Part shown: positions 1 to 64,000 of the stretch, piece after piece
Layout of the letters: every line of letters begins with the position of its first letter
Position numbering within the stretch: the stretch's first letter is position 1
DNA from: a virus
Lineage: Duplodnaviria; Caudoviricetes
Length of the DNA: 64,000 nucleotides
Reading direction: 5' to 3' (one strand)
Virus record (IMG/VR): IMGVR_UViG_3300031851_000001
Notes under the pieces: model-generated
Told to the model about the DNA's origin: nothing
Databases searched by the model: none
Seen by the model: the letters and a program-made list of their open reading frames with translations, nothing else
Position numbers and translations under genes: made by a program

Positions 1-222
1 TTCAAAATAATTTGCCATGTTTTCGTCTACGATAAAGCTTAGATCTAATTCTTGGTACAATAACTTATCAGGAGTATTATATAAAGTACTTAGAGGGTTT
101 GGCGTTTCCGCTGCACCAGCACTTACACCCGGAACTTGCATCCTTTGAGTAAAGAATTCTACGTTAGGTAATCGTTTGACATTGACTGTAAAACCAATAG
201 GAGATAAAAAATTAGTGTTCAT
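1..222 (-). CDS. T4 gp3-like tail completion/sheath stabilizer protein (runs off the window edge)
   Basis: Manual minus-strand translation MNTNFLSPIGFTVNVKRLPNVEFFTQRMQVPGVSAG... matches the NFLSPxGF/FFxQ/IPG pattern of marine T4-like gp3; not in ORF track. Confidence 0.65.
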   Translation of the reverse strand, partial: MNTNFLSPIGFTVNVKRLPNVEFFTQRMQVPGVSAGAAETPNPLSTLYNTPDKLLYQELDLSFIVDENMANYFE

Positions 223-331
223 TGGATCATTTTCCTGTTTACATTTGTTTAGAACTGTGGTAGTATTTATCTAAATAGGGTTTACTGATTCTAAATAAAT
301 AGTATTCCCAGCAATAACAAAGGAAGATTGC

Positions 332-379
332 ATGGATGATCCTTGCGATGATAGCACACACTGGATAGGTTATATATAA
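332..379 (+). CDS. Candidate 15-aa microprotein MDDPCDDSTHWIGYI
   Basis: SD-like AAAGGAAG at 319-326 just upstream of ATG; fills the gap before the topoisomerase gene. Confidence 0.35.
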   Translation: MDDPCDDSTHWIGYI

Positions 380-404
380 TATAGCGAAATAATGGAGCTT
401 TTGA

Positions 405-2228
405 ATGAGTAATGACTTTAGAATTTTAACAGCACGTCAACACGTTAGAGAACGTATTGGTATGTACCTTGGTTCAAGTTCTCAAGAATCGGTTGAACGT
501 TTTGTGAAAGGCGAATGGAAAACATCAAAGTATGTACCTGCGCTTTCTAAAATGATTGACGAAATACTTGATAACTCGATTGACGAGGCAATTCGTACTA
601 ACTTTAAACATGCGAATAAAATTGATGTATCTATTAATATGGATATGGTAACCGTTACTGATAACGGTCGTGGTATTCCACAAGATGAGATATACGACGA
701 AACCAGTAAGGAACAAATCCTTCGACCAGTGGCTGCTTGGACTCGAGTAAATGCCGGTACATCGTTTGATGATGAACGTGTAACAATCGGTACTAACGGT
801 GTCGGTTCAGCTGCTACCAACTTTCTTTCATCAAAGTTTACTGGTAAAACGTGGTCAAAAGGTAATCAGATTATGGTTACTTGTAAAAATGGCGGCGAAG
901 ATGTTAAAGTTACTACACGAGATAAGAATGGTTCTGGTACTGAAGTATCGTTCGTTGCAGACTTCGATTGTTTTGAAACTGATTGTCTTGCCAACTTGGA
1001 TACTATTGAATTACTCGAAGATCGTTTAATGAGTCTACAAATGGCTTTTCCTGAAATCAAGTTCTCTTTCAATAAGAAAAAGATTTCAGTATCCGATATG
1101 AAAAAGTATTCAGCATTGTTTAATCCAAATGTTGTAATTGAAAAGTCTGAAAACGTTTCATTCTTCTTTACTACATCAGAGGATGGTTTCCGAACTAACT
1201 CTTTTATTAATGGTGTGAATACTCGAATGGGTGGTACATATGTTGATTTCGTAGTGAATGGTATTGTTGACGAATTGGTAACAATGGTCAAACGTAAATA
1301 TAAAGTTGAAGTCGCAAAGAATACTATTAAAGGTGGATTAACCTTTGTACTATTCGCTCGTAATTTCGTTAATCCAAAGTTTGACTCACAAACTAAAGAA
1401 CGTCTAACAAATCCAATGACTAACGTTCGTGAGCACTTTCAAGGTGCTGATTGTAAAGACTTCCAATTCTATGCTCGTAAGATTATTAATAATCCAGATA
1501 TTATTGATCCAATCATTGAGGCTCAGTTGGCTAAAAAGATAGCAGCCGACAAACGAGCAGCCACGATGGCTCAGAAAAAACTTCAACGAGTTAAGGTTGC
1601 TAAACATATCTCAGCAAATCGAAACGATGCTACATTAAAAATCGTTGAAGGTGACTCAGCGATGGGCTTCTTGTTAAAAGTAAGAGATGCCGATAAAGTT
1701 GGTGCTTACCCTCTCCGAGGTGTGATTATGAATACGTGGGATATGAAACCTGCTGATGTACTTAAAAACAAAGAGTTGTCAGAATTGGTTAATGTTCTTG
1801 GATTAAATATCAATGATCCAAATAGTGTTGATGATATGACATATGAGAATATTGCTACACTAACTGATGCTGACCACGATGGTATTGGTCATATTAGTCC
1901 GCTGCTTATTGCTTTCTTCTATAAGTTTTGGCCACGTTTGTTAACTGAAAAACATGTAAAGATTACTCGTACACCAATTATGATTTCATCTAAAGGTGAT
2001 AAAGTCGAGTGGTTTTATAACTATGAAACAGCATCTAAGTTTAAGACTGACAATCAAGCAGGTTGGAAACATCGTTACATTAAAGGTCTCGGATCACTTA
2101 CCGAAGAAGAATATGACGTGATTATTAATAAACCACAATATGATACTGTAACAGTTGATGATGCTTCCATATTCCAAATGATGTTTGGGAAAGATAGTTC
2201 TTTACGCAAAGAATATATGTTTGCATAA
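405..2228 (+). CDS. 39: Type II DNA topoisomerase large subunit (T4 gp39+gp60 fused, GyrB/ParE-like)
   Basis: GHKL motifs EILDNSIDE, DNGRGIP, GTNGVG; TOPRIM motifs VEGDSA, PLRG, DADHDG, YIKGLGS. Confidence 0.95.
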   Translation: MSNDFRILTARQHVRERIGMYLGSSSQESVERFVKGEWKTSKYVPALSKMIDEILDNSIDEAIRTNFKHANKIDVSINMDMVTVTDNGRGIPQDEIYDETSKEQILRPVAAWTRVNAGTSFDDERVTIGTNGVGSAATNFLSSKFTGKTWSKGNQIMVTCKNGGEDVKVTTRDKNGSGTEVSFVADFDCFETDCLANLDTIELLEDRLMSLQMAFPEIKFSFNKKKISVSDMKKYSALFNPNVVIEKSENVSFFFTTSEDGFRTNSFINGVNTRMGGTYVDFVVNGIVDELVTMVKRKYKVEVAKNTIKGGLTFVLFARNFVNPKFDSQTKERLTNPMTNVREHFQGADCKDFQFYARKIINNPDIIDPIIEAQLAKKIAADKRAATMAQKKLQRVKVAKHISANRNDATLKIVEGDSAMGFLLKVRDADKVGAYPLRGVIMNTWDMKPADVLKNKELSELVNVLGLNINDPNSVDDMTYENIATLTDADHDGIGHISPLLIAFFYKFWPRLLTEKHVKITRTPIMISSKGDKVEWFYNYETASKFKTDNQAGWKHRYIKGLGSLTEEEYDVIINKPQYDTVTVDDASIFQMMFGKDSSLRKEYMFA

Positions 2229-2234
2229 TGTTTA

Positions 2235-2263
2235 TTGACATTACGTTAAAAGTGTGATAGAAT
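2235..2263 (+). promoter_or_regulatory. Sigma70-type promoter for gene 52
   Basis: TTGACA-17 nt-TAGAAT with TG just upstream of the -10. Confidence 0.7.
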
Positions 2264-2291
2264 ACTATAGAATCAAAAAGGACAATACTTT

Positions 2292-3641
2292 ATGAGTATA
2301 TTAGAATTTACTAAGGATGACGTTAATACTAATGATTATCCAATCAGCCACGTAGCTAAAAACGAATGGCTTTCATTTGCCATGTACACGGTTGAATCAC
2401 GTGCCATTCCAAATATGATTGATGGTTTAAAACCAGTTCAACGTTTTTATCTTTATAGTTCTCTATTGAATTCCAAAAGAGATTTTAAAAAGGTATCAGC
2501 AGTTGCTGGTATCATTTCAGATTATGGATATAACCACGGTGAAGCATCGGCTGCAGGTGCCGGTCAACTTATGGCAGCTACATGGAACAACAATGTTTGT
2601 TTGGTTGAAGGTAGAGGTTCTTTTGGTACTCGATTAGTACAGGAACCCGGAGCTGCACGTTATGTTTATACTCGAGTTCATAATAACTTTGAAAAATACG
2701 TTAAAGATATGGATCTATCACCAGTACACGATGATCCTGAGCATGAGCCTCCTTCATACTATCTACCAGTAATCCCTCTAGTATTGGCTAACGGAACTAA
2801 GGGTATTGCTACTGGATTTGCTACCAACATCCTTCCACGGTCCCCTAATGATCTCTCTCGTGCAGTTCGTGAATATTTGCTGAACGGTAATATAGCGAAC
2901 AGGCTTCCAGTGTCATTCCCTGAATTTGGTGGTTCTGTCACGTATGATATTGAAAACAAACGCTTTATTGTGAATGGCACCTTTGTACGTAACAGTAAGA
3001 CAGTACTAACCATTACTGAAGTACCATATGGGTATGATCGTGAGTCATACGTTAAAGTATTGAATAGATTGGAAGATGACAACGATATCGTCTCTTATGA
3101 GGACAAATGCGATAAGCAAGGTTTTAAGTTTGAAATCAAGTTAAAACTGGCTTCAGCAAATGCTTGGACAGATGAACGTATTATTCGTAAGTTTAAACTG
3201 ACTAAACCGTTATCTGAAAACCTTACGGTAATTGATGAGAATGGTAGACTACGTGAGTACGAAGATGAACGTGATTTAATTAAAGACTTTTGTGAATTCC
3301 GTATTGGTGTATTACAAAAGAGAATTGAATTGCGATTGGTTGAAGCTGCCGAGGAAATTCGTTGGTTAAAAATTAAAATGCAGTTTATTCAAGCTGTTCT
3401 TGATGATAAGATTAAGTTTAAAAACCAAAAGAAAAAAGCTGTTGGCGTACAAATCCTAGCTAACACTGAAGCAACTGATGCCGATGTAGACCGGCTGCTT
3501 CGTATTAACATTATGAGTTTGACTGACGAGATGGTCAAAGAACTTGCTAAAGAAATCGCAAAGGCTGAAAAGGATGTTCGTTACTGGACAAATACAACGC
3601 CAAAGAAACAGTTTATTTTAGATTTAGAAGGAATTGAGTAA
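2292..3641 (+). CDS. 52: Type II DNA topoisomerase medium subunit (T4 gp52, GyrA/ParC-like)
   Basis: RAIPNMIDGLKPVQR, YNHGEAS, GSFGTR, AARY catalytic Tyr. Confidence 0.95.
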   Translation: MSILEFTKDDVNTNDYPISHVAKNEWLSFAMYTVESRAIPNMIDGLKPVQRFYLYSSLLNSKRDFKKVSAVAGIISDYGYNHGEASAAGAGQLMAATWNNNVCLVEGRGSFGTRLVQEPGAARYVYTRVHNNFEKYVKDMDLSPVHDDPEHEPPSYYLPVIPLVLANGTKGIATGFATNILPRSPNDLSRAVREYLLNGNIANRLPVSFPEFGGSVTYDIENKRFIVNGTFVRNSKTVLTITEVPYGYDRESYVKVLNRLEDDNDIVSYEDKCDKQGFKFEIKLKLASANAWTDERIIRKFKLTKPLSENLTVIDENGRLREYEDERDLIKDFCEFRIGVLQKRIELRLVEAAEEIRWLKIKMQFIQAVLDDKIKFKNQKKKAVGVQILANTEATDADVDRLLRINIMSLTDEMVKELAKEIAKAEKDVRYWTNTTPKKQFILDLEGIE

Positions 3642-3825
3642 TATGTTTAATATGTTTAAAAAACCACTTGCCGAAGAACCCATGGAAATGGATATGGACT
3701 TTGTAACTGGTTTAACACAAAACCCAGTTCAACCTGAGTTAACATTAGAAGAATCATTTGACCTTGTCTTAGACAGATTAGATTCTATTGAGTCAAAACT
3801 TGACATACTGATTGAAAAGAACTAA
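3634..3825 (+). CDS. Hypothetical protein
   Basis: 63-aa ORF with overlapping junctions to both neighbours. Confidence 0.55.
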   Translation: MSNMFNMFKKPLAEEPMEMDMDFVTGLTQNPVQPELTLEESFDLVLDRLDSIESKLDILIEKN

Positions 3826-4244
3826 TGTATTACTCAACCTACGGTAAACCAAAAAAAGTATCAAATCCTTTAATGGATAAGATGGTAGTATTTGCAGCCG
3901 ACTTTTTAGAGATTGATGAAACAATTGAGATTGACTTTGAGGACGACTTTGACGAAGAGTGTGGTTACTGTAATTACAATGAGGAAGGTATTACCATAGG
4001 TATTAAACCAACATTAAGTAGAACTGAAATATGTAAAACTCTATTCCACGAAATGGTACATGCCAAACAATATATTAAAGGCGAACTTATTTCTGGCGTA
4101 GGAAAGAAACCGTCGCGTTGGTTTGGTAAACCAATTAAAGGAGATAACTATTGGGATTTACCGTGGGAACGTGAAGCATATGAAACTGAAGCTGCCATGT
4201 GGGCAATTTTTTCAACTGAAATACTAAAGAAAAGACTTAGATGA
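3825..4244 (+). CDS. HExxH zinc metallopeptidase-like protein
   Basis: FHEMVHAKQY and downstream PWEREA third-ligand motif. Confidence 0.65.
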   Translation: MYYSTYGKPKKVSNPLMDKMVVFAADFLEIDETIEIDFEDDFDEECGYCNYNEEGITIGIKPTLSRTEICKTLFHEMVHAKQYIKGELISGVGKKPSRWFGKPIKGDNYWDLPWEREAYETEAAMWAIFSTEILKKRLR

Positions 4245-4624
4245 TTATTGACGTATACATTTCTGAAGACTCTGCTCTAAATGATCTTGCAGCTCGGTTC
4301 GTTAAATGGATATGCAAAGAGTATGGAATATTACCAAGAAAAGTTTCTGTTGAGGCACATGATTTAGTTGGAAACAATGGTATGTGCTTTGACGAGCCTG
4401 ATGGTAAGTTTACTATATTAGTAAAAGACAATAGAGATCTTGGTCATATGTTTACAACGATTGCTCACGAAATGATCCATGTCAAACAATATATGACTCA
4501 AAACCTTGGACGTTTACTAGACGAAAACGTTGATATGCCATATGCAGATCGTTGGTGGGAAGAAGAAGCTTTTTCAAATGCAATTCCGTTAGTGACAAGA
4601 TTTACTAATTTAATTGCACTTTAA
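4241..4624 (+). CDS. HExxH zinc metallopeptidase-like protein (paralog of upstream gene)
   Basis: AHEMIHVKQY and WWEEEA. Confidence 0.65.
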   Translation: MIIDVYISEDSALNDLAARFVKWICKEYGILPRKVSVEAHDLVGNNGMCFDEPDGKFTILVKDNRDLGHMFTTIAHEMIHVKQYMTQNLGRLLDENVDMPYADRWWEEEAFSNAIPLVTRFTNLIAL

Positions 4625-4680
4625 CTATTGACATTTGATATAGAATCAGTTATATTAGAATCAACAAATAAAGGAATTAC
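4621..4680 (+). promoter_or_regulatory. Repeated early promoter cassette, copy 1
   Basis: TTAACTATTGACA-17-TATATT, spacer ending TAGAATCAGT, then AGAATCAACAAATAAAGGAA with SD. Confidence 0.8.
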
Positions 4681-4682
4681 AC

Positions 4683-4847
4683 ATGTTTTTTGCAACGATA
4701 ATTATAGGGTCAACTCTTGGAATGTTAATTGGAGCACAATTCATTAGTGATACTAAAACTCCTGAAGGAGAACTTGGTATGCTTGCTTGGGCCCTAGTTG
4801 GTGTTATCGCAGGTTGTTTAGGTGCAGCTTTTTTAGGATTTGTGTAA
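4683..4847 (+). CDS. Small two-TM membrane protein (54 aa)
   Basis: Manual translation MFFATIIIGSTLGMLIGAQF...MLAWALVGVIAGCLGAAFLGFV; SD AAAGGA. Confidence 0.55.
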   Translation: MFFATIIIGSTLGMLIGAQFISDTKTPEGELGMLAWALVGVIAGCLGAAFLGFV

Positions 4848-4848
4848 A

Positions 4849-4915
4849 TTAACTGTTGACATTCTTTATAGAATCAGTTATATTAATTAAATAAACAAAC
4901 AGAAAGAGAATCAAT
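4849..4915 (+). promoter_or_regulatory. Repeated early promoter cassette, copy 2
   Basis: TTAACTGTTGACA-17-TATATT with TAGAATCAGT in the spacer. Confidence 0.8.
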
Positions 4916-5146
4916 ATGGCTTCAATTAATCTAACATTCTTCGAGCAAACTGCAAGACAAAGACGTATCGCTGCATTTGGTCGTAAGATGATGAGTTTTT
5001 CGGAAGATGGATTGAATATGAATGTACCTTTAGAAATTCTAAATGCTTTCTCACGTATCGGTGAGGAAATGGCTGAAACAGGCTCAATGAAAAATCTACT
5101 ACCTGTAGATATTCAAGTTATTAAGTATGCACGGAAGGTTTTATAA
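4916..5146 (+). CDS. Hypothetical early protein
   Basis: ORF directly downstream of promoter copy 2. Confidence 0.6.
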   Translation: MASINLTFFEQTARQRRIAAFGRKMMSFSEDGLNMNVPLEILNAFSRIGEEMAETGSMKNLLPVDIQVIKYARKVL

Positions 5147-5382
5147 TGAATATTGATTACTCACCATCTTTTGAAGATATGCTAATCTCTGATATTAGAG
5201 ACTGGGGTATAGATAACATTGAGGATAGCTTCTCTATGTCGTTAACTGATTTAACAGATAAATATTGGGATAACAAAACTTCCGTTTGGGAAGGTAATGA
5301 ACTTGACCTTATTTTAGAAGCTGAAGGGTCAGAACCAATCGTTGATTTAGAAACTACATATGGAGAACAACCTTATGAATAA
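5146..5382 (+). CDS. Hypothetical acidic protein
   Basis: TAATG coupling to upstream ORF. Confidence 0.55.
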   Translation: MNIDYSPSFEDMLISDIRDWGIDNIEDSFSMSLTDLTDKYWDNKTSVWEGNELDLILEAEGSEPIVDLETTYGEQPYE

Positions 5383-5866
5383 TAGTTTAAAGAATACTAG
5401 TGCGGCAATTGCTTCACTAGTTCTAGTGACCGCACTGGCGGCGCCTACCATATCTATGGCTGAACAACCAAGCAAAGTGCGAGTTGTTGATTACAATAAG
5501 ACCATAGTAACATCAGTACCAAGTACACAAGAGGTCTGTGAAAACGTTAAAGTACCTATCTACTCATCTGTGACTACACAAGGTGATGCAGGTGGTGGCG
5601 CCTTACTCGGTATGATCCTCGGAGGTATCCTTGGCAAAGGGGTAACCGGAGATGATGGAGGGGCAGCCGCCGGTGCGGTCTTAGGAGGAGTTATTGGCGC
5701 GAATGAAGGTCAAACTCGAACAGAGCAACGCATTGTTGGATATGAAACCGAACGTCAATGTGGAACGCGCACTACATATGTTAACAAAGAACGCGAAGTA
5801 TATAGTCATTCTATTATTCACTTCCGATCTGGTGGACAAGAATACGCTCTAAGGTTTCAACGTTAA
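5360..5866 (+). CDS. Exported glycine-zipper 2TM protein
   Basis: Signal-peptide-like N-terminus; GALLGMILGGILG...GAAAGAVLGGVIG glycine zipper. Confidence 0.7.
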   Translation: MENNLMNNSLKNTSAAIASLVLVTALAAPTISMAEQPSKVRVVDYNKTIVTSVPSTQEVCENVKVPIYSSVTTQGDAGGGALLGMILGGILGKGVTGDDGGAAAGAVLGGVIGANEGQTRTEQRIVGYETERQCGTRTTYVNKEREVYSHSIIHFRSGGQEYALRFQR

Positions 5867-5961
5867 TGGAAATATTAATCTATAACATTATCTTTTGGAC
5901 AATATATATTACAGTAGGATCAATTCCTTACATGATAATACAAAAGGAAATAGACAAATAA

Positions 5962-6129
5962 ATGCCATACATATTACTTCGCAACAAGAGTGTGGTTCAG
6001 CATATTATAATGGTTGGACCAACAAACGATAACTTTAGAGAGTCAAAAGTAGTTGACTTAAAGTTTGAAACATTAGAGGCAGCCAATGAGGTTGCTGAAG
6101 TTTTGAAAGCTAAAGTAAAAGCAGCATAG
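5962..6129 (+). CDS. Small hypothetical protein (55 aa)
   Basis: Manual translation MPYILLRNKSVVQHIIMVGP...KAKVKAA; its TAG stop shares the first G of tRNA-Arg. Confidence 0.45.
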   Translation: MPYILLRNKSVVQHIIMVGPTNDNFRESKVVDLKFETLEAANEVAEVLKAKVKAA

Positions 6130-6206
6130 GTTCCTTAGCTCAGCCGGATTAGAGCAAGTGCCTTCTAAGCACTAGGTCGTAGGTTCGAGTCCTACAGGAA
6201 TCACCA
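6129..6206 (+). tRNA. tRNA-Arg(UCU)
   Basis: GGTTCCT/AGGAATC acceptor, AGTGC-CT TCT AA-GCACT anticodon arm, GTTCGAGTC T-loop, encoded CCA. Confidence 0.95.
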
Positions 6207-6215
6207 AATCAATAA

Positions 6216-6290
6216 TGGAACGTAGCATAATGGTAATGCATCGCTTTTTGGTAGCGCAGAGTATAGGTTCGAGTCCTATCGTTCCAGCCA
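6216..6290 (+). tRNA. tRNA-Gln(UUG)
   Basis: TGGAACG/CGTTCCA acceptor, anticodon loop TT TTG GT, GTTCGAGTC, encoded CCA. Confidence 0.9.
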
Positions 6291-6306
6291 AATAATAGGA
6301 AACAAA

Positions 6307-6489
6307 ATGTGGGTATTAGTCTTTATATATTTTTATGACTCAACACCATACGTAGAAACATATGACGTATATACTTCAATGACTGAATGCTTTAGAGGTA
6401 GAGAAGCATTGGCTGATGAAGTTGGAAAAGGCGCTGGGTATTTTAAACCCGGACAACAAGCAGTTTGCATAAACCTTCAGTCTACATAG
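6307..6489 (+). CDS. Hypothetical protein between tRNA genes
   Basis: 60-aa ORF with SD AGGAAA and two Cys. Confidence 0.55.
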   Translation: MWVLVFIYFYDSTPYVETYDVYTSMTECFRGREALADEVGKGAGYFKPGQQAVCINLQST

Positions 6490-6498
6490 AGACTGTTA

Positions 6499-6575
6499 GC
6501 CCGCGTGATGGAATTGGTATACATATTTGACTTAAAATCAAAGTTTTGCCGGTTCGAGTCCGGCCGCGGGTACCA
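6499..6575 (+). tRNA. tRNA-Leu(UAA) with short variable arm
   Basis: GCCCGCG/CGCGGGT acceptor, TTTGA-CT TAA AA-TCAAA, Leu-type D-arm, A73, encoded CCA. Confidence 0.9.
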
Positions 6576-7086
6576 ATACAGGAGAACGACGAATGCCAAT
6601 TAAATTTGATACTGGGTACTGTTTAATAGAAACGGCGTCGTCTTGATTCCCTCCGAGCACGGAATAATGTGGTTGGCCATTCACAATCTTGGTACTTACA
6701 TAGAATCCGACATGCCCTTGCCACCCACTATTCCCACGTGTAAAAATGACTACATCGCCTTGCTGAGGTTTATTAACTGGGTTTCCCCACTCTAAAAACG
6801 AACGAGCCATTAACGGATATTGGCTTACTTCAGAAGAAGTAGGGTGTCCGTTTTGCTCTAAAATCATATTGACAAACGCTGCACACCACTCAGTTGTTAC
6901 AGGATCTACACCAAGTAATTGGTAAATAATATTACGATCTTTTACTTCTTCGAGTTTATGGTATGCAAAGGCTTTGTGAGTTAATGTATGTTTAGTAGGG
7001 ATGTGTACGTGTTGTATAGGAACATTCTCACCTACACATCCTGACAAAAATAATAGTGTCGTAATTATAATAAATACATTTTTCAT
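6538..7086 (-). CDS. NlpC/P60-CHAP-like (TIGR02594-type) peptidoglycan amidase, probable lipoprotein
   Basis: Lipobox LSGC; catalytic WCAAFV and GHVGF; VLGGNQ. Confidence 0.75.
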   Translation of the reverse strand: MKNVFIIITTLLFLSGCVGENVPIQHVHIPTKHTLTHKAFAYHKLEEVKDRNIIYQLLGVDPVTTEWCAAFVNMILEQNGHPTSSEVSQYPLMARSFLEWGNPVNKPQQGDVVIFTRGNSGWQGHVGFYVSTKIVNGQPHYSVLGGNQDDAVSIKQYPVSNLIGIRRSPVLVPAAGLEPAKL

Positions 7087-7101
7087 ACAAGGTTATTTAT
7101 A

Positions 7102-7956
7102 ATGAAAGTTTTAGTTACAGGCGCAACGGGTTATATCGGATCACATGTTTGTTACAAACTGAAACAAAATGGACACTATGTTGAAGGCTGGGATATTAAT
7201 TTCCATGGTGAGTATAACGACGTATCTTTTATTGACTTGTTTGAAAAGGTAGACATTACAAACATAATGTATAATGAACAAAAGTTTGATGCCGTTGTTC
7301 ATCTTGCTGGTAGAAGTATAGTACCACAAAGTCTTAAAGAGCCATCTGAATATTATAGAGTAAATGCAATGGGTACTGACCATTTACTTAAAAAAGTTAA
7401 AACACCAAACTTTATATTCGCCAGTACTAGCTCGGCATTTGAAATGGCATCGCCATATGCTCGTAGCAAAGTAGCAGCTGAGGATATAATTAAGGAGAAA
7501 GCCAATGGGCACACTATTTTTCGCTTTTATAATGTTTCTGGCACTAATGGGACATTACGGCAGCTCGGTGTTCCAAGTCATCTTATTCGCGTGGCTAGTT
7601 TGGTTGCTCACGGACAATTACCCGATATTAAAATCTTTGGCACAGACTACCCTACTCGTGATGGGACTTGCATACGTGATTATATACATGTTAGTGATCT
7701 TTGTAGCGCTATCGTAAAAGCAGTAGAAACCGGTCCAACAAATACACCATATGAATGCCTTGGTTCTGCGCAAGGGTATTCGGTATTAGATGTAATTGAT
7801 TCAATGGAAAGAGTTACTGGTAAAAAACTTAAAAAGGTTTTAACAGATAGAAGAGCAGGTGATGCAACTTCATGTATTGTTGATAATTTATCGGAATTGT
7901 GTGAGCTTACTAAAACACTTGATGATATGTGCCTAGACCAATATAATCTAGCTTAG
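7102..7956 (+). CDS. galE: NAD-dependent epimerase, UDP-glucose 4-epimerase-like
   Basis: TGATGYIGSH, YARSK (YxxxK), RDGTCIRDYIHV. Confidence 0.85.
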   Translation: MKVLVTGATGYIGSHVCYKLKQNGHYVEGWDINFHGEYNDVSFIDLFEKVDITNIMYNEQKFDAVVHLAGRSIVPQSLKEPSEYYRVNAMGTDHLLKKVKTPNFIFASTSSAFEMASPYARSKVAAEDIIKEKANGHTIFRFYNVSGTNGTLRQLGVPSHLIRVASLVAHGQLPDIKIFGTDYPTRDGTCIRDYIHVSDLCSAIVKAVETGPTNTPYECLGSAQGYSVLDVIDSMERVTGKKLKKVLTDRRAGDATSCIVDNLSELCELTKTLDDMCLDQYNLA

Positions 7957-7985
7957 TGTACGACTCCCAATGGGAGCCATACTTT

Positions 7986-8270
7986 TTAAACAGCGAAGCT
8001 TTCGCCACAACCACATGATGCAGTTGCGTTAGGGTTTACCACCTTCAAATAAGATCCGCCAAGTTCCTCGATGTAATCAACTGTACATCCAAAAACAAAC
8101 ATTTCTGCCATTGGGTCAAGCCATAAGTTATCAACGGTCGCTTCCTTATCGGTAACTCCCCACTCATACTGAAATCCAGAACAGCCACCACCTTTTACAT
8201 TAAGTGATACATTTGGCTTACCGACTTTCTTTAAATAGTCTTTTGCTCTATCAGTGACATTTAAAATCAT
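7986..8270 (-). CDS. iscA: A-type Fe-S carrier (IscA/HesB/ErpA family)
   Basis: GGGCSGFQY and C-terminal CGCGESF. Confidence 0.9.
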   Translation of the reverse strand: MILNVTDRAKDYLKKVGKPNVSLNVKGGGCSGFQYEWGVTDKEATVDNLWLDPMAEMFVFGCTVDYIEELGGSYLKVVNPNATASCGCGESFAV

Positions 8271-8425
8271 TCAGATTTCCACATAGTCCAAGCACCCCAA
8301 GCAATCGCAACGCCTGCTGCAATTTTAGCCAATGGTGCCATAAATAAAATCATAAGACCAAGCGCAATACACACTCCGCCGTCCCATGTGGTTCTTTCTT
8401 TTAGTCTGTTTTTAATCCAGCTCAT
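8267..8425 (-). CDS. Small membrane protein (52 aa)
   Basis: Manual translation MSWIKNRLKERTTWDGGVCIALGLMILFMAPLAKIAAGVAIAWGAWTMWKSE; overlapping junctions both sides. Confidence 0.65.
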   Translation of the reverse strand: MSWIKNRLKERTTWDGGVCIALGLMILFMAPLAKIAAGVAIAWGAWTMWKSE

Positions 8426-8739
8426 TTTTTTGTTCCCTTCTGTCTAATAATCTTAGTATTAGATTTGGTTTCTAAGTGTTTTAGACGCATTTCCATATCG
8501 TCAATCTTTTGAGTGATTTTTGGATACTTTTTACGCCAAGCATTTTCCGGCTGCTCTAACCATGTCCAACCCCAACGTTCAACCAAGAAATCCATTCCTC
8601 TATCAAATCGAGCGTATAACCATAAAGCCATTCGCGTGGTGCTGAACCATGTCGAAAACGCGAGTCCAATAATAGACCCGCCTATCGCAGTATAGATCCA
8701 TAAACGATCTCCTGCCATATTAGATAACATTTCCCACAT
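8422..8739 (-). CDS. Hypothetical membrane-anchored protein
   Basis: N-terminal TM segment; coupled to neighbours. Confidence 0.6.
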   Translation of the reverse strand: MWEMLSNMAGDRLWIYTAIGGSIIGLAFSTWFSTTRMALWLYARFDRGMDFLVERWGWTWLEQPENAWRKKYPKITQKIDDMEMRLKHLETKSNTKIIRQKGTKK

Positions 8740-9470
8740 TATTCATTTCCCTTTGTATATTTACAATAATGGTTCATACCATGATCGTATGCTCCATCAA
8801 AAGGCATTCCTTTTTTCAGTGCCCTCCAACGACCTCTCCATTGGTCTTTAACTCGTTGCCATTTGGAAGCTTTTCTAATTTTTCCGTAGTAATTGATATA
8901 ACGCGGAGCGGTAGTATGTCTATACCCGAGGAATGCGAACGGTACTTTTGGTACGATATCATTATTGTTGACATGCCGATAGTGAGGAATATGATTAAAG
9001 CTTTTAACAAATTTTCGTGTTCCTGCTCTTGGAGATCCATATGTATATAACGCATCACATACGTCAGGCAGTCGGCTCGCTGCAATAGTAGCCATTGCTC
9101 CACCAAGTGAATGCCCAGTTATATAAAACATCTTTCCTTCTAATTTCATTTTTGCCATGGCTGTTCTAATTTCATCCCAGATTTTTTCAATTTCTGTTTG
9201 GAAACCATTATGAACATATCCATAGCCATTTGCTGCTTTATCTGGTAAAGCATTTAAGTCTGCTTTAATATCAGAAAACTCAGAAGGCTCAGTACCTCGG
9301 AAACATAATACTATTTCGCTTTTATTTGAAACGATATGAACTTGAGCTCCATCGTTTTCAATAAATTTGTGCGAAGTGTAACCAACTTTTTTATATGCAG
9401 CCTTGGCTTCTTTTCCATCCATATATGCTATTTGTGCGCATTGCGCCATTAATGAACATTTATTTTCCAT
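8739..9470 (-). CDS. Class 3 lipase (alpha/beta hydrolase)
   Basis: FRGT, VHNGF, GHSLGGA nucleophile elbow, DIVP, C-terminal DH. Confidence 0.88.
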   Translation of the reverse strand: MENKCSLMAQCAQIAYMDGKEAKAAYKKVGYTSHKFIENDGAQVHIVSNKSEIVLCFRGTEPSEFSDIKADLNALPDKAANGYGYVHNGFQTEIEKIWDEIRTAMAKMKLEGKMFYITGHSLGGAMATIAASRLPDVCDALYTYGSPRAGTRKFVKSFNHIPHYRHVNNNDIVPKVPFAFLGYRHTTAPRYINYYGKIRKASKWQRVKDQWRGRWRALKKGMPFDGAYDHGMNHYCKYTKGNE

Positions 9471-9663
9471 TTTGTCTATCCTTTAGAATGTCTTGCATTG
9501 TTTTAGTTGCAGTGTTTATAAACAGACGAGGTGCAATTGCATGTATTAATAATATAGGAACTAATCCTTGTAATTTAATAGCAGCTTTTACCGCGCCTTT
9601 TGCATGTTCTAAACCAGTTTCACCAACATCTTCTAGATGAGCTTTACATTTTTTACTAAACAT
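9460..9663 (-). CDS. Hypothetical protein
   Basis: 67 aa, HLEDVGETGLEH and IHAIAP motifs; coupled junctions. Confidence 0.6.
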   Translation of the reverse strand: MFSKKCKAHLEDVGETGLEHAKGAVKAAIKLQGLVPILLIHAIAPRLFINTATKTMQDILKDRQNGK

Positions 9664-9824
9664 TAATCTACCTTATCGTTATTGTAATGAGTTGGGTTTA
9701 AGCGCTCATCCATAATAGGTCCAACGTTTTCCCAGTAATTTTTACTCTTCATTACAGTTTCTTGGTATACATGGCAGACAATAGCTCCCATTACAACTCC
9801 TAGTACTAATAAAAACCATTTCAT
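9663..9824 (-). CDS. Small membrane-anchored protein (53 aa)
   Basis: Manual translation MKWFLLVLGVVMGAIVCHVYQE...; coupled junctions. Confidence 0.55.
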   Translation of the reverse strand: MKWFLLVLGVVMGAIVCHVYQETVMKSKNYWENVGPIMDERLNPTHYNNDKVD

Positions 9825-9973
9825 TTTAAGTATCCATCCCATGATCGTGCGTCTGTTTCTGTTTCTTTACATTTACATTTAGTACAAACATCGTTGTGGC
9901 ATTCATCACAATCTGGTCTATAACAATGACATTTATGTCCGCACGTTTGACATGTTCTTGATGGTCCTTGCAT
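9821..9973 (-). CDS. Cys/His-rich metallothionein-like microprotein (50 aa)
   Basis: MQGPSRTCQTCGHKCHCYRPDCDECHNDVCTKCKCKE...; 9 Cys and 3 His; SD AGGAG; not in ORF track. Confidence 0.7.
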   Translation of the reverse strand: MQGPSRTCQTCGHKCHCYRPDCDECHNDVCTKCKCKETETDARSWDGYLK

Positions 9974-9982
9974 ATGTTTCTC

Positions 9983-10678
9983 CTAGTTTGCTAACGGGTT
10001 GTCTAATGCTCTCTGTAATTTATTCATTAATGTTGTTTCGAGTTCAGTCATTTCTCTTTTGATTGATGATCTTAAAGCTTCGTTATCGCGTTCAACCTTA
10101 CCTTCCAAATCAGTCATACGACTGTCGTTGGAATCTCTAAGGTTGTTTGCTTTATTGTCGTATTGGTTTTGTAATGCATCACGTTTATTATCAAAACGTT
10201 CTTCAGCATTTTGAATTATTTGTCTTACGTCTGCTTCTAAATCTCGTACTAATTTTTCAACTCTTCTAACTTGCGCGTCCAAATTATTCATTTGGTCTCG
10301 AGTATCAACTTTGCCTTCTCTATTTCGTTTTTCAGCATCATCAATTTGTTTTTGAATTGCAGTTAACTGAATAGTAATTTCTTTATTAACATTTGCTAGT
10401 GATGCTTCTATTTCTTGATTTCTTGTTTCAATAACATCAACATCAATATTTCGCACAATCTCTTTCATGCCCATGTAATCATCATACACTTGGAAAGCGC
10501 CGTATAGTCCACCTAAAATAGAACTGATTAAAGCGAACAACATACCGATCGTTGTGGGAGTCATAGTAATACCTAAGAATTTCATCTTGGTATTTTTTAA
10601 ATTCTCTACCTCAGCTTCAAAATTCTCAATGCCTTCGCCTAAGTCTTTGTCGGCCATGTTGCTCTCCTTAGTTTTCAA
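9983..10678 (-). CDS. Single-TM coiled-coil protein of the exported-protein operon
   Basis: TM segment (IGMLFALISSILGGLYGAF) followed by long heptad-rich region. Confidence 0.7.
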   Translation of the reverse strand: MKTKESNMADKDLGEGIENFEAEVENLKNTKMKFLGITMTPTTIGMLFALISSILGGLYGAFQVYDDYMGMKEIVRNIDVDVIETRNQEIEASLANVNKEITIQLTAIQKQIDDAEKRNREGKVDTRDQMNNLDAQVRRVEKLVRDLEADVRQIIQNAEERFDNKRDALQNQYDNKANNLRDSNDSRMTDLEGKVERDNEALRSSIKREMTELETTLMNKLQRALDNPLAN

Positions 10679-11081
10679 ATCCAGAATTGCCGGACTCGTT
10701 TAATTTTCTTAGTTGTTCTAATTCTTGTTGTAGTTTTAAAACTTCTAATCTCTTTTTACGCAATTCTAATTGATATAATGAATTGCAATTAATTCTTTCT
10801 TTTGGTTTATCAAGTGGTATAGTAATTCGTGCATATACACCAACATCTTTTGTATCAGTTCCGCTGCCACTAAAGGGGCTTGAATAATTATCAATAACTC
10901 CAGTAACGCCAAACTCAAAATTCGTTGCACCACCAATAGAGTTTTTACAATCTAAATCTCCAGTACTAATACTATCTTGACCATACGTGGCACCCATCCC
11001 TGGGAGCGATAATCCTATAGAACTACTATCAGCATTCGCCATGCATGGCATCAACAATATACATGTTATAATACGTTTCAT
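10668..11081 (-). CDS. Exported protein with Cys-flanked beta-hairpin and C-terminal coiled coil
   Basis: Signal peptide; DLDC...NFEFGVTGVI...VGVYARITIPL...INC. Confidence 0.7.
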   Translation of the reverse strand: MKRIITCILLMPCMANADSSSIGLSLPGMGATYGQDSISTGDLDCKNSIGGATNFEFGVTGVIDNYSSPFSGSGTDTKDVGVYARITIPLDKPKERINCNSLYQLELRKKRLEVLKLQQELEQLRKLNESGNSGFEN

Positions 11082-11491
11082 TATTCACCAACCTTTTTCA
11101 CTCTAGAACAAATTCTTGAACTTACCGCAGTACGTATCGTATTGTCTTTTTTAAGTTTAGACTGAGAACAAATATATGTTACTATTTTTGCGTCTTGGTC
11201 TCTTATAAAAATATCAAACGAAACAGTACTTAAATAAGGTATCTTCCAAACTTTATATTGCGAAACAAATGGAATAGGTTTCCAATCTTCAGTGAATACA
11301 CCTATTTCATAATATTCAACGTCTGCTCTTTTATTAAACATAGTCATGGTAGTCTTCTGCAGCCCGTCTATATAGGAACCACTAATCTTAGGATAAGTTG
11401 GAACCATTTCGTGAGACGAGGCTGCAGCGGATATTGTAATCAAAACTATACTTATAACGAATATCAATCTTTTTTTCATAATCTTTTCCAC
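11081..11491 (-). CDS. Exported single Ig-domain protein, fimbrial-chaperone-like
   Basis: Signal peptide; TMTMFNKRADVEYYEIGVF...PIPF pattern reminiscent of the PapD N-domain. Confidence 0.5.
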   Translation of the reverse strand: MEKIMKKRLIFVISIVLITISAAASSHEMVPTYPKISGSYIDGLQKTTMTMFNKRADVEYYEIGVFTEDWKPIPFVSQYKVWKIPYLSTVSFDIFIRDQDAKIVTYICSQSKLKKDNTIRTAVSSRICSRVKKVGE

Positions 11492-11576
11492 CTTTATTTA
11501 AGAGCTCCAGTTATGGACACCCAGGCCATCTTCTACAACTTGCACCAGATGAACTTGAACTACTGCTCCCACCATT

Positions 11577-12092
11577 TCATTGAGCGATACACTCCGCTAC
11601 AACGATAGCCGTATAATTACCACCAGCGAAGGCTTTGTTACCACCCATAACTGCTGATGATGAAGTCTTAAACCAAGTTGATCCTGTCGCTGTTAGATCG
11701 TAGCGATCCATCATTCCAATTTCAACCTTGTTAGTTTCATAAGCACTCATACCTGTAGAGTCTGACACTGTTTGCACAACTGTATCACCAGTCCATGTTA
11801 CAACATCAGGTAAACTTGGTGCTGATGAAAAACTGCTTGGCGCAGTGATTTGGGCATAGTACGCATCAGCCAATGAAACATCAAAACGAATTACTGCTAA
11901 TTCACCACCGTCTGATGGTGTTGTAGTAAGAGTATACGCATTAGGGTTACCATATGTACCTGCAGTATCTGTTTGAATAACACAACGTGATTGTACTGTT
12001 CCGTTAATAGGCGTGTCGTTAGCTAAGACCATTGTTGAGGAAATTGTCATAGCTGCTATCGCACCTAATCCAAAAATCTTTTTACTTAACAT
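11577..12092 (-). CDS. Exported pilin/fimbrial-subunit-like protein
   Basis: Signal peptide; INGTVQSRC N-strand and GGNYTAIVVAEC C-strand; Ser/Thr-rich beta content. Confidence 0.55.
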   Translation of the reverse strand: MLSKKIFGLGAIAAMTISSTMVLANDTPINGTVQSRCVIQTDTAGTYGNPNAYTLTTTPSDGGELAVIRFDVSLADAYYAQITAPSSFSSAPSLPDVVTWTGDTVVQTVSDSTGMSAYETNKVEIGMMDRYDLTATGSTWFKTSSSAVMGGNKAFAGGNYTAIVVAECIAQ

Positions 12093-12106
12093 TTTTTGTC
12101 TCCTAA

Positions 12107-13024
12107 TTAATTGTTTAAATTATATTGCATACCAACCATTTGTTGGTGTAATAATTGCTGTGCGAGACCAACCCGTGCGCCGCTATTTGCATCAGGCATT
12201 TTACCATCGGGTATATTAATAACTTCGTTATATGTACCACCCGGTATAGTTACGTTAAGATAAGATCTATTCAATGCAGCTTGCGCAATGTCATTCATTA
12301 TACTAATTCGTTGATTTTCAGCAAAGTAAGTTGCGGTTTCTCCCGCAGCCATTGCATCTTCCAATCTCATTTTTGATCTCTTATCCTCTTTCATCTCAGC
12401 TTCTTTTCTACTATCAGCATCCTCTAAATCATCAGCGTCTTCTTGGACCTCTGCTTGATCGTTGAGTTCAACATCTCCATCTTTTGTCACGTCGTATATA
12501 TCGTCTAAATCATATTCTATTATTTCAGGAACTGGCTTTTTATATCCTGGGCAGTTTGGATCATATTGCGGATCATAACACGGTGTAACTTTATATGTAT
12601 AAACAACACTTGCGCCTTCAACCTTACCTTCTCCAACTACTTCAATACTTCCCATTCCCCATAGTTCTCTTGGTATATTACCTACAGGAACAGCTTTACT
12701 AATTTCCATACCGGATATAGAACCCGGCTTCCAATCATCTCTTTCTCTAAATATATATCCATTTCCATCTATTCTTTCATTCTGAACATAAACGGTTACC
12801 CATTCGCCAGTTTCTTTTTGTATCGTATAGCGGTATATTACGTTTTGTATATCAATCCCAGGAACCCCTTGTGGCAAAAGGTCAGGCATAGACCATTGTA
12901 AAGCTTGGTCTGCTACTGCATTTCCAGTATAACCATAATATGGCGCAATGCTCTTAGTCTCCTCAGAGGAAGAGTAAGAAGGCCAGAATGCCAGCGCCAA
13001 CAGCAGGAGCAACTTTTTCTGCAT
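12107..13024 (-). CDS. Exported protein with beta-rich N-domain and acidic linker
   Basis: Signal peptide; PCYDPQYDPNCPGY motif. Confidence 0.7.
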   Translation of the reverse strand: MQKKLLLLLALAFWPSYSSSEETKSIAPYYGYTGNAVADQALQWSMPDLLPQGVPGIDIQNVIYRYTIQKETGEWVTVYVQNERIDGNGYIFRERDDWKPGSISGMEISKAVPVGNIPRELWGMGSIEVVGEGKVEGASVVYTYKVTPCYDPQYDPNCPGYKKPVPEIIEYDLDDIYDVTKDGDVELNDQAEVQEDADDLEDADSRKEAEMKEDKRSKMRLEDAMAAGETATYFAENQRISIMNDIAQAALNRSYLNVTIPGGTYNEVINIPDGKMPDANSGARVGLAQQLLHQQMVGMQYNLNN

Positions 13025-13550
13025 CTATAGGTCCCATTAATTTAAGTTCTTTTTTAGTTTCTGCTACGTGAGTTTCCCAACCAAGTTTGGCAGCCTCACC
13101 AATTTGTCCATCGTACGGGCAGGGTGTTCCGGCTTGCATCATTGCGTCAAAAACACCAGTATCCTGACACATCACGGATACCGCTGCCACCTTCATTCCC
13201 ATATCATATAATGTTTTTGCATTCTTTAATCTCTGACAATTTTCTTCAGTGAATGTACCACCACCAGAAATACCTAGGATCTGCGTTTGAACCGCAGCTG
13301 ATACGCCGATAGTACATAAGTCCGTATTATTGCCTGCTGAAAATTGTGGGGAGATTGCTGTAGGAGGTGGTTGGTTAATTGTAGTTTCCATCGTACCAGT
13401 AGAATTGATATTACTGTCAGTACCTGATTTTGTACATACGTAACCTGTTGGACATTCAACATCTTCTGCTGAAGCTATCGTTCCCATAGTAATGAAAATC
13501 GCGATCAAACATATTGCGTATAACCATACCATTGCTTTTTTAACAAACAT
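12963..13550 (-). CDS. Exported/membrane-anchored Cys-containing protein
   Basis: Signal peptide; PPTAISP, DLC-hairpin-ENC, C-terminal TM segment. Confidence 0.7.
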   Translation of the reverse strand: MFVKKAMVWLYAICLIAIFITMGTIASAEDVECPTGYVCTKSGTDSNINSTGTMETTINQPPPTAISPQFSAGNNTDLCTIGVSAAVQTQILGISGGGTFTEENCQRLKNAKTLYDMGMKVAAVSVMCQDTGVFDAMMQAGTPCPYDGQIGEAAKLGWETHVAETKKELKLMGPIDAEKVAPAVGAGILAFLLFL

Positions 13551-13616
13551 AATCTTTCTCCAAATTAATACATGCGATTAAGGCACAACCGCGCAGCCAA
13601 ATTTTGCTATTCCTTT

Positions 13617-13628
13617 TATTTATAAATA
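13617..13628. promoter_or_regulatory. Bidirectional T4-type late promoter (palindrome TATTTATAAATA)
   Basis: TATAAATA on both strands between divergent genes. Confidence 0.7.
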
Positions 13629-13681
13629 TTAGCGTATTCAACAGAGAATTTAAATGAAATCGAATTGGGAGTGTAACAATT

Positions 13682-14164
13682 ATGTACGAGTATAGAGCAA
13701 ACATTAATAGAGTAGTCGACGGCGACACAGTAGACTGTGATATTGAATTGGGCTTCGGCGTGGTTTTAGCTGATGAAAGAGTGCGAATTATGGGTATTGA
13801 TACACCAGAATCGAGAACATCAGATAAAGTCGAAAAGGTTTTTGGTCTAGCAGCCAAAGAACAGTTAAAGAAATTATTAGGTAAACAATGTATTCTTAAA
13901 ACACAAATTGCGCGTAATGGTGAGGATATGAAAGGTAAATTTGGACGTATCCTTGGCGATTTTATTGCTGAAGATGGTAGAATGATTACCGATATCATGG
14001 CAGAAACTGGACACTGCGTTCCTTATATGGGTGGATCTAAAGAAGATACACAAGCAGGACACGAGGCGAATAGAAAACGTTTATTGAGCGAAGGTGTTGT
14101 ATCAAAAGAAGCATACGACAAAGCAGTAAAAATTATGGAAAAGAAGGCGAAAAAGAATGGATAA
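13682..14164 (+). CDS. Thermonuclease (SNase-like) family nuclease
   Basis: VVDGDTVD, RIMGIDTPESR, KFGRILG. Confidence 0.85.
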   Translation: MYEYRANINRVVDGDTVDCDIELGFGVVLADERVRIMGIDTPESRTSDKVEKVFGLAAKEQLKKLLGKQCILKTQIARNGEDMKGKFGRILGDFIAEDGRMITDIMAETGHCVPYMGGSKEDTQAGHEANRKRLLSEGVVSKEAYDKAVKIMEKKAKKNG

Positions 14165-14474
14165 CTTTACGTTAGCAGAATTACAAGAAATGGTTGACAA
14201 CTTAAGTACTGGTACTATTTTAGCGTCAGCAGTTTACGTACATATGAATGCATCAGGCGAAGGCGTATACGATGCAACAGATACTGACGGCGACAATGGA
14301 CACGTTTATATAACCGATCGCGGGGCTTCTGGATTTACAATTAATATAAATTCATTAATTACTGCGGAAGACGTTGTACATACATACCCTACATATGGTG
14401 AAAACGAAGAAGGTGAAATGATTGTAACTGGTGAATCTGGTAAAAACCAAGTTGCTGAAGACGAATATAATTAA
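14157..14474 (+). CDS. Hypothetical acidic protein
   Basis: Overlaps the nuclease stop region. Confidence 0.55.
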   Translation: MDNFTLAELQEMVDNLSTGTILASAVYVHMNASGEGVYDATDTDGDNGHVYITDRGASGFTININSLITAEDVVHTYPTYGENEEGEMIVTGESGKNQVAEDEYN

Positions 14475-14486
14475 AATAAACTTAAA

Positions 14487-14545
14487 TTAACTATTGACAT
14501 TCCTGTTCTAATATGGTAAATTAGAATCAACAAATAAAGGAATAT
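14487..14545 (+). promoter_or_regulatory. Repeated early promoter cassette, copy 3
   Basis: TTAACTATTGACA-17-TAAATT then AGAATCAACAAATAAAGGAA identical to copy 1. Confidence 0.8.
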
Positions 14546-14548
14546 GTT

Positions 14549-14920
14549 ATGAAAAAGTTTAAACTATATCAAATCCAAATGACAAACGAAATCGTTGATG
14601 CGGTTAATGCTGGTAAAACAGTACCTGCATATTCAGCAAAGATGAAAATGTCAATGGATTTAAGAGGAACTAACATCGGTAACTTAGCCGGTGATGCTTT
14701 TGCTGAAGAGTATTACACACATGTTTCAACTATTACTGCTGAAGACTTTAACCAAGTTTTTGAAATTGGTAACATTGGTCCAGAGTCAAACATCGAAAGA
14801 TTTTCACGTATGGCATCCGTATCAATAGGTGATATAATTGTTGACGACGAAGGTACAATGGTTGTTGTTGCTCCAACAGGTTTTGTAGCTTTTGCGTATT
14901 TTCCAAAATTAGCAGCCTAA
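14549..14920 (+). CDS. Hypothetical early protein (YodL-like SVSIGDII motif)
   Basis: RMASVSIGDIIV motif. Confidence 0.55.
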   Translation: MKKFKLYQIQMTNEIVDAVNAGKTVPAYSAKMKMSMDLRGTNIGNLAGDAFAEEYYTHVSTITAEDFNQVFEIGNIGPESNIERFSRMASVSIGDIIVDDEGTMVVVAPTGFVAFAYFPKLAA

Positions 14921-14921
14921 T

Positions 14922-14984
14922 TTAACTATTGACATTCTCTTTAGAATCAGTTATATTAGAATTAAATAAACAAAGGAAAATACT
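14922..14984 (+). promoter_or_regulatory. Repeated early promoter cassette, copy 4
   Basis: TTAACTATTGACA-17-TATATT with TAGAATCAGT. Confidence 0.8.
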
Positions 14985-15224
14985 ATGACAACTTACAATA
15001 TCGAGCTTGACATATCTCACGAACCAACTAACGAAGAGGTTCAGCAATTCGCAAAAGATCACGGGTGTTCGGCAACTCTATTACAAGCTAATGGTCCTGC
15101 TGGTGGTAATCCACTTTACCTATTTCAATCTGATAATTTTGACCATCTTGATGAATTGGCTTCTCAAGTCTTGGGAGTAAATACAGACATTGAATTTATC
15201 AAAACTTCAATATATCAAAATTAA
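14985..15224 (+). CDS. Hypothetical early protein
   Basis: GPAGGNP motif; lies between two promoter cassettes. Confidence 0.6.
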   Translation: MTTYNIELDISHEPTNEEVQQFAKDHGCSATLLQANGPAGGNPLYLFQSDNFDHLDELASQVLGVNTDIEFIKTSIYQN

Positions 15225-15287
15225 CTATTGACATTCTCCTTAGAATCAGTTATATTGATTATATAAACAAATGGAAAGAGAATCAAA
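15221..15287 (+). promoter_or_regulatory. Repeated early promoter cassette, copy 5
   Basis: TTAACTATTGACA-17-TATATT with TAGAATCAGT. Confidence 0.8.
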
Positions 15288-15446
15288 ATGCGTATCGTAA
15301 TTAAAGACATTATGAAAGTTTGTAAATGCTCAGACAAAGTTGCACTTAACATTGAAGAGCAAATGGAAATTGAAGGTTTTGATTTTTCTCAGGCAACTAA
15401 AAAAGAATTTCGCATTGCTGCTAAATTCGCTATGATGGAAATATAA
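15288..15446 (+). CDS. Small hypothetical early protein (52 aa)
   Basis: Manual translation MRIVIKDIMKVCKCSDKVALNIEEQMEIEGFDFSQATKKEFRIAAKFAMMEI. Confidence 0.6.
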   Translation: MRIVIKDIMKVCKCSDKVALNIEEQMEIEGFDFSQATKKEFRIAAKFAMMEI

Positions 15447-15464
15447 ATAAAGGAACTCTATATT

Positions 15465-15791
15465 ATGAAAACAGTAATTAAAGCAAGTGACGTTGGAAGC
15501 ACACTAACACATAAGCCAAACAATCGTGCAAAGGCAGTGTTTAAAACACTAGACCAAGGTCAGTATGCTATTGAAGCAAAAAATATTTTGATGGAAAATG
15601 TTAAAACTGGCGAAGTATGGGAACTTGGCTCTTCCACACCAGTATACTCGAAAGAGTTAATTGAATATCAAATGTTAATGCCAAAGGATCGTCTATTAGA
15701 AACATTTCCTGGGATTGTAGGAAAGTTTTTTGAAAGCCGAGGAACGTGGTCCGACAAAGACGAGTGGAACGTAAAGTACACTCGAGCATAA
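15465..15791 (+). CDS. Hypothetical protein
   Basis: SD AAAGGA; 108-aa ORF. Confidence 0.6.
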   Translation: MKTVIKASDVGSTLTHKPNNRAKAVFKTLDQGQYAIEAKNILMENVKTGEVWELGSSTPVYSKELIEYQMLMPKDRLLETFPGIVGKFFESRGTWSDKDEWNVKYTRA

Positions 15792-15794
15792 TTC

Positions 15795-16062
15795 AGAGGC
15801 GGGTATTAGAGAGTAAAGACTAATATCGGCCAATGAAAAGCCTAACAGCCAATGTACAAGGTTTTGTTAGGTGGGTATAATCGCCGGTACCGAAGGAAAC
15901 CCGGACGTTTGCTACTAACGAGATTGTAGATAAGGGGAGAGGCACTGCAGAAAGTCTCTCCCACGAAAACTATATTAACCTGCGTCTTGCAAATGAGGGA
16001 ACCGGACCTAAACTTTGCCAGACAATATCGTCAAAGAACCAAGGCGCAGATTAATATAGTTT
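15795..16062 (+). ncRNA. Candidate structured non-coding RNA(s) upstream of tRNA-Pro
   Basis: ORF-free, GC-richer, several hairpins including GGGAGAGGC/GTCTCTCCC (15935-15962) and a 22-bp closing stem 15967-16062. Confidence 0.5.
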
Positions 16063-16064
16063 AA

Positions 16065-16141
16065 CAGGGTGTAGCTCAGTATGGTAGAGTGTCGCACTTG
16101 GAATGCGAAGGTCGTTGGTTCAAGTCCAGCTACCCTGACCA
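16065..16141 (+). tRNA. tRNA-Pro(UGG)
   Basis: CAGGGTG/TACCCTG acceptor, TCGCA-CT TGG AA-TGCGA, GTTCAAGTC, encoded CCA. Confidence 0.95.
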
Positions 16142-16205
16142 ATTGGCAGGATCAGCCTAGGAGAGGTGTAACACACAGCCTAAAGATCACATAGAAGACC
16201 CGAGT

Positions 16206-16240
16206 AATAGGGAGGTTATTAATTTAGCCTCCCTATTTTT
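16206..16240. terminator. Probable bidirectional intrinsic terminator
   Basis: AATAGGGAGGTT...AGCCTCCCTATTTT stem between convergent units. Confidence 0.75.
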
Positions 16241-16243
16241 GTT

Positions 16244-16585
16244 TTATTTTTTGCCTACTGCATCAGCAGCAAAGAATGCTGAAACCAATACCGCAATTGA
16301 TGCAAAGTATGTTGGTGCAATATCAGCAACTAATCCAGCCGCTGTGTCTAAGTTTAACCAAGAAGTTAAAATGATTGCTAATGGATATACTAATAATCCA
16401 ATAAGTGAAAACCAAGCCATTTTACGGATAGCGTCACGCTGAGCGTCTTTATCCTCTAATGCTTTGCGTTTGAATTCTAAATGCATTGCCATTTCTTCAG
16501 CTGAGATATGACCGTCTCCGTTCACGTCAATAGCTGCCGCTGCTTCTGCATCGATAGTTGTCTTGTCTGCCATGTTATTCTCCAT
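16244..16585 (-). CDS. EF-hand-containing two-TM membrane protein
   Basis: DVNGDGHISAEE canonical EF loop plus two hydrophobic segments. Confidence 0.65.
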   Translation of the reverse strand: MENNMADKTTIDAEAAAAIDVNGDGHISAEEMAMHLEFKRKALEDKDAQRDAIRKMAWFSLIGLLVYPLAIILTSWLNLDTAAGLVADIAPTYFASIAVLVSAFFAADAVGKK

Positions 16586-16629
16586 TAAATTTATATGCGC
16601 ATTACAAAGACTTCAATACTTTTATTTAT

Positions 16630-16637
16630 TATAAATA
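16630..16637 (+). promoter_or_regulatory. T4-type late promoter
   Basis: TATAAATA. Confidence 0.65.
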
Positions 16638-16668
16638 ACTGTAATGCCTAGTCAATTTAGCAAAGGAG

Positions 16669-16857
16669 ATGAACATGGCCATTAAAGTATCGACGACAAC
16701 TGTCATAGATAACGCATTACAAATGCAAAACATCGCAACGATGGATACAGTTACCCAAACCACAATTATTGATTTCATTAAAGCTGTTGACCACAAACTT
16801 ATTATACGTGACTCAGCTGGTAATGAAACTTTTAGAATTTACGGCTTGCCAGCGTAA
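16669..16857 (+). CDS. Small late protein, probably virion-associated
   Basis: After late promoter; SD AAAGGAG. Confidence 0.55.
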   Translation: MNMAIKVSTTTVIDNALQMQNIATMDTVTQTTIIDFIKAVDHKLIIRDSAGNETFRIYGLPA

Positions 16858-17858
16858 TGGCAGGTTGGATATTACAAGGTGATTTAACGGGAGCTGGCGT
16901 TGGCCTTGATATGCCAAACCCAGCCTTTGACCCGTATGAAGGTCAGGTATTACGAAGAATTGCTTATTTGTATTCTTTAAATACCACCGTTAATTTATCG
17001 GTAGTTAATTCTGGTGGAAATTTAGGTACGATAGGTTCTGACACAAGAATGCAGGCTGGTGCAAGTACATCTACAACTGCAGCTCAAGGTGGCTTTGCTA
17101 CCTCAGGCAATACACCTGACATATCCACCGTCGCAGGCGGTACATACGCTCGTATTAGCCAATCAGTAAGCGGTTCTCCTCCTGCATTACCTACTGATAC
17201 AGACTTGCATAGGTTTCCATTGCTTATGACTCCAACTGCTGGCGATCTTCAGTCTATGGACTTGGCTGATTGCTACGAATTCTTTATTGCACCAGCAATG
17301 GCAATTATTCAAAACGGAACAGTAGATGCCAACTCGGGTGGCATGTATCATATATCTTCATCAAGCAGTGTTTCCGGTTCAACACTAATATCATCAACAC
17401 CGGTATTCATTGATACTAGAGCAAATGCTGCCGCGTACACTGCGGGAGGCATTGGTGAAACTCAGGACCAACCTACGACTGTTAGTAATTATTATTTACA
17501 TAAAGTTACTCCGGCAGCCAACACGCCTAGCTTTATGCCAGTATATTGGAGTTACGCAAATAGCGATATAAGAGAAATGTCTTTATCTATGTTTGACGAT
17601 ATATTTGGACCAATGATACAAAACGCTGCAGTGAACGGAACAGGCATAGCGGGTTTTGATTCAGTTTTAAGATATAACTTAAATGGATCTGGTAATACTA
17701 TGGGTTCAGTAATGGCTGATACAAGATTAAGTGGTTCATCAGCTTCTGGTTATACACAAAGATTTGTAAGTACGTCTGATTATCGAACACAAGAGTTTCC
17801 TAATGGTACTCCCACAACAATCAACTCTTATACATTAAAAGCAACATTAACTAACTAA
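16857..17858 (+). CDS. Probable virion structural protein
   Basis: Gly/Ser/Thr-rich, late operon, weak internal repeat (DLQSMD/DIREMS). Confidence 0.5.
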   Translation: MAGWILQGDLTGAGVGLDMPNPAFDPYEGQVLRRIAYLYSLNTTVNLSVVNSGGNLGTIGSDTRMQAGASTSTTAAQGGFATSGNTPDISTVAGGTYARISQSVSGSPPALPTDTDLHRFPLLMTPTAGDLQSMDLADCYEFFIAPAMAIIQNGTVDANSGGMYHISSSSSVSGSTLISSTPVFIDTRANAAAYTAGGIGETQDQPTTVSNYYLHKVTPAANTPSFMPVYWSYANSDIREMSLSMFDDIFGPMIQNAAVNGTGIAGFDSVLRYNLNGSGNTMGSVMADTRLSGSSASGYTQRFVSTSDYRTQEFPNGTPTTINSYTLKATLTN

Positions 17859-17869
17859 GGATTTATATT

Positions 17870-18448
17870 ATGGCAGAATTTAGTGGCGCGGTTGACGCGG
17901 CGTATTACATGGATGAAAACTACAGCTTAATTGAAGTTGTATATACAAATCCTAATAACGAAAAAGTTAATTACATGGTTGAAGTAGGAGACAATGCAGA
18001 TTATAATGCGTTAGTTTCAGAAGGTTGGGATCCAGAAAAGCTTGTTGAAACTACTTCAGAATTTAAAAGAGAAAGCGCTCGTGAATTTGGTGAATTAGTT
18101 AATGCGCAAGCGCAAGCCTTGGCAGAGGAAATGCTAGGAATGCGTTTCCTTATGGAACGTAAAGAAATTCTCGAAAAGCAAACAGCTGAGCTAGACCAAC
18201 AGACACAAGAAAAAGAAAATCAACTATTAAGCCTTGACCAAGATGTTAAAGTAAAAACAAACAAAGTTGACCACGCAGTGTATGACTTTATTCGCGACAA
18301 TAACGAAAGCAAAGAAGAACTCTTTAAGTTTAAACTTTGGGCATTAGAACAAGACGTGGTTAAAAAATCTGACAAATCAATTAAGTCTTCTATACGTAAG
18401 TCAACTCGTATTACATCAGCAATGGCGATTTACAACGATCTCTTATAA
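17870..18448 (+). CDS. Hypothetical coiled-coil protein
   Basis: Central heptad-rich region. Confidence 0.6.
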   Translation: MAEFSGAVDAAYYMDENYSLIEVVYTNPNNEKVNYMVEVGDNADYNALVSEGWDPEKLVETTSEFKRESAREFGELVNAQAQALAEEMLGMRFLMERKEILEKQTAELDQQTQEKENQLLSLDQDVKVKTNKVDHAVYDFIRDNNESKEELFKFKLWALEQDVVKKSDKSIKSSIRKSTRITSAMAIYNDLL

Positions 18449-19165
18449 AAAACTTGTAGGTCTATTGGTTTGAAAAGGATTAAGACACGCTATGATAAAG
18501 TCTACTTCCTTTTTGCTCAATCCTGTTTCTAAAAGTTTTGTCGTAAATTTTGGTACTATATTTTTGTAAGTTGTTTGATAATTTTTCTTGGCTAACTCTG
18601 AATTTTTCTCATCATTTAAATATGGTACACTACCTATCATGCAAGTATATATTACACAGGCATACGCAAAGTAATCATCTGTATAGTGTACGTTAGCTAG
18701 TAAACTTTCATATGGTCTACTAAAATGTCTACCTGATCCTAACAAAGGTGTGAGAATTACATCAAAACGCACTGAAGCATCAAAATCAAAATACCTAAAC
18801 TGGCCTTCGTTATAAGCTATGTTTTTAAGAGTATAGTCTAATAAAATATAATTACTGCTATGAACAATATCAAATAATTCTTTAGTGTATTTTGTGAATT
18901 TTCTTATAAGTTCTTTAGTTGGTGTGATATGAACACAGTCGAGTGGTTCACCTTCAACCCATTCTTTTATAAGTCTGCCATTGTTATAATCTATTATTTC
19001 TGGCAAAGACTCGTGGTTTATATGTAGGAGTGCTTCGTATTCATAATACGCTTGGTCTTTGTAACAGTAAGTTACATTATCTTTTTTAACGCGATATACG
19101 TTGCGCGTTGATTTTGGTTTAACACGCAAATGCTCGTCGAACATGACTTCATAGCCTGTTAACAT
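18443..19165 (-). CDS. Ser/Thr protein-kinase-like protein with degenerate motifs
   Basis: YCYK (beta3 Lys), LLDYTLKNI catalytic loop, YFDFD in place of DFG, DYFAYAC, RPT. Confidence 0.65.
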   Translation of the reverse strand: MLTGYEVMFDEHLRVKPKSTRNVYRVKKDNVTYCYKDQAYYEYEALLHINHESLPEIIDYNNGRLIKEWVEGEPLDCVHITPTKELIRKFTKYTKELFDIVHSSNYILLDYTLKNIAYNEGQFRYFDFDASVRFDVILTPLLGSGRHFSRPYESLLANVHYTDDYFAYACVIYTCMIGSVPYLNDEKNSELAKKNYQTTYKNIVPKFTTKLLETGLSKKEVDFIIACLNPFQTNRPTSFL

Positions 19166-19177
19166 TTTTTAATATCC

Positions 19178-19199
19178 TATAAATACATCTATATTTATA
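19178..19199. promoter_or_regulatory. Oppositely oriented T4-type late promoters
   Basis: TATAAATA (+) at 19178-19185 and TATTTATA (-) at 19192-19199. Confidence 0.6.
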
Positions 19200-19207
19200 A
19201 TGAAAGT

Positions 19208-20401
19208 ATGACAATGAAATGTATAGTTCCGGAAACCGGGATTACAATTAATCCTATTGGCGAAATGGTTATATGTTGTGCAGGTGACAACGTAGCGCTT
19301 TCGCATATCAAAGATGTGGATAACCTTACCGAGTTTTTTAATGGCGAAGTGTATGATAAACTTCGTTCTGACTTCAAAGAAAAGTCGTTTCCAAAACAAT
19401 GTAACGTATGTTGGAGACATTGGGATGCAGGTCGTATTGCTAGGTTTGACTCATACAACCGATTTAGCTTTCCTACATATGAAGAAGATTTAGCGTCTGA
19501 CGTTATTCCTATTAGATTTCTTGAGATCACAACAAGTAACATATGCAATCAAATGTGTGTCTCTTGTTCTGGTAAGTATTCTTCTAAGTGGTCGCCATAT
19601 GAAAAAATGGCGGTTGAGTCTGGTCTAACATGGCGCAACGAAAACCACAAGTTCCATACCAAAATGTATAAAATGACTAAGGCTGATGTTGATAAGGTAT
19701 TGGATATAGTTCCACACCTGCAGCATTTAACTATTAAGGGTGGTGAACCTTTTGCTGATCCTAATAACATAAAGATACTAAAAAAGTTAGCCGAAACTAA
19801 TCCCGGCTGCAGGGTAGAGATATGCACAAACATGCAACTCGTAACTAACACAGTTATTGAAATATTGCATCAGATAAACGAAGTACATATTCAAGCAAGC
19901 ATTGACGGCATACATGAAATGTATGATTGGATACGTGGAGGTAACTTTAAGAAGACAGTAAACAACATTAAGAGATACCACGAACACTCTGGACGTAAGG
20001 TAGTTATTGTATCAACAGTATCTGTATATAATTGGATGCACCTTCCAGAACTTATCGACTATTGGAAAACTATTGAGGGCGTGGATAGAATTAGCATGGC
20101 TAACCTTGTTACATTCCCTAAATATTGTAGTCCATGTTACCTAGACGAACACCACATAGAAGAAGGCAGAAACAAACTATTTGATTACTTAAAAGATTGG
20201 GATAAAAAGTCAGACACTTATTATACGACAGACAACCTACATTTATCAGGCATGAATAATGTATTGAGTGTGGTACAAGGTGATGATGATATTAAACTAA
20301 TACAAAAACGAATGATACAATGGATCGACTTTTGTTTAGTCGCTCGTGAAAACAATGAAGATATATATGAGTTAGCACCATACTTAGAGGATTACAGATG
20401 A
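19208..20401 (+). CDS. Radical SAM protein with N-terminal SPASM/twitch-like domain
   Basis: CNQMCVSC (CxxxCxxC), GGEP; N-terminal C...CC...CxxC. Confidence 0.88.
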   Translation: MTMKCIVPETGITINPIGEMVICCAGDNVALSHIKDVDNLTEFFNGEVYDKLRSDFKEKSFPKQCNVCWRHWDAGRIARFDSYNRFSFPTYEEDLASDVIPIRFLEITTSNICNQMCVSCSGKYSSKWSPYEKMAVESGLTWRNENHKFHTKMYKMTKADVDKVLDIVPHLQHLTIKGGEPFADPNNIKILKKLAETNPGCRVEICTNMQLVTNTVIEILHQINEVHIQASIDGIHEMYDWIRGGNFKKTVNNIKRYHEHSGRKVVIVSTVSVYNWMHLPELIDYWKTIEGVDRISMANLVTFPKYCSPCYLDEHHIEEGRNKLFDYLKDWDKKSDTYYTTDNLHLSGMNNVLSVVQGDDDIKLIQKRMIQWIDFCLVARENNEDIYELAPYLEDYR

Positions 20402-21468
20402 GTTGGGATTTTTTTCAATCCAATAGAACAATACCATCTCAACATAAGATGGTTTCTTGTTATGCTCCATTTAATCATATGCGAATCCGTAGAAACGGAG
20501 AAATGCACCCATGCTGTTTTTCAACACAAAAAACACGTTGGAAAAAAGATGAAGTTAGCCTAAAAGATTATTGGTTTGGAGAGTTAAACCAATCATATCA
20601 AGAAGCATTATTAGAAAATACTCTACACGACGGTTGCCAAAAAGTATGCGGTGCTAGAATAAATTCTAAAATAAAGCCGCCTATCAATGAATACGATCAT
20701 AATGTTGGTGACGATAGACTTAAACACGCATTATCATTATCTTATCCTAGAATTTTTGAGTTCGAAATATCAAATCTTTGCAACATGGCTTGTCCAATGT
20801 GTATGGGTGAGTTAAGTTCAAAGCATATGTTAGGACGCGATAAAAACTTAAAAGTTTATGACCCAAACACATTTGACGATGATGAAAATTTACAATCGTT
20901 ACTAGAAGAATTTAAAGAATTTGTTCCACACCTTGATGAAATAAGATTTGTTGGTGGAGAACCTTTTTCGCACAAAGCGTTATATAAACTATGTAGTATG
21001 ATTGCTAAAATTAATCCTAGTATGCGTATTCAAGTGTGTACTAATGGAAGTGTGTTTAATAAAAAAGTTCTTAAAATATGTAATGAAAATAATTTAAAGT
21101 TAACCATATCTGTTGATACAGTTGTTCCAAAAGAATATAGCCAGATTAGAATTGGTGGTAATTATGAAGAGACTTATAATAATGTGAAGAGATTTGGCGA
21201 ACGTTGCAAAGTTACAGTAAACGCGACTCTTATGTCTATAAACGCATTGAATATAGACAAGTTATTTGAATATGCTATGGAAAATGAATATGGTGTTTTC
21301 ATAAACACTTATGATAGATCAGGCAGAAGTCATACTGAAGATTGGAGCATAAGTACAATGAAAATGGTTGACAGGCAAGCTTCAGTTGACAGGCTTACTG
21401 CTTTATTGGGTGATGAAAATTATAAGAGACACTATGAAGAAATTAGAAAGATTATTAATTTGTTATGA
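20398..21468 (+). CDS. Radical SAM protein with N-terminal SPASM/twitch-like domain (paralog)
   Basis: CNMACPMC, GGEP; CYAPF...HPCC...CQKVC. Confidence 0.88.
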   Translation: MSWDFFQSNRTIPSQHKMVSCYAPFNHMRIRRNGEMHPCCFSTQKTRWKKDEVSLKDYWFGELNQSYQEALLENTLHDGCQKVCGARINSKIKPPINEYDHNVGDDRLKHALSLSYPRIFEFEISNLCNMACPMCMGELSSKHMLGRDKNLKVYDPNTFDDDENLQSLLEEFKEFVPHLDEIRFVGGEPFSHKALYKLCSMIAKINPSMRIQVCTNGSVFNKKVLKICNENNLKLTISVDTVVPKEYSQIRIGGNYEETYNNVKRFGERCKVTVNATLMSINALNIDKLFEYAMENEYGVFINTYDRSGRSHTEDWSISTMKMVDRQASVDRLTALLGDENYKRHYEEIRKIINLL

Positions 21469-22073
21469 AACCAGATAATATAATATTCGTAAAGCATGGT
21501 GATAAGTATACTGCCGAACATGTCAATAGATTAAGAGATCAGCTTAGAGAATATTACCCTAAGGCTCAATACCTGTGTTATACAGAAGATCCGTCTGGCG
21601 TTGAAATCGAAAAAATTCCATGTTTTAAAAAACCAACACTCAGATTTTGGTGGAATAAACTTGCAATGTTTAGTGCAGACTTTCCTGTAGAAGGTAAGTG
21701 TTTATTTTTTGATTTAGATATGGATATTAAAGAAGATCCATCGACATTTTTAAAATGGGACGGATTAACAATACTTAAAGATTATTGGAAAGACGATTTG
21801 TACATGGCCGCGCATGCTTATGATGTTCACATAAATAGTTCTGTGATCACGTGGACTGCTGGAGAACAGACGCACATATGGGATCACTTCTTATCTAACA
21901 AAGATTACTTCATGCGTAAGTATAAAGGTATAGATAGATTTTTAGTCCACGAAGGATTAGAGTTTAATACCTTTGAGCATGGTTTAGTAAACAGTGTCGC
22001 TAATGAATTTAGGAATGCACCAATTGATATGTATAATGGAATGAAATATGAGCTACCTAGAAACAATCTATAA
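21465..22073 (+). CDS. GT-A fold glycosyltransferase-like protein
   Basis: WWNKL, FFDLDMDI (DxD), NSSV. Confidence 0.7.
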   Translation: MKPDNIIFVKHGDKYTAEHVNRLRDQLREYYPKAQYLCYTEDPSGVEIEKIPCFKKPTLRFWWNKLAMFSADFPVEGKCLFFDLDMDIKEDPSTFLKWDGLTILKDYWKDDLYMAAHAYDVHINSSVITWTAGEQTHIWDHFLSNKDYFMRKYKGIDRFLVHEGLEFNTFEHGLVNSVANEFRNAPIDMYNGMKYELPRNNL

Positions 22074-22713
22074 AAATGCATTAAACGAATGTGAAAATAT
22101 TTACAGAGAATCACAGTACAATAAAGACGTAGATTTATATAGAAGCTACGACATTATGAACTCTGTCAACGAAACACAGTTGAAAAGCAAGCAATGGCTT
22201 GTTGACACCCTAGTACCTTTTCTTACAGACAAACAATTTAGATGGTGTCCACTGCAAGATATTATTATTCTTGGCGGGTGGTATGGCATGAATGGAATGT
22301 TGCTTCGCCAAAAGATCGACAACGATATTAATATATGGAACGTTGATACAGACCCACTATGTTTAAAATATTCATATGCACTACAGGCTGGCAACGATGA
22401 TTACAAAAACAATCATTCAATTACTGATGATGCTTTAGACTATTTTTTTACTAGGTCCGATGCATATCAACTTATTATTAATACAAGCTGTGAGCATATG
22501 GAACCAGATGATATACGTTTAATCCTTGGTGCTAAGACACGAGAAACTGTGATTTGTTTTCAAAGCAATAATTACCATTCTATCCAAAGTCATATCAATA
22601 CACACAATAGCCTAGATGAGTTTGTTGAGTCGCTAGACTTAGCTGGTGTTTTGTGGAAGGGTGAAATGCAAGTTAATGAGGAATGCACACGTTATATGGT
22701 GATAGGCGTATGA
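22048..22713 (+). CDS. Class I SAM-dependent methyltransferase-like protein
   Basis: IILGGWYG, VDTD, INTSCEHM. Confidence 0.65.
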   Translation: MSYLETIYKNALNECENIYRESQYNKDVDLYRSYDIMNSVNETQLKSKQWLVDTLVPFLTDKQFRWCPLQDIIILGGWYGMNGMLLRQKIDNDINIWNVDTDPLCLKYSYALQAGNDDYKNNHSITDDALDYFFTRSDAYQLIINTSCEHMEPDDIRLILGAKTRETVICFQSNNYHSIQSHINTHNSLDEFVESLDLAGVLWKGEMQVNEECTRYMVIGV

Positions 22714-24425
22714 AGAGAGTTATTTTCACAACATATGACGATATAAAAAAAGAGAACGACCAGTGGGGAATGAATTATTACGCTACTGAGTCTATTAATG
22801 AATATTTTGATAGGTTAATCTCAAACAAAGAAGAGTATGCCAACAGTCTAATCAATGTTGAGTTTAAGTTTTATCACAATACGATGAAAGACTTTAATGT
22901 TGACACTGAACTAGAGTTTACAAAGGCTAATATATACAAACACCATATTATGGCAGAGTTAGCTGAAGAGTTTGACGAAGTTATGTATGTAGATATGGAT
23001 GTTGTTTTCAATACGGAAAAGAACGTGTTTGATGAATTGGATTTGAGTAAAGGCATTCACATCCAAGTACAGACACACGAAGTTACAAGCAAGGACATTG
23101 AAGGTGTTATGTTTGAAAATATCGGAAACCGTTCTCCTACATTGAAATACCACATCACAAAAGATTTATTAAATGGTAAAGATAACCACGTAATGAATAC
23201 TGGTATTATGATCGCCAAGTCTGAGCATATCAAGAAAATTAAATACATTGAAAGACTTCCTAGCATCATAAAAAGAATACAAGATATGCGAGTTTCTGGA
23301 GTAAGCAATGATGAATACAAATTTCTTAGAATGTATTACTACCCAAACAACGAAAGCATTTTTTCGTATATCATGGAAAGTACAGACATTCCTTATGAGA
23401 TTATGGATGAGAGATGGCACAAGATCATCAAAGATACCCCGCAACCATTGGATTGGGATAACATTGAGATTGCGCATTTCATAGGTAAAAAGTTTAGCAC
23501 GTTCTTCCAAGATAAGACAAAGTTAATATATTCTATTTACATTGAAATACCCGATGAACACTTAGATAATCCAAGAGGACCTAAAGACGATCCTGTAAAC
23601 AAAAGCAAGCGAACTAAAGAAAGGCTGGCTGCATATAAAGATAAGCTGTACGACAACCATCTTGAATATGCACATGCTCAAAAGGCAACTTATATTCACT
23701 TTGGCAGAGATGATAGATACGAAAAGTTTCGTGCTAGGTTTCCCGATTTGTCAGAATATGATATAATCAATTTATATAAGGTATATCTTTTAGATTACAT
23801 GACGCACTATTATGATTTAGTATTGTACGTGGACTTTGATGTTTGGTTTGATAAATTCGAAGTTAACACCTTTGATTGGTTAATGGGTGAGCATCTGCTT
23901 TGTTGTGATGCAGCTAACGCTGAAAATTCTGGCGTAAAACTTTGGGATGCATTATATCTTAAAAACTATGATAAAGACTTTAGGTCACCAGAAGCCAAGT
24001 ATTGGAACTGCCATGCAATGTTATCTGAAGAAGATGTTGAGCCTGACAATTATGTTTTCAATACAGGTATTATGATGGCAAGTAAAAAGGTTATGGAACA
24101 GTTAGATTACTTTTCTGATATAGATGAAACCCTTGCTATGATGAAAGAACTAAAGGAAGACTCCATATATCCACCACAAGTGCAAGAATCATTTGGGTAC
24201 GACAATGAAACAATCATGGCGTACAAAGTTAAAATGAATAATGTGTTTGTGCAAAGATTATCTCAGACGTGGCATCTTAAACATATGAGCGAAAAAATTC
24301 AAGCGTTTGATAAAAATACAAATGAATATGAAATTAGTAAACAAAAACTAAAAGCAGAAATGGCTGAACACAATACAGTAATGGTTCACATGATTTCTAA
24401 GAACTTTGGATTACTGGTCGAGTAA
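22683..24425 (+). CDS. Tandem two-domain GT-A glycosyltransferase-like protein
   Basis: Duplicated YVDMDV/YVDFDV, NTGIM/NTGIM, NNESI/DNETI. Confidence 0.7.
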   Translation: MHTLYGDRRMKRVIFTTYDDIKKENDQWGMNYYATESINEYFDRLISNKEEYANSLINVEFKFYHNTMKDFNVDTELEFTKANIYKHHIMAELAEEFDEVMYVDMDVVFNTEKNVFDELDLSKGIHIQVQTHEVTSKDIEGVMFENIGNRSPTLKYHITKDLLNGKDNHVMNTGIMIAKSEHIKKIKYIERLPSIIKRIQDMRVSGVSNDEYKFLRMYYYPNNESIFSYIMESTDIPYEIMDERWHKIIKDTPQPLDWDNIEIAHFIGKKFSTFFQDKTKLIYSIYIEIPDEHLDNPRGPKDDPVNKSKRTKERLAAYKDKLYDNHLEYAHAQKATYIHFGRDDRYEKFRARFPDLSEYDIINLYKVYLLDYMTHYYDLVLYVDFDVWFDKFEVNTFDWLMGEHLLCCDAANAENSGVKLWDALYLKNYDKDFRSPEAKYWNCHAMLSEEDVEPDNYVFNTGIMMASKKVMEQLDYFSDIDETLAMMKELKEDSIYPPQVQESFGYDNETIMAYKVKMNNVFVQRLSQTWHLKHMSEKIQAFDKNTNEYEISKQKLKAEMAEHNTVMVHMISKNFGLLVE

Positions 24426-25269
24426 GTGGACTCCAAGGAGTATAATGTCCTTTTATACTATTCTTATAACTATCATCCTGCTTCATAAGATGTAATGTTA
24501 AACCAATCTTAGAACCCTCAAATTCGGTTGGCGCATGCAGCACTGATGTATCTTGTACGATTGCATGGCAATGTTCCCACGGAAATATATTTTCAATACT
24601 TAACCCATCGTATACAGATAAAGGAATATGTTTAGGCATGATTTCTTTCAACTTATGTACGTCTCTATTACCAACATCAATATTATCCACTCCATAATAT
24701 GAGTAGTTCATATGCTTAATCACGTTATGGTAATTTGCAAAGGAAGCTATTTCCCTTCCCTTCATAAACATAGTTGCATGTCCACGATACCTTTGATGGA
24801 ACGTTACATAAGTGCCGGGACCATTAATTTCTAGTGGTATAATAATATCTTTGTATGGTCTGTAACCATCTAAGTGCGTAACGGCGTCGGTATGTAAACC
24901 ATATGGCTTTACAGCTTTAAACATTTGATCGCCAACACTCATAGGATCATCGCCAGCTATATCCGAATAGAATATTGTATCCTCACCAAACTCTTCATAT
25001 ATTTTTGGTCTGATAATATCTGATATTTCTTTGATAAGCATTGGATATACTATTCTATAAATATGTTCGTTAATTATTTCGCCATTTGTATTAAAGTGGT
25101 AATCCCATGCACATAGTAATTGTTCTCTTTCCGTGTCTGTTATGAAATCATGAATTACATAGGAAGGCTCGTTTTGATCTTTGAACATCTTAACGTTTGG
25201 GTTATGTATAATGTCCATAGTTCTGAGTTCATCATCAGAAAAAGGTCTATCAGTTCTGTATATATTCAT
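24397..25269 (-). CDS. 2OG-Fe(II) oxygenase-like protein
   Basis: LHTD (HxD) and distal LHAPT His. Confidence 0.6.
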   Translation of the reverse strand: MNIYRTDRPFSDDELRTMDIIHNPNVKMFKDQNEPSYVIHDFITDTEREQLLCAWDYHFNTNGEIINEHIYRIVYPMLIKEISDIIRPKIYEEFGEDTIFYSDIAGDDPMSVGDQMFKAVKPYGLHTDAVTHLDGYRPYKDIIIPLEINGPGTYVTFHQRYRGHATMFMKGREIASFANYHNVIKHMNYSYYGVDNIDVGNRDVHKLKEIMPKHIPLSVYDGLSIENIFPWEHCHAIVQDTSVLHAPTEFEGSKIGLTLHLMKQDDSYKNSIKGHYTPWSPLTRPVIQSS

Positions 25270-25729
25270 TAGGTATTGCCTCTATTACTTCTTGCCAAGT
25301 TTCTCTCATTACAAATTTCATCTGCAGCCTTTCATACGGTACTGGGTCAACCCAATGTCTTATATCGCCATTGTTAATTGCCATTGCTTCGTAAGGTACG
25401 TTGCCTACACCTTCAATACCTATAACTGGCGTTTGATCCATTAAGTTTATTTGTATAGATGTAACATGATCTTCATCATAGTGTATAGGTATGTCGTTAT
25501 TAGTTTCTAACCAATAAAACCTTGGTCTATTATCAAACTGTTGAATATTCAAAGCCTCTGCTACTTCATTTATATTAGGGTCCTCACCTTGTTGCGGATA
25601 AGTCTGCCACCATTTATCTACTTGGTCAAACTGTTTCCACTGATACCAGCGTCCGGTATTTCGCCATGCCTCTGCTACTTCTCTAAAGCGCGGTTTATCT
25701 ATTTTAAAGTTAAGATGTAGTAAATTCAT
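25250..25729 (-). CDS. 2OG-Fe(II) oxygenase/cupin-like protein
   Basis: IPIHYD, distal RHWV, R-x-x-x-K ending. Confidence 0.65.
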   Translation of the reverse strand: MNLLHLNFKIDKPRFREVAEAWRNTGRWYQWKQFDQVDKWWQTYPQQGEDPNINEVAEALNIQQFDNRPRFYWLETNNDIPIHYDEDHVTSIQINLMDQTPVIGIEGVGNVPYEAMAINNGDIRHWVDPVPYERLQMKFVMRETWQEVIEAIPNEYIQN

Positions 25730-26153
25730 ATTCAGATAATTCGTTAAAAATTTCTATTGCTTCATTAATTGGTTCTTGGAATGATATATTGATACTATAC
25801 CTAGTATGTTCGTTATTAAATACAGCATGCCTAGATTGAGTATTCAACAACATTACACCACTAAACGTTTCATCCTCAAAAGAGCAGGGTGCATAATGGC
25901 CAGATAGCGGATAGCTTAGTGCAGCGTTTCGTTTACCATCAACATGCCAATCCATAACGTCGTGTGGTTCTAACTTTATGAGTGCAACATTACGATTTGC
26001 AAATTTTAATCCTGTTTGATAATAATACATTCCCATACGATTACCTGATACTGTGGATTGATATGGTGTCCACTCTTTAACACTTTCAGCCATGTTTAAA
26101 AAATCGTTGTGACGCTCTTCCGATAAAAACCGTGGCAATTCATAATAATTCAT
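25710..26153 (-). CDS. 2OG-Fe(II) oxygenase/cupin-like protein
   Basis: DWHVD, RHAVFN, RYSINISF. Confidence 0.7.
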   Translation of the reverse strand: MNYYELPRFLSEERHNDFLNMAESVKEWTPYQSTVSGNRMGMYYYQTGLKFANRNVALIKLEPHDVMDWHVDGKRNAALSYPLSGHYAPCSFEDETFSGVMLLNTQSRHAVFNNEHTRYSINISFQEPINEAIEIFNELSEYEFTTS

Positions 26154-26869
26154 TTGTAAAATCCTTTAAATATTCTAAATATTTCTTGGTGACCTTTTGC
26201 ATTAGGGTGTCTATCTTGTTTGCTAATCATACAATCCCCTTGCATTAATTCTTCAAAACAACAACCGCCATATTGCCAGTGAAAAGGCCAACCAAACATA
26301 TTGCCTTTTCTCTTGTGTATCATATTAAAGTAATTAGAGTCTAACATATCATATACATCTTTGTTTTCAACAAGTGGATATATCATTTGAAACACAATAA
26401 GTTCTATATTTTTGTGTGAACATAAATCCATTAATACATATAATTGAAATAGAGTTTCTTCTACAAGGCATTTTTTAGTATTATCATCAAATGGAATAAT
26501 ATTAAAATAATCGTCGTGTCTATTTGTCCATTTTTGATGTTTGGCTTTTTGTTCTTCAGACACGTCATTATCCCATACAACATTTTTGTTTGTGTTTGGA
26601 TTAAAACGATTGTCACCGGGAGTAGAAAATCTATACCACTGAGATAAGGCTATAATACATCTAGTAGTATTACATGTATATATTTGTTTTATTGCTCTCT
26701 TTATTATTTCTACATTACCGAGAGCATCTCCATAAACGTTAACAACGTCCCAGTCATAATAATCTTGTAATAACTCATCCCACTTTGGATATGATGTGTC
26801 GTAGCTGGGGTGGATCCTTGGAAAATAATTTCTGTTAGACCAACTGCAGCCAGACAGTATTGTTTTCAT
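26150..26869 (-). CDS. SGNH-hydrolase-like protein
   Basis: SGCSWS N-terminal block and DRHPN C-terminal block. Confidence 0.55.
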   Translation of the reverse strand: MKTILSGCSWSNRNYFPRIHPSYDTSYPKWDELLQDYYDWDVVNVYGDALGNVEIIKRAIKQIYTCNTTRCIIALSQWYRFSTPGDNRFNPNTNKNVVWDNDVSEEQKAKHQKWTNRHDDYFNIIPFDDNTKKCLVEETLFQLYVLMDLCSHKNIELIVFQMIYPLVENKDVYDMLDSNYFNMIHKRKGNMFGWPFHWQYGGCCFEELMQGDCMISKQDRHPNAKGHQEIFRIFKGFYK

Positions 26870-27360
26870 AACATAGTGCCGACGATATGAGTTCGAGATG
26901 ATGTAGAAGCATTAACAAATGTGTGAATGTTTGTTGTGTCTACCTCATAAACACTGCCATCTGCCGGCAGCCTAAAGATTTCATCGTTCATAACAAAGAA
27001 GTTATTATCGTTGGTTTCAATTGGTATATGTATTCTTTTAGTAAAGTCTTTGTGATAAGTATAACATGTTTTACCATTCAATATCATAACCCTACTATAT
27101 GCCAGATTGTATTTTCCTAACAAAGAGTTGATATATGGCAATGCAAAATGAAACTCAACCAAGTCTTTGGCTGTTACTTTCGTTTGTCTTTCCCAAGCGT
27201 TAGTTTGGTTTGTTGCAGGTACTATATGTTTAAATACACTATCTTCAACACGTTCACCTTGAAGTGCGTAAGTCGTTTCATGGTGAATAAGAGATAACTC
27301 ACTCTTAATTTTTTCGAGATCAACTGTATCAATTACTCTATAATAAGATTGTCTATCCAT
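26866..27360 (-). CDS. Aspartyl/asparaginyl beta-hydroxylase-like 2OG oxygenase
   Basis: YHKD...RIHIP, HTFVN, RTHIV. Confidence 0.75.
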   Translation of the reverse strand: MDRQSYYRVIDTVDLEKIKSELSLIHHETTYALQGERVEDSVFKHIVPATNQTNAWERQTKVTAKDLVEFHFALPYINSLLGKYNLAYSRVMILNGKTCYTYHKDFTKRIHIPIETNDNNFFVMNDEIFRLPADGSVYEVDTTNIHTFVNASTSSRTHIVGTML

Positions 27361-27797
27361 GCTTGTTCGCTCACTGTAAAATCATTTGGATGGTTAATTG
27401 TTATAGCGGTTTGTGTACCCGTAATTCCAGAAACGGAATTTTTAACGTGCGAGTCAATAAGATACCATTCTCCTGCTACCGCTGTAATAGAAGACGTAAC
27501 ATTATCGTCAGCATCGTGAGCATGTAATATTGTGCCTACAGGATCAATAATATATAATATTCTCCAACGCGACTCCGTTGTAAAAATTCTACTATTTTTA
27601 GTCGAGTCTGACTCCTGATAACGAGTGTGTGAGTTATTTAAAATCTCTTCTAATATTTGTTCGTCTACTAAAGTTGATGTTGCGTCTGCAAGAGTCCAAG
27701 CAGTGTAATTGATAATTGAACTATCGTATTCAATTTCTAGTGCGTTGTGGATTGGCGAAGGCATTGTCAACTGTGGTAAGTTTAGTTTTTTAATCAT
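27333..27797 (-). CDS. Degenerate cupin/2OG-oxygenase-like protein
   Basis: GEWYLID..VKNSV fold pattern, metal ligands not conserved. Confidence 0.4.
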   Translation of the reverse strand: MIKKLNLPQLTMPSPIHNALEIEYDSSIINYTAWTLADATSTLVDEQILEEILNNSHTRYQESDSTKNSRIFTTESRWRILYIIDPVGTILHAHDADDNVTSSITAVAGEWYLIDSHVKNSVSGITGTQTAITINHPNDFTVSEQAWIDNLIIE

Positions 27798-28321
27798 TTT
27801 AGTTCTCCGAATGGAATGTCGTGTATCCCCATATGAAAGACGATACGTTCCTTTGTTGGCGATTTTACACCATGTGGTTTTTTTGTATTAAGTACAGTCA
27901 TAGTGTCATATACTATGGAGTCTCTTGTATTCCCATCATCAACATATAATTCGCCAGTATTTTCAGTTACAGGTATCAGTACTGAGCAATGGCTCTTAAC
28001 ATCAACATGAACTGGCAACTCTCCACCTTCTAATACTCTAAAAAAGTTGCAGCGGAATTCTTGTGGTCTTATTTCAAATGTATTCCATATTTTTTTAATC
28101 AACCTAAGAAGTGGTCTATTAAAATTGTGTATCTCTTGGACAAAGAACTTATTCATTTCTTTACCACCTGTTGCATCACTAACATATTCTGAATATAGTT
28201 TATTACTATCAGTCCATTCGCCAGTTATATAATTTTCCCAAAAAATTGGGTCAACCTTATAATCAGTTTTTATAAACGAATCATTTATCCATGTTTTATC
28301 CATGTAAATCTTCCTGACCAT
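27794..28321 (-). CDS. 2OG-Fe(II) oxygenase-like protein
   Basis: LPVHVD, KPHGV, RIVF. Confidence 0.7.
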   Translation of the reverse strand: MVRKIYMDKTWINDSFIKTDYKVDPIFWENYITGEWTDSNKLYSEYVSDATGGKEMNKFFVQEIHNFNRPLLRLIKKIWNTFEIRPQEFRCNFFRVLEGGELPVHVDVKSHCSVLIPVTENTGELYVDDGNTRDSIVYDTMTVLNTKKPHGVKSPTKERIVFHMGIHDIPFGELK

Positions 28322-29099
28322 TAACTGATATAATAATATGTGACCGTGTAGTCGTACCTTTGTTCCAAGCCGAATGCCTCATGCCTTGATTTAAAAACCA
28401 TAGTGATCCCGGTTCCATAGTCTGATTTATTTTGCTCCCATCTTTATCTATACAATAAAATCCACAATCATCATTTGTTGTAATCGGAATATGAAACCGA
28501 ATAGAATAATCGGTATTGTAGTCGATATGCTCGGCAACGTAAGCACCCGGCTCCATAATAGCAATTCTTGCTCGTGTAACTTCGCCTTTAAATGTTTTAA
28601 GTATTTCTTCTAGGTAAGTACCCTTTACCCAGTCTTTCATTAAGTTATAGTGTCTTTCGTCAAGTCTGCTTTTAGGTATTTTCTTTTCATAGATCCGATC
28701 TTCTTCATCTGGGTTATATTTAGTCAAAGCAATTTGTTTATATGGCGATCCATTAACTTCAAATTTGCCCTTGCCATCTTCTACAATATAATCTTCAAAT
28801 GGCTTTACATAGTTTCTAAAATCCCAAGCCATACGCTTGCCGCCTAAACCATTACGGAACTCAGACTCTTTTACATCGTTATCTTGTAAGAATTGATAAG
28901 CATCTTCAATCGTATCAAATTTTAAACCAAAAGCTTTTTGTAACTTTGCAGTTTTTCCACCAACCAAATCTCCATAGCCATCTTTTTCTTTTAGATCGTC
29001 ATTTTCTGGTGGCATATTACGAACAACTTCAATGATTTTGTTTACATCAAAATGTGCGTCAAGTTTTTGAAACGGTGGCAGCTCATATCTGGTTTTCAT
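28296..29099 (-). CDS. Aspartyl/asparaginyl beta-hydroxylase-like 2OG oxygenase
   Basis: AEHID...RFHIP, RHSAWN, RSHII. Confidence 0.75.
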   Translation of the reverse strand: MKTRYELPPFQKLDAHFDVNKIIEVVRNMPPENDDLKEKDGYGDLVGGKTAKLQKAFGLKFDTIEDAYQFLQDNDVKESEFRNGLGGKRMAWDFRNYVKPFEDYIVEDGKGKFEVNGSPYKQIALTKYNPDEEDRIYEKKIPKSRLDERHYNLMKDWVKGTYLEEILKTFKGEVTRARIAIMEPGAYVAEHIDYNTDYSIRFHIPITTNDDCGFYCIDKDGSKINQTMEPGSLWFLNQGMRHSAWNKGTTTRSHIIISVNGQEDLHG

Positions 29100-29623
29100 A
29101 ATTTTGTATATCCTTTATATTGTAAACATCCATGACCGTCACAAACCGGTACTTTTTTGTCATGCATATTCCATATTGTATCTGTTGCCATTGCCACTTT
29201 ATTTATAAACTCTCGCAGCATTCTGGGGTTCTTTTCTCTACTTATAAATGCTGAGGTATATCCGAGTTCTTTTGCAAACTTCAATTGGTCTTTGACGGTA
29301 GATATAATATGGCTTCTTGCTAATTCTCTACCGATACGACGCAATTCTTGGTTTTCCCAATAACGATTTAATATTCTAACCTCACCCTTTTCATAATATT
29401 CAGGTCTATGCCATATAGAACTAAATCCTACTATGTCGTCACCATTTTGTAATATAGAAACACAATCAAACTGAAACCAGTCTAAACCATCATAATTAAC
29501 GTGGTCATAAACTGTTTCTGATAATTGCTTTATAATGTCTGGCCTATCCTCTGGAAAAAAGCTAGTGACACTACATTCTGAGTTCAGCAATGTCATTCCA
29601 AAACTCTTTCTTTTTCTTACCAT
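29096..29623 (-). CDS. GNAT-like fold protein (tentative)
   Basis: IVGFSSI...VRILNRYW pattern. Confidence 0.4.
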   Translation of the reverse strand: MVRKRKSFGMTLLNSECSVTSFFPEDRPDIIKQLSETVYDHVNYDGLDWFQFDCVSILQNGDDIVGFSSIWHRPEYYEKGEVRILNRYWENQELRRIGRELARSHIISTVKDQLKFAKELGYTSAFISREKNPRMLREFINKVAMATDTIWNMHDKKVPVCDGHGCLQYKGYTKL

Positions 29624-30173
29624 GAATTAATAAATGTAATCTGTCTTCGTCAGAATTATTTTCAACCATATGTGGGTAGTGAATGTTTAAAACAAACGAT
29701 GAACCGGGATGATATGGTATTTCCTCGCCGTCCATAACAAACTTACTTCCCTTTGGATATGTAATAGATATATTAAGAGGATCCAGCCAGTTATGTTCTG
29801 GCACATCGATATGTTCAGCAATATAACCACCAGATTTTATAACAAGATATCTGACATCATCTATTCGAGCATATGGTAATGAATTAACAAAATCCATAGT
29901 TGCAGGACATTGCTTTCCAATTTCAGTAATATCCTTTTTAACTTTACGTCCATATTCCCAATGACTATTTGTATTATCAGAAGCAGTGCCGTATAATGTC
30001 ATAGCAAACCAATCCTTATGACCATCCTCTGGTCTATGGATAACTAATGAGTCTTTGACTAATTTATATTCTTTTTCTATATCAGAGCAAGGAACATTAA
30101 AGTTCATCTTTACCCAATGTGCGTCGCTACTTCTTTGCATGATGATCACTGTGGTTTCCTTCAAGTGGAGCAA
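29571..30173 (-). CDS. Aspartyl/asparaginyl beta-hydroxylase-like 2OG oxygenase
   Basis: AEHID, PHMVEN, RLHL. Confidence 0.75.
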   Translation of the reverse strand: MLHLKETTVIIMQRSSDAHWVKMNFNVPCSDIEKEYKLVKDSLVIHRPEDGHKDWFAMTLYGTASDNTNSHWEYGRKVKKDITEIGKQCPATMDFVNSLPYARIDDVRYLVIKSGGYIAEHIDVPEHNWLDPLNISITYPKGSKFVMDGEEIPYHPGSSFVLNIHYPHMVENNSDEDRLHLLIHGKKKKEFWNDIAELRM

Positions 30174-30693
30174 AAAGATTTATCCACCATTTATTAGCAG
30201 CGCCGTCGTCGTCATGGGCTACCAAATTAAGTAATCCGTAAAACATAAATGATGTTGGTAATAATAACAATAAATGCGCAAGAAATATTGGATTTATATA
30301 AAATGCTACAATATAAGTTATAACGAAAACATATAATTTGTTCTTGTGGAAAAACATAACTCTTGGATTATTATAAAGGTCCTTTACAAACTTTCTTGGT
30401 ATATGCTTTACTTTATAAGCCGAAAACAATACTTCATACCATTTTTTATATTTTGGACTATGTGGGTCTAACTCAGTATCAGCATATGCGTGATGCATAC
30501 GATGAACGCCTGCCCAACTTAATGGCGAACATGCGCTAGCCATAGTACCTAAGTAAATTATTATTGTTTCTAATATTGGGTGCAGTTTTATTTGCTTATG
30601 TGATATGCATCTATGATACCCTATCGTCAACCCGACAGCAGCTACTACCCAATAAAATATATAAAAGTGGACTAAAAACATAATTATCCTCAA
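30127..30693 (-). CDS. Membrane fatty-acid desaturase (delta-9-like)
   Basis: His boxes YHRCISH, HRMHH, HSDHH; hydrophobic segments. Confidence 0.85.
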   Translation of the reverse strand: MRIIMFLVHFYIFYWVVAAVGLTIGYHRCISHKQIKLHPILETIIIYLGTMASACSPLSWAGVHRMHHAYADTELDPHSPKYKKWYEVLFSAYKVKHIPRKFVKDLYNNPRVMFFHKNKLYVFVITYIVAFYINPIFLAHLLLLLPTSFMFYGLLNLVAHDDDGAANKWWINLFAPLEGNHSDHHAKK

Positions 30694-30720
30694 AAACCTT
30701 CATGTAGTTATTTATATCTA

Positions 30721-30861
30721 TTGACATTGTTTGAAAACCGTATATAATAGATTTATCTACTAAACAATAATAATAGTTGTTATAATGGCTGTAACAAAAT
30801 AGTAACAGTATTTTTATTAAAATGGAAATCTATTGACATTTTAGCTCTACTGTATTATATA
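30721..30861 (+). promoter_or_regulatory. Two tandem sigma70-type promoters upstream of tmRNA
   Basis: TTGACA(30721)-16-TATAAT and TTGACA(30833)-17-TATATA. Confidence 0.7.
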
Positions 30862-30867
30862 TAACTA

Positions 30868-31150
30868 GTGAACGTTGAAATGACGTGAATACGGATCGGA
30901 CCTCGGGGCAGTACCGAGCATCTCCACCAAATTTACTCTGTAGGGTAAAAACTGATAATTTACTTTGTAGAGTAAATTTGATGGGGATGAACAAGGATCG
31001 ACGGACGGAATAGCTTAATGGAGTTCATCGGGTGATCGCGTATAGATCAATTAAACTAAATGCAAATGAAAATTTCGCACCATCTGGATTTGCTCTAGCA
31101 GCATAATCACAGGGGGGTTGTCCACTTACCTAGCAACAGAAAAGTGGTAC
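30868..31150 (+). ncRNA. ssrA: Circularly permuted (two-piece) tmRNA, alphaproteobacterial type
   Basis: Acceptor piece with T-arm CTCGG-GGCAGTA-CCGAG and CATCTCC-A-CCA (ends 30929); intervening hairpin 30930-30982; coding piece starts GGGGATG (30983) giving G3-U70; tag ORF 31062-31106 ANENFAPSGFALAA*. Confidence 0.93.
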
Positions 31151-31181
31151 TTAATAAAACTATTACAAGGAAAAAGGTAAC

Positions 31182-31970
31182 ATGGGTAAATTCTTATTAA
31201 CAACGGCACTAACTTTGGTAGCCGGTGCAGCGATTGCACAGGAAGTAACCGAAGCACCAGTAGGATTAACTGGTAAAATTGAAACAGTAATTGCTGAAGG
31301 TGCTGGTGGAGATTGGGGTGCAACGTCATCTTTTGATCTTGGCGTATCTGCAGGATCTGGCTTAGCATCAGGTTCTATGTCTTTCGTCGTTGACTCAAAT
31401 AACGATTTGGCTTTAGACGAATATTCAATCGGTACATCAATCGGTGGAACTGAATTGTCATTTGGAGACCAAGGCAATATTTGGATTGACACAGAAAACG
31501 GTTCTTCTATTGAAGAAGCAAAGATTGCTGATGAAAGCATTCAAGCAACTATCGCAGGTGTATCAGTAGCAGCCGGCTTAAACATGGATGATTTAACTGA
31601 CATTCAAAACGTACAAGCTGGTTACGGTATTCCATTAGGAATTGCTAACATCAACGCAGTAGGTGACTATAACCTAAACAGTGAATCATGGATTGTAGCA
31701 GGTCGCGCAGACACAGACGGTATGTTGGAAAATGTACGTATCGGTGGTGCAGTATCATACGGTTCAATTTCAGAAAAACTTGGCTTTGAAGCTGACGCTA
31801 CAGTAGGACCATTAACTGGTTATATTGGCGGTGACCAAGATGATCTAATGAAAGATGCAGGCGTTAATGGTGAAGTTGCTGTTGCAGGTATCGATGTAGA
31901 AACTAAATTGAACTATAACTTTGACAGTGAAGAATTAACACCATCAGTTGGTTTAAGTTTCAACTTCTAA
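31182..31970 (+). CDS. Outer-membrane porin-like beta-barrel protein
   Basis: Signal peptide, alternating amphipathic strands, C-terminal VGLSFNF. Confidence 0.75.
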   Translation: MGKFLLTTALTLVAGAAIAQEVTEAPVGLTGKIETVIAEGAGGDWGATSSFDLGVSAGSGLASGSMSFVVDSNNDLALDEYSIGTSIGGTELSFGDQGNIWIDTENGSSIEEAKIADESIQATIAGVSVAAGLNMDDLTDIQNVQAGYGIPLGIANINAVGDYNLNSESWIVAGRADTDGMLENVRIGGAVSYGSISEKLGFEADATVGPLTGYIGGDQDDLMKDAGVNGEVAVAGIDVETKLNYNFDSEELTPSVGLSFNF

Positions 31971-31992
31971 GTTTATAAAAAATCAATACTTT

Positions 31993-32016
31993 AGAGGGGC
32001 TTCGGCTCCTCTTTTA
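31993..32016 (+). terminator. Intrinsic terminator with C(UUCG)G loop
   Basis: AGAGGGGC-TTCG-GCTCCTCT followed by T-run. Confidence 0.85.
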
Positions 32017-32021
32017 GTTTG

Positions 32022-32029
32022 TATAAATA
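32022..32029 (+). promoter_or_regulatory. T4-type late promoter
   Basis: TATAAATA upstream of heme oxygenase. Confidence 0.6.
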
Positions 32030-32062
32030 AAAGGTACACCATAAAATAGAGGGCATTATATT

Positions 32063-32605
32063 ATGACTAATAAATTGAAGCAACTCACATGGGCACATCA
32101 CCAAGCAGCTGAACGTAGAAAATTTGCTAAGCAACTAATTAGTGGTGGCATAGACCCATTCGTATATTATAAGTTTTTAAATTGTCAGTACTTAGTATAC
32201 AGACTATTAGAAGACATTGTAATTATTCCACCAAACCTTACTGCAATTTATAGAGCTCCGCGTATTCTTCAGGATATGGATGAGTTATCAGAAATTTATG
32301 GATTTGACGATATTGATAGTTATCCAGAATCAGTTGGCAGATGTATGACACACATGCAAGGATTGGCTGATGCAGACGATAACGATAGTCTATTAGCACA
32401 TATGTATGTAAGGCATTTTGGTGAACTTCATGGTGGACAAATCATTAAAGCTAAGACACCCGGAAAAGGGATTATGTATGAATTTGAAGGTGACACAAAA
32501 GTACTTATCGAAGAATTTAGAAAACTATTGCACGATGGTATGGAAGTAGAAGCTAAGAAATGCTTTGATTTCGCATCAGAATTATTTGACGAATTATCCA
32601 AATAA
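32063..32605 (+). CDS. hemO: Heme oxygenase
   Basis: LKQLTWAHHQAAE proximal His helix; AHMYVRHFGELHGGQII distal helix. Confidence 0.9.
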   Translation: MTNKLKQLTWAHHQAAERRKFAKQLISGGIDPFVYYKFLNCQYLVYRLLEDIVIIPPNLTAIYRAPRILQDMDELSEIYGFDDIDSYPESVGRCMTHMQGLADADDNDSLLAHMYVRHFGELHGGQIIKAKTPGKGIMYEFEGDTKVLIEEFRKLLHDGMEVEAKKCFDFASELFDELSK

Positions 32606-32608
32606 CTA

Positions 32609-32637
32609 TTGACATTCTTAGCTATTTGTTATAAAAT
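32609..32637 (+). promoter_or_regulatory. Sigma70-type promoter related to the repeated cassette
   Basis: AACTATTGACA-17-TAAAAT. Confidence 0.7.
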
Positions 32638-32671
32638 ACTAATATAAATCAAAACATATAAGGAGAGTAAA

Positions 32672-32839
32672 ATGCAAGATGACGCATTAGATACAGTTAA
32701 CCTTAAACCAAAACCGCGCGCTGAACGAATGCTTAAAAGTAACAGCGCACGTCGGCGGCGAAGTGTACTCAAATCAATTAGAGAAACACGTTTGTTAAAT
32801 GAATTCGCAAAACTCCGAAGATTAAGAAAAAGCAAATGA
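32672..32839 (+). CDS. Small Arg/Lys-rich protein (55 aa)
   Basis: Manual translation MQDDALDTVNLKPKPRAERMLKSNSARRRRSVLKSIRETRLLNEFAKLRRLRKSK; SD AAGGAG; ATGA overlap with pcyX. Confidence 0.65.
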   Translation: MQDDALDTVNLKPKPRAERMLKSNSARRRRSVLKSIRETRLLNEFAKLRRLRKSK

Positions 32840-33522
32840 CTCCATTATGGGATAAATTGAATGATTACGCTGCGCATATTCGTGGCAAGTTTCAAGACAA
32901 CTTTACTGAATATGAAGAGCCTGCTATGAACGATCTTTATTTTAAAGATTGGGATGATAGGTTTTGGCATTCACCCATTGTTAATAAAGCACATTTAAAG
33001 ACTATCGTACCAGCAGATGGTAAAGGTCTTTGGTTGATGCACGTTAATGTTTTCCCTAAGGCTGGTTTAGAATTGCCAATCTTAGGGTTTGACATCGTTG
33101 CTGGACCAAAGAAAATTACTGGTTCGTTTATGGATTTCTCTCCGCTGCATGGCTTTGAGCATCCATATAGTGATTACATGGCTAATAAGGTTAAAGACTT
33201 AGAATGGAATAAACCAAGAGAACTACCAGATTGGGCAAAAGAAATATTTTCAAAATCAATGATTGCAGTTGGAAATATTAATACTGATAAAGAATTAGAC
33301 CAATTCATTGCTGTAACATCAGATCTAGTTAATTATTATTTAGATAATTTAAAAGATATGACTTATGTATCAAATCGCGATACATCACCTTTATTAAACA
33401 AATATTGTGTTAACCAAAAGAAAAATCCGCACCTTCATCGGTCAATACTTGCTATGGGTATTACTGAAGAAGACAAAGACGATTATGTAAATAATGTTCT
33501 TTTTGCGGAGATTAACGGTTGA
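32836..33522 (+). CDS. pcyX: Ferredoxin-dependent bilin reductase, PcyX/PcyA-like
   Basis: LMHVNVFP (His69), LGFDIVAG (Asp86), DFSP, YCxNQKKNPH. Confidence 0.85.
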   Translation: MTPLWDKLNDYAAHIRGKFQDNFTEYEEPAMNDLYFKDWDDRFWHSPIVNKAHLKTIVPADGKGLWLMHVNVFPKAGLELPILGFDIVAGPKKITGSFMDFSPLHGFEHPYSDYMANKVKDLEWNKPRELPDWAKEIFSKSMIAVGNINTDKELDQFIAVTSDLVNYYLDNLKDMTYVSNRDTSPLLNKYCVNQKKNPHLHRSILAMGITEEDKDDYVNNVLFAEING

Positions 33523-33866
33523 CACTTTACGGTTGTTGTGATACAGTAGATATAAATCAAGGTTATGAGTATATAGAAATTGGCGGTTATCATTTTAAGG
33601 TAACTGTCACGTACTGCTCTAACTGTGGGTCAATGAAATCAACTTCAAATATTAAGGAAAGTAAAATGGCAGGCGACACTATTATTATGGAAAAAGCAGG
33701 TAAAACACTTAAGGCTGAATACTTCAGTACAACTGATGGCAGCGGATGCCGGTTTTTTATTAATGAAGAATTTATTCAAGAAGAACTATATGAAGGTAAG
33801 TCAATTCATTGGGCAGAAAGCGCGGCTGAAAACTGGCTTAGTGGGGTTAAATCATTGAATGGATAA
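33519..33866 (+). CDS. Hypothetical protein (start may be 33666)
   Basis: CC/CxxC in the N-terminal part; SD before internal ATG 33666. Confidence 0.5.
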   Translation: MTLYGCCDTVDINQGYEYIEIGGYHFKVTVTYCSNCGSMKSTSNIKESKMAGDTIIMEKAGKTLKAEYFSTTDGSGCRFFINEEFIQEELYEGKSIHWAESAAENWLSGVKSLNG

Positions 33867-34122
33867 AGGCAATTCCCAAGAAAAAGTTATTAACCCTCGT
33901 ACGCCTGAAAAGGTACATCACGAGATTTCAAGCATGTTATCAAATGGAGTTAATTATATTGATGCGTTAGTTGAATACGCGCGACAAAATGGATTGGAAA
34001 TAGAGGCAGTAGCCGATATAGTCAAAAAGTCTTCTATCCTAAAAGAAAAAGTTAGGACTGAAGCAGTGAAAATGAAAATGGTGATAAAAGATGATCAAGA
34101 CATCACAGAGCTTTGCGAATGA
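33859..34122 (+). CDS. 33: Late promoter transcription coactivator (T4 gp33)
   Basis: YIDALVEY...LKEKVRTEA; canonical 33-59-32 gene order. Confidence 0.85.
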   Translation: MDKGNSQEKVINPRTPEKVHHEISSMLSNGVNYIDALVEYARQNGLEIEAVADIVKKSSILKEKVRTEAVKMKMVIKDDQDITELCE

Positions 34123-34693
34123 GGAATCATTTAACTGTTACGTAAAATACCTTGCAATGAAAAAGCATTTTACTACAGATGGATATGATTATCATAAGTA
34201 CAGAGGAAAAATTAGAGCATCGTTTGAGACATACCGTACTCGGAACGATGTTTTCTTTTTTCACAAACTCGCTCAAAAGGAAGACCCTGAAAAATTGTTA
34301 ATGGCTAACATGATAGTCAAACCAAACATATGGATTAGGGAAATCGTTGAGCAAGACGGAGAAGATCGTTATGTGGAATGGACCAAGAAACGGGATTCAT
34401 TATCACGCGTCGTTAAAGACGATCTTAATAAACTTAGAGACGAATACCAAGATAACTTTGTGTCTGTTCAAGGACAGCATCCAGCTATTATGACTCTCTA
34501 TATTCAACGGCAAATAACACTTGAGACGTTTACTATTTTAACCCATTGCGCAAATATTTTTTCGTATTGGGACCAAAAAGTAGTTGACAAAATCGTAGCA
34601 AGTGATATAATTAGATTATCTAAGAAGTACTATCCTTTCTTAGAAATCGAACAGAAAAAGTTTAAAAATATTATACGTGAACACTTTTTCTAA
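34091..34693 (+). CDS. 59: Helicase loader (T4 gp59)
   Basis: YLAMKKHF...YDYHKYRGK, ITLETF. Confidence 0.9.
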   Translation: MIKTSQSFANEESFNCYVKYLAMKKHFTTDGYDYHKYRGKIRASFETYRTRNDVFFFHKLAQKEDPEKLLMANMIVKPNIWIREIVEQDGEDRYVEWTKKRDSLSRVVKDDLNKLRDEYQDNFVSVQGQHPAIMTLYIQRQITLETFTILTHCANIFSYWDQKVVDKIVASDIIRLSKKYYPFLEIEQKKFKNIIREHFF

Positions 34694-34701
34694 TATAAAT
34701 A
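34694..34701 (+). promoter_or_regulatory. T4-type late promoter
   Basis: TATAAATA upstream of gene 32. Confidence 0.6.
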
Positions 34702-34774
34702 GATGGTCGGCTTAACGACAAATACATCGCAATATAAACAAACGCTATACACAGCAAAATTAGGAGATATAACC

Positions 34775-35713
34775 ATGTCAATGGATTTCAACGCACTTAA
34801 GAAGAATCGTTCAGCTTCTCTAAACAAATTGAACTCACAGCTCGAGAAAATTCAAACTAAGAGCTATTCAGATCCCAACGAAGGTAAAATGTGGAAACCA
34901 ACGCGCGATAAAGCGGGTAACGGTTTTGCTATTATTCGATTCTTGCCAGCCGCGCAAGGTGAAGAAATGCCATTCGTTCGCATCTGGGACCACGGTTTTC
35001 AAGGACCAACAGGATTATGGTATATTGAAAACTCACTTACGACCGTTAACCAAGACGATCCAGTATCCGAGTACAACTCAAAGTTGTGGAACTCTGGTCT
35101 CGAGTCTGATAAAGAGTTAGCTCGTAAACAAAAGCGTCGACTAAAGTACGTGGCAAATATCCTCGTCGTAAAAGACGGTGCAAACCCTGAAAATGATGGT
35201 AAAGTCTTTATGTACCAATTTGGTAAAAAGATTTTTGACAAACTAAACGATCTGATGAACCCAACGTTCGAAGACGAGAGACCAGTCAATCCATTTGATT
35301 TCTGGGAAGGCGCTAACTTCCGTTTGAAAATTCGTAAGTTTGAAGGATATCCTAACTATGACAAATCTGAGTTTGACTCACCATCGGCTATTGCTGATGA
35401 CGACTCAGTAATCGAAGGTATTTGGAACCAACAGCACAAGTTGCAAGAGTTGGTAGATCCAAAGAACTTCAAATCATACGCAGAGTTGAAAACAAAACTT
35501 TATCGTGTACTTGCTTTAGGTGAAGAAGCTGCAGTGCCAGCCACCGCTGAGGAAAATGATGATTTGGATTTGAGCAGCTTTGGTAATACTAGCAAGTCAG
35601 CTCCAGAACCAACCTTGAAAGAAGCAATGCCTGAGGCAAGCACTTCGCAAGGAATGTCAATGGACGATGACGACGATGATCTATCTATTTTTAAGGAACT
35701 AGCAAATGGCTAA
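34775..35713 (+). CDS. 32: Single-stranded DNA-binding protein (T4 gp32)
   Basis: GNGFAIIRFLP, WYIENSLTT, YPNYDKSEF, acidic tail; start moved to ATG 34775 (SD GGAG). Confidence 0.95.
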   Translation: MSMDFNALKKNRSASLNKLNSQLEKIQTKSYSDPNEGKMWKPTRDKAGNGFAIIRFLPAAQGEEMPFVRIWDHGFQGPTGLWYIENSLTTVNQDDPVSEYNSKLWNSGLESDKELARKQKRRLKYVANILVVKDGANPENDGKVFMYQFGKKIFDKLNDLMNPTFEDERPVNPFDFWEGANFRLKIRKFEGYPNYDKSEFDSPSAIADDDSVIEGIWNQQHKLQELVDPKNFKSYAELKTKLYRVLALGEEAAVPATAEENDDLDLSSFGNTSKSAPEPTLKEAMPEASTSQGMSMDDDDDDLSIFKELANG

Positions 35714-36032
35714 TAAAGTCTACGAAGAAGTTCTAGACTTTGACTTTGGTTTCAGCTTTATTGATGAAGAGCTTCAAGAAAAAGAAGCTGAAGCCAAGGA
35801 CGCCATTCAAAAAGTCAGCAGCGAGAAGCAAACACTTGAGGATCAACTCACTGATGCTAAACTTGCGGCTGACGACCTTGAATATCGTTTAGAACTATTA
35901 TTTAAATCGGTAACACCGTTCTTGGATAACTTATGTAAGAATTCTGAGAAATCAACAATTTATTGGCCTGATCGCGTAAGTAAGATTGAGGCTTATAAGA
36001 GTAAACTTAAATCAATAGTAGAAGGTAGTTAA
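35706..36032 (+). CDS. Conserved hypothetical protein of T4-like phages
   Basis: DFDFGFS and IYWPDR motifs. Confidence 0.65.
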   Translation: MANKVYEEVLDFDFGFSFIDEELQEKEAEAKDAIQKVSSEKQTLEDQLTDAKLAADDLEYRLELLFKSVTPFLDNLCKNSEKSTIYWPDRVSKIEAYKSKLKSIVEGS

Positions 36033-36033
36033 T

Positions 36034-37116
36034 ATGAGTCTTTTAGACAAGTTAGTGAAAAACAGTACAATTAAAATGACAGCGCCATTAATGGAATCAA
36101 AGGTTTTTGGTAAAAAGGATATGGCGCCGACAGATGTTCCAATGGTAAACGTTGCTTTATCAGGAAGAATTGACGGTGGTTTATCACCGGGACTATTGGT
36201 ATTAGCAGGACCATCAAAACACTTTAAATCGGCATTTGCTCTGTTAATGGCAGGTGCTTATATGAAGCGTAATAAAGATGCTATCTTATTGTTTTATGAT
36301 GCAGAGTTTGGTACGCCACAAGCGTACTTTGAAAGCTTTGGTATTGATATGGATAGAGTTGTACATACACCAATCACAGATGTTGAGCAACTTAAATTTG
36401 ATATTTCCCAACAGCTTGATAAAATTGAAAAGAAAGATAATGTAGTTATTGTTATTGACTCAGTCGGTAACTTGGCATCAAAGAAAGAAACACAGGATGC
36501 ACTTGACGGTAAATCAGTTGCTGATATGTCAAGGGCAAAAGCCTTGAAATCTCTATTCCGTATTGTAACACCGCATCTTAATCTTAAAGATATTCCACTG
36601 ATTGCGGTTAACCATACTTACCAAGAGATTGGTTTGTTTCCAAAGGCTATCGTATCTGGCGGTACAGGGATTTATTACTCTGCTGATGCCATTTGGATTA
36701 TCGGTCGACGCCAAGAAAAGGTTGGTACTGAAATTACAGGTTATCATTTCGTTATCAATATTGAGAAATCTCGACATGTTAAAGAGAAATCAAAAATTCC
36801 AATCTCAGTATCTTGGGATGGCGGTATTGTTAAATGGTCAGGTTTAATGGAAGTTGCTGAAAAAGGTGGTTACCTCAACAAACCAAAAGTTGGTTGGTAT
36901 GAAGCAATCAATCCAGAAACAGGCGAAGTTATTTCTGATAAGTTAATGAGAGCTAAAGAAGTAAACGATAATAAAGAGTTTTGGCTAAAAATGTTTGAAG
37001 AAACAAACTTTGGTCAATATATCAAAGATGCGTTTACTGTCGGAGGATCAGGTGCTATCATGCGTGATGATGATATCGCCGCGATTGACGAAGCGATTGC
37101 TGACGCAACGGAGTAA
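36034..37116 (+). CDS. uvsX: RecA-like recombinase UvsX
   Basis: AGPSKHFKS Walker A, IDSVGNL, VSGGTG, EKSR. Confidence 0.95.
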   Translation: MSLLDKLVKNSTIKMTAPLMESKVFGKKDMAPTDVPMVNVALSGRIDGGLSPGLLVLAGPSKHFKSAFALLMAGAYMKRNKDAILLFYDAEFGTPQAYFESFGIDMDRVVHTPITDVEQLKFDISQQLDKIEKKDNVVIVIDSVGNLASKKETQDALDGKSVADMSRAKALKSLFRIVTPHLNLKDIPLIAVNHTYQEIGLFPKAIVSGGTGIYYSADAIWIIGRRQEKVGTEITGYHFVINIEKSRHVKEKSKIPISVSWDGGIVKWSGLMEVAEKGGYLNKPKVGWYEAINPETGEVISDKLMRAKEVNDNKEFWLKMFEETNFGQYIKDAFTVGGSGAIMRDDDIAAIDEAIADATE

Positions 37117-37123
37117 TTTTTAG

Positions 37124-37152
37124 TTGACATTTGTAACAAAATGTATTATTAT
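37124..37152 (+). promoter_or_regulatory. Sigma70-type promoter upstream of gene 41, followed by a GC hairpin
   Basis: TTGACA-17-TATTAT; ATGGCGGTTC/GAGCCGCCAT hairpin just downstream. Confidence 0.65.
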
Positions 37153-37211
37153 AAAAGTATGGCGGTTCAATTACAGAGCCGCCATATTCAACTCAGCCAC
37201 TGGAATTAACA

Positions 37212-38642
37212 ATGATAGAGAACACCGTATTATCTAACCTCGTATTTAACGAGGATTATTTTCGTAAAGTATATCCGTACATAAAAACAGATTACTTTGA
37301 AGATAATAACCACAAGAAAATATTTGAAACGTATTCAAGTTACGTTGAAGAATATAGAGATCCTCCTTCAGTTGAGGTACTCAAACTAACACTTGACAAA
37401 CGTAAAGATATGAATGAAGAGTCTTACAAAAGTGTAATGGCTTCAGTTGATACTCTTAAGCGCGATGAAGATACGGACCAAGAATGGTTGGTCAAAGAAA
37501 CTGAAAAGTTTTGTCAAGATCGCGATTTATATAACGCAATTCGTAAAGCAATCCTCGTAGTTGATGGATCAGAAGCCGAACTCGGTAAAGATGGACTGCC
37601 TGCCTTATTACAAGACTCACTCAGTATTAGTTTTGATAGTTCGGTTGGTCATGATTACCTTGAAGATTATGAATCACGTTATGATTTTTACCACAAGAAA
37701 GAAGAGCGTATTCCTTTTGATATTGAATTGCTCAACAAGATTACCAAAGGTGGATTACCACGTAAATCCATGACAGTCTTATTGGCTACAACCGGTGGTG
37801 GTAAATCATTAGTCAAATGTCATGCGGCTGCTTCGGCTTTACTTCAAGGTAAAAACGTATTATATATTACAATGGAAATGGCAGAGGAACGTATCTCTGA
37901 ACGTATTGATGCTAATATGATGGGTGTTACTATTGATGAAGTATCGGAAATGCCACGTGATGTATATAATAAAAGAATGGAACGTATCAAAGGTAAAACC
38001 ACGGGTAAACTAGTTGTTAAAGAATATCCGACAGGTTCTGCTCATACTGGTCACTTCCGACATTTATTAACAGAGTTGCGAATGAAACGTAACTTCAAAC
38101 CAGATGTTATTATGATTGACTATTTGAACATTTGCGCATCATCTCGAGTTAAAGGTGCCGCGGCTGCTAATTCATATACATTAGTTAAATCAATCGCTGA
38201 AGAAATCCGTGGTCTTGCTATGGAATATAATTGTGCCGTGATTACATCATCCCAGTTCAATAGAGATGGTTATGGTAATACTGATGTTGATTTGACAAAT
38301 ACGTCTGAGTCAATGGGTATTACTCACACAGCTGATTGTATCCTTGGTTTGATTACATCTGAAGAACTTGATGGTCTTGGACAATTAATGATTAAGCAAC
38401 TTAAAAATCGTTGGGGTGACTTGAGCCATTATCGTCGGTTTGTTGTTGGTGTTGATAGAGCAAAGATGCAGATATATGATTTAGAAGATAGTGCTCAAAA
38501 AGGTATCACGCAAGGACAAGCAGTTGCTAACTCTATGCCTAAACCTTCAGTATCATTTAGTGATGATAGTCCTGTATTTGATAAAGGTAATATTGGTAAA
38601 GTCAAAAAGAAAGATTTGTTTAGTGCTGGCGAATTGATGTAG
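37212..38642 (+). CDS. 41: Replicative DNA helicase (T4 gp41, DnaB-like)
   Basis: TTGGGKS Walker A, ITMEMAE, IDYLNI, TSESMG, LKNR. Confidence 0.95.
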   Translation: MIENTVLSNLVFNEDYFRKVYPYIKTDYFEDNNHKKIFETYSSYVEEYRDPPSVEVLKLTLDKRKDMNEESYKSVMASVDTLKRDEDTDQEWLVKETEKFCQDRDLYNAIRKAILVVDGSEAELGKDGLPALLQDSLSISFDSSVGHDYLEDYESRYDFYHKKEERIPFDIELLNKITKGGLPRKSMTVLLATTGGGKSLVKCHAAASALLQGKNVLYITMEMAEERISERIDANMMGVTIDEVSEMPRDVYNKRMERIKGKTTGKLVVKEYPTGSAHTGHFRHLLTELRMKRNFKPDVIMIDYLNICASSRVKGAAAANSYTLVKSIAEEIRGLAMEYNCAVITSSQFNRDGYGNTDVDLTNTSESMGITHTADCILGLITSEELDGLGQLMIKQLKNRWGDLSHYRRFVVGVDRAKMQIYDLEDSAQKGITQGQAVANSMPKPSVSFSDDSPVFDKGNIGKVKKKDLFSAGELM

Positions 38643-38650
38643 TTAGATAT

Positions 38651-38658
38651 TATAAATA
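38651..38658 (+). promoter_or_regulatory. T4-type late promoter
   Basis: TATAAATA. Confidence 0.65.
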
Positions 38659-38687
38659 ACTCTAAACGAAGCACTACGGAGTTAACT

Positions 38688-39926
38688 ATGAAGCGTTTTC
38701 AGGAATTTGTCACAGAAGCGAAACGCGGTGGCGCAAAGAAAAACCAAGTAAGTGCCACTGATATGGAAGCGGTTATCGTTGTTGCTTTCAACGGTGGTTG
38801 GGACAAAGCCAAAGATACATACGGTTTAAAACAAAATACATATGAAATTGGCGCTCCAATTGCAGAAAAAATTGCTGATGATATTAGAAAAACAACCAAG
38901 GCTTCTGCGAACTCACTAATACATTTTGGTTCTGGCGCAGGTCAGTTAAATCCAAAATGGTTAGGTTCCAATGGTACTCCTAAAACTGATTTATATTCAA
39001 CAGACGGTATAAACATATCACTTAAACAAAAAGGTGGTTCTCAAGTTATGTCTGGATATAAAGAAGAAACAATTTCTACATTCTATGCAGCGATGGATAG
39101 TATGGGAGATAAAGCTCCTAAAGAAATTAATAAATTAGTAGCACAATTGGATCCTGTTCTCAAAAAGATTACTGTACCCGGAAATGTTAATACAATTATT
39201 AACTCAATCAAAGGTAAATCAATGCCTAAAGGTGTTAAAGCACAAGTAGGTAATAGTAAACGTGTAATGGACATTAAGTTTGATAAAAGAGAATATGCTG
39301 CCAAGCAAGCAGAAATTGTCGACTGGAAAAACTCAATGAAGGAACTCAACCCAGTGTTTAGAGAATTCTTTGAGGACAACCAAGAGTTTAGACGATACTT
39401 TGTATATGAAGCAGCTACTGGTGATTTTAAATTTGCCCCGGATAAATATGCTAACTCAAATTGGATGGTAGAGTTTGACCCTGCGTCTGGTACTAATAAT
39501 AACATTGTCCAACTATCATTAGGCAATAACATACCGGCACCTTTTATTGATAAGCTAGCTAAAAAAGTTCAAGTTAGAATATCTCCAAAAACACCAACAG
39601 GTTCAAAAGTATCTGCGCAAGGTACATCATCAACTGTTGGATCGTTTAGATTAACAGTGGCTGAAAACAAAGGCGGGTTTGATACATTTGAAACAATGAT
39701 GATAAGAGAACAAGCAAAGTTTACTGAGTCATTATTAACTGAAGATGTGTTAACTGAAGCAGGATTGTTTAGTAAACTTAAAACATGGTTATCTAAATTA
39801 TATTACAAAGTAATTAAAAAGATTAAACAAATTGCTAAACTAGGATACGAAGCGTTATTATCGTTTTTCCAATTTGAAGTAAGCAAAGTTGATACAAAAG
39901 GCCTACAACAGTTTGGATTTAAATAA
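38688..39926 (+). CDS. Putative internal head protein with PD-(D/E)xK-like motif
   Basis: N-terminus MKRFQEFVTE; TPKTDL...ISLKQ. Confidence 0.55.
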   Translation: MKRFQEFVTEAKRGGAKKNQVSATDMEAVIVVAFNGGWDKAKDTYGLKQNTYEIGAPIAEKIADDIRKTTKASANSLIHFGSGAGQLNPKWLGSNGTPKTDLYSTDGINISLKQKGGSQVMSGYKEETISTFYAAMDSMGDKAPKEINKLVAQLDPVLKKITVPGNVNTIINSIKGKSMPKGVKAQVGNSKRVMDIKFDKREYAAKQAEIVDWKNSMKELNPVFREFFEDNQEFRRYFVYEAATGDFKFAPDKYANSNWMVEFDPASGTNNNIVQLSLGNNIPAPFIDKLAKKVQVRISPKTPTGSKVSAQGTSSTVGSFRLTVAENKGGFDTFETMMIREQAKFTESLLTEDVLTEAGLFSKLKTWLSKLYYKVIKKIKQIAKLGYEALLSFFQFEVSKVDTKGLQQFGFK

Positions 39927-41156
39927 ATGTTAAGTTTTAAAAATTACCTCGCTGAGGAAAAGAATGTTCATATGGAGCATCTTGAAGACTCGATTTTAAA
40001 CCTTGGTGTTGATGGTACACGTTCTGCTATTAATTTCCTTAGAGCATTAAGAGATATGCTACAAGGTAGTTCAAAATCTAAAGTTAACGTATCAGTTAAA
40101 TGGGACGGAGCACCTGCTATATTTGCGGGCGTTGATCCAAGCGACAAAAAATTCTTTGTTGCTAAAAAGGGTATTTTTAATAAGAACCCTAAAGTATATA
40201 AAACCGCCGCTGATGTCGATGCAGACACCAAAGGCGATTTAGCAGTGAAATTAAAACTAGCCTTGGAAGAGTTTCCTAAACTTGGTATCAAAGGTGTAGT
40301 ACAAGGTGACTTTCTATATGATAAAAAAGATCTCAAGATATTGGACATTAAGGGTGAACCGCATGTTACTTTCCATCCTAATACGATCGTATACGCGGTA
40401 CCTTCGGCATCAGACCTCGGTAAACAAATACTCAAATCCAAAATCGGAGTGGTCTGGCATACGGTATACAGAGGACGTAGCTTTGAAGAAATGTCTGCAA
40501 GTTTTGGAGAGGAGATTGCATCAAGCCTCAAAACAACGAAAACGTGCTGGTCGGTAGACGCGGTATATAGAGACGTTTCAGGCACGGCAACGATGACGGC
40601 TGCAGAGACTGAAAAGGTTAATAAAATATTATCGGCTGCAGGAACTTTATTTCAAAAAATAAAACCAGCAACTCTAAACGGCGTAGCAAACAATCCTGAC
40701 ACGCTAATGCGGACAAAAACATTTGTTAATACTAAAATTAGAGCTGGTGAAAAGATACGTAACACTCGTATGTTTGTAAAAGATTTAGAAAAGTATATTG
40801 ATGATATATACGAAAAAGAAGCTGGCAAACGAAAAACCGATAAAGGTAAAAGAGCACAACGAGTTAAAAAAGATGCTACATTAGAATACTTTAAGAAAAC
40901 ATCAACAAAAGAATTAGTTGCTATGTTTGATTTGTATAACTTGCTCATAGATGCCAAACTTTTAATCATAAAGAAACTCGACAAAGCTGGTGGTTTAACA
41001 ACGTTCCTTAAAACAGCTGACGGGCTTCAAGTAACAGGGCAAGAAGGCTTTGTTGCTATTGACCACATGGGTAAAACCGCAGTTAAGCTTGTTGACAGAC
41101 TTGACTTTAGTAATGCTAATTTTAACGACAAGTATATTAAAGGGTGGGACAAATAA
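39927..41156 (+). CDS. Putative internal head protein with ligase-like KxDG motif
   Basis: N-terminus MLSFKNYLAE; SVKWDGAPA, QGDF, EGFV, KLVDR. Confidence 0.6.
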   Translation: MLSFKNYLAEEKNVHMEHLEDSILNLGVDGTRSAINFLRALRDMLQGSSKSKVNVSVKWDGAPAIFAGVDPSDKKFFVAKKGIFNKNPKVYKTAADVDADTKGDLAVKLKLALEEFPKLGIKGVVQGDFLYDKKDLKILDIKGEPHVTFHPNTIVYAVPSASDLGKQILKSKIGVVWHTVYRGRSFEEMSASFGEEIASSLKTTKTCWSVDAVYRDVSGTATMTAAETEKVNKILSAAGTLFQKIKPATLNGVANNPDTLMRTKTFVNTKIRAGEKIRNTRMFVKDLEKYIDDIYEKEAGKRKTDKGKRAQRVKKDATLEYFKKTSTKELVAMFDLYNLLIDAKLLIIKKLDKAGGLTTFLKTADGLQVTGQEGFVAIDHMGKTAVKLVDRLDFSNANFNDKYIKGWDK

Positions 41157-41491
41157 TGGCATGGGTTGACGTACCAGGATCACCAACAGTTTTAGTGGGT
41201 GGAACACCTACTGCGATTTGGCAATATGATAATGCTCCTGTTTTAGGCACATTGGTAAACGCGAATGCAAAGGTCCAAGACGATCCTAATGTTGGCCCTA
41301 CTGACCAATATTACCGCGCTAACGGAACCGTAACTGCAGGGATTAGATCCTTTACACCAACAGGTGGTCCTATACAAGAAACATATGTAAAATGTAAAAA
41401 GGTTCAACCAACTGGAAAAATTTATACTGATTCCAACACAAACGGTCCTTGGTCTGAATTAAACAAAAACTATTATGACGGAAAAATTTAA
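41144..41491 (+). CDS. Hypothetical protein
   Basis: Gly/Thr/Pro-rich ORF in late operon. Confidence 0.55.
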   Translation: MGQIMAWVDVPGSPTVLVGGTPTAIWQYDNAPVLGTLVNANAKVQDDPNVGPTDQYYRANGTVTAGIRSFTPTGGPIQETYVKCKKVQPTGKIYTDSNTNGPWSELNKNYYDGKI

Positions 41492-41507
41492 GAGGTAGGC
41501 AAGAGCA

Positions 41508-42293
41508 ATGGCTATTTGGAACAAATTAACTCAAGCATATTTACAAGGTAATAAAACTTTATTTGAAGCGTTTATGCTGGCAGATAAAGATGGTAATATC
41601 ATCAATACATTTGGTTCGGCGTCTAATATTCCAATTGCTGCAGGGCAAGTAGAAGGCTATTCACATATTAATAAGTTCGGTCATACAGGTGCCGATATTA
41701 ATGGTACGACTACTATTTGGGATGGTTCAAATGGTGTATATACTTGGCCAACCGCAGCGGGCGTAGTTACAGTTGCTTCTTCATCTCAATCTGGTGAAAC
41801 AGTTGTGGTTGAAGGTCTTGATGTAAATTATAATATCATATCAGAAGAAACAACAATTGGTGGAACAACTACCGCAGAGTTTTATCGTATCTATCGTGCA
41901 TATATGACAGGCGACCAAAATGAGAATGATGTTACCTTCTCAATTGGTGGAACATCATACGCTATTATCCTAGCAGATAACGGTCAAACTTTGATGACGA
42001 CCTATACAGTTCCTGCTGGTAAAACGGCTTACCTAATGCAATTAACTTGCACAATGGATAAAGCAAATGCTCCAACATACTTTAGATTAATGTCACGCCC
42101 AGTTGATAATGGAACTTCGTTTAATATCAAATCACAGCTTGGATCACAAGGTGGTAATCCAGTAAACTTTGAATATGCTGTACCCCTTAGGTTTCCAGAA
42201 AAAACTGACATTAAAGTTGATGTTATTACTCAAGGTGCAGTTGGTGTTGGTGCAACTTACGATCTTATATTAGTGGATAATCCTACTCCATAA
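41508..42293 (+). CDS. Probable virion structural protein
   Basis: Beta-rich; YTVPAGKTAYL and LRFPEKTDI motifs. Confidence 0.55.
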   Translation: MAIWNKLTQAYLQGNKTLFEAFMLADKDGNIINTFGSASNIPIAAGQVEGYSHINKFGHTGADINGTTTIWDGSNGVYTWPTAAGVVTVASSSQSGETVVVEGLDVNYNIISEETTIGGTTTAEFYRIYRAYMTGDQNENDVTFSIGGTSYAIILADNGQTLMTTYTVPAGKTAYLMQLTCTMDKANAPTYFRLMSRPVDNGTSFNIKSQLGSQGGNPVNFEYAVPLRFPEKTDIKVDVITQGAVGVGATYDLILVDNPTP

Positions 42294-42422
42294 CACCTGA
42301 CATAATGTCACATTTGCATATAGTGAATACCGGCTAGTAAAAACTAGCAAGCCTAATTTTACCTTTTTACTAATAAATAAATTTGTTAAAACAAAGAAAC
42401 ATTTATTAGAAAAGGATTAATT

Positions 42423-42698
42423 ATGGCACACACGATTAATAGTAATTCATCTATTGCTTCAGTATTTGCATACAAAGTAGTAACATTCTTCGAAAGAATT
42501 GGCACGGCGATGGCTAAACGAGCAGAGCGTCGCGAAACATTCAAAACACTCCATAGATTAACAGATAGAGAATTAAACGACATTGGCATTAGCCGTGGCG
42601 ATATTCGTTCTATTGCTAATGACACTTGGGAAGATACTCGTAAACGCGATTCATTACCATATGTATCAGTTAACCCAAATTTAAGAGGATCAGTATAA
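42423..42698 (+). CDS. DUF1127 (YjiS-like) small protein
   Basis: RRETFKTLHRLTDRELNDIGISRGDI. Confidence 0.85.
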   Translation: MAHTINSNSSIASVFAYKVVTFFERIGTAMAKRAERRETFKTLHRLTDRELNDIGISRGDIRSIANDTWEDTRKRDSLPYVSVNPNLRGSV

Positions 42699-42886
42699 TG
42701 GAAATCACAGGTGAACAACCAGTAAGAATGCCAAAAATATTTAAACTATTAGCAAAAGGCTTAGTTGCTGTAGGAATGTTCTTATGGGCATTTGGCGAGT
42801 CAGCAGGCAGAGCAAGAGCAGCGAGTGAATTGTTTCGTCAAGGATATGTAGAAGAAGCAAGAAGATTAATGTTGGAGAGTAAATAA
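42698..42886 (+). CDS. Small Rhodobacteraceae-type hypothetical protein
   Basis: [23 protein letters not shown]. Confidence 0.55.
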
Positions 42887-43113
42887 TGACTGGTGATATA
42901 GCAACAATGGGCGCATTAATTGGCGCAGGATTGGCAACTTTAGGAATGGGTGGAGCGGCTATTGCCGTAGGAATTATAGTCGGAAGTGTGTTAAAAGTAA
43001 TGCCTAAAAAGGGTGAAGGCGATCAGGGAACAATGTTTGTAGGTATCGCATTTGCAGAAGCGTTGGGTATCTTTGCATTCTTGGTAGCGTTGCTACTAAT
43101 GTTTGCTGTATAA
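42886..43113 (+). CDS. atpE: ATP synthase F0 subunit c homolog
   Basis: [18 protein letters not shown] glycine helix; [13 protein letters not shown] with conserved Glu; ends LLMFAV as in alphaproteobacterial subunit c. Confidence 0.9.
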
Positions 43114-43334
43114 TGGTTGGTGATCAGCATATAGAAATATCAGCACAGGTAGTGCAGAAGTTAGGTTTTTATATGTTCGTCGTTATGACTTCATTAATAT
43201 TAATATGTATAGCGTTTGGATTTTACGCCGTGATTGACAAATACAAACAACCAAATTGGAAAGAAGTATGTATCGCAAAAGGCGGTGTACCAGTACAGTT
43301 AGAGAAATCATTCTTTGACTGCAAAAAGATGTAA
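43113..43334 (+). CDS. Small single-TM protein
   Basis: Hydrophobic helix, C-terminal C...C. Confidence 0.6.
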   Translation: MVGDQHIEISAQVVQKLGFYMFVVMTSLILICIAFGFYAVIDKYKQPNWKEVCIAKGGVPVQLEKSFFDCKKM

Positions 43335-43349
43335 GAAAGAGGAAACGGA

Positions 43350-43484
43350 ATGTTTAGACGATTTATGAAACTAATGGAATATAGAAGTTACTGCATGAGT
43401 ATTAAGCAGTTGAGAGAGATGGGCATGTATGACAAAGCTAACGAAATCTCAGAGTTCAAACACAACATGTATAAAACAAGTTAG
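43350..43484 (+). CDS. Small hypothetical protein (44 aa)
   Basis: Manual translation MFRRFMKLMEYRSYCMSIKQLREMGMYDKANEISEFKHNMYKTS; SD GAGGA. Confidence 0.55.
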   Translation: MFRRFMKLMEYRSYCMSIKQLREMGMYDKANEISEFKHNMYKTS

Positions 43485-43492
43485 GATATAAT

Positions 43493-43915
43493 ATGAAAAC
43501 ACTTTATTTTTATTTGGCACTATTCGCTGCAATTTTTACAGTGTCAGCAGCATCAGCAGACGTAACAATCGAAATGTTAAATAAGCGCGACGATGGCGCT
43601 AAGATGGTCTACTCACAAGATATTACACGTATCGAAGTAGGTGAGATTATCACATGGGTACCAACATCAAAAGGTCATAACGTAGAATTTATTGCAGGGC
43701 CAGACGGTTGGAAGAAACCAAAGAAATCAAAATTAAATAAAGTAGTTGAAATCCAGTTTAACACACCGGGTGTATATCTATATCAATGTTCACCACATAA
43801 GAGCATGGGTATGATTGCTATTGTAGTTGTAGGTGATGGAGATAATGATATTTCAAAAGCCAAAGTAAAGGGCAAATCAAAGAAAAAGCTTAAGGCTTTG
43901 TTAGGAGAACTATGA
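43493..43915 (+). CDS. paz: Pseudoazurin (type-1 blue copper protein)
   Basis: Signal peptide; KGHNV and YQCSPHKSMGM give His/Cys/His/Met ligands. Confidence 0.9.
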   Translation: MKTLYFYLALFAAIFTVSAASADVTIEMLNKRDDGAKMVYSQDITRIEVGEIITWVPTSKGHNVEFIAGPDGWKKPKKSKLNKVVEIQFNTPGVYLYQCSPHKSMGMIAIVVVGDGDNDISKAKVKGKSKKKLKALLGEL

Positions 43916-44081
43916 TAGATCCAGATCACACATTCATCAAACCTAAAGGTGAAAAGAAAAAAGGCGGCAAGTAATGCACGGTGATAGAGGTAACATTAAA
44001 ATTGTTTGGTTAATGTTATTCTTGTGCGTATTCTTACACGTTGGATTAATACCAGTTTGGATGTGGTATTTAGGTTTATAA
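43912..44081 (+). CDS. Two coupled micro-ORFs (43912-43974, 20 aa; 43974-44081, 35-aa TM peptide)
   Basis: MIDPDHTFIKPKGEKKKGGK and MHGDRGNIKIVWLMLFLCVFLHVGLIPVWMWYLGL; ATGA and TAATG overlaps. Confidence 0.5.
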
Positions 44082-44097
44082 TAACTTCAAAAAAACT

Positions 44098-44136
44098 TAT
44101 AAATAAAGGGTAGGCATTAAGTTGTCTACCTTTTTT
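44098..44136 (+). terminator. Late promoter followed by terminator-like hairpin
   Basis: TATAAATA at 44098; GGTAGGCA-TTAAGT-TGTCTACC-TTTTTT. Confidence 0.6.
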
Positions 44137-44719
44137 GATTCAACGGAGATATACTATGGGAAGAATACGTGATAGAGGTAATGACGGCGGAAACGTCTAT
44201 AGGTGGCAAACATTAGCCAACTTTGTTAACACTAATGGCTGGACAAAAGGCGCAGAGCTTGGTATCCACGATGGTGTTAATTTTAAATTTCTAATTAACA
44301 ATTGTCCAAAACTACACATGATTGGTGTGGATTTGTATGAAGCGCAGCCAGATAATAATGGACCAGAAAAATGGACACCCGGAGAACATGGGCACGCTTG
44401 GGATCATAATAGATACTATAACGATTTAAGAGAGTTTGAAGAATATAATCCAGACAGAGTTGATATTATAAAAGACTATACTACTGAAGCTGCTAAAACA
44501 GTTGACGATAAAAGTTTAGATTTTGTTTTTGTTGATGCTGACCACGGATACGAAGGTTGCCTAAGAGATATTAAAGCTTGGGATAGTAAAGTAAGAGATG
44601 GTGGTATTATGTTTGGACATGATATACATTTCCCTACTGTCAAACAGGCAGTAACAGAGTTTTATGGAGAGAACTCTTGGCACGTAGAAGACGATTTTAT
44701 TTGGTGGGTACAGAAGTGA
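44135..44719 (+). CDS. Class I SAM methyltransferase (Methyltransf_24-like)
   Basis: GAELGI, VDLY, FVFVDADH, GGIMFGHD. Confidence 0.8.
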   Translation: MIQRRYTMGRIRDRGNDGGNVYRWQTLANFVNTNGWTKGAELGIHDGVNFKFLINNCPKLHMIGVDLYEAQPDNNGPEKWTPGEHGHAWDHNRYYNDLREFEEYNPDRVDIIKDYTTEAAKTVDDKSLDFVFVDADHGYEGCLRDIKAWDSKVRDGGIMFGHDIHFPTVKQAVTEFYGENSWHVEDDFIWWVQK

Positions 44720-45366
44720 ACATTCCAAAAAGACTAAGCCAAATATGGGTTGGACCACGCCCTGCTCCACTCCAATGGCTTCACACTTGGAGAGACAAAC
44801 ATCCTGAGTGGGAATACTCTATATTTACTGATGAAATGTTACGATCGCGTAAATGGCATAATAGTCATTTGATTGAACACTATTATAACACAGGTAAATT
44901 CCCAGGAGTATCCGATCTTATCCGATACGAACTGCTATACGAACATGGTGGATTTTGGCCTGAGGCTGATATGACTTGTTTAGAAAATACTGATGAGTTA
45001 TTTACATCACCAGAGAATTACGCTTATTCTTGTTACGAAAATGAAAAACTACCAACACCAAACATTCAACCTATTATGGCATGTAATCCTGAGAATGTAT
45101 TCGTCAAACATGTTATTAATACACTCCATAAATTAAAACCAACTGATTTAAGCCCAGAGCCATTTAGATCCACGGGTAATCTATTTCTATCTAAACACCA
45201 CCCAAATTTTAAACATATGATAACTATATGGCCAAGTCATTATTTTATTCCGTTGTTTTATATTGGTGGCGCAAAAAGATATAATGGACCAGATAAAGTT
45301 TATGCAGACCATAAATGGGGATCTACTGGACATGCAAATAGTATAACATATGATAAGGGTATATAA
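44716..45366 (+). CDS. GT32-like (DxD) glycosyltransferase
   Basis: IPKRLSQIWVG, SDLIRYELLYEHGGFW.EAD; GTG start 44716. Confidence 0.75.
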   Translation: MNIPKRLSQIWVGPRPAPLQWLHTWRDKHPEWEYSIFTDEMLRSRKWHNSHLIEHYYNTGKFPGVSDLIRYELLYEHGGFWPEADMTCLENTDELFTSPENYAYSCYENEKLPTPNIQPIMACNPENVFVKHVINTLHKLKPTDLSPEPFRSTGNLFLSKHHPNFKHMITIWPSHYFIPLFYIGGAKRYNGPDKVYADHKWGSTGHANSITYDKGI

Positions 45367-46037
45367 TGTACATATCTCACAAATATAAATTAATATTTTT
45401 ACGAACACCAAAAACTGCGAGCAGCAGCTTATCTGAGTTCTTTATTAAAAACATTCCTGATCCTAACGCAATTTATACACCGGTTGAAGATTCTAATATA
45501 CCAGCCACGTTAAGCCAAGATATAATTAATAAGTATAAATTAAACTTTAAATATTATCATTTTACATTACAGGATTTAGTTGAAAATCGTATTATAACTC
45601 CAATGGCTGCTATTGAATATAAATCTATTGCGGTCGTAAGAGATCCTGTTGATAGACAAAAAAGCTTTTACTATTTCTATAAGAGGTGGACTAATAATCA
45701 TATACCGCCGTCAATAGAAGAATATAATTCTTGGACACCAAAAGGTCCTTTTATTGGCGAACCAAACTCTGGTATATTACAATCCGATATATTAAAATAT
45801 AATAACGAAATACACGGTGAGTATTGGCTATACGAAAACATAAGCAACGACTTAAGTGCTCTTATGCGCGAATTAAATATACAAGTAAAGCATATGTTAC
45901 CTAACCATAAAAACGATTTTAGAAAAAACCGAAATAACGAAATAACTTTTGATAATAGAGCGATGGATGTTATGTTAGAATACTTTGCAAACGATATAAC
46001 TTTATATAACGAACTTGCTGAGGAAACATACGTATGA
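45366..46037 (+). CDS. Sulfotransferase family 2 protein
   Basis: FLRTPKTASSS 5'-PSB loop, VVRDPVDR..S. Confidence 0.8.
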   Translation: MYISHKYKLIFLRTPKTASSSLSEFFIKNIPDPNAIYTPVEDSNIPATLSQDIINKYKLNFKYYHFTLQDLVENRIITPMAAIEYKSIAVVRDPVDRQKSFYYFYKRWTNNHIPPSIEEYNSWTPKGPFIGEPNSGILQSDILKYNNEIHGEYWLYENISNDLSALMRELNIQVKHMLPNHKNDFRKNRNNEITFDNRAMDVMLEYFANDITLYNELAEETYV

Positions 46038-46723
46038 AGGCGTATATTTTAAAAATTGATAATAAGTTATCGCACGATTATGCAAAAGTTGCTGCTGACT
46101 CTTGTGATAAGATTGGTTTACCTTGGACATATCATTTAGGATATAGTAATCAGTCAGGTAAAGCAGCATTTAAAGATTTAGGTATACCTAGATTACCAAC
46201 TGAAAATTATGAATATATTGCGGAACCAACTAATGGTCAAAAAGCAATGTGTTGTACCGCTGGTCATTTTGCTATATGGAAAAGGATTGCTGAAGGTACT
46301 GACAATATAGGGATTGTACTTGAACACGATGCAATAATGCTCCAACGCCCTTGCAAATTTATAACTATACCAGAAAATACTATTGTTGTGTTAGGATATA
46401 AAATATCAGATCCAGAAAATTATAAACATGAAGAGGCTGGTCCACCAACTGATTTGATACCAATTATTGGTCATGAAGGAGCTCATGCATACGCTATGAC
46501 TAGACGAACTGCACAGTTTTTAATTAACGAAATATCCCAAAAAGGTATAAGAAGCGCAGTTGATAATGATTACTTTATTCGTGGTCAGCGTAGAACAGCC
46601 ATGCCATTACACATAGCCTCGCCAACTCCTGCACTTGGATGGATTAGGGAGTCGACTATTTGGGCAAAATCGGCTTCTAATAACTATGAATTCATACCCT
46701 CTTTTCAAAAATATTATAAATAG
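46034..46723 (+). CDS. GT25-like glycosyltransferase
   Basis: CCTAGHFAIW, VLEHDA, HAYAMT, AVD. Confidence 0.7.
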   Translation: MKAYILKIDNKLSHDYAKVAADSCDKIGLPWTYHLGYSNQSGKAAFKDLGIPRLPTENYEYIAEPTNGQKAMCCTAGHFAIWKRIAEGTDNIGIVLEHDAIMLQRPCKFITIPENTIVVLGYKISDPENYKHEEAGPPTDLIPIIGHEGAHAYAMTRRTAQFLINEISQKGIRSAVDNDYFIRGQRRTAMPLHIASPTPALGWIRESTIWAKSASNNYEFIPSFQKYYK

Positions 46724-46754
46724 AATTAAATCTAATATACTAGGATCTACAATT

Positions 46755-49106
46755 ATGGTTGACGAACCGCAAGACATTAATGACCCGAAGAATAACGATG
46801 AAGACGAAGTCAAACCTAAGCCAAAGGCGAAGGATAAAGATGGCAAGCGAAAACTTCAAAGCTTTAAAGGATTTGATGCAAACAAATATGTTGATGTTGA
46901 ACCAACATTAGCTGAGGCAGCTGGCGACGATAAACCAGCAGTCGTAACATTTGGCAGAATGAATCCAATTACAGTAGGTCATGAAAAATTAGCAGCCGCT
47001 GTTATTTCAAACGCGAAGCAACGTGGTGGTACCCCTTATATTTACCTTTCGCAATCACAAGATAAAAACAAAAATCCATTAAGTTATAATGATAAAATCA
47101 AATACGCGCAAAAGGCGTTTGGGCCAGCAGTCATTAAATCAAAAGCTCGTACTATCATTGAAGTGATGGTTGAGTTAAGTGGCAAACATAAAGATGTTAT
47201 AGTAGTTGTTGGTTCTGACAGGGTAAAAGAATTTGATAGACTATTAAACAAATATAATAAATCCTCTGCTGGCTATGTATTCAATAATATAAAAGTTGTA
47301 TCAGCAGGCCAACGCGATCCTGATGCCGAAGGCGTTAAAGGAATGTCTGGAACTAAAATGCGTGGCTACGCCGCGGATAACGATGTTAAGAAATTCGCAA
47401 CCGGATTACCAAGTAAACTAAAAACAAGCGCAGCCGCGATATTAGCCGACGTGCGAAAGGGAATGAACATGTCAGAAGATAACGATAACGAATTTGAAAA
47501 CATTGAGGAAATTGTAGAAGATACACAAGATCTCGATGAAGTATTAGACCGTATGCAGCGCCGAGCTATTGGTATTAGAATGCGTAAAAACAGACATAAA
47601 ATGAAACGTGGTAGAGAAAAAGCGGCTCGACGAACTGCAACTATGGAAGTACTTAAGAAACGTGCTCGCAAACAGGCAATCATAAATCTTAAAAACCGTT
47701 TTGCAAAAAATAAACGATATGCTGATATGTCGTCTGGTGAAAAGATTGTAATTGATAAGCGTGTTGCTAAATTCTCTAAACAAAGATTAGATGCAATGGC
47801 GCGTAAGTTATTACCAAAAGTTAAAATTAAAGAACGCGATCGTAAAAGAGCTAAGAATAAAAATGAAAATTTGGATATGAATACGCAGTTCCAAAACTTT
47901 ATGACAGAAAAAACTGGACCATATTATAAAGGTGTAGCTCAGGATAAAAAAGACGATCGTGAAGATCACTTTGAGCGTAATGCCAAAAAGGCTGATAACG
48001 ATGCCTCTGCATATAAGCCGGCTCCCGGAGATAAAGAAGCAAAGACTAAAGAGTCAAAGCATACTAAAAAAGCTCGTGCAATGGGTTATACTGAAGAGTT
48101 GGAAGAAAGCCATATCTGGGGACAACGTCAAGGTAAACGCCCTCATATGCTTTTAGACAAAAATGGCAAGACAAAGTTTGATAAGCGTTTCAAAATGTAT
48201 AAGCCAAAACTTCAAGAAAACGTTGATGAGTTTAACATTGAAGATATTACAGATTTAATGGAATCAACAGAGTCATATATTAAAGAAGATGCTGCTGATA
48301 AATCTTTGGCTAAAAAAGCTGACAAATCTGGTATGCCACAAGGTGTTTTAAAACAAGTATATAACCGTGGTGTAGCTGCGTGGAAAACTGGTCATAGACC
48401 GGGAACTACACCAGAACAATGGGGACATGCTCGAGTAAACTCTTTTATTACTAAATCTTCTGGTACATGGGGCAAAGCTGATAAAGACTTGGCTGCTAAA
48501 GTACGTAAAGAAGAAGTAGAACTTGAAGAAACATATAAGATTACTAAAGTATATAATCCAACTACGAAAAAATCTCGTGCAGCTGGAAAAAGTACAGCAA
48601 CGTTTGCGGTACATACACATGATCGTAAATACTTTAAAGAGTTTCCAAATCAAAAAGATGCTGAAAACCATATGAAATCTCTCGGTAAAAAAGAAGAAAC
48701 CAACCTCGACGAAATGGATTTTTCTATTAAATCAGTAAAGAAATCTGGTTTAGCCAATGTTAAAAAGGCAAATAACTTTGATAAATTAAAAGCTGATATT
48801 GCTAAAATGAGAAAAAATCTCAATAAAGGTAAACCACTTCAAGCTGAAGCAGAAATTAATGAGTTAGATAAAGATACGCTTGCTAACTATGCCAATAAGG
48901 CTATTAAAGATAAAGAGCAAGCTCAATATAACAAAAGCCGTGCTCAAAATTCTAGAGCAGCTAATGTTGTTCGTGGTAACTCAGACGGCATCAAAAAAGA
49001 TGTTAAAGATATTGACAAAGCTGATGCGAGAATTAAACGTCGCGAACGTGGCGCAGCAAACTTCACTCGTAAAATATTAAAGGGTGATAAGGAAAACGAA
49101 GAATGA
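46755..49106 (+). CDS. Cytidylyltransferase-like (HxGH) nucleotidyltransferase fused to multiple small modules
   Basis: TFGRMNPITVGH, VVGSDR, SAGQRDPDAEG...MSGTKMR; late promoter at 46715; start moved to 46755. Confidence 0.75.
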   Translation: MVDEPQDINDPKNNDEDEVKPKPKAKDKDGKRKLQSFKGFDANKYVDVEPTLAEAAGDDKPAVVTFGRMNPITVGHEKLAAAVISNAKQRGGTPYIYLSQSQDKNKNPLSYNDKIKYAQKAFGPAVIKSKARTIIEVMVELSGKHKDVIVVVGSDRVKEFDRLLNKYNKSSAGYVFNNIKVVSAGQRDPDAEGVKGMSGTKMRGYAADNDVKKFATGLPSKLKTSAAAILADVRKGMNMSEDNDNEFENIEEIVEDTQDLDEVLDRMQRRAIGIRMRKNRHKMKRGREKAARRTATMEVLKKRARKQAIINLKNRFAKNKRYADMSSGEKIVIDKRVAKFSKQRLDAMARKLLPKVKIKERDRKRAKNKNENLDMNTQFQNFMTEKTGPYYKGVAQDKKDDREDHFERNAKKADNDASAYKPAPGDKEAKTKESKHTKKARAMGYTEELEESHIWGQRQGKRPHMLLDKNGKTKFDKRFKMYKPKLQENVDEFNIEDITDLMESTESYIKEDAADKSLAKKADKSGMPQGVLKQVYNRGVAAWKTGHRPGTTPEQWGHARVNSFITKSSGTWGKADKDLAAKVRKEEVELEETYKITKVYNPTTKKSRAAGKSTATFAVHTHDRKYFKEFPNQKDAENHMKSLGKKEETNLDEMDFSIKSVKKSGLANVKKANNFDKLKADIAKMRKNLNKGKPLQAEAEINELDKDTLANYANKAIKDKEQAQYNKSRAQNSRAANVVRGNSDGIKKDVKDIDKADARIKRRERGAANFTRKILKGDKENEE

Positions 49107-49678
49107 AAAAATTTAAACAACACGTTCAATCAAAAGCTGGTGCCGGTGATATTGGTACTGATGAATTAGTCAAAACTCTTAAGTCTGATACTCCAATGGA
49201 AGAAGCTTGTTGGAGTACTCACAAACAAGTTGGTATGAAGAAAAAAGGGGACAAGATGGTTCCTAACTGTGTACCTAAAAATGAAGATGCTGAATACGAT
49301 AACGAAGGTGGCATGTCAAAAAATCAATTAAAGACTATGATTGATGCTGCACAAGAGTTACATAGTATGCTTGACGACGACGAGAATATGCCTGAGTGGG
49401 TACAATCAAAAATTACAAAAGCAACTGATTACATTGATACTGTTAGAGATTATATGAAATCAAACGATGTAAGTGAAGGTTCTGAAACTTGGGAAGCTGG
49501 TTATAAACGTCGTGTAGTTAAAACAACTAGTCCTGAACATAAAGAGGCTGGTCACAAATGGCGCATCAAAGGTAAAGATAAAGCAAACCTTTCTATTAAA
49601 TTATATAAAGAAAAACCATCTCAACAAGAGTTTAATAAGCAAATGAAAAGAGTTGCTGGCCACGAGTTTGGCGGTTAA
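49103..49678 (+). CDS. Putative internal head protein, modular
   Basis: MKKFKQHV; CW...MVPNCVP and MPEWVQSKIT modules. Confidence 0.6.
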   Translation: MKKFKQHVQSKAGAGDIGTDELVKTLKSDTPMEEACWSTHKQVGMKKKGDKMVPNCVPKNEDAEYDNEGGMSKNQLKTMIDAAQELHSMLDDDENMPEWVQSKITKATDYIDTVRDYMKSNDVSEGSETWEAGYKRRVVKTTSPEHKEAGHKWRIKGKDKANLSIKLYKEKPSQQEFNKQMKRVAGHEFGG

Positions 49679-49679
49679 T

Positions 49680-50126
49680 GTGTTACGGTTTAAACAATAT
49701 ATGACTGAATATACTGTTAAGTCAATGGCAAAATACCATGAAATAACAGGCACAGAATTTATTAAGCCTAAGGTTAAATTATTAAAGTTACCAACAAAAA
49801 ACGTAACTGATAATGATTTAATATATGCTCATTTAATGTATGGTCACCTAGAAAGCTATCAGTATGCGGAACTTGCATTTCCGGGTTCTACCAGAAAGAC
49901 TAATGCGTGGTTTAGTAAATATTCTAAAATGGCTAAAGTATATGGCGAAGAAAACGACGCAGGCGACCATTTATCTGTTATGAGAAAAGCTGCTGAAATG
50001 ACTAGTGAACGTAGTAAAAACTTTAAATTAAATGGTAGAGAATGGAAATCTAGTAAACAAGGTAAAGCTTGGAATGCATGGGAAACTGAGCAAAGAAAAA
50101 TTTATCCGGAGCAATGGAATGATTAG
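49680..50126 (+). CDS. Putative internal head protein
   Basis: GTG start, (M)LRFKQYMTE. Confidence 0.6.
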   Translation: MLRFKQYMTEYTVKSMAKYHEITGTEFIKPKVKLLKLPTKNVTDNDLIYAHLMYGHLESYQYAELAFPGSTRKTNAWFSKYSKMAKVYGEENDAGDHLSVMRKAAEMTSERSKNFKLNGREWKSSKQGKAWNAWETEQRKIYPEQWND

Positions 50127-50883
50127 GTTTAAACGTTATATAACAGAAAGTGCTAACTCTTCGCACGATCACCATCATACAAGTTCTAGTAAAATTGATA
50201 CTGATAAGCACAATGCAGGTAAGGGTAAAAACCCAGAGCATCCTATGTGGTTATCTCATAATGCTCACCAAGCTGCGGGTTGGCATAAAAATCATGAACA
50301 AGAAAATGGTTCAGCGCATACCTATAAGGTAAAAGTAAAGAACGTTGCTCATCATACAGACCCAAAGGTTAAAGCCTTATTTAAAAAGCATGGTCATAGT
50401 ATGAAAGATTATCACTCTGAGCTTGTTAGCAATCCAAGCCATAAAGAAGTACATAACCACCCAGCAACAAAAATGCTCAAGAAGGCTGGTTATCATGGGC
50501 ATACTCACTCAGATTATCATTCACATGACTTTTCTAAGGACCATGACTCAACTGTAGTATTTCACAGAAAACATGCGACAATGCACGACGCAAATAAAGA
50601 ACCAGCTCATAAGCATGCTGATACTAAACACACCGTTGGAAATCATAGTGTTACACATAAAACTCATCAGGAATATATGGACGGAAGTCACCGACCACTA
50701 GACCATGGTGGTACAGAGTCTAGGCTATCAACATCACACGATCATGCCAAAACTCTTAAAGCAAAACTTAAAGGTACTGGTAATAAAATTAATATAACTA
50801 AAAATAAATCTGGATCTAGGATAAAGGTTACGCATTCTGATAGTGCTGCTCGAGACACGTTCCATAAACACTTAAAAGGGTGA
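50119..50883 (+). CDS. His-rich putative internal head protein, possible ADP-ribosyltransferase-like fold
   Basis: MIRFKRYITE; about 40 His; MWLS...A..W...G...YKV...LKKAGYHG...STVVF. Confidence 0.55.
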   Translation: MIRFKRYITESANSSHDHHHTSSSKIDTDKHNAGKGKNPEHPMWLSHNAHQAAGWHKNHEQENGSAHTYKVKVKNVAHHTDPKVKALFKKHGHSMKDYHSELVSNPSHKEVHNHPATKMLKKAGYHGHTHSDYHSHDFSKDHDSTVVFHRKHATMHDANKEPAHKHADTKHTVGNHSVTHKTHQEYMDGSHRPLDHGGTESRLSTSHDHAKTLKAKLKGTGNKINITKNKSGSRIKVTHSDSAARDTFHKHLKG

Positions 50884-50887
50884 AAGT

Positions 50888-51244
50888 ATGAAAAGTTTTA
50901 AGGTGCATTTAAACGAGGCGGTAGATAGACCACCTAGATGGAAAAAAGATACTTCTATGGGAGAGGGCGGCGCTCAAACTATTGAATTTCCAAAGACTAA
51001 GGGTAAGTACAGAGTTTCAAAGTTCCTTGATCATAATGAACGCCATAAAGGTGAATGGAATTTAGAAGTTTGGGACCCTCGGCGTAGAGAGTTCGTATGG
51101 TCTGAGACTCTTGCTCCAAAGGCTTGGGTAAAAGAACTTTGCATATACAGAGGTCAGTTCAAACACGATGCGCGTGGGGATTTTGATAAAAAACAACAAG
51201 TAGCAGATTATAGTAAAACATTTAAATTTGACGGGCATTACTAA
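50888..51244 (+). CDS. Putative internal head protein
   Basis: MKSFKVHLNE. Confidence 0.6.
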   Translation: MKSFKVHLNEAVDRPPRWKKDTSMGEGGAQTIEFPKTKGKYRVSKFLDHNERHKGEWNLEVWDPRRREFVWSETLAPKAWVKELCIYRGQFKHDARGDFDKKQQVADYSKTFKFDGHY

Positions 51245-51801
51245 TGAAAAGATTTAAAGAATTCACATCACACGATCTTAATGAAAGCGCCCTAACGGCA
51301 CTTAGGGTCGCGACAAAGGCCCATTCTGGTCAAACACGTAAAAGCGGCGGTCAATATATTGAACATCCAAAAGAAGTTGCGCGATTTGTAAAAAAGTTTA
51401 AAAAATCTAATAACCTTTCTGCATTAGTACAAGCGGCGTACTTGCACGATACTATTGAAGATACTGATACTACATATGCAGATTTAGTTAAACAGTTTGG
51501 TGCTCTCGTGGCTGACATGGTTAAAGAATTAACTACTGACAAAGCTGCATCTGATGCTATCGGTAAAGGCGAGTACATTGCTAATAAAATGGCTAAGATG
51601 TCAAGTTGGTCTTTAGTTATTAAACTTGCTGATAGATTAGCAAACGTACAGGATATTGATACACGACCAGCAGCTTTCCAGAAAAAATATGCTGCAGACA
51701 CTACATTAGCAATAAAACGTTTAAGATCTGATAGATATTTAAGTAAGACTCACAATAAAATCATTTCAGCTATCGAAAAGAAAATTAAGGAATACGTATA
51801 A
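51244..51801 (+). CDS. HD-domain (p)ppGpp hydrolase-like protein (SpoT/Mesh1 type)
   Basis: AHSGQTRKSG..YIEHP, LHDTIED, IKLADRLAN. Confidence 0.88.
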   Translation: MKRFKEFTSHDLNESALTALRVATKAHSGQTRKSGGQYIEHPKEVARFVKKFKKSNNLSALVQAAYLHDTIEDTDTTYADLVKQFGALVADMVKELTTDKAASDAIGKGEYIANKMAKMSSWSLVIKLADRLANVQDIDTRPAAFQKKYAADTTLAIKRLRSDRYLSKTHNKIISAIEKKIKEYV

Positions 51802-52445
51802 TGAAAAGTTTTAAAACACATATTAGTGAATTATATACTATCGGACATACGAGATCCTATGATGCTGTCGCCAATCGAGCAAAGCAAAATGTAAAACATG
51901 GTTCAACTGATCCAAAGGATAAAAGATTTGGTACTAAACTTGGTGGTCAAAAAGGTGAGCATGGAGGTGCAGCGTATAAAACTCCGGAAGATGCTACAAA
52001 AGGTGCTAAGGCGTTAAAGAAAGAGTTTCCGGGCAGAAAATACAGTGTATATAAAATGAAAGGTGATTTTGATAAAGACACTTATCATAGCAATAAAACT
52101 GGTATGAACCATGTAAAAAAAGATACTGAAATTACTCATAAAGTAGCTCATAATGTATCAGAAGAAAAAGATCCACGTTTAGCTCGAGCTGGCGTAAAAG
52201 GTTTTAACAAAGCCAAAGGTACTCCCTCGCATCCTACTAAAAGTCATATTGTTGTTGCTAAAGACGGCGACAAAATAAAGACTATTCGTTTTGGTGAGCA
52301 AGGTGCTTCGACTGCAGGCGATCCTAAAAAGGGTGAGTCTGATAAAATGAAAGCGAAACGTAAATCATTTAAGGCACGCCACGGTAAAAACATTGCTAAA
52401 GGCAAAATGTCAGCTGCATACTGGGCTGACAAGGTCAAATGGTAA
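51801..52445 (+). CDS. Putative internal head protein, two modules
   Basis: MKSFKTHISE; C-terminal TIRFG...RKSFKARH...SAAYWA module. Confidence 0.6.
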   Translation: MKSFKTHISELYTIGHTRSYDAVANRAKQNVKHGSTDPKDKRFGTKLGGQKGEHGGAAYKTPEDATKGAKALKKEFPGRKYSVYKMKGDFDKDTYHSNKTGMNHVKKDTEITHKVAHNVSEEKDPRLARAGVKGFNKAKGTPSHPTKSHIVVAKDGDKIKTIRFGEQGASTAGDPKKGESDKMKAKRKSFKARHGKNIAKGKMSAAYWADKVKW

Positions 52446-52451
52446 TTATTT

Positions 52452-52459
52452 TATAAATA
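52452..52459 (+). promoter_or_regulatory. T4-type late promoter
   Basis: TATAAATA. Confidence 0.65.
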
Positions 52460-52487
52460 GACAGTAATATATCTAAAGGAAATCACA

Positions 52488-53147
52488 ATGAAACGGTTTA
52501 AGACACATTTTAACGAAGCTAAAGACACACATTGTTCAGACAAGTGTTGTGGCGCTGATGTAAAAGCAGAAGATTGTGATTGCCCTGCTGATTGCGCTCA
52601 CTGTAATTGTAATGCCAAGAATGAAGCGTTTGACCCTAAACATCCAAAGGTTGTAGCTGCTCGTAAAGCTGTTAAAAACGGTACTTATAATGGTAATATG
52701 GATACGAATGGTAATGCTATTGTACACATTGATGGTAAACCTCATACAGTAACTAAAGGCGATCCTGCTGCAAAGAATGAAGCAACTAACGAAGACATTA
52801 TTGCTATTATTAACGAACATAATATTACTCTAGAACAATTAGAGAATATGACCGAAGAAGAACTTAACGAATTACTAGGAAAAGCAATTGGTGGCGTGGC
52901 TAAGGTTATTGGTGGGGTTGCCAAAGGCGCCGGAAGATTGGCGGGCGCAGGTATTAAACGAGCAGTAATGACAAAGCAAGGTAGTATTCGTGGTACTAAG
53001 GCTGCAAAACAAGATAAAGCAGGCGATAGAGCAGAAAAAATGGCTAGAGAAAGAGAAAAAGAATTCAAGCGCAAAAAGCGGATTTCTGACATGAAGCAAA
53101 GAGCTAGTGACTTGGATCAAAAAATCTCTGACTTAAATAATAAATAA
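52488..53147 (+). CDS. Putative internal head protein with Cys-rich module
   Basis: MKRFKTHFNE; HCSDKCCG...DCDCPADCAHCNC. Confidence 0.6.
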   Translation: MKRFKTHFNEAKDTHCSDKCCGADVKAEDCDCPADCAHCNCNAKNEAFDPKHPKVVAARKAVKNGTYNGNMDTNGNAIVHIDGKPHTVTKGDPAAKNEATNEDIIAIINEHNITLEQLENMTEEELNELLGKAIGGVAKVIGGVAKGAGRLAGAGIKRAVMTKQGSIRGTKAAKQDKAGDRAEKMAREREKEFKRKKRISDMKQRASDLDQKISDLNNK

Positions 53148-53184
53148 ATACAACTATAACTAAACCTCATTAAGGAGAACTACA

Positions 53185-53493
53185 ATGGGATCATGGGCAA
53201 AATTGGATAACGCAGCATCGGCACCGAAATGGCTTTCTGCTGACGCTAATAATCCAAATAAATCAAACGATAAAGATAACGCAATCTTTGTTTCTGATGA
53301 AGAAGCAGCTGTTGCATCAAACCGTGCCAAAGGTATTACAGGACCGGGTTGGTGGTTGTATCATACAGATGGTGGAAGACACCACGCTGAATGCTTAGTG
53401 CCAATGAAAGGCGGAACAGTGGATCAAGCTACTGTCGGCGATGATGGTGTTACTGGTACAGGCGACGATACAATCGTAGCAGATCCTGCATAA
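53185..53493 (+). CDS. Probable virion structural protein
   Basis: WAKLD, GITGPGWW motifs. Confidence 0.5.
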   Translation: MGSWAKLDNAASAPKWLSADANNPNKSNDKDNAIFVSDEEAAVASNRAKGITGPGWWLYHTDGGRHHAECLVPMKGGTVDQATVGDDGVTGTGDDTIVADPA

Positions 53494-53511
53494 TAGAATA
53501 GAAGATAAATT

Positions 53512-53886
53512 ATGAAATTGACAGAATCAACCTTTCTGTTGTTTGCTTCGAAATATTACGACAATCCTAATTGTACTGATATAGTCGAATTTGATGAGGA
53601 CTTGAAAAGATTTCAGTATTTACGCAAACTATTTGGTAGATACAAACAAGATAATGATTTGAAAGAAAGGTTGATCCTGAACCACTTGATCGTTATATAC
53701 AATATCTTTGGGCCTGAAGCAACTAACATGCTTTTTATGAAACTCCATGAATACCATGGGTTTTTAAAACCATTCGTGGAATATTTAAATTTCATGCCAC
53801 AGGTCGTTATGTACGACGAATTTGTAATACATAGAGATAGTATAGAATCAGATAAATACATTAGCGATAAGCTAAAAGGAATATAA
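53512..53886 (+). CDS. Conserved hypothetical protein of T4-like phages
   Basis: FLLFASKYYDNP, LKERLILNHLI. Confidence 0.65.
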   Translation: MKLTESTFLLFASKYYDNPNCTDIVEFDEDLKRFQYLRKLFGRYKQDNDLKERLILNHLIVIYNIFGPEATNMLFMKLHEYHGFLKPFVEYLNFMPQVVMYDEFVIHRDSIESDKYISDKLKGI

Positions 53887-53888
53887 AC

Positions 53889-54608
53889 ATGGTAGTAGAT
53901 CTATTTTTAGTATACCAATTTATCCGTCGTCTAGCAACTCCATTTGAAAAATGGGATGCATACAAAGAAGGCATTATTGATAAAAATGGTAAGGTACTAA
54001 TTAAATCAAAGAATTTTACAACGAAAAAGCAACGTGCTGCTTGGCGTATTTTTGATCGTATGATTGCTAACCTGAAAAAATTATTGGCTAAAGTACCGGG
54101 TGGTAGTTCAAAACTAGCATCATATGCGGCTGCCTTATTTTTAATTAAAGAATATAAAGCGTTTACCGACGAGTCAATGTTAAATGAAGATATCACTGAT
54201 GAAAAACTAGATGAATCAATACAATTATTTTCTAGTAGATATAATCATTATACCACACTTGCAGAAAATGTCAATAGAAAAAATGAAGCGTTTGGCAGAG
54301 CAAGGTTTAGACAACAATTGGCAAAACGTGGAATGGACGTTGATAAACTCCATACTCAAAATGTTAAAGACGCTGATGCTGCAAAGAAAAGACAGCAAGC
54401 CGCGTCAGCTGATTTAAAATCGTTTAGAAAAAAATATAAAATCAATACAAAACCAGAGATCCAAGAAGAACCTACAAATAGCGTTAGTAGTGGAAACATT
54501 GCTGGCATGGATGGCGGTCATATGTCTAAAGAAGGACAAAAGAAATGGACGTCAAGTAATAAAAGTTCAAAGAAAAAGAGACTAAGAGACATAATGGGAG
54601 ACAAATAA
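53889..54608 (+). CDS. Conserved hypothetical protein of T4-like phages
   Basis: YQFIRRLATPFEKWDAY..GIIDKNG. Confidence 0.65.
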   Translation: MVVDLFLVYQFIRRLATPFEKWDAYKEGIIDKNGKVLIKSKNFTTKKQRAAWRIFDRMIANLKKLLAKVPGGSSKLASYAAALFLIKEYKAFTDESMLNEDITDEKLDESIQLFSSRYNHYTTLAENVNRKNEAFGRARFRQQLAKRGMDVDKLHTQNVKDADAAKKRQQAASADLKSFRKKYKINTKPEIQEEPTNSVSSGNIAGMDGGHMSKEGQKKWTSSNKSSKKKRLRDIMGDK

Positions 54609-55457
54609 GTGATTACTTTAGAACAATTTAGTGCAATGATTCCTTCAAATAAAGATCCCGAGGCTTGGTACGAAGCAGCGGTTCCGATGTTTGAAAAATA
54701 TGAAATCAATACAAATAATCGTATCGCTGGCTTTATGGCACAATGTGCACATGAGTCATTAGACTTTACCCGCTTAGTAGAAAATCTTAATTATTCAGAA
54801 AAAGCATTGAACTCAGTGTTTGGTCGTTATTTTGGAAAAGGAAAACGTGATGCAAAGGAATATGCAAGAGACCAAGAAAAAATCGCAAACTATGTCTACC
54901 AAGATGAGTTTAGATCCAAACGAGGAGCCTTGGGAAACGTTAATCCCGGCGATGGCTGGCTCTTTAGGGGTAGAGGTATCAAGCAGCTTACAGGAAGAAA
55001 TAATTACGCACAATTTGGAAGTTCAATCGACATAAGTGCTGAGGAAGCTGCTGAATATGTATCAACACCAAAAGGCGCTCTCGAGTCTGCTTGTTGGTTT
55101 TGGTCTACTAATAAATTAGAAAAGTGGGCTGACAAAGGTGACAATAAAGGTTTAACCAAAAAGATTAATGGTGGTACAATTGGATTAGAAGATCGTAATC
55201 GCCGTTGGGACGAAGCGTTAGCAATCCTTGGTGGTAAAGTACCAGCTCCTAAGAAAACAACAAAAGGCGCAGTACGTACTCTACGTAAAGGTATGCAAGG
55301 CGATGACGTTAAGAAAATGCAAAAAGCAATTGGCGTAGCAGCTGACGGCGATTTTGGATTTGGAACTCTTACCGCCGTAAAGAAATGGCAAAATGTAAAT
55401 GGATTAGTTGCTGATGGCATTGTAGGTCCTGCTACCCAGACTAAAATGTTTAAATAG
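54609..55457 (+). CDS. GH19 endolysin with C-terminal peptidoglycan-binding domain
   Basis: FMAQCAHES, FRGRGIKQLTG, INGG..GLEDR; C-terminal DGDFG...DGIVG. Confidence 0.9.
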   Translation: MITLEQFSAMIPSNKDPEAWYEAAVPMFEKYEINTNNRIAGFMAQCAHESLDFTRLVENLNYSEKALNSVFGRYFGKGKRDAKEYARDQEKIANYVYQDEFRSKRGALGNVNPGDGWLFRGRGIKQLTGRNNYAQFGSSIDISAEEAAEYVSTPKGALESACWFWSTNKLEKWADKGDNKGLTKKINGGTIGLEDRNRRWDEALAILGGKVPAPKKTTKGAVRTLRKGMQGDDVKKMQKAIGVAADGDFGFGTLTAVKKWQNVNGLVADGIVGPATQTKMFK

Positions 55458-55495
55458 ATAAATAGAATATAGAAATCAACCAAAAGGAGATAGAA

Positions 55496-55864
55496 ATGTC
55501 TTTAGAAAAAATTATCAAAGAAGCGTTGGATAAAAATCCATTGGAAATGAAAGACGCATTCGCAGAAGAAATGGCAACACGTATTGCCGCTGCTTTAGAA
55601 GAAAAATATAAATCAGCTTTAAAAGAAGATTTAGAAGAAGCAAAAGACGACGATGATGAAGACGAAGATGATGATGATGACGATGACGACGACGACGATT
55701 CTGACGACGACGATGACTCGGACGACGACGCTAAAATCGGCGCTGACATGAAAAAATTAAATGCATCTTGCACAAAAACAGAAATGTATGGTAAGATGAA
55801 AGAAAAGTATGGCTGTTCAAAAGGAAAATTTGAAGGTCTATACGCATCATATTGCTCAAAGTAA
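55496..55864 (+). CDS. Acidic prohead-core-like protein with poly-Asp tract
   Basis: DAFAEEMATRIAAALE helix plus D-rich run, reminiscent of T4 gp67. Confidence 0.5.
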   Translation: MSLEKIIKEALDKNPLEMKDAFAEEMATRIAAALEEKYKSALKEDLEEAKDDDDEDEDDDDDDDDDDDSDDDDDSDDDAKIGADMKKLNASCTKTEMYGKMKEKYGCSKGKFEGLYASYCSK

Positions 55865-55876
55865 TAAGGTGTCAGG

Positions 55877-56320
55877 ATGGCTAAACTATATCTATTAATT
55901 ATTGTCTGTGGTTTATTTGCAGGTGTAGGATATGGTGCCAAACAGTATTACGATTGGTCTGAGGAAACGATAAGCGTTCTTCGGACCAATAACGTTAAAC
56001 TAGTAGCGGCTACTGAAACATTACAAAATACTGTGGACACAATGGTTGCCGATGCCCAGAGAAACGAAAAATTAAACCAAAATCTTACAAAACAATTAGC
56101 AGAGTCGCGTGAGTATTTAAATACATTGCGTAACAAATTTGCTCGCATTGATTTAGACATGGAAGCGTTAACTGACCCTGTTGATCTAGAAGAAAGAGTA
56201 CAGAATGCAGTTAACAAACTTATTGACGAAATCGCCGAAGATACTACTCCTCCTTCCGATGTTGATGATACTGACGGGGTGTCTGAGCCAACCGGAACCA
56301 GTAGTGGTAACTCAGACTGA
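55877..56320 (+). CDS. Inner-membrane spanin (Rz-like)
   Basis: N-terminal TM plus coiled coil; overlaps downstream lipoprotein. Confidence 0.7.
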   Translation: MAKLYLLIIVCGLFAGVGYGAKQYYDWSEETISVLRTNNVKLVAATETLQNTVDTMVADAQRNEKLNQNLTKQLAESREYLNTLRNKFARIDLDMEALTDPVDLEERVQNAVNKLIDEIAEDTTPPSDVDDTDGVSEPTGTSSGNSD

Positions 56321-56579
56321 ATATCAAAAACAAAATATCCCAATACAAGAGAGACCGCCTTTAGTTGACTTCCCTCCTATGGAGTGGATGGTTATTACTG
56401 AGGATAACCTTGACGAAAAAGTAAATGAGCTCAAAGGTAAAAATGGAAATTTTGTAGTATTTGCTATTAGCTCAAAAGGTTATGAAAACCTTGCTATTGG
56501 TATTGGAGAATTGCGAAGATATATAAACGAACAAAAAGCAATAATTGTCTATTATGAAGAGGCGTTGCGTGATAAATAG
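56205..56579 (+). CDS. Outer-membrane spanin lipoprotein (Rz1-like)
   Basis: Lipobox LTGC, Pro-rich segment, overlap with i-spanin. Confidence 0.7.
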   Translation: MQLTNLLTKSPKILLLLPMLMILTGCLSQPEPVVVTQTEYQKQNIPIQERPPLVDFPPMEWMVITEDNLDEKVNELKGKNGNFVVFAISSKGYENLAIGIGELRRYINEQKAIIVYYEEALRDK

Positions 56580-56673
56580 TAGCGTATACAAATTATATTA
56601 TTTTAAGTGATTAAGTTAATCATGGAGTTCGCCACTAGCCTCCGTTATCAAAAGGCATTAAAGGAATAATATT

Positions 56674-57165
56674 TTGGCTACAGAAAAAAATTGGGAAACC
56701 GATATACGGTTAATCCAAAGTGATATTAAACAAATTCAAAAGTTCTTTAACAAGGTTGAAACATCAATGGATGTTATGGTTGACCTTAGCAAGAACGTAG
56801 CTGTTCAATCAGAAGTAATTGCTTTTACTAAAGAAAAGCTTGAAGAAATTGAAAGAACAGTAGACGAAACGCGAAAAACTGAAGATTTACGTTTGCAAGT
56901 ATTGAGCGATAGGCTCGAAGAATATAGGCGATCGTCACGTGGTGACCATGAAAAACTTGCTCAGCACAACGCTGAAAAACGAGCTATGAGTAATAAAGAA
57001 ATACTCGAAAAGCTTGAAATCATGGAGCGTGGTTTGCATTCTCGTATTAACGATCAAACAAAAAAGATTTCAACATTGGAAAACTGGCGTTACTATATCA
57101 TGGGTGTAAGTGCTGTTATTATGTTTTTCTTTGCTAAATGGTCTTGGCCTGATCTATTTGGTTGA
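56674..57165 (+). CDS. Coiled-coil protein with C-terminal TM (possible holin)
   Basis: Heptad-rich body, LENWRYYIMG plus TM. Confidence 0.5.
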   Translation: MATEKNWETDIRLIQSDIKQIQKFFNKVETSMDVMVDLSKNVAVQSEVIAFTKEKLEEIERTVDETRKTEDLRLQVLSDRLEEYRRSSRGDHEKLAQHNAEKRAMSNKEILEKLEIMERGLHSRINDQTKKISTLENWRYYIMGVSAVIMFFFAKWSWPDLFG

Positions 57166-57229
57166 CATACAATTAAATCTGTGATATACTAAATTAACGG
57201 TTGACATTATAGCGCTCTATTGTTATAAT
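57162..57229 (+). promoter_or_regulatory. Two tandem sigma70 promoters upstream of primase
   Basis: TTGACA-17-TATACT and consensus TTGACA-17-TATAAT. Confidence 0.8.
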
Positions 57230-57256
57230 GTTTATATTCAATATGGAAAGTATATA

Positions 57257-58276
57257 ATGGTAGATTTTGTCGACATTCAGTATGCTCAGATGTTATCTGG
57301 CAGACTTGATAACTTTAAAATACGTAACACAAATCCCTATAAAATTAACTTCCGCTGCCCTATTTGTGGTGACTCTCAAAAGTCCCGCTCAAAGGCACGT
57401 GGTTGGTTATTGGAGCGGGATAATAAGTTCTCTTTTTACTGTCACAACTGTGGTACATCTCAGGGCTTCTCGTACTTCCTTAAAGGACAAGACCAGCAAC
57501 TATATAATGACTATGTGGCTGATAAGTTTGTAGGTAAAGCCAATAATACTATCAAGGATACTAAAGATAAAGAAGTTGACGATAGTAAGTTTAAAACAAA
57601 AGCACCTACGTTTAAAAAACAAAATCCCCTTTCTAAAATCAAAAAAGTTAGTCAATTAAAACATGACCACCCAGTCAAGTATTATATTGAACAACGCAAA
57701 ATCCCTACAAGTCACCATTATCGTTTATACTATGCTCCTAAGTTTAAGACATGGATCAATAGTATTATACCAAATAAATTTCCAAATTTTAAAAAAGACG
57801 AACCGCGTTTAATCATACCATTTCTTGATGAACGTGGCAATTGCTTTGGTGTATCCGCTCGTGGTTTTGATCCAGACGGAATTAGATATATAACTATATT
57901 GTTTGAAGAAAGACCAAAGATTTTTGGTTTGGACAAAGTCGATTTCAGCCAACCTTATTATATTGTTGAAGGCGCCATAGACAGTATGTTCCTCGAGAAT
58001 GCTATCTCTATGAATGGCGCAGAAGGCAATGGCAACTCTGCAAGTGATAATGCGATATATGTATTTGATGCTGAGCCACGTAATAAGGAAATTTGCGATC
58101 GTATGGAAAAAGTAATCAAAGCTGGATATAAAGTATGTATTTGGCCTGAGAACGTTCCCGCGAAAGACATAAACGATATCTATATGAAAGGGTATGATCC
58201 TGAAAAAATGATAGAAGAAAATATCTACCAAGGTTTGGTAGCTGAATTAAAATTTGCTAATTGGAGGAAATCTTGA
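57257..58276 (+). CDS. 61: DNA primase (T4 gp61)
   Basis: CPICGDS...CHNC zinc finger; VEGAIDS, KDIND TOPRIM. Confidence 0.95.
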   Translation: MVDFVDIQYAQMLSGRLDNFKIRNTNPYKINFRCPICGDSQKSRSKARGWLLERDNKFSFYCHNCGTSQGFSYFLKGQDQQLYNDYVADKFVGKANNTIKDTKDKEVDDSKFKTKAPTFKKQNPLSKIKKVSQLKHDHPVKYYIEQRKIPTSHHYRLYYAPKFKTWINSIIPNKFPNFKKDEPRLIIPFLDERGNCFGVSARGFDPDGIRYITILFEERPKIFGLDKVDFSQPYYIVEGAIDSMFLENAISMNGAEGNGNSASDNAIYVFDAEPRNKEICDRMEKVIKAGYKVCIWPENVPAKDINDIYMKGYDPEKMIEENIYQGLVAELKFANWRKS

Positions 58277-58428
58277 ACTTACTTAATTTAAAACCAGAAT
58301 TAATAGAAACTATAATTAAAACACTTGAACCATCAAAAGATAAAGAGTGGCTTGAGCTGCAATTTAAAGAACAACAAAATGGCGGCGCATGGAAGGCCCG
58401 CATCCGCGAACAAGGATACGTAATATGA
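58273..58428 (+). CDS. Small hypothetical protein (51 aa, TTG start)
   Basis: Fills the primase-thyX gap with overlaps at both ends. Confidence 0.45.
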   Translation: MNLLNLKPELIETIIKTLEPSKDKEWLELQFKEQQNGGAWKARIREQGYVI

Positions 58429-59093
58429 AAGCTAGACTAATTGCATACTCACAACCAGTTAAAGATGAAATCATTGGCTTAGATGATGTACAAGATTTGA
58501 TTGCATATTGTGCTAGAGTATCAAATCCATCCAATCAGTTAAACCAAGAGACTGCGCCTAAACTGCTCAACTATCTATCAAAACATTCTCATTGGTCTCC
58601 ATTTGAAATGGCTAATGCAACATTGGAAATTGAAACAACTCGTGATATCGCTCGCCAAATGTTACGCCACCGTTCATTTGCATTCCAAGAGTTTAGTCAA
58701 CGCTATGCCGATATTCGTGACTTAGATAGTAAAATGGTTGTTCGTAAGGCTCGATTGCAAGATCCAAAGAACCGTCAAAATAGTGTTATGACTGATGATG
58801 TTTCTCTGCATATGGCTTGGGAAGTTCATCAACGAAAGGTTTGGAACGAAGCTATGAAATCATATGCTTGGGCTATTGAAAACGGTATCGCAAAAGAACA
58901 AGCTCGTGCCCTTTTACCTGAAGGTAATACACCAAGCCGTTTATATATGCAAGGTTCTATTCGTTCATGGATCCATTATGTTGAACTGCGTTCGTCTAAT
59001 GGAACACAACAAGAACATATGGAAATTGCTATAGCTTGTGCCGAAGCGATTACAAAAATCTTCCCGTCAATGGATAAGTTTATTGAAAAATAA
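58425..59093 (+). CDS. thyX: Flavin-dependent thymidylate synthase
   Basis: RHRSFAFQEFSQRY signature; start moved to MKARLI at 58425. Confidence 0.95.
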   Translation: MKARLIAYSQPVKDEIIGLDDVQDLIAYCARVSNPSNQLNQETAPKLLNYLSKHSHWSPFEMANATLEIETTRDIARQMLRHRSFAFQEFSQRYADIRDLDSKMVVRKARLQDPKNRQNSVMTDDVSLHMAWEVHQRKVWNEAMKSYAWAIENGIAKEQARALLPEGNTPSRLYMQGSIRSWIHYVELRSSNGTQQEHMEIAIACAEAITKIFPSMDKFIEK

Positions 59094-59269
59094 TGTTTCC
59101 AAAATAAATTTATTTTTATTGACATTTAGGGATATATGTAGTATAGTAACTTATAAATATAGCTACCAGTTGACTGTAGAAGTCAATGAATATCCAATTA
59201 GAATAAACAATATAGTGCCTTATGGGTGCCGTGTTGTTTATACACATTAACATATAAGAGGCGCCAAGG

Positions 59270-60562
59270 ATGTTAGAAAACACTCAATCAATTTCAAATG
59301 TAATAGAATTACCTAGACTAGTTAATTATGTAACTAAACGTGACGGGACCACTAAGGACTTCGATAAAAATAAGATTACATATGCAGTAGAAAAGGCAAT
59401 GAAAGGAATTGGTATTCGAAGTAAAAACTTATCAAGTGAAATTACTTCAGAGGTGGTTGAAACCATCAACAACGAATCAACTGACGTTATTGTGAGTGTT
59501 GATACTATTCACAAAACAGTTGAAAACGTTATTATGGATATGGGATTACACGACTTGGCGAGAGAGTATATCCTATTCCGTTTTAACAATAAGCCTGACA
59601 TCTTTCGTAAACGTACGAGTCTTAAACCATACGAATATCCTCAGCTGGTAGAATTTACTGATGCTATTCGCCATTCATATTGGGTACATACAGAGTTTAA
59701 TTACTCGTCAGATATCCAAGATATGAAAGTTAAAATGACAGAGCCAGAAGTTGAAATCGTAAAGAAAGCTATGTTGGCTATCTCTCAGATTGAAGTTGCG
59801 GTTAAAACATTTTGGGCTAAGATTGGCGACCGTTTCCCTAAACCAGAAGTAGCAGCGGTAGGCATTACGTTTGGCGAATCAGAAGTACGTCATGCTGATG
59901 CGTATTCAAATCTAATTGAAATCATGGGTCTTAACGAAGAGTTTGAAAAGGTAGTCGAAGTACCGGCTATGAAAAAGCGTATCGCTTACCTTGAGCAATC
60001 AATCGGTGCCCCCGCAGATGATAAAGACTATTTCCACAAAATTATTCTATTCTCTATGTTTGTGGAAAACGTTTCATTGTTTAGTCAATTCCTTATTATG
60101 ATGGCTTTCAATAAACATAAGAATGTTCTCAAAGGTATTTCAAATGCTGTTGAAGCAACATCAAAAGAAGAAGATATTCACGCTCGTTTTGGTTTTGAAC
60201 TAGTGAATATTATTAGAGAAGAAAACCCAGATTGGTTCGACAAAGATAGTAACAATGAAGTTAATCGTCTTTGCCGTGACGCATTCAAAGCAGAGTCTGC
60301 TATCGTTGATTGGATTTATGCCGACCACGATTTAGACTTTTTACCTAAAGCAACAGTGAAAGAATTCTTAAAGCATCGTTTCAATCAATCATTGAAAGCA
60401 ATTGATATGAAGCCTTTATATGAGGTAGACGAAGAGGCAGTCGCAAGTACTGACTGGTTTGTAGAAGAAATCCTAAGTACTAAAAATGTTGACTTTTTCG
60501 TCAAGCGTTCAACCGCTTATTCAAAGAAAACAAAAGCCTTCACCGAAGACGACCTCTTTTAG
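59270..60562 (+). CDS. nrdB: Ribonucleotide reductase class I beta subunit with N-terminal ATP-cone
   Basis: VTKRDG...FDKNKI ATP-cone; EVRHADAY and EDIHARFG di-metal motifs. Confidence 0.92.
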   Translation: MLENTQSISNVIELPRLVNYVTKRDGTTKDFDKNKITYAVEKAMKGIGIRSKNLSSEITSEVVETINNESTDVIVSVDTIHKTVENVIMDMGLHDLAREYILFRFNNKPDIFRKRTSLKPYEYPQLVEFTDAIRHSYWVHTEFNYSSDIQDMKVKMTEPEVEIVKKAMLAISQIEVAVKTFWAKIGDRFPKPEVAAVGITFGESEVRHADAYSNLIEIMGLNEEFEKVVEVPAMKKRIAYLEQSIGAPADDKDYFHKIILFSMFVENVSLFSQFLIMMAFNKHKNVLKGISNAVEATSKEEDIHARFGFELVNIIREENPDWFDKDSNNEVNRLCRDAFKAESAIVDWIYADHDLDFLPKATVKEFLKHRFNQSLKAIDMKPLYEVDEEAVASTDWFVEEILSTKNVDFFVKRSTAYSKKTKAFTEDDLF

Positions 60563-60573
60563 AAAGATATATT

Positions 60574-62271
60574 ATGAGAAAATACAAGAAATTTTATTGG
60601 CTAAACGATGATGCGCGTACATTTTTGTCGCGCGGTTATCTAGAAGAAAAAGAAAAGCCACAAGACCGCATCCGTGTCATTGCTGATAAAGCTGAATGGT
60701 ACCTAAAGGATATGGCAAAAACAAAAGCAAGTAAAGCCAAATACGATGGCTTTGCTGATAAATTTTATGACTATATGAGTCGTGGATTTTATTCATTAGC
60801 ATCACCTATATGGGCTAACTATGGTAAAGAACGAGGTTTACCAGTATCATGTTTTGGCTCATTCATTGATGATAGTATGCAAGCTATTTTATTTGGTCAT
60901 GCCGAGAATGGTATGTTAATGAAAAACGGTGGTGGTACATCGGGTTACTTTGGTGCAATTCGTCATCGTGGTGCTCCTATTAGAGACTCAGGTGAATCTT
61001 CAGGTTCAGTACACTTTATGCAAATGTATGATACGTTGGCGTCAGTTGTATCGCAGGGTTCAGTACGTCGAGGCTTCTTCGCTGCCTACCAAGATATTGA
61101 ACACCCAGATGCTGATGAGTTTTTAGATATTGGTACAGAAGGTAATCCTATCCAAGGCTTAACGACTGGTATTAATGTTAGTAACAAATTCATTGACGAA
61201 ATGAAAGCTGGCGATCCAGAAAAACGTCGTCTATGGGCAAAGGTATTACAACGTCGTTCTGAAATTGGTTTCCCTTATATTCTATTCTCAGATAACGTAA
61301 ACGATGGTAGACCACAAGTATATAAAGATAAAGATATGCGAGTACATGCTTCAAATATGTGTGCTGAAATCGCATTGCCATCTTCGCACGAAGAAACGTT
61401 TACATGCGTATTATCATCTCTTAATGTTTTACATTGGGATGAAATTAAAGAAACAGACGCGATTGAAACATTGACTATGTTCCTTGATACAGTATGCGAA
61501 GAGTTTGTTCGTAAGACTGCTGGTCAAATATATATGAAACGTGCTCGTGATTTTGCTATGAAACACCGTGCCCTTGGTGCTGGTATTTTAGGTTGGCATT
61601 CGCATTTACAATCTAAAATGATTTCTTTTGAGTCAAAAGAAGCAGCTCAGTTAAACCTCGAGATTGCCAAAACGATGCAGGAAAAATCATATGAAGCTTC
61701 TCGTCAAATGGCAAAAACATTAGGTGAACCAGAGTTGCTTGAAGGTTATGGAATGCGTAATACCACAACAATGGCTATTGCTCCAACAAAATCATCAAGC
61801 TTTATTCTTGGTCAAGTATCACAGTCTATTGAGCCAGAATTCTCTAACGCGTATGTTAAAGATTTGGCGAAAATGAAAGTTACTATTCGTAATCCATACC
61901 TAAAAGAATTATTAATTGAAAAAGAACAAGATACACCAGATGTATGGGAATCAATTAAAAATCGCGACGGTTCAGTTCAGCACCTTGAGTTTTTAACTGA
62001 AGACGAACGCGCAGTATTTAAAACATTCTCAGAAATTAGTCCAAATACTATTATTGACCAAGCTGCTATTCGTCAAGAATACATTGACCAATCTCAAAGT
62101 TTAAATCTTATGCTTGATCCAGATATGACAGTTAAAGATATTAACGCGTTATATCTATATGCAAATGAAATGGGTGTGAAAAGTTTATATTACGCTTACT
62201 CAATGTCAGCGGCTCAATCATTAACAAGAAAACGCGTTATGAGCGCAGATTGTGCGGCATGTGAAGCATAG
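60574..62271 (+). CDS. nrdA: Ribonucleotide reductase class I alpha subunit, no ATP-cone
   Basis: PVSCF, SNMCAEI, IAPTKSSS, KSLYY, C-terminal CAAC. Confidence 0.95.
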   Translation: MRKYKKFYWLNDDARTFLSRGYLEEKEKPQDRIRVIADKAEWYLKDMAKTKASKAKYDGFADKFYDYMSRGFYSLASPIWANYGKERGLPVSCFGSFIDDSMQAILFGHAENGMLMKNGGGTSGYFGAIRHRGAPIRDSGESSGSVHFMQMYDTLASVVSQGSVRRGFFAAYQDIEHPDADEFLDIGTEGNPIQGLTTGINVSNKFIDEMKAGDPEKRRLWAKVLQRRSEIGFPYILFSDNVNDGRPQVYKDKDMRVHASNMCAEIALPSSHEETFTCVLSSLNVLHWDEIKETDAIETLTMFLDTVCEEFVRKTAGQIYMKRARDFAMKHRALGAGILGWHSHLQSKMISFESKEAAQLNLEIAKTMQEKSYEASRQMAKTLGEPELLEGYGMRNTTTMAIAPTKSSSFILGQVSQSIEPEFSNAYVKDLAKMKVTIRNPYLKELLIEKEQDTPDVWESIKNRDGSVQHLEFLTEDERAVFKTFSEISPNTIIDQAAIRQEYIDQSQSLNLMLDPDMTVKDINALYLYANEMGVKSLYYAYSMSAAQSLTRKRVMSADCAACEA

Positions 62272-62274
62272 ATT

Positions 62275-63471
62275 ATGAACTATCTGAAATACTTTGAAAA
62301 AACAGTTAAAGAATTTAAAGCCGATGGCAGATATAGAGTCTTTAACGATATACTTAGAGAGCGAGGGTCTTTCCCTCGTTCAATATGGTATGGTAAGTAT
62401 GCTCCAAAAAATATAGTGAACTGGTGTTCTAATGATTATTTAGGTATGGGTCAAAATCCATATGTTATTGATTCAATGCATACAGCTTTGGATCAGACAG
62501 GTGCTGGATCAGGCGGTACTCGTAATATAGGTGGAACATCACATTACCATGTTACATTAGAGCGAGAGATAGCATCTTTACATAAAACTCAATCGGCATT
62601 AATATTTACAAGCGCATATGTTGCTAATGAATGGTCACTTATAGCCTTATCTAAAATTATACCAAATATATGTTTTGTTTCTGATAGCAAAAACCATGCT
62701 TCAATTATTATGGGTATGGTAAATAGTAGAGCAGAAAAACTAATATTTGAACATAACGATATGTCTGATTTGGAAACAAAACTCAAACTGGCGCTTAAAC
62801 GTAAACTAAACCCCGTAATTGTATTTGAGTCAATATACTCGATGGACGGAGATGTATCACCTATAAAATCAATAGTTGATCTGGCATATAAATATAAGGC
62901 AATGACTTATATAGACGAGGTCCATGCAGTAGGTCTTTATGGTAAAACAGGCGCTGGGTATTGTGAAGAGCTAAACTTATATTCTGATAGTATCGACATT
63001 GTGAACGGTACATTGGGAAAAGCTTACGGCGTCCAAGGAGGTTACATTGCAGGTAATCAAACTATTATTGACGCTATTAGGTCGACGGCAAGTGGTTTCA
63101 TATTCACTACCAGTATGTCACCAGTTATATGCGCTGGGGCACTCGCCAGTATAAATTATCTAAAGGATCACAACTCCCTTAGAGAAAAACATCAAGAACG
63201 TGTTGCCAAACTCAAAGGCATGCTTATTGATGCAGGAATAAATATCCATCCAAACGCTTGTACTCACATTATACCAGTGATGGTCAATGATGCGTTTAAA
63301 TGTAAAGAAGCTTCGGATAGATTAATAAACGAATTCGGTATATACATACAACCAATTAATTCTCCAACAGTGGAACAAGGGACCGAGCGATTACGTATCG
63401 CACCTACTCCATACCATACCGATATAATGATGGTAGAATTAGTTGAAGCGCTGAAAGAAGTATTGAAATGA
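62275..63471 (+). CDS. hemA: 5-aminolevulinate synthase
   Basis: [33 protein letters not shown] (PLP Lys), FIFTTS. Confidence 0.93.
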
Positions 63472-63932
63472 ATCAATTAGAAAATGCATTCTTCAGTAAA
63501 AAGGAAAATAACATGACTAGAATTAAAAAAGCTTTTTGGTTTACACTTGGAATTCTATTAGTCGGCGTAGCTTACCTCGGTGTAATACTACCCGGACTAC
63601 CTTGGAGTACACCAATCTTAGGCGCAACATTTTGTTTTGCAAAGTCAAGTGATAGGCTACACGGTTGGATTATGAATCATCCAAAGTTTGGTCCGTTTGT
63701 TAAAAACTGGTCAACATACAGAGTTTATCCAACCTTAGCAAAATGGGCAATGGTTGGCGTTATGTCAACATCATTAGCATTTATGTACTTTGGTACAGGT
63801 AATGAAAAAGCAACATTATATATGTTTATTACTTTTGCACTTATAGTTTTTTGGGCATGGCGTTACCCAGGATCGCAAGCTGAAGCTGAACGTCGTATTG
63901 AAGCCGGTGAAAAAATCGGTTGGTTGAAATAA
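63468..63932 (+). CDS. YbaN/DUF454 family inner-membrane protein
   Basis: [12 protein letters not shown]...[20 protein letters not shown]. Confidence 0.85.
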
Positions 63933-63943
63933 AGGATTAAGAT

Positions 63944-64000
63944 ATGAAAACACTTACAAGTACTATTATTGCATCACTTATGGCATCAGGTGCCATAGCT
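63944..64000 (+). CDS. Exported protein, N-terminus only (truncated by window)
   Basis: MKTLTSTIIASLMASGAIA signal-peptide-like; SD AAAGGA. Confidence 0.55.
   Translation, partial: MKTLTSTIIASLMASGAIA

What the first reader, a model, noticed from the sequence alone, without database searches (positions are those of the whole stretch)
9983..13628. Late six-gene operon of exported proteins resembling a pilus system without an usher
Seen: six co-oriented, tightly packed ORFs behind a late promoter, five with signal peptides and one with an N-terminal TM. They comprise a pilin-like subunit (NGTVQSRC...GNYTAIVVAEC), a single-domain chaperone-like protein, a Cys-motif adhesin candidate, a TM coiled-coil protein, and two proteins sharing a Cys-beta-hairpin-Cys-helix layout (DLC...ENC; DLDC...INC). 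No large usher beta-barrel is present. Inference: the hairpin proteins could oligomerise into a minimal outer-membrane pore, so the phage may build a surface fibre on infected cells (adhesion, aggregation, superinfection exclusion) or a virion appendage. I know of no characterised system matching this layout.
Basis: partly seen in the sequence, partly recalled or inferred. Interest (0 to 1): 0.82.

Follow-up and report, generated by a model that had tools for sequence, protein, structure and literature searches.

The report
Exported six-gene phage envelope cassette
A marine T4-like phage carries a highly conserved late operon of six proteins sent to the host cell envelope, one with a pilus-subunit-like fold; it fits no described system and in related phages sits beside the cell-bursting genes, so it probably acts on the envelope at lysis and does not build a classical pilus.

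Summary
Six co-oriented minus-strand genes (9983-13550) lie behind a T4-type late promoter. Five have signal peptides and one has an N-terminal membrane anchor. All 80 related viral contigs examined carry part or all of the set, always with P1-P5 in this order.

The pilus reading is only partly supported. P3 folds like Csu/SCPU-type pilus subunits (TM 0.56-0.59). P4 is a single Ig-like sandwich that matches chaperone N-domains no better than fibronectin domains. No member hits pilin or chaperone sequence families. No usher exists in two complete relatives, and the two "hairpin" proteins show no detectable homology.

New findings:
- The operon is a composite of two modules that also travel separately: P1-P2-P6 in SAR11/Roseobacter podophages and P3-P4-P5 in Vibrio siphophages.
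- In relatives it abuts the spanin and endolysin genes. 33 of 80 loci have a cell-wall hydrolase within 4 kb, and a lipase often interleaves.
- The window has its own endolysin and spanin pair at 54.6-56.6 kb, so the cassette is an accessory and does not replace the spanins.

Best reading (0.42): a periplasmic envelope complex that works with lysis.

The scan flagged the same operon and the P1-P2-P6 trio on other genomes. No literature was found.

The parts
13617..13624 (-). T4-type late promoter TATAAATA, 67 nt upstream of the P1 start
   Evidence: The octamer is conserved upstream of P1 in 49 of 71 related loci, against 2.9% of background windows. The late-promoter meaning rests on established T4 biology.
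12963..13550 (-). P1, 195 aa: signal peptide, PPP(S/T)A motif, very conserved Cys-rich core (residues about 75-145), hydrophobic C-terminal anchor
   Evidence: PHROG phrog_20531, E 1.7e-14. The core has at least 8000 metagenomic homologues; the best 120 listed are 83-100% identical. Homologues occur in SAR11, Roseobacter and Ralstonia phages. The C-terminal hydrophobic tail is present in 75 of 75 relatives.
12107..13024 (-). P2, 305 aa: signal peptide, N-terminal beta-rich domain ending in a PC..(P)Q..P.CPGY motif, acidic stalk, conserved C-terminal LH..M...QY helix
   Evidence: No Pfam hit. The same architecture and C-terminal motif occur in HTVC115P gp53.
11577..12092 (-). P3, 171 aa: signal peptide, conserved mature N-terminus P-I-x-G-x-V-Q-S-R-C, beta-sandwich whose first and last strands each carry one of two conserved Cys; Csu/SCPU-pilin-like fold
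   Evidence: Model pLDDT 86. Fold matches; features. 1409 close homologues. Only 105 clusters in 1.84 billion representatives and no bacterial pilins. The Cys pair is present in 81 of 81.
11081..11479 (-). P4, 132 aa: signal peptide, mature N-terminus H-E-M-x-P-T-Y-P, single Ig/FnIII-like beta-sandwich with a conserved Cys pair, basic pI
   Evidence: Alignment. Model pLDDT 79.5. Fold matches; features. The HE[MFL]xP motif is present in 70 of 81 but absent from the Vibrio-phage homologues.
10668..11081 (-). P5, 137 aa: signal peptide (not a lipoprotein), Cys-bracketed beta unit, C-terminal charged coiled-coil helix
   Evidence: phrog_37374, E 5.8e-8. Conserved motifs. Lipobox in 0 of 80. Atlas gives only unnamed viral clusters. 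Homologues lie next to P3-like and P4-like genes in Vibrio phages.
9983..10678 (-). P6, 231 aa (the true start may be the ATG 21 nt downstream): N-terminal TM anchor at residues 37-62, long periplasmic coiled coil, conserved C-terminal ..LQ.AL.NPLAN tail
   Evidence: The tail is conserved in 74 of 76. Homologues occur in HTVC115P gp49 (E 3e-14) and in a freshwater podovirus.
8422..9973 (-). Co-directional genes downstream of P6, often linked to the cassette: Cys-rich 50-aa peptide, 59-aa TM protein, DUF6356 protein, class-3 lipase (8739-9470), 105-aa TM protein with a charged C-terminus (8422-8739)
   Evidence: Lipase and the 105-aa protein occur in 23 of 80 related loci, and in 11 of them lie between P5 and P6. 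In a complete relative they follow the spanin pair.

Best explanation
The six ORFs are real genes. They form one conserved, late-transcribed cassette of Sec-exported or membrane-anchored proteins in an uncultured marine T4-like phage.

The cassette is a composite of two sub-modules that also occur on their own in other phages:
- Sub-module A is P1 (Cys-rich periplasmic domain held by a C-terminal membrane anchor), P2 (beta domain, acidic stalk, conserved C-terminal helix) and P6 (N-terminal membrane anchor, long coiled coil, conserved NPL tail).
- Sub-module B is P3 (Csu/SCPU-pilin-like beta-sandwich), P4 (a single Ig-like sandwich) and P5 (a Cys-bracketed beta unit plus a coiled-coil helix).

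Proposed mechanism. During the late period the six proteins accumulate in the periplasm and assemble into an inner-membrane-anchored envelope complex. This complex works together with, not instead of, the phage's endolysin and spanin genes; no holin was identified. It might loosen the links between outer membrane, wall and inner membrane, set where or when the envelope gives way, or deal with the debris. P3 is probably the repeated building block and P4 its partner.

Shown: the genes, export signals, late promoter, extreme conservation, composite origin, fold class of P3 and P4, and the lysis-gene neighbourhood.

Inferred: that the six proteins bind one another, that they stay in the periplasm, and that they act at lysis.
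For: 1. Reality and linkage. P1-P5 keep one order in all 80 related IMG/VR loci, and P6 is found in 75. The flanks vary, and 35 loci share no other window gene within 6 kb. Relatives with only 25-45% P3 identity still carry all six, once with P6 moved.

2. Late timing. TATAAATA lies upstream of P1 in the window and in 49 of 71 loci, against 2.9% of background windows.

3. Composite origin. P1-like, P2-like and P6-like genes sit together in Pelagibacter phage HTVC115P, and P1-like plus P6-like genes in a freshwater podovirus. P3-, P4- and P5-like genes are consecutive in four Vibrio phages examined, from three genome-size classes.

4. Lysis neighbourhood.
- In loci L028, L053 and L054 the order is (i-spanin) o-spanin, T4-type lysozyme, P1...P6, all co-directional, with the lysozyme 7-39 nt from P1.
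- The spanin pair lies 0 to 0.8 kb upstream of P1 in L064, L075 and L079.
- 33 of 80 loci have a wall hydrolase of one of three unrelated families within 4 kb: signal-peptide SleB-like Hydrolase_2 in 22, CHAP in 6 (a lipoprotein in the window's copy), T4 lysozyme in 5.
- Lipase_3 and a small TM protein occur in 23 loci, and in 11 of them lie between P5 and P6. In a complete relative the same pair follows the spanins.
- In podophages P1-like genes sit one to four genes from lysozyme or M15 peptidase. In Vibrio phages the trio lies 0.6-3 kb upstream of holin and M15 endolysin.

5. Slow evolution. P1 averages 69%, P3 69% and P5 64% identity across the loci, against about 34-39% for the spanin pair between the window and a relative with 60% P3 identity. 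This points to many constrained contacts.

6. Contigs identical to parts of the operon occur in four RNA libraries. This is suggestive only.
Against: The window phage already has a full-looking set of lysis genes 41 kb away: an endolysin at 54609-55457 and an overlapped i-/o-spanin pair at 55877-56579. No lysis step is therefore visibly missing.

In the window the cassette is not next to those genes.

Adjacency in T4-like hyperplastic regions and at the tail-fibre/lysis junction of siphophages and podophages is also where exclusion genes and morons collect, so neighbourhood cannot separate lysis from receptor masking.

The 80 loci are related phages, so the counts are not independent events.

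No protein-protein contact was demonstrated. Four of the six proteins were not folded. No experiment exists.
Confidence: 0.42

Rival explanations
1. Usher-independent pilus-like fibre or coat. P3 is a donor-strand pilin descended from archaic Csu/SCPU subunits and P4 is a stripped-down chaperone. P3 polymerises on the cell surface, in the periplasm, or only once lysis releases it. The fibre would serve adhesion, aggregation of host cells, or coating of debris.
For: - Four searches place P3 nearest to SCPU/Csu or other chaperone-usher pilins.
- P4's best named structural matches include SafB and FimC N-domains (weak feature lead).
- The P3-P4 adjacency is conserved in two very different phage groups.
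- P3's conserved mature N-terminus (I-x-G-x-V before the first Cys) has the alternating pattern of a donor strand, as I recall it for Csu and Pap subunits. That comparison is from memory and was not tested.
- P3 conservation of 60-100% fits a polymer with tight packing.
Against: - No P3 or P4 family member hits the SCPU, Fimbrial, DUF4402 or PapD_N profiles.
- A profile search of 1.84 billion proteins found no bacterial pilin.
- P4 has one domain, not two, and ties with FnIII folds.
- No usher or other outer-membrane pore candidate exists in two complete relatives.
- The all-against-PDB aligner puts Gram-positive adhesin Ig domains level with or above pilins, best Z 7.7, which is not distinctive.
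- The AlphaFold monomer model of P3 aligns as a sandwich over residues 34-171. I could not inspect whether a strand is missing.
Confidence: 0.22
2. Superinfection exclusion or receptor masking. The exported proteins bind or cover host envelope receptors late in infection, so that other phages are blocked or progeny are not lost on the debris. Phage T5 Llp and the Cor proteins act this way.
For: - In the four Vibrio phages examined the P3-P4-P5 trio directly follows the large tail-fibre-like genes and is accompanied by a small lipoprotein. By established knowledge of T5 and phi80-type phages, that is the classic position of Llp/Cor-type genes.
- P1-like genes in podophages also lie just after tail genes.
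- All six proteins are exported.
Against: - Exclusion proteins are usually early and fast-evolving with the receptor. This cassette is late and unusually conserved across phages with different flanks.
- In the T4-like clade it is nowhere near tail-fibre genes.
- No PADLOC or known exclusion family matches.
- Six proteins including two membrane anchors is heavy machinery for masking.
Confidence: 0.15
3. Spanin substitute. P6 (inner-membrane coiled coil) with P2 or P5 replaces the Rz/Rz1-type spanin complex and fuses or breaks the outer membrane.
For: P6 has the i-spanin architecture and a conserved C-terminal tail. Earlier scan notes on other genomes proposed this for the P1-P2-P6 trio. Those are unchecked AI notes.
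Against: - The window and its relatives carry a canonical overlapped spanin pair: phrog_739 and phrog_812, lipobox LTGC, at window 55877-56579. It sits directly beside the cassette in some loci.
- No lipoprotein partner is encoded in the operon, and P5 has a lipobox in 0 of 80.
- Vibrio phage 1.205.O carries the trio, and beside its own endolysin it has genes annotated as a TM-helix protein and a membrane lipoprotein, a possible spanin pair.
Confidence: 0.05
4. There is no joint function. The six are independent exported accessory genes that are merely co-inherited in a hyperplastic region, or are virion parts whose hydrophobic N-termini are not signal peptides.
For: T4-like genomes hold many small genes of unknown function in such regions. 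No interaction among the six was shown.
Against: - The order of P1-P5 is invariant while the flanks are shuffled.
- All six are retained at 25-45% identity.
- The sub-modules travel as trios in unrelated phages.
- The N-termini behave as cleaved signal peptides, with conserved disulfide pairs. That is incompatible with cytoplasmic virion assembly.
Confidence: 0.08

Closest known systems
Archaic (Csu-type, SCPU domain PF05229) chaperone-usher pili of Acinetobacter and relatives
   Same: P3 is an exported beta-sandwich of about 145 residues. Its nearest named folds are SCPU and Csu-type fimbrial proteins (TM 0.56-0.59; AFDB E 1e-4 to 1e-3). It is followed by an exported Ig-like protein, P4, that superposes on chaperone N-domains (Z 8.3-8.6).
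   Different: - No sequence-profile membership.
- P4 has one domain instead of PapD_N plus PapD_C.
- No usher and no tip adhesin.
- The P3 disulfide joins the first and last strands.
- The genes are phage-borne, late-expressed and embedded among lysis genes.
Two-component spanins (lambda Rz/Rz1; T4 PseT.3/PseT.2; PHROGs 739 and 812)
   Same: P6 is an N-terminally anchored periplasmic coiled coil with a conserved C-terminal tail. In several relatives the cassette lies directly beside endolysin and spanin genes, and it is late-expressed.
   Different: - No outer-membrane lipoprotein partner.
- Six proteins, not two.
- A canonical spanin pair coexists in the same genome, so the cassette is not the spanin.
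- It evolves far more slowly than the spanins.
Receptor-blocking exclusion lipoproteins encoded next to tail-fibre genes (T5 Llp, phi80/T1-type Cor)
   Same: The products are exported. In the four Vibrio phages examined the P3-P5 trio plus a small lipoprotein sits immediately after the tail-fibre-like genes.
   Different: Those are single small lipoproteins that are expressed early. Here there is a six-protein late operon with no lipoprotein in the T4-like version, and no sequence or family match.
Mycobacteriophage LysB-type accessory lysis esterases
   Same: A signal-less class-3 lipase (window 8739-9470) travels with the cassette and with the spanins in relatives. It is an extra lysis-time enzyme aimed at envelope lipids.
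   Different: This concerns the neighbouring gene, not the six. It belongs to a different esterase family, the host is Gram-negative, and activity is untested.

Membership tests
Chaperone-usher pilus system | Outer-membrane usher (PF00577) | tested here: not met
   No usher-sized ORF lies in the operon. PF00577 is absent from two complete related genomes and from Vibrio phage Brizo, while the control rang in E. coli.
Chaperone-usher pilus system | Two-domain periplasmic chaperone (PapD_N PF00345 plus PapD_C) | tested here: not met
   Mature P4 is about 110 residues and forms one sandwich. No PF00345 hit occurs in 26 family members at E up to 5 or in complete relatives. Only fold-level likeness to the N-domain, tied with FnIII.
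Chaperone-usher pilus system | Pilin subunit with an incomplete Ig fold completed by a donor strand | tested here: inconclusive
   The fold class matches and the conserved N-terminal segment is unstructured in the monomer model. Coordinates could not be inspected and no oligomer model was obtained.
SCPU / spore coat protein U domain (PF05229) | Match to the family profile above threshold | tested here: not met
   0 of 33 P3-family members hit PF05229, PF14352 or PF00419 at E up to 5. A profile search of 1.84 billion proteins returned 105 clusters, mostly short fragments, none recognisable as a bacterial pilin; the library carries no names.
SCPU / spore coat protein U domain (PF05229) | Shared three-dimensional fold | tested here: met
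   Atlas TM 0.59/0.59 over 143 residues and 0.56/0.57 over 139. Six of the top 14 AFDB clusters are SCPU at E 4e-4 to 1.2e-3. Both sides are predictions, and the PDB-wide Z of 7.7 is not distinctive.
Two-component spanin | i-spanin: N-terminal TM domain plus periplasmic coiled coil | tested here: met
   P6 has a TM at residues 37-62 followed by coiled-coil-type matches only. It has no PHROG spanin hit.
Two-component spanin | o-spanin: small outer-membrane lipoprotein encoded within, overlapping or next to the i-spanin gene | tested here: not met
   No lipobox ORF lies on the operon strand, and P5 has a lipobox in 0 of 80.
Two-component spanin | Being the genome's spanin equivalent | tested here: not met
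   A canonical overlapped pair lies at window 55877-56320 and 56205-56579: phrog_739 E 1.8e-6 and phrog_812 E 5.6e-12.
T4-type late gene | TATAAATA late promoter upstream | tested here: met
   Actual timing was not measured.
Known anti-phage defence / exclusion families (PADLOC) | Match to any model | tested here: not met
   Only coiled-coil noise for P6.

The most novel reading that the evidence does not exclude
Phages of marine Alpha- and Gammaproteobacteria encode a minimal, usher-free descendant of archaic chaperone-usher pili. P3 subunits are held by a one-domain chaperone (P4) in the periplasm and polymerise by donor-strand exchange there or on release. In T4-like phages this is coupled to an inner-membrane-anchored trio (P1-P2-P6) and to the lysis machinery. 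That would be a new class of phage-built envelope or extracellular polymer whose assembly is triggered by lysis.
Probability: 0.2. Interest if true: 0.85.

Novelty: categorically new. Interest (0 to 1): 0.62.

Why it matters
The cassette is abundant. P3 has 1409 close homologues and the P1 core at least 8000 in public metagenomes. Near-identical DNA occurs in about a dozen independent marine studies.

It is among the slowest-evolving parts of its genome region, yet none of its six proteins belongs to a described family.

It offers a concrete, testable addition to the holin-endolysin-spanin picture of how phages handle the Gram-negative envelope. It may also be the first phage-borne relative of pilus subunits.

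The P3-P5 sub-module exists in cultured Vibrio phages whose hosts are tractable (V. campbellii/harveyi BAA-1116), so its function can be tested directly.

If the module affects burst timing, debris binding or cell aggregation, it bears on viral mortality and carbon flow in the ocean.

Tried and rejected
- Complex prediction of mature P3 with mature P4 gave no verdict: score 0.71, but an unrelated control scored 0.72. It is evidence neither for nor against binding.
- Copper-binding idea for P4 (a first-residue His as in YcnI/CopC). The HE motif is missing from the Vibrio-phage homologues. No Pfam hit. The only-Cu SOD match is low in the list. Dropped.
- P1/P5 shared domain. hhalign aligns only the signal peptides.
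- Regulatory hairpin in the 85-nt P3-P4 spacer. Folding z-score is -0.46. No internal promoter or terminator exceeds chance.
- Sequence searches that gave nothing useful: megablast of the region against 50,697 phage records; tblastn of P3 against the same; PDB sequence profiles for P3 and P4; NCBIfam; PADLOC.
- P5 in the Atlas returned only unnamed viral clusters.
- Cluster names for NCBI-sourced homologues: none.
- T-type holin PF11031 and Rz PF03245 are absent from two complete relatives. The positive control worked in Brizo for the holin.
- The whole genome of the window is not held.
- Literature searches (pelagiphage plus spanin; marine T4-like fimbrial; spore coat protein U plus bacteriophage; HTVC115P) found no description of these genes.
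- RNA-library contigs match the operon exactly, but contigs cannot prove transcription, strand or level.

Full report
**What is there.**
On the minus strand between 13550 and 9983 lie six ORFs, here called P1 to P6.
- P1: 12963-13550, 195 aa.
- P2: 12107-13024, 305 aa.
- P3: 11577-12092, 171 aa.
- P4: 11081-11479, 132 aa. The GTG at 11491 is less likely, because the Atlas and all homologues start at the ATG.
- P5: 10668-11081, 137 aa.
- P6: 9983-10678, 231 aa.

The genes overlap or are up to 14 nt apart, except for an 85-nt P3-P4 spacer. Hydrophobicity analysis gives N-terminal signal-like segments for P1-P5, a TM segment at residues 37-62 of P6, and a second hydrophobic stretch at the extreme C-terminus of P1. 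In family alignments the N-termini vary in sequence but stay hydrophobic and end at A-x-A-type sites before an invariant mature start. Each of P3, P4 and P5 keeps a conserved Cys pair. Both features fit periplasmic proteins.

The window is a T4-like phage, with topoisomerase II subunits, gp41-like helicase, gp61-like primase and NrdAB. It carries tRNAs and a tmRNA. The octamer TATAAATA lies 67 nt upstream of P1. It is found within 200 nt upstream of P1 in 49 of 71 related loci, against 2.9% of background windows. By established T4 biology this marks late transcription.

**Is it a unit?**
P3 has 1409 homologues with E at or below 0.001; the best 120 listed are at least 70% identical. All are unnamed and come from marine metagenomes.

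In 80 IMG/VR loci, P1-P2-P3-P4-P5 always occur in this order and P6 is found in 75. The flanks differ. In 35 loci no other gene of the window's neighbourhood lies within 6 kb. In 11 loci a lipase and a small TM protein sit between P5 and P6, and in 5 loci a nuclease does.

Two contigs with only 25% and 45% P3 identity still carry all six genes, once with P6 moved ahead of P3. Invariant content with shuffled surroundings argues for a functional module.

Mean identities across the loci are P1 69%, P3 69%, P5 64%, P4 56%, P2 50% and P6 46%.

**It is a composite.**
P1's core occurs in cultured SAR11 and Roseobacter podophages, in pelagimyophage Mosig, in Ralstonia phage RSP15 and in a freshwater podovirus.
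- In HTVC115P the P1-like gene is followed by a 466-aa exported protein. That protein has P2's architecture (beta domain, long acidic stalk) and its C-terminal motif (H-x2-[LM]-V-x2-Q-Y). A P6 homologue follows shortly after, at E 3e-14.
- The freshwater podovirus has P1-like and P6-like genes together as well.
- None of these phages has P3, P4 or P5.

Conversely, P3-, P4- and P5-like genes lie consecutively, in the same order, in Vibrio phages. P3-like genes occur in 179 Vibrio phage records of three genome-size classes: T5-like Thalassavirus of about 120-128 kb, an 83-85 kb group, and 58-60 kb siphophages including a Queuovirinae member. The full trio was confirmed in the four phages examined. 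There a small lipoprotein accompanies the trio, and no P1, P2 or P6 is present.

The six-gene operon is therefore sub-module A (P1, P2, P6) with sub-module B (P3, P4, P5) inserted between P2 and P6.

**The pilus reading.**
P3 was modelled with pLDDT 86. Its nearest named neighbours are consistently pilus subunits of the chaperone-usher world.
- Language-model features give SCPU 0.95 and SEF14, CS1 and EcpA 0.92-0.93.
- The top PDB rows from Foldseek are FimF, FimG, the PapG pilin domain, CsuE, CsuA/B, CfaB, Caf1 and CupE. All are at E 4e-3 to 6e-2 with TM 0.3-0.48.
- AFDB clusters give SCPU/FanG, DUF4402 and WxL at E 1e-4 to 1e-3.
- The Atlas gives SCPU and Csu-type fimbrial protein at TM 0.56-0.59 over about 140 residues.

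An aligner run against all PDB clusters puts Gram-positive adhesin and pilin Ig domains on top at Z 7.7, which does not stand out.

At sequence level there is no membership. None of 33 family members touches the SCPU, DUF4402 or Fimbrial profiles. A family profile searched against 1.84 billion proteins found only 105 clusters, mostly short fragments, and none recognisable as a bacterial pilin; that library carries no names.

P4 (pLDDT 79.5) is one Ig/FnIII-like sandwich.
- SafB and FimC N-domains are among its best matches (Z 8.6 and 8.3) but tie with fibronectin type III domains.
- In the Atlas, FimC is the first named row at TM 0.50, against 0.57 for fn3.
- Foldseek gave nothing significant.
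- PapD_N is not hit by any of 26 members.

No usher or PapD_N gene exists in two complete related genomes. P5 is never a lipoprotein.

In sum, P3 works or folds like an archaic pilin, and the P3-P4 pair may descend from a subunit-chaperone pair. The set nevertheless fails every defining test of a chaperone-usher system.

**The neighbourhood points to lysis.**
Using the relatives' own genes as probes, I found the following.
- In L028, L053 and L054 the order is (i-spanin) o-spanin, T4-type lysozyme, P1, P2, P3, P4, P5, (an EF-hand TM protein), P6. All are co-directional, and the lysozyme ends 7-39 nt before P1. The spanins and lysozyme are confirmed by PHROG 739 and 812 and by PF00959.
- In L064, L075 and L079 the spanin pair lies 0 to 0.8 kb upstream of P1.
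- 33 of 80 loci have a wall hydrolase within 4 kb, drawn from three unrelated families. A SleB-like Hydrolase_2 with a signal peptide occurs in 22 (PF07486, E 2e-22), on either side and in either orientation. A CHAP protein occurs in 6, twice directly after P6. A T4 lysozyme occurs in 5.
- An unbiased clustering of all flank ORFs ranks lipase_3, the 105-aa TM protein and the SleB-like hydrolase as the commonest neighbours.
- In the complete relative G002 the lipase and the TM protein follow the spanin pair, 20 kb from the cassette. This ties them to lysis independently.
- In podophages the P1-like gene is one to four genes from lysozyme or M15 peptidase.
- In Vibrio phages the trio lies between the tail-fibre-like genes and a T-type holin plus M15 endolysin.

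**But it is not the spanin.**
The window itself has an endolysin at 54609-55457 (phrog_181, E 4e-68, with PG_binding_1). It also has an overlapped spanin pair at 55877-56320 and 56205-56579, with a lipobox L-T-G-C.

The 'spanin substitute' idea, raised for the P1-P2-P6 trio in earlier notes of this scan on other genomes, therefore does not hold here. The cassette is an addition to a complete-looking endolysin and spanin set.

**Best explanation and its limits.**
I read the cassette as a late, periplasmic, inner-membrane-anchored envelope complex that acts alongside lysis (confidence 0.42).
- P6 and P1 would be the anchors.
- P2 would be a stalked arm reaching the wall or outer membrane.
- P3 would be the abundant beta-sandwich unit, partnered by P4.
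- P5 would be a coiled-coil adaptor to P6.

The unusually slow evolution of P1, P3 and P5 relative to the spanins suggests many fixed contacts or a conserved host target.

All contacts and the site and time of action are inferred.

The tail-fibre/lysis junction where the sub-modules sit in small phages is also where exclusion genes gather, so a receptor- or debris-masking role cannot be excluded (0.15). Neither can a true P3 polymer (0.22). These readings are not mutually exclusive.

**Expression and spread.**
Near-identical DNA occurs in about a dozen independent marine DNA studies. Contigs identical to parts of the operon occur in four RNA libraries. This is compatible with transcription but does not prove it.

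**Novelty.**
No paper in the searchable library describes these genes. The scan itself has seen the same six-gene operon in other genomes (first-reader notes) and the P1-P2-P6 trio several times with follow-ups.

New in this report:
- the composite structure of the operon;
- the fold evidence for P3 and P4;
- the Vibrio-phage trio;
- the quantified link to three hydrolase families, lipase and spanins;
- the demonstration that canonical spanins coexist with the cassette.

Noticed in passing
window 6538-7086 (-), promoter 7094-7101: A 182-aa lipoprotein (lipobox L-S-G-C) with a CHAP / TIGR02594 NlpC-P60-like domain, behind its own TATAAATA. It is a candidate Sec-exported, lipid-anchored wall hydrolase. 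In two relatives its homologue directly follows P6.
   Followed up: partly
window 54609-57165 (+): A canonical lysis block: GH19-like endolysin with PG_binding_1 (54609-55457), an extremely acidic 122-aa protein, an overlapped i-/o-spanin pair (55877-56320, 56205-56579), then a 163-aa coiled-coil protein with a C-terminal TM segment that could be a holin or regulator.
   Followed up: partly
window 8422-9470 (-); G002 69550-71183: A signal-less class-3 lipase and a 93-105-aa TM protein with a charged C-terminus (holin-like) travel as a pair. They lie after the six genes here, between P5 and P6 in 11 loci, and right after the spanins in a complete relative. This may be a LysB-like accessory lysis enzyme for a Gram-negative host.
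   Followed up: partly
L054 7296-7634; L028 6474-6812: A 112-aa protein with an EF-hand-like Ca-binding loop followed by hydrophobic, probably membrane-spanning segments sits between P5 and P6 in some relatives. Its family occurs in 17 of the 80 loci.
   Followed up: no
window 9821-9973 (-); L100 1146-1283: A 50-aa peptide with nine Cys and no signal peptide follows P6. In complete relative G002 its homologue lies two genes upstream of the T4-type lysozyme instead.
   Followed up: no
L005 3666-4517 (Vibrio phage Brizo MK895508): The deposited annotation truncates the P4-like and P5-like ORFs (gp139, gp140). gp141 is a 67-aa lipoprotein conserved after the trio in all four Vibrio phages examined. 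gp143 is a T4 T-type holin, PF11031 E 2e-50.
   Followed up: partly
window 11547 (P3-P4 spacer): One RNA-library contig carries a 27-nt insertion made of GATGAACTT-like 9-mers in the spacer. This is a length polymorphism of a short repeat.
   Followed up: no
proteins P0148 and P0434: Close homologues of P4 and P1 are recorded on a contig of 558,504 bases, far larger than the 150-220 kb of the other carriers. It could be a very large phage, a host scaffold or a chimeric assembly.
   Followed up: no
window 30837-31197 and 6129-6575, 16065-16141: A phage-borne tmRNA with tag ANENFAPSGFALAA, of a type I recall from Alphaproteobacteria (not checked here), and four tRNA genes. They give a hint to the host.
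   Followed up: no

What the first reader, a model, noticed from the sequence alone, without database searches (positions are those of the whole stretch)
15795..16062. Candidate structured ncRNA(s) before tRNA-Pro
Seen: about 270 nt without an ORF, holding hairpins GGTATTAG/CTAATATC, CCTAACAG/TTGTTAGG, CCGG/CCGG, CTAC/GTAG and GGGAGAGGC/GTCTCTCCC. A 96-nt element follows, closed by 12+10 bp (AAACTATATTAA-C-CTGCGTCTTG with CAAGGCGCAG-A-TTAATATAGTTT) and ending 2 nt before the tRNA. Established: T4 tRNA clusters contain stable RNAs of unknown function. Inference: one or two stable RNAs released by tRNA processing, possibly decoys for host nucleases or RNA polymerase.
Basis: partly seen in the sequence, partly recalled or inferred. 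Interest (0 to 1): 0.6.

Follow-up and report, generated by a model that had tools for sequence, protein, structure and literature searches.

The report
Self-pairing structured RNA in marine phages
The gene-free stretch before tRNA-Pro encodes a new, strongly conserved folded RNA of uncultured marine T4-like phages whose two hairpin tips always stay self-complementary, so copies probably clip together, as the giant phage RNAs GOLLD and ROOL do.

Summary
Window 15795-16062 folds far better than shuffles (z -5.1) and matches no Rfam family.

About 100 marine viral and metagenome contigs carry homologues. These show a modular RNA.
- Module A (15841-15966) is the conserved core. 98.5% of cells are paired against 42% or less in slid controls, and 19 pairs show compensatory changes.
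It also covaries, but it is one of at least five interchangeable "cargo" arms and is sometimes absent.
- The tRNA is optional. Close relatives lack tRNA-Pro cleanly, and others carry Trp, Thr, Ala or Asn tRNAs.

The key new result concerns the loops. The P5 loop hexamer is self-complementary in 46 of 46 distinct sequences while switching among CUGCAG, CCUAGG, CUCGAG and GCUGCAGC. The P1 loop switches among UGUACA, GGAUCC, CGUACG and CCUCGAGG. Adjacent bases cannot pair within one molecule, so this points to symmetric kissing between copies.

Best reading: an early-transcribed stable RNA that forms homo-oligomers. Its function is unknown. By sequence, the scan has noted this RNA only on this same genome.

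The parts
15228..15256 (+). Sigma-70-like early promoter cassette (TTGACA-17-TATATT) that probably drives the unit. Two small ORFs (15288-15446 and 15465-15791) lie between it and the RNA.
   Evidence: One search gives an 11/12 match and one search shows the sequence. The same cassette lies about 25 nt upstream of hairpin P0 in locus L004.
15798..15831 (+).
   Evidence: About 10 loci share it, and the basal pairs change compensatorily (GGC/GCC, AUGC/GCAU, AAAC/GUUU), read directly. Other loci have an unrelated hairpin in this position.
15841..15871 (+). P1 hairpin of module A. Its 9-nt loop is AA-UGUACA-A, with the self-complementary hexamer at 15853-15858.
   Evidence: 4 of 7 outer pairs and both inner pairs covary. 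Loop variants are GGAUCC, CGUACG and CCUCGAGG.
15874..15891 (+). Proposed pseudoknot PK1: GGUA (15874-15877) pairs with UACC (15888-15891), the first four loop bases of P2.
   Evidence: helix 4: 100% paired, with only one-sided A-to-G changes. GGUACC stays invariant even when the search pattern did not require it. This pairing is inferred, not proven.
15884..15904 (+). P2 hairpin (CCGG/CCGG) with a conserved 13-nt loop.
   Evidence: helix 5: 100% paired. The second pair is C-G in 24 sequences and U-A in 23.
15906..15929 (+). PK2, an H-type pseudoknot. Stem 1 is 15906-15909/15917-15920. Stem 2 is 15912-15915/15926-15929.
   Evidence: helices 6 and 7: 97.8% and 100% paired, and two pairs covary in each stem.
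15935..15962 (+). P5 hairpin (9 bp). Its 10-nt loop is A-CUGCAG-AAA, with the self-complementary hexamer at 15945-15950.
   Evidence: helix 8: 99% paired, 4 pairs covary. The loop hexamer is self-complementary in 46 of 46 distinct sequences and occurs in 4 forms (helix 9, 71).
15967..16062 (+). Module B, type B1: a 22-bp A/U-rich clamp stem (15967-15989/16040-16062) closing a three-way junction. The junction holds helix 15990-15993/16014-16017, hairpin 15997-16009 and hairpin 16021-16032.
   Evidence: 21 predicted pairs, 7 covary; 99.8% paired against 43% or less when slid, and 6 pairs covary. Other loci hold other cargo types in this slot, or nothing.
16065..16141 (+). tRNA-Pro(UGG) with encoded CCA. 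It is an optional cassette inserted between modules B and C.
   Evidence: The alignment with L001 shows a clean indel.
16142..16205 (+). Module C, a conserved 3' element of the RNA and tRNA unit.
   Evidence: found in 15 distinct contexts. The enclosing stem covaries (GAUC/GAUC, GGAC/GUCC, GAAC/GUUC, AGUG/CACU).
16206..16237 (+). Intrinsic terminator: a 13-bp stem followed by a U tract.

Best explanation
Window 15795-16062 encodes a modular, phage-specific non-coding RNA. It is transcribed early from the promoter at 15228, ahead of tRNA-Pro and a 3' element with a terminator. The conserved core, module A (about 125 nt), folds into a compact body made of two hairpins (P1, P5), hairpin P2 locked by a local pseudoknot, and an H-type pseudoknot. 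P1 and P5 each present a 9-10-nt loop with a central self-complementary hexamer flanked by A residues, the same layout as the HIV-1 dimerisation loop. These loops most likely pair with the identical loops of other copies through symmetric kissing. The RNA would then exist as a homodimer or, because there are two such contacts per molecule, as a closed ring or larger assembly. Module B is a swappable arm held by a long A/U-rich clamp stem, and the assembly would display it. RNase P cutting at the tRNA 5' end (16064/16065) would set the 3' end here. What the assembly does (scaffold, sponge or container for tRNA-related factors) is unknown. Shown here: the fold, its modular build, the optional nature of the tRNA, and the maintained self-complementarity of the loops. 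Inferred: transcript stability, processing sites and physical oligomerisation.
For: The region folds with z -5.09. Module A was found in 73 and 24 hits at 96-167 bits in marine viral and metagenome contigs, plus 3 hits at 113-154 bits in a metagenome-assembled genome (MAG). There is one copy in the window. The full structure is 98.5% paired against 42% or less in slid controls, 19 pairs show double changes, and 0 of 500 shuffles reach the observed values. Many G-U pairs make the structure specific to the + strand. The P5 loop hexamer is self-complementary in 46 of 46 distinct sequences, as CUGCAG, GCUGCAGC, CCUAGG or CUCGAG; two of its three mirror positions covary, including the two adjacent central bases. 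On a tree built with the loops masked, CCUAGG sits in at least 3 separate places. L045 and L046 are almost identical outside this loop. The P1 loop switches among UGUACA, GGAUCC, CGUACG and CCUCGAGG. The same argument, covariation of adjacent loop bases between palindromes, was validated by cryo-EM for OLE and GOLLD. Those RNAs are likewise phage RNAs near tRNA islands, with tRNAs sometimes inside the GOLLD linker (bioRxiv 10.1101/2024.12.08.627333 / PMC12286853). Module B covaries. All tRNAs found near the RNA lie on the same strand. A promoter and a terminator bracket the unit.
Against: No physical evidence of oligomers exists. In one clade (L083, L087, L102, L104) the P1 tip can instead close as a stem with a triloop, so the P1 contact is not universal. 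Two major loop types also differ in the flanking bases and stem tops, so part of the loop variation is inherited by descent or spread by recombination rather than independent. A dimeric protein that recognises palindromic loops would explain the same pattern. Function is not addressed by any result.
Confidence: 0.55

Rival explanations
1. The RNA is a stable, monomeric structured RNA. Its palindromic loops are binding sites for a symmetric (dimeric) phage or host protein, so the RNA acts as a protein sponge or cofactor and does not pair with itself.
For: The conservation and covariation are the same as for the best explanation. Palindromic sites are typical of dimeric binders.
Against: A protein site would be expected to keep its sequence. 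Here the hexamer changes completely (CUGCAG, CCUAGG, CUCGAG) and keeps only self-complementarity. No conserved neighbouring protein gene was found: the flanking genes differ between loci and have no PHROG family of known function.
Confidence: 0.2
2. The region is a cis-acting processing and stability element of the early transcript. The long A/U clamp stem would be an RNase III site, and the compact core would protect the upstream mRNA 3' end or help tRNA maturation. There would be no trans function.
For: A 22-bp stem with one internal mismatch lies directly 5' of the tRNA. The position between ORFs and a tRNA resembles phage T7 and T4 processing sites (established knowledge).
Against: Loop and junction sequences are invariant across contigs whose flanking genes are unrelated. 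Module A occurs without module B, without a tRNA and behind its own promoter (L004, L015, L017). Two pseudoknots and maintained palindromes go well beyond what a nuclease site needs.
Confidence: 0.15
3. The region is a riboswitch or other cis-regulator of the downstream gene.
For: In many loci the RNA ends 3-10 nt before a ribosome-binding site and start codon.
Against: The downstream partner varies: at least four unrelated small genes, tRNAs of seven kinds, or module C. The ribosome-binding site is not part of any conserved helix. There is no match to any riboswitch family.
Confidence: 0.05
4. The region is non-functional: decayed tRNA genes or a chance fold.
For: It lies in a tRNA region. 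Decay of phage tRNA genes is known.
Against: Hits score 96-167 bits across about 100 contigs, with compensatory changes in every helix. There is no tRNA-like signal.
Confidence: 0.02

Closest known systems
GOLLD and ROOL RNAs (Rfam families; cryo-EM in PMC12286853)
   Same: They are phage-encoded and lie beside or around tRNA genes. They have pseudoknotted folds and a conserved domain joined to a variable or linker part that can hold tRNAs. Symmetric kissing loops between copies are supported by palindrome-to-palindrome covariation.
   Different: There is no sequence or structure match. The core here is about 125 nt (about 270 nt with P0 and module B), against about 580 and more than 800 nt. 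Assembly has not been shown here. The hosts and phage lineage differ: these are marine T4-like phages related to pelagimyophages.
Stable RNAs of phage tRNA clusters: T4 rnaC/rnaD (species 1 and 2) and T5 RNAI, RNAIII, RNAIV, RNA1, RNA2, RNA2H, RNA3 and RNAX
   Same: All are non-coding RNAs embedded in phage tRNA transcription units, transcribed with tRNAs, and of unknown function (annotations).
   Different: They are not homologous: the module A model gives no significant hit in the T4 or T5 tRNA regions. T4 rnaC ends in a tRNA-like T-arm and rnaD in CCA. The window RNA has neither.
HIV-1 dimerisation initiation site (DIS) kissing loop
   Same: It is a hairpin loop of 9-10 nt with a central 6-nt self-complementary sequence flanked by A residues. 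Alternative palindromes occur in different lineages (from my own knowledge of the DIS).
   Different: It is unrelated in origin and context. Here there are two such loops per molecule on a pseudoknotted body, in a DNA phage.
phi29 packaging RNA (pRNA)
   Same: It is a small phage RNA of about 120 nt that forms rings through intermolecular loop-loop pairing (my own knowledge).
   Different: pRNA uses two different, mutually complementary loops and sits on the portal of a phi29-like packaging motor. T4-like phages package without an RNA. There is no sequence match.

Membership tests
GOLLD / ROOL | Match to the Rfam covariance models | tested here: not met
   There was no hit at gathering score in the whole window. 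There was none at E up to 10 in 15600-16400 or in the relatives' loci.
GOLLD / ROOL | Encoded in phages next to tRNA genes | tested here: met
   tRNA-Pro starts 2 nt downstream. tRNAs lie within 600 nt downstream or 200 nt upstream, on the same strand, in about 24 of 65 contexts.
GOLLD / ROOL | Homo-oligomer held by symmetric kissing loops | tested here: inconclusive
   The sequence signature is present: self-complementarity is maintained with covariation in the loops of P5 and P1. Physical assembly cannot be tested with these tools.
GOLLD / ROOL | Large size (more than 500 nt) with many helices | tested here: not met
   Module A is 125 nt. P0, A and B together are about 265 nt.
T4 rnaC/rnaD stable RNAs | Sequence and structure homology | tested here: not met
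   cmsearch with model R1, filters off, on the T4 tRNA region gave a best score of 6 bits, E 0.87, and that hit lies outside rnaC/rnaD.
T4 rnaC/rnaD stable RNAs | Co-transcribed with tRNAs and matured by tRNA-processing enzymes into a stable species | not testable with these tools
   The genomic arrangement fits. No transcript data are available.
6S RNA (RNA polymerase decoy) | Match to Rfam 6S models; long rod with a central open-promoter-like bubble | tested here: not met
   There was no 6S hit at E up to 10. Module B is a clamp stem closing a three-way junction, not a bubble.
HDV-like (theta) ribozymes next to phage tRNAs | Nested double pseudoknot (P1, P2, P3, P1.1, P4 order); Rfam HDV-type models | tested here: not met
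   There was no Rfam hit. PK2 is a plain H-type pseudoknot with no hairpins inside its loops.
tRNA or tRNA-like RNA | Cloverleaf, or T-arm plus acceptor stem | tested here: not met
   ARAGORN and the Rfam tRNA model hit only 16065-16141.
DIS-type kissing loop motif | Hairpin loop of 9-10 nt with a central 6-nt palindrome flanked by purines | tested here: met
   The P1 loop is AA-UGUACA-A and the P5 loop is A-CUGCAG-AAA.
Riboswitch / cis-regulatory leader | Constant association with one class of downstream gene | tested here: not met
   The downstream neighbours differ between loci.

The most novel reading that the evidence does not exclude
A minimal (about 125-nt) natural RNA building block assembles through two different symmetric kissing loops into closed rings or cages. 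Alternative palindromes act as lineage-specific assembly codes that keep co-infecting phages' RNAs apart. A plug-in slot displays interchangeable cargo arms, including a tRNA-like domain, and tRNAs are attached. This would be a small, tractable counterpart of the GOLLD and ROOL nanocages, and it would link them to the 50-year-old puzzle of stable RNAs in phage tRNA clusters.
Probability: 0.3. Interest if true: 0.85.

Novelty: new variant of a known kind. Interest (0 to 1): 0.68.

Why it matters
Phage tRNA clusters have been known since the 1970s to hold stable RNAs of unknown function. In 2025 two giant phage RNAs found beside tRNA islands were shown to be self-assembling cages, but their role is still unknown.

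This RNA is small, abundant in ocean metagenomes and cleanly modular. It also carries a testable sequence signature of self-assembly, with natural "allele" switches. That makes it a convenient system for several questions.
- Why do phages build RNA assemblies around tRNAs?
- What decides assembly specificity?
- What do the swappable arms bind?

It also adds an unannotated gene family to marine T4-like phage genomes.

Tried and rejected
**Database and homology searches that found nothing**
- Rfam gave nothing except tRNA and tmRNA, both at gathering score and at E up to 10, on the window and on relatives.
- blastn against 50,697 phage records matched only the tRNA.
- The module A model is absent from the cultured relatives Mosig, Melnitz and HTVC008M, from the T4 tRNA region and from the T5 tRNA region.
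- A scan of prokaryote genomes found copies only in three contigs of one Rhodobacteraceae MAG, probably binned phage DNA, plus one chance match.

**Tools or data that were unavailable or uninformative**
- A PHROGs scan of ten neighbouring proteins gave one weak hit of unknown function.
- No supplement is held for the catalogue of 10,006 viral RNA candidates (PMC10690425). I could not check whether this motif is listed there.

**Ideas considered and rejected**
- Intramolecular kissing of GUAC in the P1 loop with GUAC in the P2 loop. The P1 loop changes to GGAUCC or CCUCGAGG while GGUACC stays fixed.
- The promoter-like TGTACA-17-TATAAT at 15853-15881. Its -10 part is not conserved.
- The 25-codon ORF at 15852-15929. 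Indels in relatives break its frame.
- Pairing of module C with module A or B. No convincing duplex was found.
- HDV-like or group-I-like ribozyme readings of the pseudoknot and of the large cargo arms. There is no model match.

Full report
**1. Observation**

The 96-nt element at 15967-16062 is closed by 12 bp, a C/A mismatch and 10 bp. It ends 2 nt before tRNA-Pro(UGG), which lies at 16065-16141. No meaningful ORF lies in the stretch. The 274-nt region folds at -88.4 kcal/mol against -62.7 +/- 5.1 for shuffles, z -5.09. Rfam 15 has no family for it at gathering score or at E up to 10.

**2. Setting**

The window shares 71-74% DNA identity in scattered genes with Pelagibacter phages Mosig and HTVC008M and with Methylophilales phage Melnitz, all Kyanoviridae. 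It is therefore a marine T4-like phage.

A sigma-70-like promoter cassette lies at 15228-15256. Two small ORFs follow, then the RNA, then the tRNA. After the tRNA come a conserved 3' element at 16142-16205 and an intrinsic terminator at 16206-16237. In locus L004 the same promoter cassette lies directly upstream of the RNA. Loci L015, L017 and L077 also carry a promoter-like cassette just upstream. The RNA therefore belongs to an early transcription unit and can be a unit of its own.

**3. Homologues and modular build**

Pattern scans of IMG/VR and of metagenome contigs found about 100 marine contigs with the element. Some of these contigs are 104-160 kb long. They show three separable parts.

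- *Module A (15841-15966)* is present in every locus. A covariance model built from 17 sequences recovers 73, 24 and 3 hits at 96-167 bits. It finds a single copy in the window.
- *Module B (15967-16062)* occupies a slot that holds different inserts, each closed by a similar long A/U-rich stem.
  - The window type is B1.
  - B2 is a related type.
  - B3 and B4 are larger, at about 125-150 nt.
  - B5 has a T-arm and an acceptor-like stem.
  - Some loci carry two inserts in tandem and some carry none.
- *The tRNA is optional.* L001, L069 and L085 have module B followed directly by the 3' element, a clean indel of tRNA-Pro. Other loci carry Trp, Thr, Ala, Asn, Arg or Gln tRNAs, always on the same strand. 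Many loci run straight into a ribosome-binding site and a gene.

**4. Structure of module A**

The model is as follows.
- Hairpin P1.
- A conserved GGGUAU linker.
- Hairpin P2.
- An H-type pseudoknot. Stem 1 is CGUU/AACG.
- Hairpin P5.

On 47 distinct sequences, 98.5% of cells are paired against 36-42% when partners are slid. Nineteen pairs show compensatory double changes, and 0 of 500 shuffles reach the observed values (an earlier count on 17 sequences is). Both pseudoknot stems covary. Frequent G-U pairs show that only the + strand folds.

A second, local pseudoknot is proposed: GGUA of the linker with UACC at the start of the P2 loop. It is 100% paired but shows only one-sided changes. GGUACC stayed invariant even in a search that did not demand it.

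**5. Structure of module B**

The clamp stem has 21 predicted pairs, of which 7 covary across B1 and B2 types. Within B1, the three-way-junction model is 99.8% paired against 43% or less when slid, and 6 pairs covary.

**6. Self-complementary loops**

The P5 loop reads A-CUGCAG-AAA. In 46 of 46 distinct sequences the hexamer at this aligned position is self-complementary. The counts are CUGCAG 40, GCUGCAGC 3, CCUAGG 4 and CUCGAG 2. Treated as mirror pairs, the hexamer is 100% paired, and two of the three positions covary, including the two adjacent central bases (helix 9).

On a tree built with the loops masked, CCUAGG appears in at least three separate places. L045 and L046 are almost identical except for this loop.

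The P1 loop, AA-UGUACA-A, behaves the same way. Its variants are GGAUCC, CGUACG and an 8-nt CCUCGAGG in a differently sized loop. In one clade the tip can instead close as a stem with a triloop.

Adjacent bases cannot pair within one hairpin loop, so maintained self-complementarity points to pairing between two copies. The same reasoning was applied to OLE and GOLLD and was confirmed by their cryo-EM structures (PMC12286853). That paper also notes that GOLLD and ROOL are phage RNAs near tRNA islands, and that tRNAs sometimes lie in the GOLLD linker.

**7. Mechanism proposed**

Module A is an assembly domain. Its pseudoknotted body holds two DIS-like loops that make symmetric kissing contacts. 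This would give a dimer or, with two contact types per molecule, a closed ring or larger assembly. Module B would be a displayed, exchangeable arm.

In this window the 3' end would be set by RNase P at the tRNA. The long clamp stem might also be an RNase III site. Both processing points are inferences. Function remains open. I rate the self-association reading at about 0.55. That the region is a real, conserved structured RNA is close to certain.

**8. Comparison with known RNAs**

- T4 rnaC/rnaD and the T5 stable RNAs share only the context.
- GOLLD and ROOL share context and the inferred mode of self-association, but not sequence, fold or size.
- The 6S, HDV-like, tRNA-like and riboswitch readings fail the tests listed under Membership tests.
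- The element is absent from the cultured relatives Mosig, Melnitz and HTVC008M.
- It is absent from 50,697 phage records at blastn sensitivity.
- Among prokaryote genomes it occurs only in three contigs of one MAG, probably mis-binned phage DNA.

I found no paper describing this RNA. It may be among the unnamed candidates of PMC10690425, which I could not check. By sequence, earlier notes of this scan hold it only for this same genome. Notes on other phages describe comparable modular RNA units and a T5 RNA with self-complementary loops. I use those as leads only.

**9. Limits**

There are no expression data and no physical test. Part of the loop variation follows clade structure. Recombination of the hairpin tip, rather than repeated mutation, could explain why CCUAGG recurs. 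Either route still requires selection for a self-complementary loop.

Noticed in passing
window 16142-16237: A conserved 3' element (module C) followed by the terminator closes the RNA and tRNA unit. It recurs in 15 distinct contexts. Its enclosing 4-bp stem covaries (GAUC/GAUC, GGAC/GUCC, GAAC/GUUC, AGUG/CACU). It has no Rfam match.
   Followed up: partly
window 16063-16141 compared with L001:1755-1760, L069 and L085: tRNA-Pro behaves as a cassette dropped exactly between module B and module C. Close relatives lack it cleanly. L046 has Thr, Ala and Pro tRNAs at the same spot.
   Followed up: partly
L017:12598-12725, and also L015, L070, L074, L077, L081: In these loci the module-B slot holds an unannotated tRNA-like domain. 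It has a T-arm with a GGUUCAAUUCC-type loop and an acceptor-like stem that continues into the clamp stem, with one compensatory change between L017 and L077. ARAGORN and the Rfam tRNA model do not call it.
   Followed up: partly
L018:10090-10250, L044, and the second insert of L025: A larger cargo arm of about 150 nt shares the GAGGG...CCUAAA motif of the window's module B. It also has a GCAA-capped hairpin and a GAGAUACUAG segment that loosely recalls group I intron cores. No Rfam hit was found at E up to 10.
   Followed up: partly
L004:1722-1848 and L063: A further conserved element of about 125 nt lies between module B and tRNA-Pro in these loci. It was not analysed.
   Followed up: no
alignment A3 columns 121 and 129 (window 15944 and 15951): The bases flanking the P5 loop palindrome change together: A with A in 24 sequences, U with U in 16, G with C in 3. 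This would fit their facing each other across a symmetric duplex. They also track the two main clades, so the signal may be inherited by descent.
   Followed up: partly
L123, L124, L125 (Rhodobacteraceae bacterium Water_Bin34 MAG): Three contigs of one MAG, with very different coverage (5x, 9x, 64x), each carry a copy of module A. These are probably phage contigs binned with a bacterial genome, and at most a weak hint about the host.
   Followed up: no
window 15853-15881: A promoter-like TGTACA-17-TATAAT overlaps the P1 loop palindrome. The -10 part is not conserved in relatives, so it is probably a by-product of the RNA sequence.
   Followed up: yes

Follow-up and report, generated by a model that had tools for sequence, protein, structure and literature searches.

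A circularly permuted, alphaproteobacterial-type tmRNA gene with an intact tag frame in an uncultured marine T4-like myovirus

The stretch of viral DNA analysed in this study (64,000 nucleotides, hereafter the window) carries a gene that, judged from its sequence, is in all likelihood a functional phage-encoded circularly permuted tmRNA of the alphaproteobacterial type; the phage itself, a marine T4-like myovirus that has not been cultured, has Melnitz and Mosig (pelagimyophage) among its relatives. The gene very probably works in trans-translation by the standard two-piece mechanism, with host enzymes and host SmpB. It is the counterpart of the published Melnitz and Mosig ssrA genes, both of which lie at the same locus upstream of gp33-gp59-gp32, and is thus a new member of a described marine-myophage type rather than a new kind of system. 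What is modestly new is a tag lineage that looks phage-specific, the tight linkage to a porin-like/HemO/PcyX-like cassette, the presence of micro-ORFs in the intervening segments of relatives and a recurrent RNA end at 31002/31003.

When the window was scanned with ARAGORN, a permuted tmRNA (tmRNA*) with the tag ANENFAPSGFALAA* was called. Two Rfam models also matched the region, alpha_tmRNA (RF01849) with 104.5 bits, about twice its gathering score of 50 (E = 1.8e-27), and the newer tmRNA_permuted (RF04321) with 100.7 bits against a cut-off of 47, the latter match covering exactly 30868-31106. A first-pass annotation, made from the letters alone, had described a two-piece, circularly permuted tmRNA encoded by the phage, with a degradation tag of its own, and had proposed ARAGORN or the alpha_tmRNA model as a check; its identification is borne out by ARAGORN and by both Rfam models. 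The gene order is the permuted one, with an acceptor piece ending in CCA followed by an intervening segment and a coding piece starting with GGGG. In the same search series, the RF01849 score of the window tmRNA (approximately 105 bits) was far below the 284 bits of a cellular alpha tmRNA, indicating that the phage RNA is divergent. No match was obtained by blastn with the window tmRNA against 50,697 phage records; because the RNA is too divergent for such a search, relatives were sought with a pattern search and covariance models.

The elements that had been read in the first-pass annotation, including the acceptor end, the T-loop, the G3-U70 pair, the intervening hairpin and the tag frame, were all recovered. 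The acceptor piece (30868-30929, plus strand, approximately 62 nt) comprises the P2 5' strands, the T-arm, the acceptor 3' strand, the discriminator A and an encoded CCA. Its end, CATCTCC-A-CCA, is read directly at 30919-30929, with the acceptor 3' strand itself at 30919-30925, and the 5-bp T-arm (30902-30918) closes a 7-nt T-loop of the alpha type, GGCAGTA (30907-30913). The coding piece (30983-31151, plus strand, the last position being the model end) contains the acceptor 5' strand, the P2 3' strands, PK1, the tag frame and a 3' pseudoknot. It opens with GGGGAUG (30983-30989), which pairs with CAUCUCC to form the 7-bp acceptor stem joining the two pieces, and in this stem G30985 (G3) and U30923 make up the G3-U70 alanine identity pair. 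The two pieces are also held together by an outer P2 helix between 30868-30873 and 31023-31028; the P2 3' strands span 31002-31028, and the middle portion of P2 is poorly defined. The PK1 pseudoknot (31029-31049; stem 2, 31033-31037 with 31045-31049) lies upstream of the resume codon GCA at 31062, from which the tag frame (31062-31106) reads ANENFAPSGFALAA with an LAA end and a TAA stop. The gene is completed by an H-type pseudoknot at 31115-31147, with stem 1 formed by 31122-31127/31142-31147 and stem 2 by 31115-31118/31128-31131. At 31112-31117, the G-run of this stem 2 has one G fewer in four of four RNA-library runs and in most relatives, so that either the strains differ here or the window contains a homopolymer-length error.

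Between the two pieces lies an intervening segment of 53 nt (30930-30982), whose hairpin extends the acceptor stem and whose removal from the precursor is predicted. Folded with its flanks, the segment forms a hairpin of 22 bp, G-U pairs included (-25.5 kcal/mol, z = -6.2; 0 of 200 shuffles fold as well), close to the roughly 21 bp of the earlier description.

Two sigma70 promoters had been claimed upstream of the gene, and both are present. The distal one (TTGACA-16-TATAAT, 30721-30748, plus strand) is sigma70-like with 12 of 12 consensus matches, and its target is uncertain. The proximal one (TTGACA-17-TATATA, 30833-30861, plus strand) was read directly and would start transcription at approximately 30868. 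It misses the scanner's rule on the final base of the second hexamer, yet both of its hexamers are position-conserved in 11 relatives with divergent spacers, making it the better-supported tmRNA promoter. The distal promoter sits 120 nt upstream of the tmRNA's own promoter with no ORF in between. The idea that it makes a separate, terminated small RNA is unsupported; no significant structure or convincing terminator was found between the two promoters (30755-30832, MFE fold, z = -0.98). A partly conserved inverted motif, CTGTAAC...GTAACAG, is located at 30791-30811, and similar GTGTRAYA motifs occur in the relatives. On the minus strand, a run of overlapping genes (24397-30693) diverges from the tmRNA promoter region and includes Asp/Arg beta-hydroxylase or cupin-type (2OG-Fe(II)-like) oxygenases and a fatty-acid-desaturase-like protein; in Mosig, a similar 2OG-Fe(II) oxygenase run lies beside the HemO-FDBR pair. 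Downstream of the tmRNA, no terminator was found before the ORF at 31182, and the MFE fold of 31100-31185 likewise gave neither a terminator nor a significant structure.

A search of IMG/VR viral contigs with a T-arm and acceptor-core pattern matched 96 stretches, approximately 28 of which resemble the window tmRNA over most of its length with 70-83% identity. The RNA is present in at least 15 distinct relatives among the viral contigs. All of these relatives that are callable by ARAGORN share one tag family, AN[DEN]N[FYV][AK]PSG[YFL][AR]LAA. Covariation was counted in 13-15 distinct relatives, using Python pair counts on MAFFT alignments of both pieces, with the acceptor-stem pairs taken by alignment-free extraction. 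In the 13-15 sequences, acceptor positions 5/6 covary with 67/68 in eight complementary combinations and G3-U70 is invariant. All 13 of 13 sequences have a canonical T-arm (30902-30918), two pairs of which covary, and the outer P2 helix (30868-30873/31023-31028) shows compensatory changes among relatives. Stem 2 of PK1 is TGATC/GATCA in the window and TTGGC/GCCAA or TTGAC/GTCAA in relatives, and in the 3' pseudoknot, stem 2 pairs canonically in 13 of 13 and has two fully compensatory positions (G-C/A-U, 7:6; U-A/C-G, 7:6). In pairwise comparisons of 15 distinct relatives, the tag frame differs mostly at third codon positions: 528 of the differences are synonymous and 241 non-synonymous, whereas the two remaining frames of the tag region give 32/701 and 37/676; these counts are somewhat biased by the regular expression used for tag selection, of which the ARAGORN tag peptides are independent. 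The compensatory changes together with the third-position variation of the tag indicate that the gene is selected as a real tmRNA, both for its fold and for its encoded peptide.

The intervening segment is hypervariable among the relatives, measuring 25-167 nt, with a terminal stem closing it in every case; that of the window is simply a hairpin. In three contigs (L068:521-1013; L053:732-1224 and L062:41-533, both minus strand), the segment contains an ORF of 30-32 codons with a Shine-Dalgarno sequence, the encoded peptide being conserved among them (MKLEKLLLKY.EKIFGKIED.VNYLGGKKDK), and another group of relatives has a 43-codon ORF starting MNWDWHWISWFKG. Further relatives listed for ORFs in this segment are L001:1394-1886, L052, L063, L021 and L066, in the last of which a basic intervening ORF extends into the coding piece. 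For such segments, the tmRNA database paper lists one tRNA gene and one repeat element and makes no mention of ORFs.

To place the tag among cellular tmRNAs, a degenerate tag pattern was searched in one genome per species (185,579 species). The pattern matched only in three low-GC contigs (35-39% GC), all from one bin, 'Rhodobacteraceae bacterium Water_Bin34' (L099-L108). Eight alpha_tmRNA matches were found in this bin, seven of them over the family cut-off; one is strong (284 bits), and the others, of phage type, are weaker and lie on low-GC contigs whose coverage is very different. Evidently, myophage contigs from the window's lineage contaminate the bin. In 400 sampled alphaproteobacterial genomes, the cellular tmRNAs match the window only over a T-arm/acceptor core of 35-45 nt, and the sampled cellular tags are shorter and have no PSG core. 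From these comparisons, the tag lineage of the window looks phage-specific. The window gene and the cellular two-piece tmRNA of alphaproteobacteria, such as that of Caulobacter (Keiler, Shapiro and Williams 2000, cited through PMC9004378 and PMC11915505), have the same order of acceptor piece, intervening segment and coding piece, the T-loop consensus GGCNGUA, the G3-U70 pair, and tags with an ANDN-like start and a hydrophobic AA end. They differ in that the window tag has a PSG[YFL] insert of the phage lineage, absent from the cellular genomes scanned, and in that the phage gene has no dedicated terminator.

The window has a GC content of approximately 36% throughout and encodes T4-type topoisomerase II subunits, gp32, UvsX, a gp41-type helicase, gp59, gp33, a ribonucleotide reductase and four tRNAs; the phage is a T4-like marine myovirus. 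Metagenomes and viromes of marine origin from 14 studies contain the stretch nearly word for word, showing that the phage is widespread and its lineage abundant. Its closest isolates are distant, namely C48C1 by UvsX (65%), Melnitz by gp32 (53%) and Mosig by bilin reductase (36%). C48C1, considered as the closest isolate by UvsX, was rejected as a relative for the tmRNA, having no alpha_tmRNA. Directly downstream of the tmRNA lies a gene for a porin-like secreted protein (31182-31970, plus strand), which has no Pfam or PHROG match and was placed near porin families by protein-language features, a lead only. It opens a cassette (31182-33522) that continues with a heme oxygenase (HemO; PF01126), a PcyX/PcyA-like ferredoxin-dependent bilin reductase (FDBR; PF05996) and a small unnamed ORF, after which come gp33 (33859-34122), gp59 (34091-34693) and gp32 (34703-35713). 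The order tmRNA-porin-like-HemO-FDBR-orf-gp33-gp59-gp32 is kept in at least 12 distinct viral contigs with 38-98% protein identity. Elsewhere in the window, two auxiliary features were observed, a plus-strand cluster at 19208-21468 with two adjacent radical SAM genes, one with a SPASM domain, and a DUF6267 protein at 39927-41156 (377 bits).

Buchholz et al. 2022 (PMC9004378) reported an alpha-type two-piece ssrA from Melnitz, a myophage of OM43. That study found 133 unique tmRNAs among 18,146 isolate phage genomes; 53 were two-piece, and 50 of these came from phages of marine or aquatic origin. Of 47 Melnitz-like contigs, 17 had a permuted tmRNA. The premise of the first-pass annotation that phage tmRNAs are mostly one-piece, which fits the 2014 census of mycobacteriophages and Bacillus phage G (PMC4131195), therefore fails for marine phages, given the share of two-piece forms (53/133) in PMC9004378. 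The tmRNAs of the Bxz1 group of mycobacteriophages and of phage G are like that of the window in being phage ssrA genes without a phage smpB, but they are of the standard non-permuted form and belong to unrelated phage lineages and hosts (PMC4131195).

The Melnitz gene (EXVC044M, MZ577097.1; a phage of Methylophilales, OM43) scores 106.7 bits with RF01849 and 113.4 bits with RF04321, has a promoter TTGACA-17-TATAAA equivalent to the proximal promoter of the window, and, like the window's gene, precedes gp33, gp59 and gp32; the Melnitz genome is T4-like, of the Kyanoviridae type. Its tag also has 14 residues, ANDNYVPVDYALAA, with a core PVD in place of the PSG of the window. In Melnitz a glutamine riboswitch aptamer (52.8 bits) directly follows the tmRNA, whereas in the window this place is taken by the porin-like/HemO/FDBR cassette; no glutamine riboswitch (RF01739) was found in window positions 30400-31600 even at E <= 1. 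Such a riboswitch beside the tmRNA is common but not defining (PMC9004378). The two genes show no nucleotide similarity by blastn, and the gp32 proteins of the two phages are 53% identical. In the Pelagibacter phage Mosig (EXVC030M, MT647606.1), an annotated permuted tmRNA immediately precedes the gp33 homologue, after which come gp59 and gp32; this tmRNA scores lower with Rfam (67.6 bits) and has a short tag (GEDNFALAA, ARAGORN). Mosig also has a HemO and FDBR pair, located elsewhere in its genome near 2OG-Fe(II) oxygenases and structural genes, and its FDBR, 36% identical to that of the window, is the nearest FDBR from an isolate. There is no mention of tmRNA in a paper on pelagimyophage mining (PMC7029224) or in a paper on Shemin-pathway phages (PMC11480375), and a search of the open literature for a link between tmRNA and a phage bilin-reductase cassette found none.

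Based on these features, the following course is proposed. Transcription from the sigma70-type, presumably early promoter at 30833-30861 would yield a precursor starting near 30868. Host RNase P would cut 5' of G30983, and 3' trimming to the encoded CCA at 30929 would, together with this cut, excise the 53-nt hairpin, leaving a 62-nt acceptor piece and a coding piece held together by the 7-bp acceptor stem and the P2 helices. The RNA would then be charged by host AlaRS via G3-U70 and brought to stalled ribosomes by host SmpB, where translation would resume at GCA 31062 and add ANENFAPSGFALAA, the LAA end of which would mark the tagged product for ClpXP-type proteolysis. The likeliest benefit to the phage would be that ribosomes are kept free and truncated proteins are recycled during the degradation of host mRNA. 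The purposes suggested in the first-pass annotation, offsetting anti-phage RNA cleavage or redirecting tagging, are speculative. Compatibility with the SmpB, AlaRS and RNase P of the host is assumed in this scheme.

No SmpB was detected in the 64-kb window with a profile from four alphaproteobacterial SmpBs and tblastn (best E = 0.07-0.4), nor by the Pfam SmpB model in the complete Melnitz genome and four related contigs. From these results it is a fair inference that the phage tmRNA uses host SmpB, with the window search covering 64 kb of a genome that may be larger; completeness ratings of 23-29% for related contigs of 56-62 kb imply genomes above 200 kb. As for the host, its assignment to Alphaproteobacteria from the alpha-type tmRNA alone was rejected, since Melnitz has a tmRNA of this type and infects OM43.

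By marine metagenome matching, the stretch was found to be present in six RNA-library runs. Contigs (not reads) of four of these runs were placed on the region. In three runs, from three studies, they end at 31003, 31002 and 31003, approximately 20 nt into the predicted coding piece, where the tRNA-like domain meets helix P2a. One of them has adapter read-through directly at 31003, indicating that this is a recurrent cDNA end. From there the three contigs continue without a break across the tag frame and the 3' pseudoknot and reach into the porin-like ORF (to 31592, 31619 and beyond 31700), suggesting that some coding-piece RNA is co-transcribed with the downstream gene. In the same three runs no contig covers 30664-31001, which includes the acceptor piece, and such gaps in contig coverage prove nothing; a fourth run, prepared with oligo-dT, contains a contig spanning 30500-31204, which may derive from DNA. 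On our reading, the dominant RNA would begin not at the start near 30868 but no more than 20 nt from the predicted RNase P site at 30983. In standard second-strand synthesis the first 10-20 nt of an RNA are often lost, so the ends at 31002/31003 are compatible with a 5' end at 30983. Equally possible causes are a stop of the reverse transcriptase at the tRNA-like domain and a separate cleavage. The RNA contigs thus point weakly to processing of the precursor near 30983. In addition, the coding piece and the porin-like gene are probably transcribed together in part, and a portion of the RNA from the tmRNA region may act as an mRNA leader.

These observations could be joined into a wider reading, which we put forward as speculative and, taken as a whole, rather unlikely. 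The tmRNA would be the processed head of an early operon, with RNase P cutting at its G1 and its coding piece staying at least partly fused to the cassette mRNA; the phage-specific PSG tag would have evolved within phages for phage-directed tagging; and the intervening segment would serve, in the relatives, as a niche for conserved micro-ORFs that have ribosome-binding sites of their own.

Among the alternatives to a working tmRNA, the one that survives best takes the tRNA-like part mainly as a processing and stabilising leader of the porin-like/HemO/PcyX-like operon, in which RNase P makes the 5' end of the mRNA and trans-translation is secondary or lost. Such a role would account for the missing terminator between the tmRNA and the ORF at 31182, for the RNA contigs that extend unbroken from 31003 through the tag region into this ORF in three studies, and for the adjacency of tmRNA and porin-like gene in most relatives. 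Against it stand the tag peptide, conserved with variation of the synonymous type, and the context of PK1 and the resume codon, conserved with covariation; the tmRNA is also retained where this operon does not follow it, in Melnitz and Mosig, which have no such cassette directly downstream, and in the relative L091, which has no porin-like gene. We therefore regard this explanation as improbable, although a leader role and a rescue role could coexist.

A second alternative, which appears very improbable, is a decoy role, in which the RNA would titrate host SmpB or block trans-translation of the host in some other way. It draws on mycobacteriophage DS6A, whose TLD-only RNA was reported to be inhibitory when expressed in E. 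coli, with inhibition of the endogenous tmRNA by such a molecule (PMC4131195, PMC11915505), and on the finding of no phage SmpB, by which the phage RNA must compete for that of the host. The DS6A RNA has no tag frame (PMC4131195), in contrast to the complete one in the window. A pure decoy needs no mRNA-like domain, and the maintenance of a complete one across the relatives, with PK1, resume codon, 14-codon LAA tag, stop and 3' pseudoknot, counts against this explanation.

Finally, passive carriage of a host fragment with no phage function, as an att-site remnant at ssrA or a recent capture, is suggested by the many among the 96 acceptor-pattern viral matches that have no coding piece and resemble integration-site fragments at contig ends, but its probability is close to negligible, given that in the window both pieces are intact and the gene lies deep in a T4-like replication module at a locus common to Melnitz and Mosig, that the divergence within phages is accompanied by compensatory changes, that matches to cellular alphaproteobacterial tmRNAs are limited to the 35-45-nt T-arm/acceptor core, and that the tag type occurs in no cellular genome save the low-GC contigs of one contaminated bin.

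A phage-encoded permuted tmRNA of the described marine type thus remains the preferred reading of the gene. It extends a published pattern, in which marine T4-like phages of streamlined heterotrophs carry a permuted tmRNA at a fixed locus without SmpB. The linkage to the HemO/PcyX pigment cassette provides a second genomic marker for these still host-less phages, and the phage-specific tag together with the RNA evidence makes the gene a reasonable candidate for a first functional test of a phage two-piece tmRNA. The recurrence of tmRNA in such phages points to a recurrent need for managing stalled ribosomes or truncated proteins during infection.
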